Below, one piece after another: positions 1 to 7,146 of a DNA stretch of 7,146 nt. The notes beneath the pieces were generated by a model. It was given only the letters and a program-made list of their open reading frames with translations. It had not been told where the DNA came from and made no database searches. This DNA comes from a virus (Duplodnaviria; Heunggongvirae; Uroviricota; Caudoviricetes). Positions within the stretch are counted from its first letter, which is position 1. Every line of letters begins with the position of its first letter. The translations under genes and the position numbers were made by a program. The stretch is taken from positions 1-7,146 of IMG/VR virus record IMGVR_UViG_2667528065_000010; one strand, 5' to 3'.

Positions 1-216
1 CACAACATCCGAGGGCGGAGGCATCGTCCGCTGGCCCACAGAAGTCCGGAAAGTCATGGAAGGTCGTTGTTGGGAGGAGGTACAAATTCTCTCATGCAAA
101 AAATACGTAAAATCGATAATAGCTGGAAATAATTCAATACATGCACTCTCGAAAGTGCATCAGCCAACAAGCAGAACGTTATTGCATACAACGTTTCTGC
201 GGCATAATCCCAATGA

Positions 217-340
217 TTACTCCCTGACAGGGTTCGTAGGCCACTCAATATCAGGTGCAGTTGATGTATCAACACGGTTCAGCAGCATCCGATACTTTTT
301 CCAGGCTTCCAGCAACGGGGTTTCTTCCTCCGTTGCATAT
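217..340 (-). pseudogene. tfa: 3' remnant of a tail fibre assembly gene (Tfa family C-terminus), lacking start and N-terminal domain
   Basis: Minus-strand translation of 340..220 is [39 protein letters not shown], then TAA at 219-217. This matches the C-terminal motif of E. coli prophage Tfa proteins as I recall it (…[26 protein letters not shown]…). An in-frame TGA lies at 343-341, there is no ATG upstream of the motif, and the preceding sequence is an unrelated membrane-protein ORF. Confidence 0.65.
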
Positions 341-355
341 ACAGCTCACCTTTTT

Positions 356-655
356 TCACCCACGATTAACCAACAGCCAGACCAGCAGACACGCCACCAC
401 CGGCACAGCAAAATCCATCAGGCTTGCCACATCCCATGCACGTGTATCAAAACCGCCCCACCACGGCATATTCATTCGCTTGCCATGCCCGAACATTTCG
501 ATCCAGCGATATTCTGCCTGGGTGTGTTCACGCGCAATGAAGAACGTACAACCGGCTATCGCCCCGTAAGCCCAGTTCCCGGTAAAAAGACCAATCAGTA
601 GCTGCGCAGCCACAGCACAAAGCGCATGAAGGAAAGGTGTTATATCCATTTTCAT
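356..655 (-). CDS. Hypothetical small membrane protein (~100 aa, 2-3 predicted TM segments)
   Basis: ORF 356..664 in the track begins at a TTG; the likely real start is ATG at 655 (MKMDITPF…) or 649. Hydrophobic stretches ITPFLHALCAVAAQLLIGLF and FAVPVVACLLVWLLV. Codon usage resembles the neighbouring genes. No family recognised. Confidence 0.5.
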   Translation of the reverse strand: MKMDITPFLHALCAVAAQLLIGLFTGNWAYGAIAGCTFFIAREHTQAEYRWIEMFGHGKRMNMPWWGGFDTRAWDVASLMDFAVPVVACLLVWLLVNRG

Positions 656-662
656 CCTACCC

Positions 663-685
663 AATAAAACGGGGCGCTCGGCCCC
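663..685 (-). terminator. Candidate rho-independent terminator after the chaperone-domain fibre gene
   Basis: Minus-strand ggggc-cgagc-gcccc (5-bp GC stem) followed by gttttatt, directly after the TAA at 692-694. The stem is short, so confidence is modest. Confidence 0.4.
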
Positions 686-691
686 TTAATA

Positions 692-1736
692 TTATTTAGA
701 CGCAAGCGCCGCCTCAATTGCAGATAATCTTTGTCTTAATTCTGCGTTTTCTTCTTCCAGTGCTGTTATTCTGTCGTCTGACTCTCTGGCTACCTGAACA
801 AGCAAGCCAGTAACACCAGAATAATCTACTGTGTAATAACGTTCACCTTCTTCACCTTCCGATCCGCTCGCACCGTCCTGATATTTCATTGCGGAACCTA
901 CAACTTCTGGGATTGCTTCCAGAGCTTCCTGTGCAATGACACCAGCATAGGGCATACCGTTTTCTTTAAGCGTGTATGTATAGCCGTTCATTTTACGGAT
1001 GCGGTCGGTTGCATTATCGATCACCTGAATGTTGTCTTTCAGATCCCGGTCGGAATGCTGGTTAAATGCGGTGGCATGACATGCACCATTAACGCTTAAC
1101 ATATAGGTGTTATCGGTATTTTTCTGCGCATAGAACATATAAGCGCCACAAGTCACGACACCGACTTCATAAACAACAGGACGGCTGGAGTTGCCCCACA
1201 ATTGAGCGAGTAACACCAGCATAAGCGGTTCCCTGTGTGTTTAATGTCATGGTTGACCCATGATTGGCATATTTGATCTGTAATGTGTCGGTGTAATCAA
1301 ATTTAATAAGCGCGTTACTTCCACGCTTGCTGTATGACATAAGGCAGTTACCCATTTTGAGGTATCCGCTGTCACCGGGAAAAATCATCGTACCGCCATA
1401 AAGGTTGGTAAAGTCCCAGCAAATGTTTGTCCCGTTATCGTTCAGGTTAAGGCGCGCCATTGCGTTACCTGGACTGTCTATCCATTTTTTGAGGTATAGT
1501 TCGCAATACGCATCCTCAACACCTGCCGTCCTGTGAGTTGAGCGGAGTTTTCTCCCAAATATAGCTCCGCTAGTTGGCAATACCTGCTGATACCATGAAG
1601 CAGACCAGTCACCAACGATTTCATCTTTGCTGTCTACATATAATTTTGTTGCGTAGCTTCCTTGATCGTTTTTTAATTTGCTAACGTCGGATTTTAGCGT
1701 TTTGATGTCATCAGGAATTACTGTCGATGTAGCCAT
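692..1736 (-). pseudogene. Short tail-fibre/tip protein with C-terminal intramolecular-chaperone (peptidase S74-like) domain, interrupted by a frameshift
   Basis: Two overlapping minus ORFs in different frames (1167..1736 and 692..1222). The upstream part begins at ATG 1736 with AGGAAG as RBS. The downstream part carries HSDRDLKDNIQVI…GYTYTLKENG…GVIAQEALEAIPEVV…ALEEENAELRQRLSAIEAALASK. The SDxxxKxNI motif followed by a C-terminal coiled coil is, as I recall it, the signature of the self-cleaving chaperone domain of phage tail fibres and endosialidases. Removing one G from the minus-strand G4 run (plus C4 at 1194-1197) gives a continuous ~347-aa protein (…GVTRSIVG-NSSRPVVYEV…). Confidence 0.6.
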
Positions 1737-1745
1737 TTTTCTTCC

Positions 1746-2027
1746 TCACATCCAGCCACGAAGTTGATGCTCAACAGCAACCACGTATTCATCGAATAAT
1801 GACGATATTTGCGAATCATTAATGATGCGCACGTTTACAAAATATCCGTCTTCCTTAACACATACCGGTTCGCCATCTTCAGTCAGTTCTCCGGTTTCTT
1901 TGTACACGTTACCTATCACGTCGATAAGAATATCATCCTGCATCGACTCGTCATCATAATAGCCAATACTCTCCATAAAGGCCGAAAAGTCGGCCCTGTC
2001 TTCAAATTTGAGTGTTAAATCTTTCAT
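1746..2027 (-). CDS. Hypothetical acidic 93-aa protein of unknown function
   Basis: ATG at 2027 with a strong SD (GGGGGAG, plus 2036-2042) 8 nt upstream. It starts 23 nt after the stf stop, and its TGA sits 9 nt before the next gene's ATG, so it is translationally coupled on both sides. Rich in Asp/Glu. I recognise no family. Confidence 0.65.
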   Translation of the reverse strand: MKDLTLKFEDRADFSAFMESIGYYDDESMQDDILIDVIGNVYKETGELTEDGEPVCVKEDGYFVNVRIINDSQISSLFDEYVVAVEHQLRGWM

Positions 2028-2050
2028 TAGATTGACTCCCCCATTTGTGC

Positions 2051-4456
2051 CTAAGTTAATTCTTTATGCCAAATGCGTAAATTTTTCACATGACCGAACA
2101 GGTGTCTGTTGCCACTGGATGATTGTCCACCGATATTAATATTACCGGCAGTATAACGTTGCAATGTATGCAGAGACGGGGAGCTGCCACCTAAAATTCC
2201 ATCAACAACAACCTGCAACTGTTTATCTTCTGTAAACTTAAAGCCAGTAACAAATTTCCTTTTCTCTCTATTCCCATATGCTTTATATTCTGTTTTTGTT
2301 CCTTTGCCATTGGTGATAATTAGCCTTTTACCACGAGTGGTAAAACCAAAATACATATAACTTTCATCAGAAACTTCAGTCGTCGCCCCTGTAATTGAGA
2401 TATTAAGCAAACGCGCAGAGCCTTCTAAATTAGGCATTTCAGAATCCCAATTAACATTAACTTCCATGAGAACACTAACTGGTGGAGTTGCCCAATTGAA
2501 AGGTATAGGTATGATTACCTGGTCACTTGCTCTCGTGGCACCGACCTCTGTTGTGATGATAAAAGATGACGCGTTTAGTCCCTTTTCGAATTGAGGGGTT
2601 GTTAACATTAATTTATCGCCAGACTTGATTGATCGTTGATGTGCTCCAAACTCAAAACGCCCATACATATTTTTTGCTTCTGGTGATTTGTAGGTAAACT
2701 CAACACGAATCCATCCATTAGACTCTCTGAATATGTTATAAGTTGCCGCCTCACCTCCAGAATAACTCAACATATCGCCAGTCTCGCAATCAATATATGC
2801 GCCAGCGGTCAGTGTGTTACTTGAGCCATCGTCGTTAACATATGATATTCTTGGACGCAACGTGATAATACCATCCCCACTTACTTTTTTAACTCTGCAG
2901 GATAAAGTAACTGATTCATTTGCCGAAACTGAAATAACCCTGGTATATCCAGTAGAAATTAATGTCGCCCTTTCAGTTGTGGATGTTTCTTTAACGCCAA
3001 ACAAACCATAACTGAAACCATACTCATCAACTCCCGTGGTAATAGTTAAGTTAGCAGTGTCATAGTTCCACGATACTGGTGTATTCGTATAAGAAAAAGT
3101 ATTCGTTCTCTGACCTTCAATGAGCAGACCATCTTTTTCAAAACGTGGTTCATTTATCGCTGATTCAGCAAAACACCCAGACTTATCTATATACGTTGCA
3201 GTTGACGCCCTGGTAAATGAAACAACCTTTTCAGACGGCAATGCAATAACATCGTCACCAACTGTGATGCTCTTATATCCAGGAGCAAACCCGGTAATCA
3301 TATCCAGTGAATCGTTAAACGGTATCCACACCTCAGGTAACGGCTGTAAGACATATTTATACGGCTCCGCAGCCTGGCTGGCGTACTCTCTGGCTGCATC
3401 TTCGCTTGCTTTAGCTGCCGTCTGGCTTGCTGCCGATGCTTTCGCTGAGTTCGCAGCCGCTGTTTCGCTCGCCTTTGCGTTGGTTTCACTGGTTTTTGCT
3501 GCTTTTTGAGCGGTTAGCTGATGCAGTGGCAGAAGCAGCCGCCGCACTTGCAGAACCAGCTGCAGCACTCTCGCTTTCGGCTGCTGCAGCCTGACTACTT
3601 TTCGCCGCAGTTTCGCTGGCTTTGGCATTCGTTTCGCTGGTCTTCGCTGCTGTCTGGCTGGACTTTGCGTTAGTTTCACTCGTCTTCGCAGCTTTCTGGC
3701 TGTTAGCCGCAGCAGTTGCTGATCCGGCTGCTGAAGTCGCAGAACCGGCCGCCGCACTCTCGCTTTCAGCTGCTGCATCCTGACTGCTTTTCGCCGCAGT
3801 TTCACTGGCTTTCGCATTCGTTTCGCTGGTTTTCGCTGCCGTCTGGCTGGACTTCGCGTTGGTTTCGCTCGTCTTTGCGGCTGTCTCACTGTTTTTCGCG
3901 TTGGTTTCTGATTTTTTGGCTGCAGTCGCGGGGAGGGGGCCGATGCAGTCTGTGAGGCCGCTGCCGCCTGTGCGCTGTTAGCTGCGTTCGTTTCTGAGGT
4001 TTTCGCCGCGTTCTTCGATGATGCCGCTGCTGTTTCGGATTTCTTTGCCGCCGCTGCGCTCTGAGAGGCGGCTTCAGCGTTGCGTGCCGCTTCTTCCACC
4101 ATTTCCTCAAAACGACGCAATGCCTCCGGCATGACATCATCTTCCGTCATGGCACCGAGAAAATCATTCAGCGTCCCCGGCTTAGAATCTTCATACACGG
4201 TGATGGTCCCGGCATGTGAAGGCGGAAAACCTTCAACCAGCAGGATAACGCTGTACTGGCCATACTCAACATCCATGCTGTAACGCCCGGCTTCATCCGG
4301 ATCTTCAGAGGCCACCGTGTTCACCAGATTTTCAGAGGCCACCGTGTTCACCAGTACCGTGGTGCTGTTACGCTTTGCCTTCAGTTGAATAGTGCAGTTC
4401 TGTATTGGTTTTCCCGCACCATCTTTCAGCACACCTGAGATTTTTACTGCTGCCAT
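2051..4456 (-). CDS. stf: Side tail fibre protein: lambda Stf-like N-terminus, Ala/Ser/Thr-rich repeat shaft, non-lambda C-terminal domain (possibly lectin/LamG-like)
   Basis: Likely start is ATG at 4456-4454 (MAAVKISGVLKDG…), with GGAG 5 nt upstream; the ORF-track start at 4462 is a GTG two codons further up. The N-terminal ~170 aa closely match my recollection of lambda Stf (MAVKISGVLKDG…NCTIQLKA…EAGRYSMDVEYGQYSVIL…FPPSHAGTITVYEDS…). The middle has AAKTSETNAKA-type repeats. The C-terminal ~480 aa are beta-rich and end …RHLFGHVKNLRIWHKELT. The ORF is continuous, but about 140 internal codons are in an alternative frame (see findings). Confidence 0.82.
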   Translation of the reverse strand: MAAVKISGVLKDGAGKPIQNCTIQLKAKRNSTTVLVNTVASENLVNTVASEDPDEAGRYSMDVEYGQYSVILLVEGFPPSHAGTITVYEDSKPGTLNDFLGAMTEDDVMPEALRRFEEMVEEAARNAEAASQSAAAAKKSETAAASSKNAAKTSETNAANSAQAAAASQTASAPSPRLQPKNQKPTRKTVRQPQRRAKPTRSPARRQRKPAKRMRKPVKLRRKAVRMQQLKARVRRPVLRLQQPDQQLLRLTARKLRRRVKLTQSPARQQRRPAKRMPKPAKLRRKVVRLQQPKARVLQLVLQVRRLLLPLHQLTAQKAAKTSETNAKASETAAANSAKASAASQTAAKASEDAAREYASQAAEPYKYVLQPLPEVWIPFNDSLDMITGFAPGYKSITVGDDVIALPSEKVVSFTRASTATYIDKSGCFAESAINEPRFEKDGLLIEGQRTNTFSYTNTPVSWNYDTANLTITTGVDEYGFSYGLFGVKETSTTERATLISTGYTRVISVSANESVTLSCRVKKVSGDGIITLRPRISYVNDDGSSNTLTAGAYIDCETGDMLSYSGGEAATYNIFRESNGWIRVEFTYKSPEAKNMYGRFEFGAHQRSIKSGDKLMLTTPQFEKGLNASSFIITTEVGATRASDQVIIPIPFNWATPPVSVLMEVNVNWDSEMPNLEGSARLLNISITGATTEVSDESYMYFGFTTRGKRLIITNGKGTKTEYKAYGNREKRKFVTGFKFTEDKQLQVVVDGILGGSSPSLHTLQRYTAGNINIGGQSSSGNRHLFGHVKNLRIWHKELT
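3474..3930 (-). repeat. 189-bp-period tandem repeats (about 2.4 copies, ~90% identical) encoding the Ala/Ser/Thr-rich fibre shaft
   Basis: Plus-strand landmarks recur at a 189-nt offset: gcagaacc at 3550 and 3739; gttagc at 3513 and 3702. One sub-segment shows a 190-nt offset (tttgcgtt at 3474 and 3664), which reveals a 1-nt indel between copies. Confidence 0.85.
4301..4354 (-). repeat. 27-bp tandem duplication (26/27 identical) inside the stf N-terminal domain, in frame
   Basis: 4301-4327 versus 4328-4354 differ at one base. It encodes LVNTVASEN-LVNTVASED, whereas lambda Stf as I recall it has a single VNTVGSE at this point. Confidence 0.85.
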
Positions 4457-4466
4457 ATCCACTCCA

Positions 4467-4494
4467 CAAAAAAGCCCGCCTGAACCGGCGGGCT
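4467..4494 (-). terminator. Rho-independent terminator downstream of lom
   Basis: Minus-strand agcccgcc-ggttca-ggcgggct (8-bp GC-rich stem; plus 4473-4494) followed by tttttt (plus A-run 4467-4472). It sits just upstream of the stf RBS (GGAG) and start codon. Confidence 0.65.
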
Positions 4495-4520
4495 GTCATA
4501 ACACTGTGTTACCTGGCTAA

Positions 4521-5144
4521 TCAGAACTTATAACCGACACCCACGATGAAACCGTCAGTGCGCCAGTCACCACTGCCGGAGCCTTCATAAGCAATATCAA
4601 TGGCCACGGATTCGGTCGGGTTAAACTGCACGCCAGCTCCCCACGCCAGAGACGTGTTGCTGTGGCGACCGTCATCACTTCCGGTCAGCACATCGTGCGT
4701 TTTCCCCTTGTTGTCAGTTACGCGGAGGTAATCCCCGGAAAAAGTCGAAACACGGCTGTAAGCCATACCCGAAACACGGCTGTAAGCCATACCCGCCATC
4801 GCATACGCGCTGAACCATTCATTCACGCGCACAGACGGCCCCGCCATCACGCTGAACCAGCGGTTACGCACGGAATCTTTATGCCAGCGGGTATCGCTGT
4901 AACGGGTCAGCTGACGATTCTTGTATCCTGCATAACTGAATGACGTCACCAGCCCCAGCGTGTCCGTAAATTCATAACGGTATTTCACGTTAATGCCCTT
5001 CAGGTCATCACTGCCTGGCATATCAGTATGGGTCTGAAGATACCCGGCGCTTAGTGTGGACTGATGCTCTGCTGCGCTCGCTGGCGTACCAGCGGCAACC
5101 AGCCAGACTACTGCGGACAGAATAACAGCACATAATTTACGCAT
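4521..5144 (-). CDS. lom: Lom family outer-membrane protein (Ail/OmpX/PagC-like 8-strand beta-barrel), 207 aa
   Basis: ATG at 5144 preceded by GAGAGG. N-terminal signal peptide MRKLCAVILSAVVWLVAAGTPASA-AE. C-terminus …VAIDIAYEGSGSGDWRTDGFIVGVGYKF, as I recall for lambda Lom, ending in the aromatic residue typical of OM beta-barrels. Position immediately after J as in lambda. Confidence 0.92.
   Translation of the reverse strand: MRKLCAVILSAVVWLVAAGTPASAAEHQSTLSAGYLQTHTDMPGSDDLKGINVKYRYEFTDTLGLVTSFSYAGYKNRQLTRYSDTRWHKDSVRNRWFSVMAGPSVRVNEWFSAYAMAGMAYSRVSGMAYSRVSTFSGDYLRVTDNKGKTHDVLTGSDDGRHSNTSLAWGAGVQFNPTESVAIDIAYEGSGSGDWRTDGFIVGVGYKF
4747..4794 (-). repeat. Perfect 24-bp tandem duplication (2 x gaaacacggctgtaagccataccc) inside lom, in frame
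   Basis: Read directly: 4747-4770 is identical to 4771-4794. It duplicates eight residues (…MAGMAYSRVSGMAYSRVSTFSG…). Confidence 0.9.
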
Positions 5145-5165
5145 AATTACCTCTCGCTTTTCTGC

Positions 5166-5192
5166 AATAAAAAAGGCGTCATTTCTGACGCC
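5166..5192 (-). terminator. Rho-independent terminator downstream of J
   Basis: Minus-strand sequence ggcgtca-gaaa-tgacgcc (7-bp perfect stem, 4-nt loop; plus 5175-5192) followed directly by tttttatt (plus A-run 5166-5174). It lies between the J stop (5212) and the lom RBS. Confidence 0.6.
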
Positions 5193-5211
5193 CGTATTGG
5201 GGTTATAAAAT

Positions 5212-7146
5212 TCAGCTGATACTGATGCCTGCAGTGGCTTTCTTCATCACAACAACCAGCAAATCGCTGATACTTGCTGTGGGATACCAACCATTTACCC
5301 ACCATGCTGATACAGAAAACTCCAGTGTCATTACACCACTGCCTGCAGGCATATCAATAACACCCGTGTAAATCAGAGTATTATCCAGAGCCGTTCGGTT
5401 ATAAATTTCAGCCCCGTTTTTCTTCACTATCAGGCGGCATGACGAATAAGTATCGCTATTCTCCCGCTCATGTCTGGCACCGCAGAAAGCCACCGCTGGA
5501 ATAACAATTTGCCGGTCAAACGACTGATCGTCATAAACCCTGACGGTAATAGTCCCTGATGGCCACCGCTCCGGTGCACGGGAGTCCCGGGGGAAAGCTT
5601 TGCCCACTGTTTTAACGAGATCGCCTTCAATCTGGTTCGCGGACAGTTTTCCCAGAACCCGACAGTTCTCGTTAATCGTGACATTATTGAGCGTCCCGGA
5701 GTTCGCATTCACGTTACCGCTGATATCGGCATTTTTCGCCGTCAGCCGCCCGTCCGGTGTCAGGGAAAATACCGGAGGATTGCCGCCACTGGTAATGGTG
5801 GGAGCCGTCAGATACTTCAGGAACACTTCGTTCATGAATATCTGGTTGCCCTGCGCCACAAACATCGGCGTTTCATTCCCGTTTGCCGGGTCAATAAACG
5901 CGATACGGTTAGCGGCAACCAGGAACTGGCTCAGTTTGCCTTCCTCCGTATCCTCCATACTAAGGCCAAGCCCCGCGACATAATGCCTGCCGTCTTCGGT
6001 CTGCTCAATTTTGACGCCCCACATGGCATTCCATTTATCGTTGGCGTCCTTCCACTCTTTCGAAAACTCCTCCAGTTTGCTGGCGTTATCCTCCTCCAGT
6101 TTGCTGGCGTTATCCTCCGTCAGCTCGACTTTTTCCAGCAGCTCCTTGCCGAGATGGGATTCGGTTATCTGGCCTTTGAAAAAATCCAGGTAACCTTCCG
6201 CATCATCGCTCGGCTGACCAACAGCCTCCACGAATGCCGATTTGCCAACGGTGTTCACACTGCGGATATAAAAGTAATAATCATGGCCCGGTTTGATATT
6301 GATACTGGCAGCTATCCAGTACAGCGCCGTACCAAGATAGCGGGCTGTGGTCTCAACCTGCCTGATATCGGTAATCCGCTTTTCCGAGAACCAGAACTCA
6401 AACTGTACCGTCGGATCATAAACCGCAAGATGCGGCGTGGCAGTTATCTGAAAATAGCCCGGCGTCAGCTCAATCCGCGACGGCGCTGCCGGTGCGGCAA
6501 TCCGGAACGATACCGATGCCGGATCGCCCTGCTGTCCCCACGCATTTACCGCCCGGACCGTCAGCGTGTAACGCCCCAGCGCCAGTTGCCTGAAGCGGTA
6601 TGTGGTTTCCGTCGTCCTGGCCGTGCTGACCAGCCGCTCACTGCCGTCATCCGCTGCCACGGTCAGGCGAAGCATAAAGCTCACCCCCTTCACCACCTTC
6701 GGCGTATCCCAGCGCGCCAGCACCTGATACTCCCCGCTGTCTGAGGTGACTTCGGCAGTCAGGTGCTGCACCGCAGGCGGCGTGACACCATTCACCGTGC
6801 CGCTCTGGTCGCCGTCAAAGTGCGCCCCGTTATCCACGATGGCCTCTTTTTCCGGCACATGCTGCACGGCGGTGATGGCATACGTGCCGTCGTCGTTCTC
6901 ACGGATACTCACGCAGCGGAACAGGCGCTGGCGCAGCGTCGGCAGCTTCAGCCCCCATACGCTGTATTCAGCAACACCGTCAGGAACACGGCTCACTTTT
7001 ACCTTCACGCCGTCGGTGACGGACTGAACCTCCACGCTGACCGGATTGCCACTTCCGTCAACCAGACTTATCAGCGTGGTACCGGAGGATGGCAGCGTGA
7101 TTTCACGGTCGAGCGTCAGCGTCCGGGTCTGGCTGTTCACCGCCAG
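5212..7146 (-). CDS. J: Host specificity / tail tip fibre protein J, C-terminal ~644 codons; 5' end lies beyond the right window edge
   Basis: Minus-strand frame is open from the window edge to the TGA at 5212-5214. The ORF-track start at 7140 is only an internal GTG. Translation contains fibronectin-III-like segments ([27 protein letters not shown]) and ends ...[32 protein letters not shown], matching my recollection of the lambda J C-terminus (receptor-binding region). Gene order J-lom-stf agrees with lambda. Confidence 0.93.
6067..6114 (-). repeat. Perfect 24-bp tandem duplication (2 x ctcctccagtttgctggcgttatc) inside J, in frame
   Basis: Read directly: 6067-6090 is identical to 6091-6114. 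In the J frame it duplicates eight residues (…[24 protein letters not shown]…). Confidence 0.9.

Follow-up and report, generated by a model that had tools for sequence, protein, structure and literature searches.

A predicted membrane-protein gene in the tfa position travels with phage receptor-binding-protein cassettes

Gene content at the locus

We analysed a 7,146-nucleotide stretch of a tailed-phage genome (IMG/VR record IMGVR_UViG_2667528065_000010, positions 1 to 7,146), referred to here as the window. Towards one end of it, a small open reading frame, ORF97, lies between a tail-fibre gene and the remains of tfa. The features of this region are, in the direction of the minus strand:

1746–2027, minus strand: 93-aa gene matching phrog_1361, a family annotated as of unknown function
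692–1736, minus strand: tail-fibre gene with a C-terminal Peptidase_S74 intramolecular-chaperone domain (phrog_4563 and Pfam matches)
664–685, minus strand: terminator-like element with a 5-bp all-GC stem and 5-nt loop (685–671), followed by GTTTTATT
655–658, minus strand: Shine–Dalgarno (SD) sequence AGGA, 5 nt before ATG 649, assigned from the sequence
356–649, minus strand: ORF97, 97 aa, a predicted three-helix inner-membrane protein (ORF call and translation)
337–355, minus strand: spacer with the right-hand cassette junction (sequence and homology breakpoint)
217–336, minus strand: Tfa C-terminal remnant of 39 codons plus stop, with a Caudo_TAP match and a PGAP pseudogene annotation
171–200, minus strand: hairpin GCAGAAACGTT ... 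AACGTTCTGC followed by TTGTTGG (dG −19.2 kcal/mol, z −2.2)

The initial annotation described a minus-strand ORF of about 100 aa that ends at TGA 358–356, encodes two or three hydrophobic helices, lies directly after a terminator-like hairpin and stands where tfa should be. This description is confirmed: ORF97 spans 97 codons from ATG 649 to its stop codon TGA 358–356, is predicted by both the structural model and the family alignment to form three helices, and immediately precedes the Tfa remnant at 336–217. The hairpin (685–671, with its T-run) is also present, although its fold is unexceptional against shuffled sequences (dG −11.7 kcal/mol, z −0.85). Possible in-frame starts are ATG 649, ATG 655 and TTG 664, and homologues and public annotations favour ATG 649, which gives a 97-aa product starting MDITPF. 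This start is the one used in 100%-identical Escherichia coli genomes and in the annotation of phage 21; homologues from other genera start at the same Met-Asp, and the phage 21 record annotates a ribosome-binding site at the place equivalent to AGGA 658–655.

The SD sequence comes immediately after the hairpin and its T-run. The terminator-like element is absent from the arrangement of phage 21, in which, as in many prophages, the counterpart of the phrog_1361 gene (92 aa in phage 21) directly precedes ORF97. Because the S74 fibre gene and the hairpin separate the 93-aa gene from ORF97 here, we assign the hairpin to the inserted S74 fibre gene unit and not to ORF97. A promoter ahead of ORF97 had been put forward as something to look for; in a scan of the window upstream of the gene no site reached threshold and none was sigma-70-like. 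The best match found by eye (TTGAGG-17-TAATAT, 717–689) agrees at 8 of 12 positions and overlaps the hairpin. Downstream, the hairpin at 171–200 sits in DNA homologous to the region behind lambda tfa, and is possibly the end of the late transcript.

Reading frames and the cassette junction

It had further been claimed that ORF97 and the tfa remnant share a reading frame interrupted by two stop codons, the second of them a TGA at 343–341. Neither the shared frame nor the pair of in-frame stops exists; both arose from a counting error. The letters at 343–341 read TGT, and the TGA nearest to the claimed second stop, at 348–346 in the spacer, lies in the tfa frame and out of the ORF97 frame. Codons of ORF97 fall at 358, 355 and so on (mod 3 = 1), those of the remnant at 336, 333 and so on (mod 3 = 0). 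Read beyond its stop, the ORF97 frame yields a 28-residue extension that is not Tfa, and natural stop-loss variants of ORF97, such as P0004, carry the same non-Tfa extension.

The remnant (336–217) matches positions 95–130 of the 131 in the Pfam family Caudo_TAP (PF02413; E = 2.4e-16), and it alone does so: ORF97 showed no match to this profile. In identical genomes, PGAP annotates the same coordinates as a tfa pseudogene 'missing N-terminus'. An additional Rfam match to IS009 at 260–358 was rejected as evidence for a small RNA, as it falls below the gathering score and is merely tfa-derived sequence.

At the DNA level, homology to intact tfa from lambda, HK630 and lambda imm21 sets in at 337/336 and continues beyond the stop codon of tfa, and homology with lambda-type phages extends to the end of the query at window position 200. 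Because intact-tfa homology starts there, we place the right end of the replacement cassette, as judged from these alignments, at 337/336, 19 nt past the ORF97 stop. The earlier statement that the arrangement marks the exact junction of a cassette replacement thus stands in substance, since the breakpoint lies just past the ORF stop, but its coordinates need correcting to 337/336. In related prophages and phage 21, at many loci, homology to the window is found only from 650–658, at the SD sequence, downwards. These comparisons show that the distal stf and most of tfa have been exchanged for a cassette made up of a distal part of stf, the 93-aa gene, the S74 fibre gene and ORF97.

A selected and widespread gene family

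ORF97 is already catalogued, although uncharacterised. Its sequence is that of WP_000355602.1, annotated as a hypothetical protein and present as a coding sequence in 100%-identical genomes, and residues 1–96 match positions 1–96 of the 97-position profile of PHROG 1443, annotated as of unknown function, at E = 2.8e-58. One UniRef name for the family is 'Ybl63', and the phage 21 record labels its counterpart a putative membrane protein. Scans of ORF97 against Pfam, NCBIfam and PADLOC returned no family, and its PHROG matches were to unknown-function families only; at E ≤ 1, Pfam gave a single sub-threshold match, to PhoR. By sequence, the protein falls into none of the known exclusion and defence families (Imm, SieB, Cor and others, together with the PADLOC models), matches neither the GtrA nor the acyltransferase families in Pfam, and has no significant structural or sequence match to solved or modelled fold families. 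A literature search under phrog_1443, WP_000355602, FIG00639861 and Ybl63 found nothing on this protein, neither experiments nor expression data. One paper, on the svsR small RNA of the NC-SV prophage, concerns the cI region and is irrelevant to ORF97.

The gene is common in E. coli, with 3,885 matches distributed over 1,900 of 5,426 complete genomes (median 2 and maximum 7 per genome), 57 of them on plasmids. It is also found in 73 phage records. Beyond these, a single-sequence search of 1.8 billion cluster representatives recovered 348 clusters at 50% identity (E ≤ 1e-3), and a profile search recovered 2,107 clusters at 90% identity; in a second profile search, the best 120 matches listed were close relatives only. 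The relatives measure around 90–130 residues, are all labelled hypothetical, and extend to Aeromonas, Comamonas, Halomonas and alphaproteobacteria.

Another possibility raised at the outset was that the ORF is the out-of-frame wreck of another gene. Substitution patterns and gene integrity speak against this. Across 40 alleles, mean dN is 0.013 and mean dS 0.121 (ratio 0.106), and the frame is uninterrupted in all 80 complete copies from related loci, 79 of which have 97 codons and one 95. Given a dN/dS of 0.10, these unbroken copies and the distant homologues, ORF97 is a genuine, selected phage gene, neither a fusion to tfa nor the wreck of another gene. At 85 E. coli-type loci, we found no difference between ORF97 and its neighbours in how well they outlast prophage decay, the neighbours being mostly intact too.

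Predicted structure and topology

An alignment of 76 sequences, with identity to ORF97 down to 30%, served both as input to AlphaFold2 and for the identification of conserved columns. The resulting model (pLDDT 97.9, pTM 0.84) contains helices at residues 4–23, 26–53 and 74–96. The hydrophobic spans are short, at about 14–16 residues. Between helices 2 and 3 lies a 40-residue head, rich in aromatic and charged residues, that is made of the C-terminal half of helix 2, a loop and the start of helix 3. This head bears the residues that are invariant across the 76 sequences (Arg40, Glu41 and Trp72); His8, Gln44, Ala45, Glu46, Arg58, Asp79 and Pro83 are conserved in at least 90% of them. The family consensus reads GREHxQAEYRWI...G.R..MPWWGGFD.R.W...S.LD...P. 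The C-terminal tail averages 3 residues and 0.47 Lys+Arg across the family, and ORF97 has no lipobox.

In the model, the head and the N-terminus are on the same side of the membrane. Lys+Arg residues are concentrated there, with a mean of 6.4 on the side of the N-terminal tail and head against 0.5 on the other side, a bias seen in 75 of the 76 sequences. On this basis, namely the positive-inside rule, the head probably faces the cytoplasm, and almost nothing of the protein would be periplasmic. The phage 21 record cites TMHMM (two transmembrane domains, N-in and C-in) and a SignalP signal peptide, a description that does not fit a three-helix bundle. If the head were in fact periplasmic, the mechanism proposed below would change.

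Position behind receptor-binding genes

Across its genomic contexts, the family recurs at one place: the gene comes straight behind the last tail-fibre or tailspike gene, in phages of the lambda-like, P2/HP1-like and P22-like kinds as well as on environmental viral contigs. Among lambdoid arrangements, phage 21 has the order stf, 92-aa gene, ORF97 counterpart; lambda-like prophage regions carry J, a 555-aa fibre gene and ORFs of 49 and 81 aa ahead of the homologue; and in a Comamonas prophage a 2,520-aa J-like protein and a 72-aa ORF precede it. In P2-like prophages of Aeromonas and Leclercia, the homologue begins next to the stop codon of the tail-fibre gene or overlaps it. The phiHAP-1 homologue has such an overlap with the stop of a gene annotated as encoding a putative tail fibre assembly protein, and the sheath gene is next. 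In the P22-like phage JEP4, the tailspike stop overlaps the homologue's start and int lies downstream. Phage Gally has a tailspike gene, a terminator with a 9-bp stem, a 190-nt AT-rich spacer and then the homologue with its own SD sequence, and in vB_EcoP-611R6 the tailspike gene is followed by an OafA-type O-acetylase gene, a 38-aa fibre fragment and the homologue. The 154-kb Cobetia phage Carin-5 carries the homologue between tail-spike genes, and coliphage HC6 has an unannotated partial homologue behind an 859-aa protein with an S74-like domain.

The same pattern is seen in bulk. Among 80 diverse loci on environmental viral contigs, a same-strand ORF lies directly upstream in 72, the upstream gap is at most 15 nt in 58, and the upstream ORF is at least 300 aa long in 53; proteins that represent the two largest upstream clusters match tail-spike or tail-protein PHROGs. 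In species-representative genomes, a J-like protein is encoded two to six genes upstream at 12 of 44 loci and an Stf-N-like protein at 8. The upstream fibres have no mutual similarity, yet the ORF97 homologues behind them stay about 60% identical. We considered a specific tie to Peptidase_S74 fibres and rejected it as a general rule, because an S74-like domain occurs in just 15 of 292 upstream proteins. Downstream neighbours differ (integrase, sheath, lysis cassette, head scaffold or major head genes, or the end of the prophage); among 105 unique downstream proteins, 17 match endolysin PHROGs and six match holin PHROGs. No gtrB- or gtrC-like neighbour was present in any ORF97 context examined. 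Taken together, these contexts show that ORF97 moves with receptor-binding-protein (RBP) cassettes, as their final cistron, and that its linkage is to RBP genes, not to one RBP type, morphotype or downstream module.

There are exceptions. The partial homologue in the jumbo Aeromonas phage PS1 is preceded by a gene annotated as a putative DNA helicase/terminase, not by an RBP gene. Stand-alone chromosomal homologues occur in alphaproteobacteria and other bacteria, beside ligA, pnp or a CFA-synthase-like gene; these neighbours are unrelated housekeeping genes, and no conserved synteny was found around the chromosomal copies. An ORF97-type protein therefore does not need a phage RBP. Two distant homologues lie on contigs of about 1 kb, which show nothing of their gene neighbourhood.

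Proposed function

By position and type, ORF97 resembles a small accessory membrane protein carried with receptor-binding cassettes. As a tentative proposal, which we regard as possible rather than probable, it is produced along with the RBP as an accessory protein of the inner membrane, and its head would act on a conserved membrane process of the host, leaving the cell that makes it, or the lysogen, less suitable as a target or sink for phage. In the window, ORF97 would form the last part of the late transcript, reached through the hairpin, and hence be made together with the RBP; because no promoter-like site precedes the gene, its expression is most simply explained by anti-terminated late transcription that reads through the hairpin. 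The protein would target a conserved process of the host inner membrane and not a particular receptor. It might do so by damping a lipid-carrier-dependent surface-glycan pathway or by blocking entry at the membrane, although to name the target pathway is guesswork. The autonomous unit behind a strong terminator in Gally suits expression from the prophage and counts against a late product made with the RBP.

A more ambitious version of this proposal, which we consider quite unlikely, makes the protein a previously unrecognised, near-universal companion of RBP cassettes: a minimal three-helix membrane enzyme or inhibitor whose target, a conserved step in envelope biogenesis or involving a lipid carrier, would be reached from the cytoplasmic side of the inner membrane. 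This would amount to a general strategy against readsorption, or for receptor shutdown, whatever the receptor type and phage morphotype. The active head would be the conserved Arg-Glu-His...Gln-Ala-Glu / Met-Pro-Trp-Trp-Gly-Gly-Phe-Asp, and the surface glycans of the producer cell would be stripped or altered late in infection or in lysogens. Progeny with glycan-binding fibres or spikes would then be spared loss on debris, and rivals would adsorb poorly.

Several characterised phage proteins offer points of comparison. Cor (phi80, N15 and T1) and Llp (T5) are, like ORF97, small envelope proteins encoded beside receptor-binding genes. They occur in both temperate and virulent phages, and are thought to prevent superinfection and the loss of progeny on debris. 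However, Cor and Llp are outer-membrane lipoproteins specific to one receptor (FhuA), whereas ORF97 is predicted to be a three-helix inner-membrane protein, has no lipobox, is conserved whatever the upstream RBP and has no sequence match to them. T4 Imm, P22 SieA and HK97 gp15 share with ORF97 the character of small phage inner-membrane proteins. All three take effect at the membrane stage of infection; the T4 tape measure protein is what Imm binds, and mutations that escape SieA map to the P22 ejection proteins (the gp16/gp20 conduit). In contrast to these phage-type-specific proteins, the ORF97 family is RBP-adjacent and common to siphoviruses, myoviruses and podoviruses. It also differs from Imm, SieA and gp15 in having nearly all of its conserved surface on the predicted cytoplasmic side, and shows no sequence or fold similarity to them. 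The gtrABC, oac and D3 iap genes share with ORF97 homologues the slot between tailspike and int in P22-like phages, and GtrA, too, is a small membrane protein whose conservation does not depend on serotype. Unlike the gtr and oac systems, ORF97 has no gtrB or gtrC partners, lacks a GtrA or acyltransferase match and is too small for a transferase, and its homologues are also found between tail-spike genes and lysis or head genes in contigs.

Alternative explanations

A first alternative, the role suggested in the initial annotation, is that ORF97 is expressed from the prophage as a factor of superinfection exclusion or lysogenic conversion; it would block adsorption or DNA entry in the manner of Cor, SieA, Imm or HK97 gp15. 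We regard this as unlikely, and the indications are mixed. The family adjoins receptor-binding genes, as cor and llp do; in P22-like phages it takes the tailspike–int slot that usually holds gtr or oac conversion genes, and in vB_EcoP-611R6 it is next to the O-acetylase gene; the Gally homologue has its own SD sequence behind a strong terminator and AT-rich spacer; the protein is predicted to reside in the inner membrane; and stand-alone chromosomal copies are known from genomes. Expression in lysogens is harder to reconcile with the window, where no sigma-70-like site precedes ORF97 and the SD sequence directly follows the hairpin, and with the close coupling seen in most contexts, where the gene begins next to the stop codon of a late RBP gene or overlaps it. 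The copy number in E. coli (a median of two and up to seven per genome) also argues against exclusion, as it indicates that carrier phages readily lysogenise cells that already have ORF97. Moreover, characterised inner-membrane excluders are specific to a phage type, whereas this family is about 60% identical across three tail morphotypes, and no PADLOC, Pfam or PHROG match links it to a known exclusion family. A role as an accessory of the lysis module, that is, a holin, antiholin or other regulator of lysis timing, is improbable. Like class I holins such as lambda S105, ORF97 has about 100 residues and three predicted helices, would be expressed late and is sometimes encoded near endolysin genes. 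Helix 1 bears the conserved polar residues His8 and Gln16, and GxxxG-type motifs are present. Many environmental contigs have the tail-spike gene on one side of the homologue and a lysis cassette on the other, with frequent 4-nt overlaps, and 17 of the 105 unique downstream proteins match endolysin PHROGs. Unlike class I holins, however, it has no charged C-terminal tail (3 residues with 0.5 Lys+Arg on average), matches no holin family in Pfam or PHROGs and has a deeply conserved 40-residue head that is atypical of holins. Where lysis cassettes adjoin the homologue, they bring other small membrane proteins, and six downstream proteins match holin PHROGs. Lambda-, P22- and P2-like phages have complete lysis cassettes elsewhere in the genome; in the contexts of these phages that we examined it is the RBP gene, and no lysis gene, that adjoins the homologue, and the window contains no endolysin gene.

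Two further explanations start from tfa itself. ORF97 could be a helper in RBP maturation or assembly that functionally replaces Tfa, which we judge very improbable. As Tfa (Caudo_TAP) does, it comes right behind the fibre gene; it stands in place of tfa in the window and in P2-like prophages of Aeromonas and Leclercia, it is translationally coupled to RBP genes, and some upstream fibres end in a Peptidase_S74 domain. Yet unlike Tfa, ORF97 is of unrelated sequence and predicted to be almost entirely membrane-embedded or interfacial, and the sole Tfa-like stretch is the 39-codon remnant in the other frame. The RBPs upstream are unrelated to one another, with an S74-like domain in so few of them (15 of 292), and neither S74 fibres nor P22-type tailspikes are known to need a separate chaperone for their folding. 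The phiHAP-1 homologue follows the putative tfa gene rather than replacing it, and chromosomal homologues have no phage genes nearby. Finally, the idea that ORF97 is fused to tfa by read-through or frameshifting, or is a non-functional by-product of the junction, retains next to no probability. It would draw on the 19 nt that separate ORF97 from the remnant and on the rare stop-loss variants in databases (P0004), but is refuted by the frame analysis, in which the two stretches occupy different frames and the extension in the ORF97 frame is unrelated to Tfa. ORF97 is, in addition, under purifying selection, and P22-like, P2-like and environmental phages carry the homologue without a tfa remnant.

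About one-third of complete E. coli genomes carry the ORF97 gene, often in several copies, and it recurs in Aeromonas, Halomonas and Cobetia phages and in Comamonas and Leclercia prophage regions; despite this spread, there is no Pfam family and no structure, and we found no literature. Conserved linkage of this sort, with the gene in a fixed place behind unrelated RBP genes across three tail morphotypes, usually points to partners in function, and a high-confidence model with a few invariant charged residues makes it easy to test. If ORF97 controls surface glycans or entry at the membrane, it bears on prophage-mediated phage resistance. It would then also matter for the engineering of host range by RBP-cassette swaps, in which the gene would travel along, and for how tail-fibre loci are read when genomes are annotated. 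The coincidence of frames for which the locus was first singled out does not exist; the pattern at the level of the family is clean, widespread and testable.

Sequence differences from the closest complete genome

The window contains 86 bases more than the closest complete genome, to which it is 99.0% identical. The extra bases are made up of three in-frame tandem duplications of 24–27 nt, in J, lom and stf, and of small insertions that frameshift stf and the S74 fibre gene. The latter gene, which encodes 346 aa in reference genomes, is split by insertions at 1208, 1156–1157 and 1152 and appears here as two overlapping ORFs that match phrog_4563 at 1–181 and 177–346. The ORF97 region is identical to that of the closest complete genome.

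Neighbours and architecture of the ORF97 family

In P22-like phages, homologues of ORF97, the 97-aa three-helix putative inner-membrane protein, occupy the conversion-gene slot that runs from the tailspike gene to int, as in these two loci:

Escherichia phage vB_EcoP-611R6 (L233), 1405-3288: homologue adjoining an OafA-type O-acetylase gene, behind a 38-aa fibre fragment
Phage Gally (L231), 2760-3288: homologue preceded by a strong terminator and then an AT-rich spacer

Because the homologue in 611R6 is preceded by that fibre fragment, the arrangement suggests that it travelled together with a fibre gene's 3' end.

Two distant members of the family, the proteins P0172 (140 aa) and P0254 (146 aa), carry an acidic, soluble insertion of around 45 residues. 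It interrupts the conserved head, which joins helices 2 and 3, and separates the RWIE.FG motif from the MPWWGGFD motif. The head can therefore accommodate an extra domain between these motifs, and this tolerance makes the same point a possible site for the insertion of a reporter.

A further protein is encoded between stf and the next gene:

1746-2027 (-): 93-aa acidic protein, phrog_1361 (unknown function)

Searches of Pfam returned no match for this protein. In phage 21 and many prophages its gene lies immediately upstream of ORF97, and rare database entries (such as P0261, 194 aa) fuse the two proteins. The phrog_1361 protein may be the factor by which side tail fibres of this type are assembled.

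Small insertions and tandem duplications in the window

Compared with the reference, the window contains several small insertions, and three genes each carry an apparent in-frame tandem duplication:

3932-3933, 3510, 1208, 1156-1157, 1152, 170 and 19-21: small insertions
6095-6118: 24-nt duplication in J (EDNASKLE repeated)
4772-4795: 24-nt duplication in lom (GMAYSRVS repeated)
4303-4329: 27-nt duplication in stf (LVNTVASE repeated)

The insertions in stf produce the frameshifted, Lys/Arg/Pro-rich middle of an 803-aa ORF, and those at 1208, 1156-1157 and 1152 divide the S74 tail-fibre gene (346-aa) into two ORFs, 1736..1167 and 1222..692. This split is unusual, because 31 of 34 related loci match the gene in one piece over its full length. 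The closest complete genome, NZ_CP098187.1 (99.0% identity), has none of the three duplications, which could be either real or artefacts of assembly.

Transcription signals around ORF97

Two candidate signals flank the ORF:

171-200 (-): hairpin GCAGAAACGTT/AACGTTCTGC, then TTGTTGG; dG -19.2 kcal/mol, z -2.2
689-717 (-): weak sigma-70-like match, TTGAGG-17-TAATAT

The hairpin lies within DNA homologous to the stretch that follows tfa in lambda, and the late transcript may end at this hairpin. The sigma-70-like match, found by eye and below the scan threshold, overlaps the fibre gene at its 3' end, and its score of 8/12 is no better than chance can give. A start from this site would fall inside the GC hairpin directly upstream of ORF97, in its 5' arm, and the transcript would therefore escape termination. 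Just past window position 1, sitD starts on the opposite strand.

A putative sRNA family model overlapping tfa

Rfam IS009 (RF02111) partially matches window 260-358 (-) with 62.8 bits, which is sub-threshold given a gathering score of 117. Of the model, just the last ~70 nt at the 3' end, which are unpaired, take part in the alignment. Because this segment coincides with tfa coding sequence, the match suggests that the putative sRNA family is made up in part of tfa-derived DNA.

Follow-up and report, generated by a model that had tools for sequence, protein, structure and literature searches.

We analysed a stretch of 7146 nt, here called the window, which corresponds to the host-range end of a lambdoid prophage. 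Its genes all lie on the minus strand in the order J, lom, stf, orf93, fibre and orf97, and the chromosomal sitDCBA operon starts just past the window. Its reverse complement is identical to positions 1-7146 of locus L003 and makes up the end of AOQI01000137.1, a low-quality draft contig of E. coli (15,862 nt; assembly GCA_000397365.1). A literature search on the assembly accession found nothing relevant. The genes of the window, with a terminator-like element, are located as follows.

5212..7140, minus strand: J
4521..5144, minus strand: lom
2051..4462, minus strand: stf homologue, which stays open despite an out-of-frame stretch
1746..2027, minus strand: orf93 (phrog_1361), a conserved ORF of 93 aa that separates stf from the fibre gene; phage Tritos has it too
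692..1736, minus strand: tail-fibre gene over its whole length; its intact relatives encode 346 aa, the window 347 codons once base 1208 is left out, and in the record it stands in two frames
671..685, minus strand: GC hairpin and then a T run, resembling a terminator, directly past the fibre stop codon
356..664, minus strand: orf97, a conserved small ORF (phrog_1443) downstream of the fibre gene, hydrophobic, 97 aa in relatives, also present in Tritos

The products of the phrog_1361 and phrog_1443 ORFs may be fibre accessory proteins.

The fibre gene is split in the deposited sequence. ORF calling on the minus strand gave two overlapping ORFs in different frames, whose native and out-of-frame parts were assigned as listed here.

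1167..1736, minus strand: ORF A, 189 aa; the N-terminal 176 residues are native and are followed by 13 out-of-frame residues (RSIVGQLQPSCCL)
692..1222, minus strand: ORF B, 176 aa; residues 1-4 (MLVL) are out of frame and residues 5-176 are native, taking in the last part of the fibre body together with the chaperone domain

On the 346-position profile phrog_4563 ('tail fiber protein'), ORF A covered positions 1-181 (E 1.9e-101) and ORF B positions 177-346 (E 5.4e-111). Because the two ORFs match successive stretches of this profile, they are consecutive parts of one fibre-like protein, as a preliminary description of the window had proposed. An intact relative matched the same profile from end to end (1-346 of 346, E 9.9e-221). 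The proposal that a one-base change would restore an ORF of about 347 aa was also borne out, since deletion of a base at any point of the overlap restored an ORF of 347 codons. When the deleted base was that at 1208, the resulting 347-aa protein was identical to WP_001306186.1 except for VVTC in place of VDG, a difference that comes from a cluster of changes at 1150-1157.

The underlying gene is a common, ordinary one with an existing annotation, the second tail-fibre gene of lambdoid coliphages. The preliminary description had suggested a search for uninterrupted homologues, and these proved abundant in complete E. coli genomes, in isolated phages and on at least 1000 contigs. Among 5426 complete E. 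coli genomes, megablast found the region in 977, with a coverage of at least 80% in 516, and the gene there bears the annotation 'tail fiber domain-containing protein' as one protein of 346 aa, WP_001306186.1. In a collection of 15 billion proteins, the exact intact 346-aa protein occurred on at least 1000 contigs and belonged to a 90%-identity cluster of 2132 members. Isolated phages that carry the fibre as one ORF include Tritos and PhiR63_1 (both at 99.7% identity), 2G7b, HannyBb and others; the fibre module is intact in the four named phages at 98-99.7% protein identity. The order stf, orf93, fibre and orf97 in Tritos, where the fibre gene is TRITO_21, is that of the window. The N-terminal 176 residues had no match in Pfam and were found in only 12 phage records, each time within a full-length gene. 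Compared with WP_001306186.1 and the phrog_4563 members of these phages, the window gene thus has the same sequence, apart from base 1208 and the VVTC/VDG difference, and the same neighbours, but it is broken by one extra base and altered by a cluster of +3 nt, both unique to AOQI01000137.1.

Two further observations concern these homologues. In phage PhiR47_1 (PV340566, locus L006 1501-2541) the gene has an in-frame stop at codon 295, in the chaperone region past the S74 core, and its annotation consists of two CDS; the stop may be a natural nonsense variant. A second profile, phrog_19752 (207 positions, no assigned function), matched residues 1-205 of the intact protein (E 2.3e-145). Its coverage of only the N-terminal part may mean that some phage records hold N-terminal-only or split versions; none was present among the 12 phage records examined.

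The intramolecular-chaperone domain that had been proposed for the gene was found at its C-terminal end. ORF B matched the Pfam family PF13884, Peptidase_S74 ('chaperone of endosialidase'), over residues 57-108 with an E-value of 2.8e-14 and a score of 53.6 bits, the gathering cut-off of the family being 22 bits.

899..1054, minus strand: residues 57-108 of ORF B, matched by Pfam Peptidase_S74; the chaperone region runs on to a coiled-coil-like C-terminal end at 695
1037..1054, minus strand: S-D-R-D-L-K motif, with a predicted scissile Ser227 (1054..1052) and, five residues on, Lys232 (1039..1037), in the numbering of the intact protein

In the T5 protein pb1, the scissile residue is Ser1264 and is accompanied by Lys1269, and cleavage needs correct trimer formation (PMC4690869). 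The Ser-x4-Lys spacing of Ser227 and Lys232 in SDRDLK is the same as that of Ser1264 and Lys1269. A sequence search of the PDB gave one weak match, to the long tail fibre of phage S16 (6F45, E 0.0013), which covered the chaperone motif only and left the fibre body uncovered. Judged by sequence, the C-terminal 120 or so residues most likely belong with K1F endosialidase and T5 pb1 in the intramolecular-chaperone family. The protein shares with K1F endosialidase, T5 pb1 and the S16 fibre the Peptidase_S74 domain, its C-terminal position and a helical tail after it, but its body, about 226 residues without a Pfam match, is far shorter. The intact gene would most likely encode a second, short fibre, downstream of stf. 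By analogy with the endosialidase and T5 family, the intact protein is expected to trimerise under the guidance of its C-terminal Peptidase_S74 chaperone, and self-cleavage before Ser227 of SDRDLK is then predicted to leave a mature fibre of about 226 residues. The domain is fused to the fibre C-terminus in all intact relatives, whereas in the deposited window it and the N-terminal 176 residues are encoded in different frames; this separation is most likely an artefact.

Alignment with the intact genes located the lesion. The fibre gene measures 1045 nt in the window and 1041 nt in its intact form. In alignments to loci L001 and L004, the overlap zone differed in length at a single point, window position 1208, where the gene strand of the window has one C more. 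The context, ACT[C]GCT, is no homopolymer, and its flanking bases permit only one placement of the insertion. A second cluster of changes, overlooked in the preliminary description, lies 50 nt downstream of this break.

1208..1208, minus strand: surplus C of the gene strand, a G when read on the plus strand, which breaks the frame and which no intact relative has
1194..1197, minus strand: G4 run (C4 on the plus strand), the same in the intact genes and therefore not the lesion
1150..1157, minus strand: second lesion cluster, with insertions of CG (1157-1156) and C (1152) and a G-to-T change at 1150; net +3 nt, changing VDG to VVTC

The preliminary description had placed the break elsewhere, at the G4/C4 run of 1194-1197, and had read both frames as native protein up to that run. 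On that account the split would come from a classic homopolymer-length sequencing error, a surplus G in the run. Deleting one G from the run does bring the 347-codon ORF back, and the run is the only homopolymer of at least four bases in the overlap zone. However, GGGG stands unchanged in the intact homologues, the only length difference of the zone being the one at 1208, outside any homopolymer. The junction obtained at the run, ...GVTRSIVG|NSSRPVV..., also holds four out-of-frame residues, RSIV, that occur in no homologue. Across the junction the native protein reads ...GTAYAGVT-AQLW-GNSSRPVV..., with ...GVSTLLWGNSSRPVV... in a more distant homologue, and all homologues have (A/T)(Q/L)LWGNSS. 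The alignment to the intact genes rules out the G4-run model as we see it, and we consider a homopolymer-length error at this place very improbable.

The split version of the gene was found in one draft contig only. An index of 153 billion gene positions recorded each half-protein for AOQI01000137.1 alone, and neither half-protein was found in the collection of 15 billion proteins. Among 449 complete E. coli genomes that hold a 111-nt segment of the window, none had the window version at 99% identity or more; the best identity was 95.5%, which is that of the 107-nt intact version. As a test for a fixed pseudogene, the lesion was sought in independent sequences of the lineage and was found in none of them (0 of the 449 complete genomes, one contig in the gene-position index). 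The best 13 full-length complete genomes, which come from varied hosts and countries, all span 7060 nt where the window has 7146, and the excess of 86 nt equals the summed length of the 11 insertions that the window carries relative to NZ_CP098187.

The lesions extend over the whole contig. When AOQI01000137.1 was compared with NZ_CP098187 over 14.4 kb, it showed 19 insertions and 1 deletion, and isolated substitutions were few. Perfect tandem duplication accounts for eight of the insertions, with lengths of 24, 24, 27, 4, 25, 26, 7 and 31 nt. The insertions of 1-2 nt are mostly of C, and several stand beside clustered substitutions (for example, AAA to CCC plus an inserted CC at 3932-3938). 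Three of the duplications lie in the window, where Tandem Repeats Finder confirmed them (100%, 100% and 91% matches), and genes of the chromosome outside the prophage were also hit, sitB being truncated and bluF split into three gene calls.

6095-6118, in J: tandem duplication of 24 nt, EDNASKLE twice
4772-4795, in lom: tandem duplication of 24 nt, GMAYSRVS twice
4303-4329, in stf: tandem duplication of 27 nt, a LVNTVASE-type repeat
9028-9031 (sitB), 13945-14400 (bluF), 11312 and 11645-11687, all in locus L003: chromosomal lesions, comprising a CGGT duplication, duplications of 25, 26, 7 and 31 nt, and insertions of 1-2 nt

The duplications in J, lom and stf (24, 24 and 27 nt) are absent from all of the closest complete genomes and are in all likelihood assembly artefacts of the same draft. 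The stf homologue carries two frame breaks specific to AOQI01000137.1, +2 at 3932-3933 (with AAA to CCC at 3936-3938) and +1 at 3510. Over the roughly 141 codons from one break to the other, the reading is out of frame but meets no stop, and Ala/Ser-rich repeats become Arg/Lys/Pro/Gln-rich. A G-to-T change at 2053, also specific to this contig, creates a premature TAG by which the last 8 codons are lost. The preliminary description had counted the fibre break as the third homopolymer-associated break within about 3 kb; the nearby breaks in stf are indeed there, but only some of the small insertions adjoin the same base. The same type of error appears at 17-21 and 169-170 of the window, where C, CC and T are inserted and one base is substituted in a non-coding or tfa-remnant stretch adjoining sitD.

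Insertions are many and deletions limited to one, perfect short duplications are frequent and point divergence is almost nil, and this pattern is not that of natural divergence between close strains. We conclude from the comparative evidence that the frameshift is very probably a consensus or assembly error of the draft AOQI01000137.1, to which we give a probability of about 0.9. The fibre gene would then appear split because the deposited consensus holds a spurious extra C at 1208, the +3 nt cluster at 1150-1157 would be equally spurious, and the true strain would read ACTGCT at 1208 and GTTGATGGT at 1150-1157, its fibre gene most likely being intact. A point that counts against an artefact is that an insertion away from a homopolymer, as at 1208, is not the classic error type of 454 or Ion Torrent sequencing.

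The preliminary description had left the choice between sequencing error and decay of the fibre module. The error side is supported by lesions specific to one contig and by intact homologues, but decay is not, the module being intact in the closest genomes and in phages. A real, strain-specific frameshift would make the gene a young pseudogene in a decaying host-range module, with a 189-aa product that lacks the chaperone domain. Decay is common among prophage tail-fibre genes, related genomes have a tfa remnant downstream, the related inducible phage PhiR47_1 has its in-frame stop in the same gene, and the extra base does stand in the deposited record. Yet the lesion is confined to one draft contig, and the 19 insertions and 1 deletion form a non-biological spectrum of perfect 4-31-nt tandem duplications and mostly-C insertions of 1-2 nt with few isolated substitutions. 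Moreover, the chromosomal genes sitB and bluF carry the same lesions, and such a density in a 5-Mb genome would amount to thousands of disrupted genes. We regard a real frameshift as unlikely. The module itself is not decaying: decay was rejected because the closest complete genome has stf as one open frame of 799 codons without interruption, and because the isolated phage Tritos contains the whole module. It is more doubtful still that all the lesions are real, in which case the strain of GCA_000397365.1 would bear an extraordinary load of short perfect tandem duplications and mostly-C insertions, produced by a mutator of the duplication or insertion type, and its fibre gene, sitB, bluF, stf, lom and J would all be broken.

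The split could also be functional if programmed +1 ribosomal frameshifting or transcriptional slippage joined the two ORFs. The two frames do overlap, over 77 nt that include the G4 run. However, a slippery X XXY YYZ heptamer, which the preliminary description had advised looking for, was absent from window positions 1167-1250, and inspection of the same positions showed no recognisable +1 frameshift site. The frame-A tail beyond 1208 is not conserved, and the two-frame arrangement occurred in none of the homologues examined, the gene being a single ORF in all 449 genomes, the 12 phage records and the contigs, of which there are at least 1000. Programmed frameshifting was rejected because the overlap has no slippery heptamer and no homologue has two frames, and we hold it to be extremely improbable.

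A consensus or assembly error at 1208 being the preferred reading, the significance of the break lies in quality control only. Neither the fibre break nor the breaks near it should be taken as signs of prophage decay, pseudogenisation or recoding, and other findings from AOQI01000137.1 or GCA_000397365.1 deserve equal suspicion. The arrangement resembles that of stf in lambda PaPa (orf401/orf314), where a single-base frame change likewise turns the side-fibre gene of a lambdoid phage into two adjacent ORFs. The lambda PaPa frameshift is said, in work attributed to Hendrix and Duda in 1992, to be a verified laboratory-strain mutation with a known phenotype. In contrast, the break described here has one error-rich draft contig behind it and concerns another gene, the second fibre gene downstream of stf.

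A different kind of split was seen in the annotation of stf. RefSeq divides this gene into three pieces, two of them flagged incomplete, in NZ_CP098187 (locus L004 11643-14042) and in the complete genome of locus L001 (3375-5774). At both places stf is an uninterrupted ORF of 799 codons, and the three pieces look like an annotation artefact of model-based gene calling on a repeat-rich fibre.

Follow-up and report, generated by a model that had tools for sequence, protein, structure and literature searches.

What does a small, strongly acidic protein do when it is encoded between two phage tail fibre genes, and to which of them does it belong? The question is raised by a 7,146-nucleotide stretch of viral DNA, here called the window, that represents the J-lom-stf end of a lambdoid Escherichia coli prophage beside sitABCD and is read on the minus strand. 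Approximately 49 complete E. coli genomes match the window over its full length, the best with 99.0% identity. The features on which the argument turns are the following.

4473-4494, minus strand: terminator-like hairpin between lom and stf (consensus scan only; counts not above those in shuffles).
2051-4462, minus strand: stf, with a lambda-like N-terminal domain (PF08400; ORF and Pfam), damaged in the window.
2054-3355, minus strand: C-terminal module of Stf, about 434 aa (Pfam, NCBIfam, cross-family alignment and monomer model).
2028-2050, minus strand: coupling region holding the Shine-Dalgarno sequence GGGGGAG (comparison with relatives).
1746-2027, minus strand: 93-aa acidic protein of the PHROG 1361 family (ORF call and composition).
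692-1736, minus strand: distal (second) fibre gene with a C-terminal Peptidase_S74 intramolecular chaperone (ORF, Pfam, PHROG and relatives).
356-664, minus strand: small membrane protein of PHROG 1443, 97-102 aa with two predicted transmembrane segments (profile match).
About 219-347, minus strand: 3' remnant of a lambda-type tfa (RefSeq annotation of a matching genome, and translation).

The small ORF begins with ATG, runs for 93 codons and stops at TGA. Its product of 10.7 kDa starts MKDLTLKFEDRADF and ends HQLRGWM, and carries 22 Asp and Glu residues against 7 Lys and Arg (pI 4.05, GRAVY -0.29). A Shine-Dalgarno sequence, GGGGGAG at 2042-2036, lies 8 nt ahead of the ATG; the stf stop of the window (TAG, 2053-2051) is 23 nt upstream, and the distal fibre ATG (1736) follows 9 nt downstream, with GAGGAAG overlapping the TGA of the small ORF. 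In all of this, as in the acidity, the initial annotation was correct, leaving only the minus strand unnamed; it had also seen no transmembrane segment, and composition analysis indeed found no hydrophobic stretch. A full-length match to phrog_1361, homologues in about 180 phage records, an intact reading frame in 139 of the 140 loci examined and low pairwise dN/dS (0.20 among 38 alleles and 0.31 among 12, in the two main clades) establish a real gene, far beyond a chance ORF, and one that is under purifying selection. Terminator-like hairpins at 671-685, after the distal fibre, and at 4473-4494 bracket stf, the small gene and the distal fibre, and the consensus scan found no such site between the three, its counts not exceeding those in shuffles.

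A family for the protein, which had been judged beyond assignment from sequence alone, can be named, although it comes without a function. Residues 1-93 align with positions 1-92 of the 92 in the phrog_1361 profile at E 2.5e-46; PHROG 18574 is a weaker second match. Given that PHROG 1361 carries no annotated function, membership says nothing on mechanism. Searches elsewhere returned little: no Pfam family at E<=1, no NCBIfam match, and in the sequences of the PDB a best E of 0.04, to GAPDH, so that the protein lacks a relative whose structure has been solved. Among 1.84 billion cluster representatives only 51 relatives were found, nearly all of them stand-alone proteins of 85-125 aa. Weak matches of the beta-hairpin region to two large surface proteins (P0188 and P0195) were taken as spurious, both being Ig-like repeat proteins. 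The AlphaFold2 model, built from 40 sequences, has a pLDDT of 84.6 and predicts a beta-alpha-alpha-beta4-alpha domain with the last few residues disordered; comparison of this model with PDB folds gave no significant structural match, and a viral structure library gave only uncharacterised small phage proteins. The prediction is thus a soluble protein of alpha/beta fold whose C-terminal tail, ...L-R-x-W-x, is conserved and disordered. Family alignments display an N-terminal M-(K/R)-D-h-x-L-K-F, a strand G-(Y/W)-x-h-N-h-R and, at the extreme C-terminus, ...P-x-(R/Y)-x-W-(A/S/M), and acidity is kept in all members examined (pI 4.05-4.8). In itself, the small gene is an ordinary and very common member of an uncharacterised phage family.

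Its company is far more informative. By tblastn approximately 181 records of the phage collection encode a homologue. Among lambdoid phages that of 2G7b is 98% identical and that of phage 21, CPT_21_23, is 54% identical; the other carriers are Drexlerviridae, Dhillonvirus, Queuovirinae (Seuratvirus and Nonagvirus), the T5-like phages VSe12, IrisVonRoten and AKFV33, and a subset of the rV5-like myoviruses, rV5 itself not being among the matches. In all 147 loci fetched the small ORF lies directly behind a fibre gene bearing the same C-terminal module, the upstream gene being counted where its ORF exceeded 150 aa and ended in the ...RNxRIWHKxLTD... tail. The fibre stop abuts the small-ORF ATG or overlaps it by 1 or 4 nt (as TAATG or ATGA) in 146 of these loci, and in every family the Shine-Dalgarno sequence (GGGGAG, AAGGAG or similar) is encoded within the last codons of the fibre. 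Translational coupling to stf, as initially proposed, is therefore conserved across phage families and normally tighter than in the window, which is the single exception.

The exception has a simple origin. Base 2053 is changed from G to T, so that the GAG of the closest genomes reads TAG, a premature amber at 2053-2051 that sits eight codons short of the normal stf end (...HKELTEAQMGESI and stop in the relative L009). The sequence at 2028-2050, which separates the two genes here, still belongs to stf in all relatives, where it supplies the final 7 sense codons and the stop (AQMGESI and stop); the 23-nt gap is consequently peculiar to the window and owed to its own amber. Compared with the closest genome the window shows 21 small differences, none of which touches the small ORF, and named lesion sites are 17, 169, 1152, 1208, 2053, 3510, 3930, 4300, 4746 and 6067. 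Several are insertions of 1-3 nt. Those at 1208, 3510 and 3930 are of single or double bases; the ones at 3930 and 3510 put about 140 Stf residues out of frame, and an extra G near 1208 divides the distal fibre, approximately 346 aa in relatives, into ORFs at 1167-1736 and 692-1222. Tandem duplications of 24-27 nt occur once each in stf (27 nt), lom and J. The lesions stem either from errors in sequencing or assembly or from decay of the prophage.

The linkage holds equally when approached from the fibre. With the module alone as query and one genome per species (species representatives), 12 of 12 genuine module loci, in Escherichia, Silvania, Buttiauxella, Leclercia and Aeromonas, carry the small ORF abutting or overlapping the fibre stop; the homologues are of 93-104 aa, with small-protein HMM E-values from 5e-47 to 2e-10. 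The Aeromonas copies are related by profile comparison (E 3e-5) and have the common ending ...TPxxVWA, next to fibres that are 26-28% identical. In the phage collection tblastn finds 217 records for the module against approximately 181 for the small protein. Three further phages, drawn from the module match list and not specifically from the difference between these counts, all carry the small gene, and one of them, an Aeromonas phage, had gone uncounted in the small-protein tblastn. The LamG domain by itself was too insensitive a tblastn query for counting. Phage 4A7, an apparent exception, has an IS insertion within stf with the small gene still downstream, and EE09 lacks the module. More than 2,500 protein clusters match the module at E<=1e-10. 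The initial annotation had held that a failure of conservation in homologous fibre cassettes would count against it; as the gene is kept throughout them, that objection falls away. The small gene is strictly linked and coupled to the module in both directions, although tight linkage could in part reflect plain adjacency in a mobile cassette. What is new here is the finding of an obligate two-gene unit with one fibre-tip module that spans distant phages and is independent of a second fibre.

The module itself opens with a strongly conserved block starting PLP(D/E)VWIPFNDSLDMITGF; in the window the conserved blocks read PLPEVWIPFNDSLDMITGF..., ...ATRASD... and ...RHLFGHxxNxRIWHKELT. Its middle is a variable domain matching NCBIfam NF048003 GTA_spike_fiber ('GTA head spike fiber', E 1e-18), and its end is a LamG/concanavalin-like (galectin-like) domain, Pfam Laminin_G_3, closing with RHLFGHxRNxRIWHKxLTD. 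The homologous part of IrisVonRoten Gp22 is a galectin-like domain that protrudes from the proximal lateral fibre (Humolli 2025, PMC11990801). The AlphaFold2 monomer of the module (pLDDT 64) is confident in the variable middle domain but not in residues 1-85, 261-290 and 401-434, the conserved blocks; by blocks, conservation and pLDDT correlate with a Spearman rho of -0.73 on a shallow alignment of 27 rows. Conserved blocks that are poorly placed in the model fit the pattern expected if other chains complete them, although the rho of -0.73 could stem from contacts within the fibre trimer alone. Two side observations concern the module. In L022 and five similar loci (about 5840-6000) Stf has an internal deletion of approximately 80 residues in the LamG-like domain but keeps a related tail at its end, and the small ORF behind it is intact. 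In Escherichia marmotae (P0213 and P0235) the module is joined to N-termini of P2-type fibres (Pfam PF12571 and PF03406), which indicates that it has been shuffled between siphovirus and myovirus fibres.

Does the small protein follow the receptor-binding surface of the fibre it accompanies? In E. coli prophages it is 94-100% identical where the adjacent fibre modules are 36-100% identical, and a protein that stays constant while the receptor-binding part falls to 36% is, on these alignments, not the determinant of receptor specificity. Likewise, the idea that the small protein covaries with the LamG domain was rejected, as the window and 2G7b have very different LamG domains with a 98%-identical small protein; the two also differ strongly in the variable domain.

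Nor does the small protein depend on a second fibre. In the window the distal fibre begins with the motif MATSTVIPDDIKTLK (1692-1736, minus strand), which is common to distal fibres of several phage families; its counterparts are MVTKTVIPTDITKLK in T5-like phages and MATVTVIPSDITKLK in Drexlerviridae. The consensus M-x-T-x-T-V-I-P-x-D-I-x-x-L-K is shared by lambdoid, T5-like, Drexlerviridae and Seuratvirus distal fibres, the remainder of which differs, and the sharing implies that some conserved docking site exists; the motif itself is presumably the docking peptide of the branched fibre. Outside the window it begins at 5289 in L004, 5551 in L087, 5548 in L088 and 4279 in L003, and the VSe12 distal fibre is annotated from a start that leaves out the N-terminus bearing it. 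Many prophages (L035, L076, L065 and L072, about 6292-6996) and Drexlerviridae (L088, 5548-6243) have a 'second fibre' of only 227-234 aa, which consists of the docking motif plus a coiled coil and an S74-like chaperone domain and has hardly any receptor-binding portion; its BASEL annotation is 'putative lateral tail fiber chaperone'. In 50 phage-21-type loci with at least four fibre alleles, the small gene is followed by a membrane protein of 97 aa and no distal fibre. PhiR40_1 has the small gene without a distal fibre. In two Aeromonas prophages the small gene is followed by no fibre gene, in Buttiauxella by a non-fibre gene (possibly of the baseplate) and in rV5-like phages by an unrelated one; a P2-like Aeromonas phage has, after the fibre and small gene, one 85-aa ORF and then sheath and tube genes. 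The motifs of the small protein, including the C-terminal R-x-W, are kept without a distal fibre, save that the divergent rV5-like copies lack the R-x-W tail. The small protein thus depends neither on the distal fibre nor on the receptor-binding allele.

The membrane protein of PHROG 1443 merits a brief comment. It closes the cassette in lambdoid prophages, stands directly behind the small acidic gene in the phage-21-type loci and was found in none of the examined loci from virulent phages; a part in lysogenic conversion or exclusion is possible. The tfa remnant, lying between the cassette and sitD, marks an older stf-tfa end that has been replaced by the present cassette.

Given co-translation with one module, constancy amid a diverging receptor surface, selection regardless of a second fibre and a decayed tfa, the best explanation is that the small protein is a dedicated assembly or chaperone partner of the fibre-tip module, analogous to Tfa without being homologous to it; this reading may be given an even chance. 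The protein would be made in step with the fibre through translational coupling, would bind the invariant blocks of the module rather than the variable receptor-binding surface, and would help the fibre tip to fold, trimerise or remain competent for assembly. The job that Tfa does for lambda-type Stf would then be done by an unrelated small acidic alpha/beta protein that is neither a determinant of receptor specificity nor chiefly a connector for the second fibre. In the models, the disordered C-terminal tail and the unplaced conserved blocks fit surfaces that need a partner. Binding to the fibre and action in its assembly are inferred, and after assembly the protein may leave the finished fibre or stay on it. 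The initial proposal of a replacement for Tfa accordingly stands in part: the gene is linked to the fibre and coupled to it, and tfa persists only as a 3' remnant, which fits such a replacement. A wider version, somewhat short of probable, would have PHROG 1361 as an unrecognised class of fibre accessory which, together with the GTA-spike-like/LamG tip, makes up a mobile cassette of two genes, sufficient in itself, that siphoviruses and myoviruses of Enterobacterales and Aeromonas exchange; its R-x-W tail might insert into the conserved blocks, either driving Tfa-free assembly or capping (masking or organising) the three lectin-like heads until a host is met.

The strongest competitor, unlikely but with substance, is that the small protein is a permanent structural subunit, which clamps or caps the three C-terminal modules of the finished fibre; in variants of this idea it may serve as a platform for the distal fibre where one is encoded, or as a transient mask of the lectin-like domain. 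Jelly-roll lectin domains usually need no chaperone. Globular fibre domains in general may need none for folding, and since the middle domain of the module is modelled confidently on its own, a structural rather than a chaperone role is possible. Coupled expression would suit a stoichiometric component, the IrisVonRoten copy is annotated 'tail fiber protein', and its gene lies between the proximal fibre and the T-shaped distal fibre predicted to attach there (Humolli 2025, PMC11990801). The shared N-terminal motif of distal fibres, with the conserved docking site that it implies, points in the same direction, and chaperones that stay on as caps are known, as a paper citing Gonzalez-Serrano 2023 relates. 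However, the published models of the Gp22/Gp24 complex do not discuss the small protein, which with its motifs (the rV5-like tail excepted) is retained where a distal fibre is absent. No virion proteomics detects it either, but the studies are too shallow to be informative: 5-8 proteins per phage for swan01 and mar004NP2, and four analysed gel bands for AKFV33. As a separate observation on that phage (L162), its proximal fibre ORF137 ran at 95.8 kDa on the virion gel (PMC3326045) against a calculated 83.1 kDa, a difference close to the 10.1 kDa of the orf136 small protein; it may also be anomalous migration of an acidic protein.

A specific adaptor, joining the N-terminus of the downstream fibre to Stf, is what gene order first suggests and what the initial annotation had offered as one reading. 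Many lambdoid, T5-like, Drexlerviridae and Queuovirinae loci, like the window, do have the small gene between two fibre genes, and where a distal fibre follows closely its ATG is 2-12 nt away (85 nt in Ioannina). Yet more than 50 loci keep the small gene without a downstream fibre, and it is therefore not merely an adaptor for one. In the phage 21 clade at least 50 loci hold it intact and under selection (dN/dS 0.31) with no second fibre present, and to these are added PhiR40_1, the Aeromonas prophages, Buttiauxella, the P2-like Aeromonas phage and the rV5-like phages, with the motifs preserved in such loci apart from the rV5-like tail. Moreover, the small gene is tied to the upstream module, whereas the gene behind it varies: a 346-aa fibre, a 234-aa stub, T-shaped fibres of 557-586 aa, a membrane protein or a baseplate or sheath gene. 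As an account of the primary role the adaptor is consequently improbable, and as the sole role it is strongly disfavoured; the small protein could contribute to the docking site of the distal fibre, although not as its only purpose. Read-through of the TGA, which would fuse the small protein to the distal fibre (in frame in the window across the 9-nt gap), was rejected because the gap in L072 holds an in-frame TAA and VogelGryff has the fibre in another frame.

A passenger unrelated to the fibre, such as an acidic DNA-mimic anti-restriction protein or another moron, would account for a small and very acidic product, like Ocr- or ArdA-type mimics, with no assignable fold, but it is most improbable and the DNA-mimic idea was rejected on genomic context, given that the gene sits in late structural operons of temperate and virulent phages alike, always on the stop codon of the same module, has no promoter-like or terminator-like site of its own on the coding strand and is transferred with the module across siphoviruses and myoviruses of several bacterial genera.

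How, then, would a partner of the fibre tip compare with the accessory proteins already known? It resembles Tfa of lambda, U of Mu and G of P2 (Pfam PF02413) in being encoded immediately downstream of a fibre C-terminus and in travelling with the fibre tip in horizontal exchange, and co-inheritance of this kind was found throughout (147/147 forward, 12/12 and 3/3 in reverse). In P2, gene G lies directly behind gene H, and in the P2-like Aeromonas phage the small gene has the same position behind its own fibre gene. Unlike those proteins, however, it shows no sequence similarity to PF02413 (no Pfam family at E<=1), has 93 aa rather than approximately 175-195, is predicted to be a single alpha/beta domain and would serve a globular lectin-like module, not an intertwined beta-helical tip. 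T4 gp57A is similarly small, acidic, fibre-related and free of enzymatic motifs. That general chaperone of both long and short tail fibres consists wholly of helices, forms oligomers and has its gene apart from those of the fibres, whereas the small protein has a predicted beta-alpha-alpha-beta4-alpha fold and strictly adjoins one fibre type; no homology between the two was detected. The T-even gp38 adhesins and chaperones also come from a separate small gene right after the distal fibre gene, with a product at the fibre tip, but they are hypervariable and set host range. The small protein is conserved, has no detectable similarity to gp38 and lacks hypervariable segments that track the host (94-100% identity; dN/dS 0.2-0.3). 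Intramolecular chaperones of the Peptidase_S74 type differ again, as S74 here belongs to the downstream fibre (E 2.8e-14) and was found in neither the 93-aa protein nor Stf.

The setting of a proximal and then a distal fibre is that of the branched lateral fibres of T5-like phages, LtfA/LtfB of DT57C and Gp22/Gp24 of IrisVonRoten, in which the distal fibre is attached to the proximal one (PMC4728585, PMC10713586, PMC11990801). IrisVonRoten bas32_0023 is a member of the small-protein family; LtfA of DT57C differs in ending in a Peptidase_S74 intramolecular chaperone, and the DT57C papers mention no small gene in the ltf locus. In the BASEL papers the proximal and T-shaped fibres of IrisVonRoten are modelled without the small protein, and none of the papers found gives it a role; searches under FIG00639828, phrog_1361 and VOG7707 found no literature, and the Eligo papers on Stf chimeras mention no accessory proteins for this fibre type. 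IrisVonRoten and other phages with related modules are able to infect E. coli K-12 in which the O16 O-antigen has been restored (BASEL papers).

Fibres with this module are common, being present in many E. coli prophages and in T5-like, T1-like, Dhillonvirus, Queuovirinae and rV5-like phages, and the uncharacterised 10-kDa protein that accompanies them is ignored in the structural and host-range studies found. If needed for assembly, the protein is a part that models of these fibres lack, and it solves in a second, non-homologous way the problem handled by Tfa; transfer of such tips into chimeric Stf for engineered particles would, if this is true, require the small gene as well. If it is dispensable, its conservation would be odd. 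Finally, some records labelled as Campylobacter or Listeria phages (e.g., MG065652-MG065692 and OR847733) carry an E. coli-type cassette of high identity to rV5-like, T5-like or lambdoid coliphages, which suggests that these entries are mislabelled or contaminated.

Follow-up and report, generated by a model that had tools for sequence, protein, structure and literature searches.

Comparison with Described Side Tail Fibres

The closest described systems are the side tail fibre (Stf) proteins of phage lambda. In Ur-lambda, residues 102–393 of gpStf constitute the proximal coiled-coil shaft (PMC12617516), and stf of the laboratory phage lambda PaPa differs from that of Ur-lambda by one frameshift (PMC12617516). 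The window considered here, by which we mean the whole 7,146-nt stretch of DNA that was analysed, carries a gene of this type. All of its genes lie on the minus strand:

5212–7140, minus strand: 3' part of J (tail tip), an ORF that runs off the contig end
4521–5144, minus strand: lom, an ORF of 207 aa
2051–4456, minus strand: stf (side tail fibre), an ORF of 801 aa with an N-domain, a repeat shaft and a C-domain
3459–3893, minus strand: 189-nt (63-codon) tandem repeat of the stf shaft (Tandem Repeats Finder: 2.3 copies, 82% matches, score 581)
1746–2027, minus strand: 93-aa ORF, from the ORF list
692–1736, minus strand: a further tail-fibre gene, encoding a Peptidase_S74 chaperone domain, present as two ORFs (1167–1736 and 692–1222)

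The order J, lom, stf is that of a lambdoid tail module and is common to the window, UPEC132 and the phages 2G7b and PhiR46_1. The prophage region adjoins sitD, beside which lies a truncated tail fibre assembly gene (tfa). A profile search placed PF08400, the N-terminal domain of prophage tail fibres by which they attach at the collar, at residues 3–141 of the deposited Stf (E = 2e-63; 212.7 bits, where the cutoff is 26.6). The corresponding score for the UPEC132 protein was slightly higher, at 229.3 bits, because the N-domain of the window Stf contains a 9-aa duplication (see below).

In several respects, the window gene resembles an Ur-lambda-type stf, sharing with it the gene order, the PF08400 domain, a long shaft rich in Ala, Ser, Thr and Lys and a putative C-terminal receptor-binding region. 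By homology to Ur-lambda gpStf, the shaft is predicted to be a proximal trimeric coiled coil, within which residues 174–315 would fall. Unlike the Ur-lambda type, the window protein has a lectin-like C-domain of the GTA_spike_fiber type (NF048003; residues 445–643, E = 6e-18) instead of a lambda/T4 gp37-like tip, its gene is followed by the 93-aa ORF and the S74-chaperone fibre gene instead of tfa, and 142 of its shaft codons are out of frame as deposited. With lambda PaPa it shares a fibre-altering frameshift inside stf (PMC12617516). The PaPa change, however, is a single real and uncompensated mutation that abolishes the fibres, whereas the window has two compensating insertions with adjacent apparent miscalls, found in one draft contig only.

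The Shifted Segment of the Shaft

The stf ORF spans positions 2051–4462 and encodes 803 aa, or 801 aa when counted from the ATG at 4456. Its N-terminal frame reads ...SQTASA, continues as PSPRLQPKNQKPTRK...LHQLT and then as AQKAAKTSETNAK.... The middle part of this translation comes from a single segment:

3511–3931, minus strand: stf shaft segment in a shifted frame, about 141 codons, yielding a 142-aa basic, Pro-rich stretch

This stretch corresponds to Stf residues 174–315 and contains 33 R and 17 K (50 R+K), 17 P, 1 D and 0 E, with a pI of 12.0. Read in the native frame, the same DNA encodes repeats of the AAKTSETNAK type, in which 98 of the 142 residues are A, S or T and there are no R and no P (pI 8.1). 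The second frame over the shaft reads ATAAKKSETNAKNSETAAKTSETNAK...ASANRSKSSKNQ up to a TGA stop. As deposited, the Ala/Ser/Thr-rich shaft, which in an Stf links the N-domain to the receptor-binding domain, is thus not continuous, being interrupted by 142 residues rich in R, K and P. When both switch sites were reverted to the state found in the homologues, the ORF became 800 aa long and its shaft was native throughout.

The preliminary description of the window had reported that some 140 codons of the stf shaft are in an alternative frame between two compensating indels, and that the native repeat is found in the other frame, where it ends at a TGA. Both statements are borne out by the frame translations. 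That the shaft segment is out of frame is confirmed as a true property of the deposited sequence.

Intact Relatives and the Two Switch Sites

End-to-end matches to the window were obtained in 15 complete E. coli genomes, over 7,060 nt compared to 7,146 nt in the window. The exact window sequence was found in none of 5,426 complete E. coli genomes, the best matches being 86 nt shorter. Between the window and UPEC132 (NZ_CP040456.1) there are just four isolated SNPs, at 3813, 3380, 2053 and 2000; all remaining differences are either insertions in the window or substitutions a few nucleotides away from those insertions. In UPEC132, YDC107 and the isolated phages 2G7b, PhiR46_1 and HannyBb, stf is read in one continuous native frame, and in UPEC132 it is an ORF of 799 aa without an internal stop. 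The frame conserved across 3505–3935 in these intact homologues, a check proposed in the preliminary description, is accordingly the native one. None of them aligns continuously to the basic frame, as would have been seen if that frame were ancestral; neither the alignment of homologues nor the protein search (see below) gave such a case. The window ORF leaves its homologues exactly between SQTASA and AQKAAK.

Alignment showed the reference state at both switch sites in all five of these sequences. The sites are as follows:

3930–3939, minus strand: switch site 1, CCCCCTCCCC in the window and AAACTCC in all homologues (pairwise and multiple alignments)
3509–3512, minus strand: switch site 2, AACCGCTCAAAAA in the window and AACAGTCAAAAA in all homologues (alignments)

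In its wider context, site 1 changes from GGCAAACTCCGCG in the reference to GGCCCCCTCCCCGCG in the window. The difference consists of three A>C substitutions (3936–3938) and an insertion of CC (placed at 3932–3933), for a net change of +2. At site 2, an A>C substitution at 3512 is combined with a C inserted at 3510, for a net change of +1, by which the frame is restored. Together the two sites, about 420 nt apart, add 3 nt.

These alignments alter the account of the switch points in the preliminary description. It had ascribed the second switch to a change in an A5/T5 run (3504–3508), but this run is identical in all homologues, and the extra base is the C at 3510, next to the A>C at 3512. Similarly, the C5-T-C4 run at 3930–3939 had been taken for a slipped homopolymer; it is no older homopolymer but arose through the change from AAACTCC to CCCCCTCCCC. 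The observation that the copy of the 189-bp repeat at the second site exceeds its paralogue by 1 nt holds, the two reading AACCGCTCAAAAA and AAC AGC CAG AAA, respectively.

Occurrence of the Variants and of the Basic Segment Elsewhere

In a collection of 153 billion genes, the exact 801-aa Stf and the exact 207-aa Lom were found in one contig only, AOQI01000137.1 (15,862 bp), which belongs to the NCBI draft assembly GCA_000397365.1. No identical copies of either protein occurred elsewhere in the protein collection. The site-1 variant, searched for as a 91-nt query, was absent from 2,553 homologous places in 1,670 complete genomes, with a best identity of 94.5%, equivalent to the five differences described above. 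The site-2 variant, likewise searched for with a 91-nt query, was absent from 1,512 homologous places in 981 complete genomes (best identity 97.8%). Exact-pattern scans gave no match to the site-1 variant in metagenome contigs or IMG/VR, and none to the site-2 variant in IMG/VR contigs, while the reference state was present in at least 120 IMG/VR contigs for site 1 and in 60 for site 2. A real double frameshift would be expected to turn up again in other sequences obtained independently from its lineage, and neither indel appeared in the sequences searched.

A protein search of 5.8 billion clusters returned no Stf that contained the whole basic segment. The matches that were found covered at most 39% of it, and were either 109-aa ORFs in the alternative frame of the shaft or short pieces whose frame changes repeatedly.

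The Open Alternative Frame

In the intact stf of UPEC132, no stop interrupts the +1 frame of the shaft over 281 codons (95–375), whereas the remaining frame has nine stops within codons 150–330. Since the +1 frame is open in intact relatives, any +2 insertion followed by a +1 insertion will leave a long ORF, and the openness of the ORF is therefore no evidence of selection. Chance would suffice to explain why the shifted segment has no stops; the open frame is a matter of composition, the repeat being rich in GCN, ACN and AAR codons.

Among the five intact homologues, 28 of the 39 variable sites in 3510–3938 are at third codon positions of the native frame. The shifted segment has a single isolated SNP, at 3813, which is silent in the native frame (GCC to GCG) and would replace P with R in the shifted frame. 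In these comparisons, selection is visible on the native frame of the stf shaft.

Quality of the Source Contig

Alignment of the source contig to UPEC132 over 15.1 kb revealed 17 insertions and no deletions. The insertions are 24, 24, 27, 2, 1, 1, 3, 1, 3, 4, 1, 1, 25, 26, 7, 31 and 23 nt long, with exact tandem duplications accounting for most of the longer ones. Under equal odds for insertions and deletions, the chance of obtaining nothing but insertions in 17 indels is about 8e-6. Five of the 17 have lengths that are multiples of three, compared to 5.7 expected if the reading frame were ignored. Three of the long insertions are located in the window:

4303–4329, minus strand: 27-nt near-exact tandem duplication in the stf N-domain (LVNTVASEN/LVNTVASED), absent from all relatives
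4772–4795, minus strand: private 24-nt exact tandem duplication in lom (GMAYSRVS twice)
6095–6118, minus strand: private 24-nt exact tandem duplication in J (EDNASKLE twice)

All three of these (24, 24 and 27 nt) happen to be in frame, a point that counts against an artefact.

The insertions also break genes other than stf. The core gene bluF has five private insertions in a 540-nt stretch, mostly tandem duplications, and is split into three ORFs. None of these insertions occurs in the 4,916 complete genomes with bluF, all of which map the 621-nt stretch to about 505–509 nt. A 4-nt duplication lies in sitB, where the gene call gives 239 aa, compared to a sitB gene of 828 nt in UPEC132. The S74 fibre gene, a single gene of 346 aa in UPEC132 and relatives, is split by an additional C at 1208; after it comes, at 1150–1157, a cluster consisting of an inserted TGA and three substitutions. 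With bluF, sitB and the S74 fibre gene all broken, the surroundings of the two switch sites are not of the normal quality that would be expected around a real double frameshift. They are what would be expected around errors in a draft consensus, namely anomalies in conserved single-copy genes, those in bluF being absent from the 4,916 finished genomes. To judge from the comparison, such an insertion-only burst cannot plausibly have taken place in a strain with four isolated SNPs per 7 kb.

Origin of the Basic Segment

From the comparison of sequences, we consider that the basic segment is, with a probability of about 0.93, an artefact of the assembly or consensus of the deposited low-quality draft, and that the prophage in truth has a normal, intact stf of the lambda type. 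The artefact would consist of two local consensus errors in AOQI01000137.1, one of +2 nt with three A>C miscalls and the other of +1 nt with one. Because the frame between the two errors is free of stops, a gene caller would then see a single ORF with a polycationic middle. From the comparison we infer that the reads would lack support for the variant bases. By chance, exact restoration of the frame would occur in roughly one third to one half of random pairs of frameshifting errors, which is another observation on the side of real mutations.

The preliminary description had proposed as one possibility real compensating frameshift mutations that give the fibre a highly cationic linker. In that case, the insertions of +2 and +1 would have arisen in the prophage of this strain, and the fibre, if made, would have a 142-aa polycationic, Pro-rich stretch instead of part of its coiled-coil shaft. 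This is consistent with an stf ORF that is open from end to end and with a net change of exactly +3, and frameshifts do occur in natural stf genes, as in lambda PaPa (PMC12617516). The prophage, with its truncated tfa beside sitD, may also be a defective remnant that is free to decay; these last two points likewise count against an artefact. We nevertheless regard real insertions as very improbable. Among thousands of homologous copies, only one draft contig has the variants, all aligned homologues are native, and 15 more insertions occur in the same contig, among them the five in bluF that are absent from complete genomes, with similar insertions breaking conserved chromosomal genes. Real insertions would thus imply an implausible burst of insertions only, against a background of just four isolated SNPs in 7 kb. 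The A>C changes that adjoin each indel would be unusual for slippage mutations, and the open shifted frame requires no selection. Moreover, 17 prolines would presumably not fit into a coiled-coil shaft such as residues 102–393 of Ur-lambda Stf (PMC12617516). That about 140 shaft residues have in fact been replaced by a Pro-rich polycationic linker with 50 R+K seems to us less probable still. Were the insertions real, the locus would show that a fibre can tolerate or exploit a frame-shifted shaft in nature.

A purpose for the +1 frame itself, whether it is reached by programmed ribosomal frameshifting or holds an overlapping gene within the shaft, could be suspected from the 281 codons over which this frame is open in intact relatives, and from the annotation in RefSeq of a 109-aa "phage tail protein" there (WP_072007368.1 and relatives). 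We give this almost no credence. The homologues produce a full-length Stf in a single frame and need no frameshift; they have neither a conserved two-frame architecture nor conserved shift sites, and the switch points of the window are private changes, not conserved slippery sites. The bias towards third codon positions (28 of 39) gives no hint that a second frame is constrained, Pfam and NCBIfam yielded no match to the 109-aa ORF, and the openness of the frame is that expected from the composition of the GCN/ACN/AAR-rich repeat.

As to the mechanism behind an artefact of the draft, the paired homopolymer sequencing errors suggested in the preliminary description were right in substance, in that errors are indicated, and wrong in kind, the changes being A>C substitutions plus insertions of C. 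Homopolymer errors of the 454 or Ion type were rejected as the specific mechanism, since the window has the same A5 run as its homologues and the added bases do not extend any run in the reference. The pattern is like that of consensus and indel errors in short-read drafts, which give spurious frameshifts and short tandem duplications, in being private to one assembly, limited to insertions, blind to the reading frame and spread over bluF and sitB as well as prophage genes, but the window errors are not of the classic homopolymer-length type. We also considered that paralogous stf copies from several prophages might have been merged into a chimeric consensus, and no paralogue with the variant bases was found in complete genomes. 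Since there are errors in single-copy genes of the contig as well, collapse of repeats is a possible but unnecessary explanation.

The basic stretch is almost certainly not a real feature, judging from the intact relatives, and would be of little biological importance. It does hold a lesson about data quality. Repeat shafts that are GC-rich and of low complexity have long open alternative frames, and paired indel errors in them will therefore yield intact-looking ORFs of exotic composition. Gene callers and protein databases accept such ORFs, and the chimeric 801-aa protein is now part of a public protein collection. A related annotation fault is seen in finished genomes, where an intact stf is split and the 109-aa ORF in the alternative frame is given the name "phage tail protein".

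Short Duplications and Disrupted Genes in the Window

Three genes in the window contain short tandem duplications, all of which preserve the reading frame:

J, window 6095–6118, minus strand: 24 nt, in frame, by which EDNASKLE is doubled
lom, window 4772–4795, minus strand: 24 nt, in frame, by which GMAYSRVS is doubled
stf N-domain, window 4303–4329, minus strand: 27 nt, in frame, by which LVNTVASEN is doubled

None of these duplications was found in the near-identical complete genomes (0 of 15) or in the phage homologues. They are probably assembly artefacts of the same class as the stf frameshifts.

The second tail-fibre gene, which carries a Peptidase_S74 domain and encodes 346 aa in the complete E. 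coli reference genome UPEC132 (NZ_CP040456.1), is split in the window into two ORFs (1167–1736 and 692–1222). The split is caused by one additional C at 1208, followed 51 nt downstream by a cluster at 1150–1157, in which an inserted TGA is accompanied by three substitutions. At the 3' end of stf, the window has a T at 2053 where UPEC132 has a G; this converts GAG to TAG, and the stf of the window is therefore 8 codons shorter at its end (...HKELT* vs. ...HKELTEAQMGESI* in UPEC132). This T could be a real SNP or a further error. Toward the sitD end, there are two more small clusters, at window 17–21 (+CCT with T>C) and 169–170 (+T with G>T), with an insertion and substitution signature identical to that of the two switch sites in stf.

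Annotation of stf in Finished Genomes

In UPEC132, the intact 799-aa stf ORF (positions 4007–6406 of the UPEC132 locus) is carried in RefSeq as three annotated pieces, and the same is true of a second finished genome (L002):

Piece 1: pseudo N-terminal fragment
Piece 2: a “phage tail protein” of 109 aa (WP_072007368.1), read from the shaft in its +1 alternative frame, the basic one
Piece 3: the C-terminal part, named as a protein with a “phage head spike fiber domain”

The 109-aa alternative-frame family is repeatedly present among Escherichia entries and had no match in Pfam or NCBIfam. This “phage tail protein” looks like a propagated annotation artefact.

The Source Contig beyond the Window

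The draft contig from which the window derives (AOQI01000137.1) has five private insertions of 25, 26, 7, 31 and 23 nt in bluF (contig positions 13945–14479), all of them exact or near-exact tandem duplications, which cut the gene into three ORFs. Among 4,916 complete genomes, none of the five was found. On the same contig, sitB contains a 4-nt duplication (9028–9031) and is called shorter than its UPEC132 counterpart. In the ymgL/icd-remnant intergenic area (11645–11705), ≈15 densely packed substitutions and a +1 insertion relative to UPEC132 were observed; this patch may reflect real local divergence or recombination rather than error.
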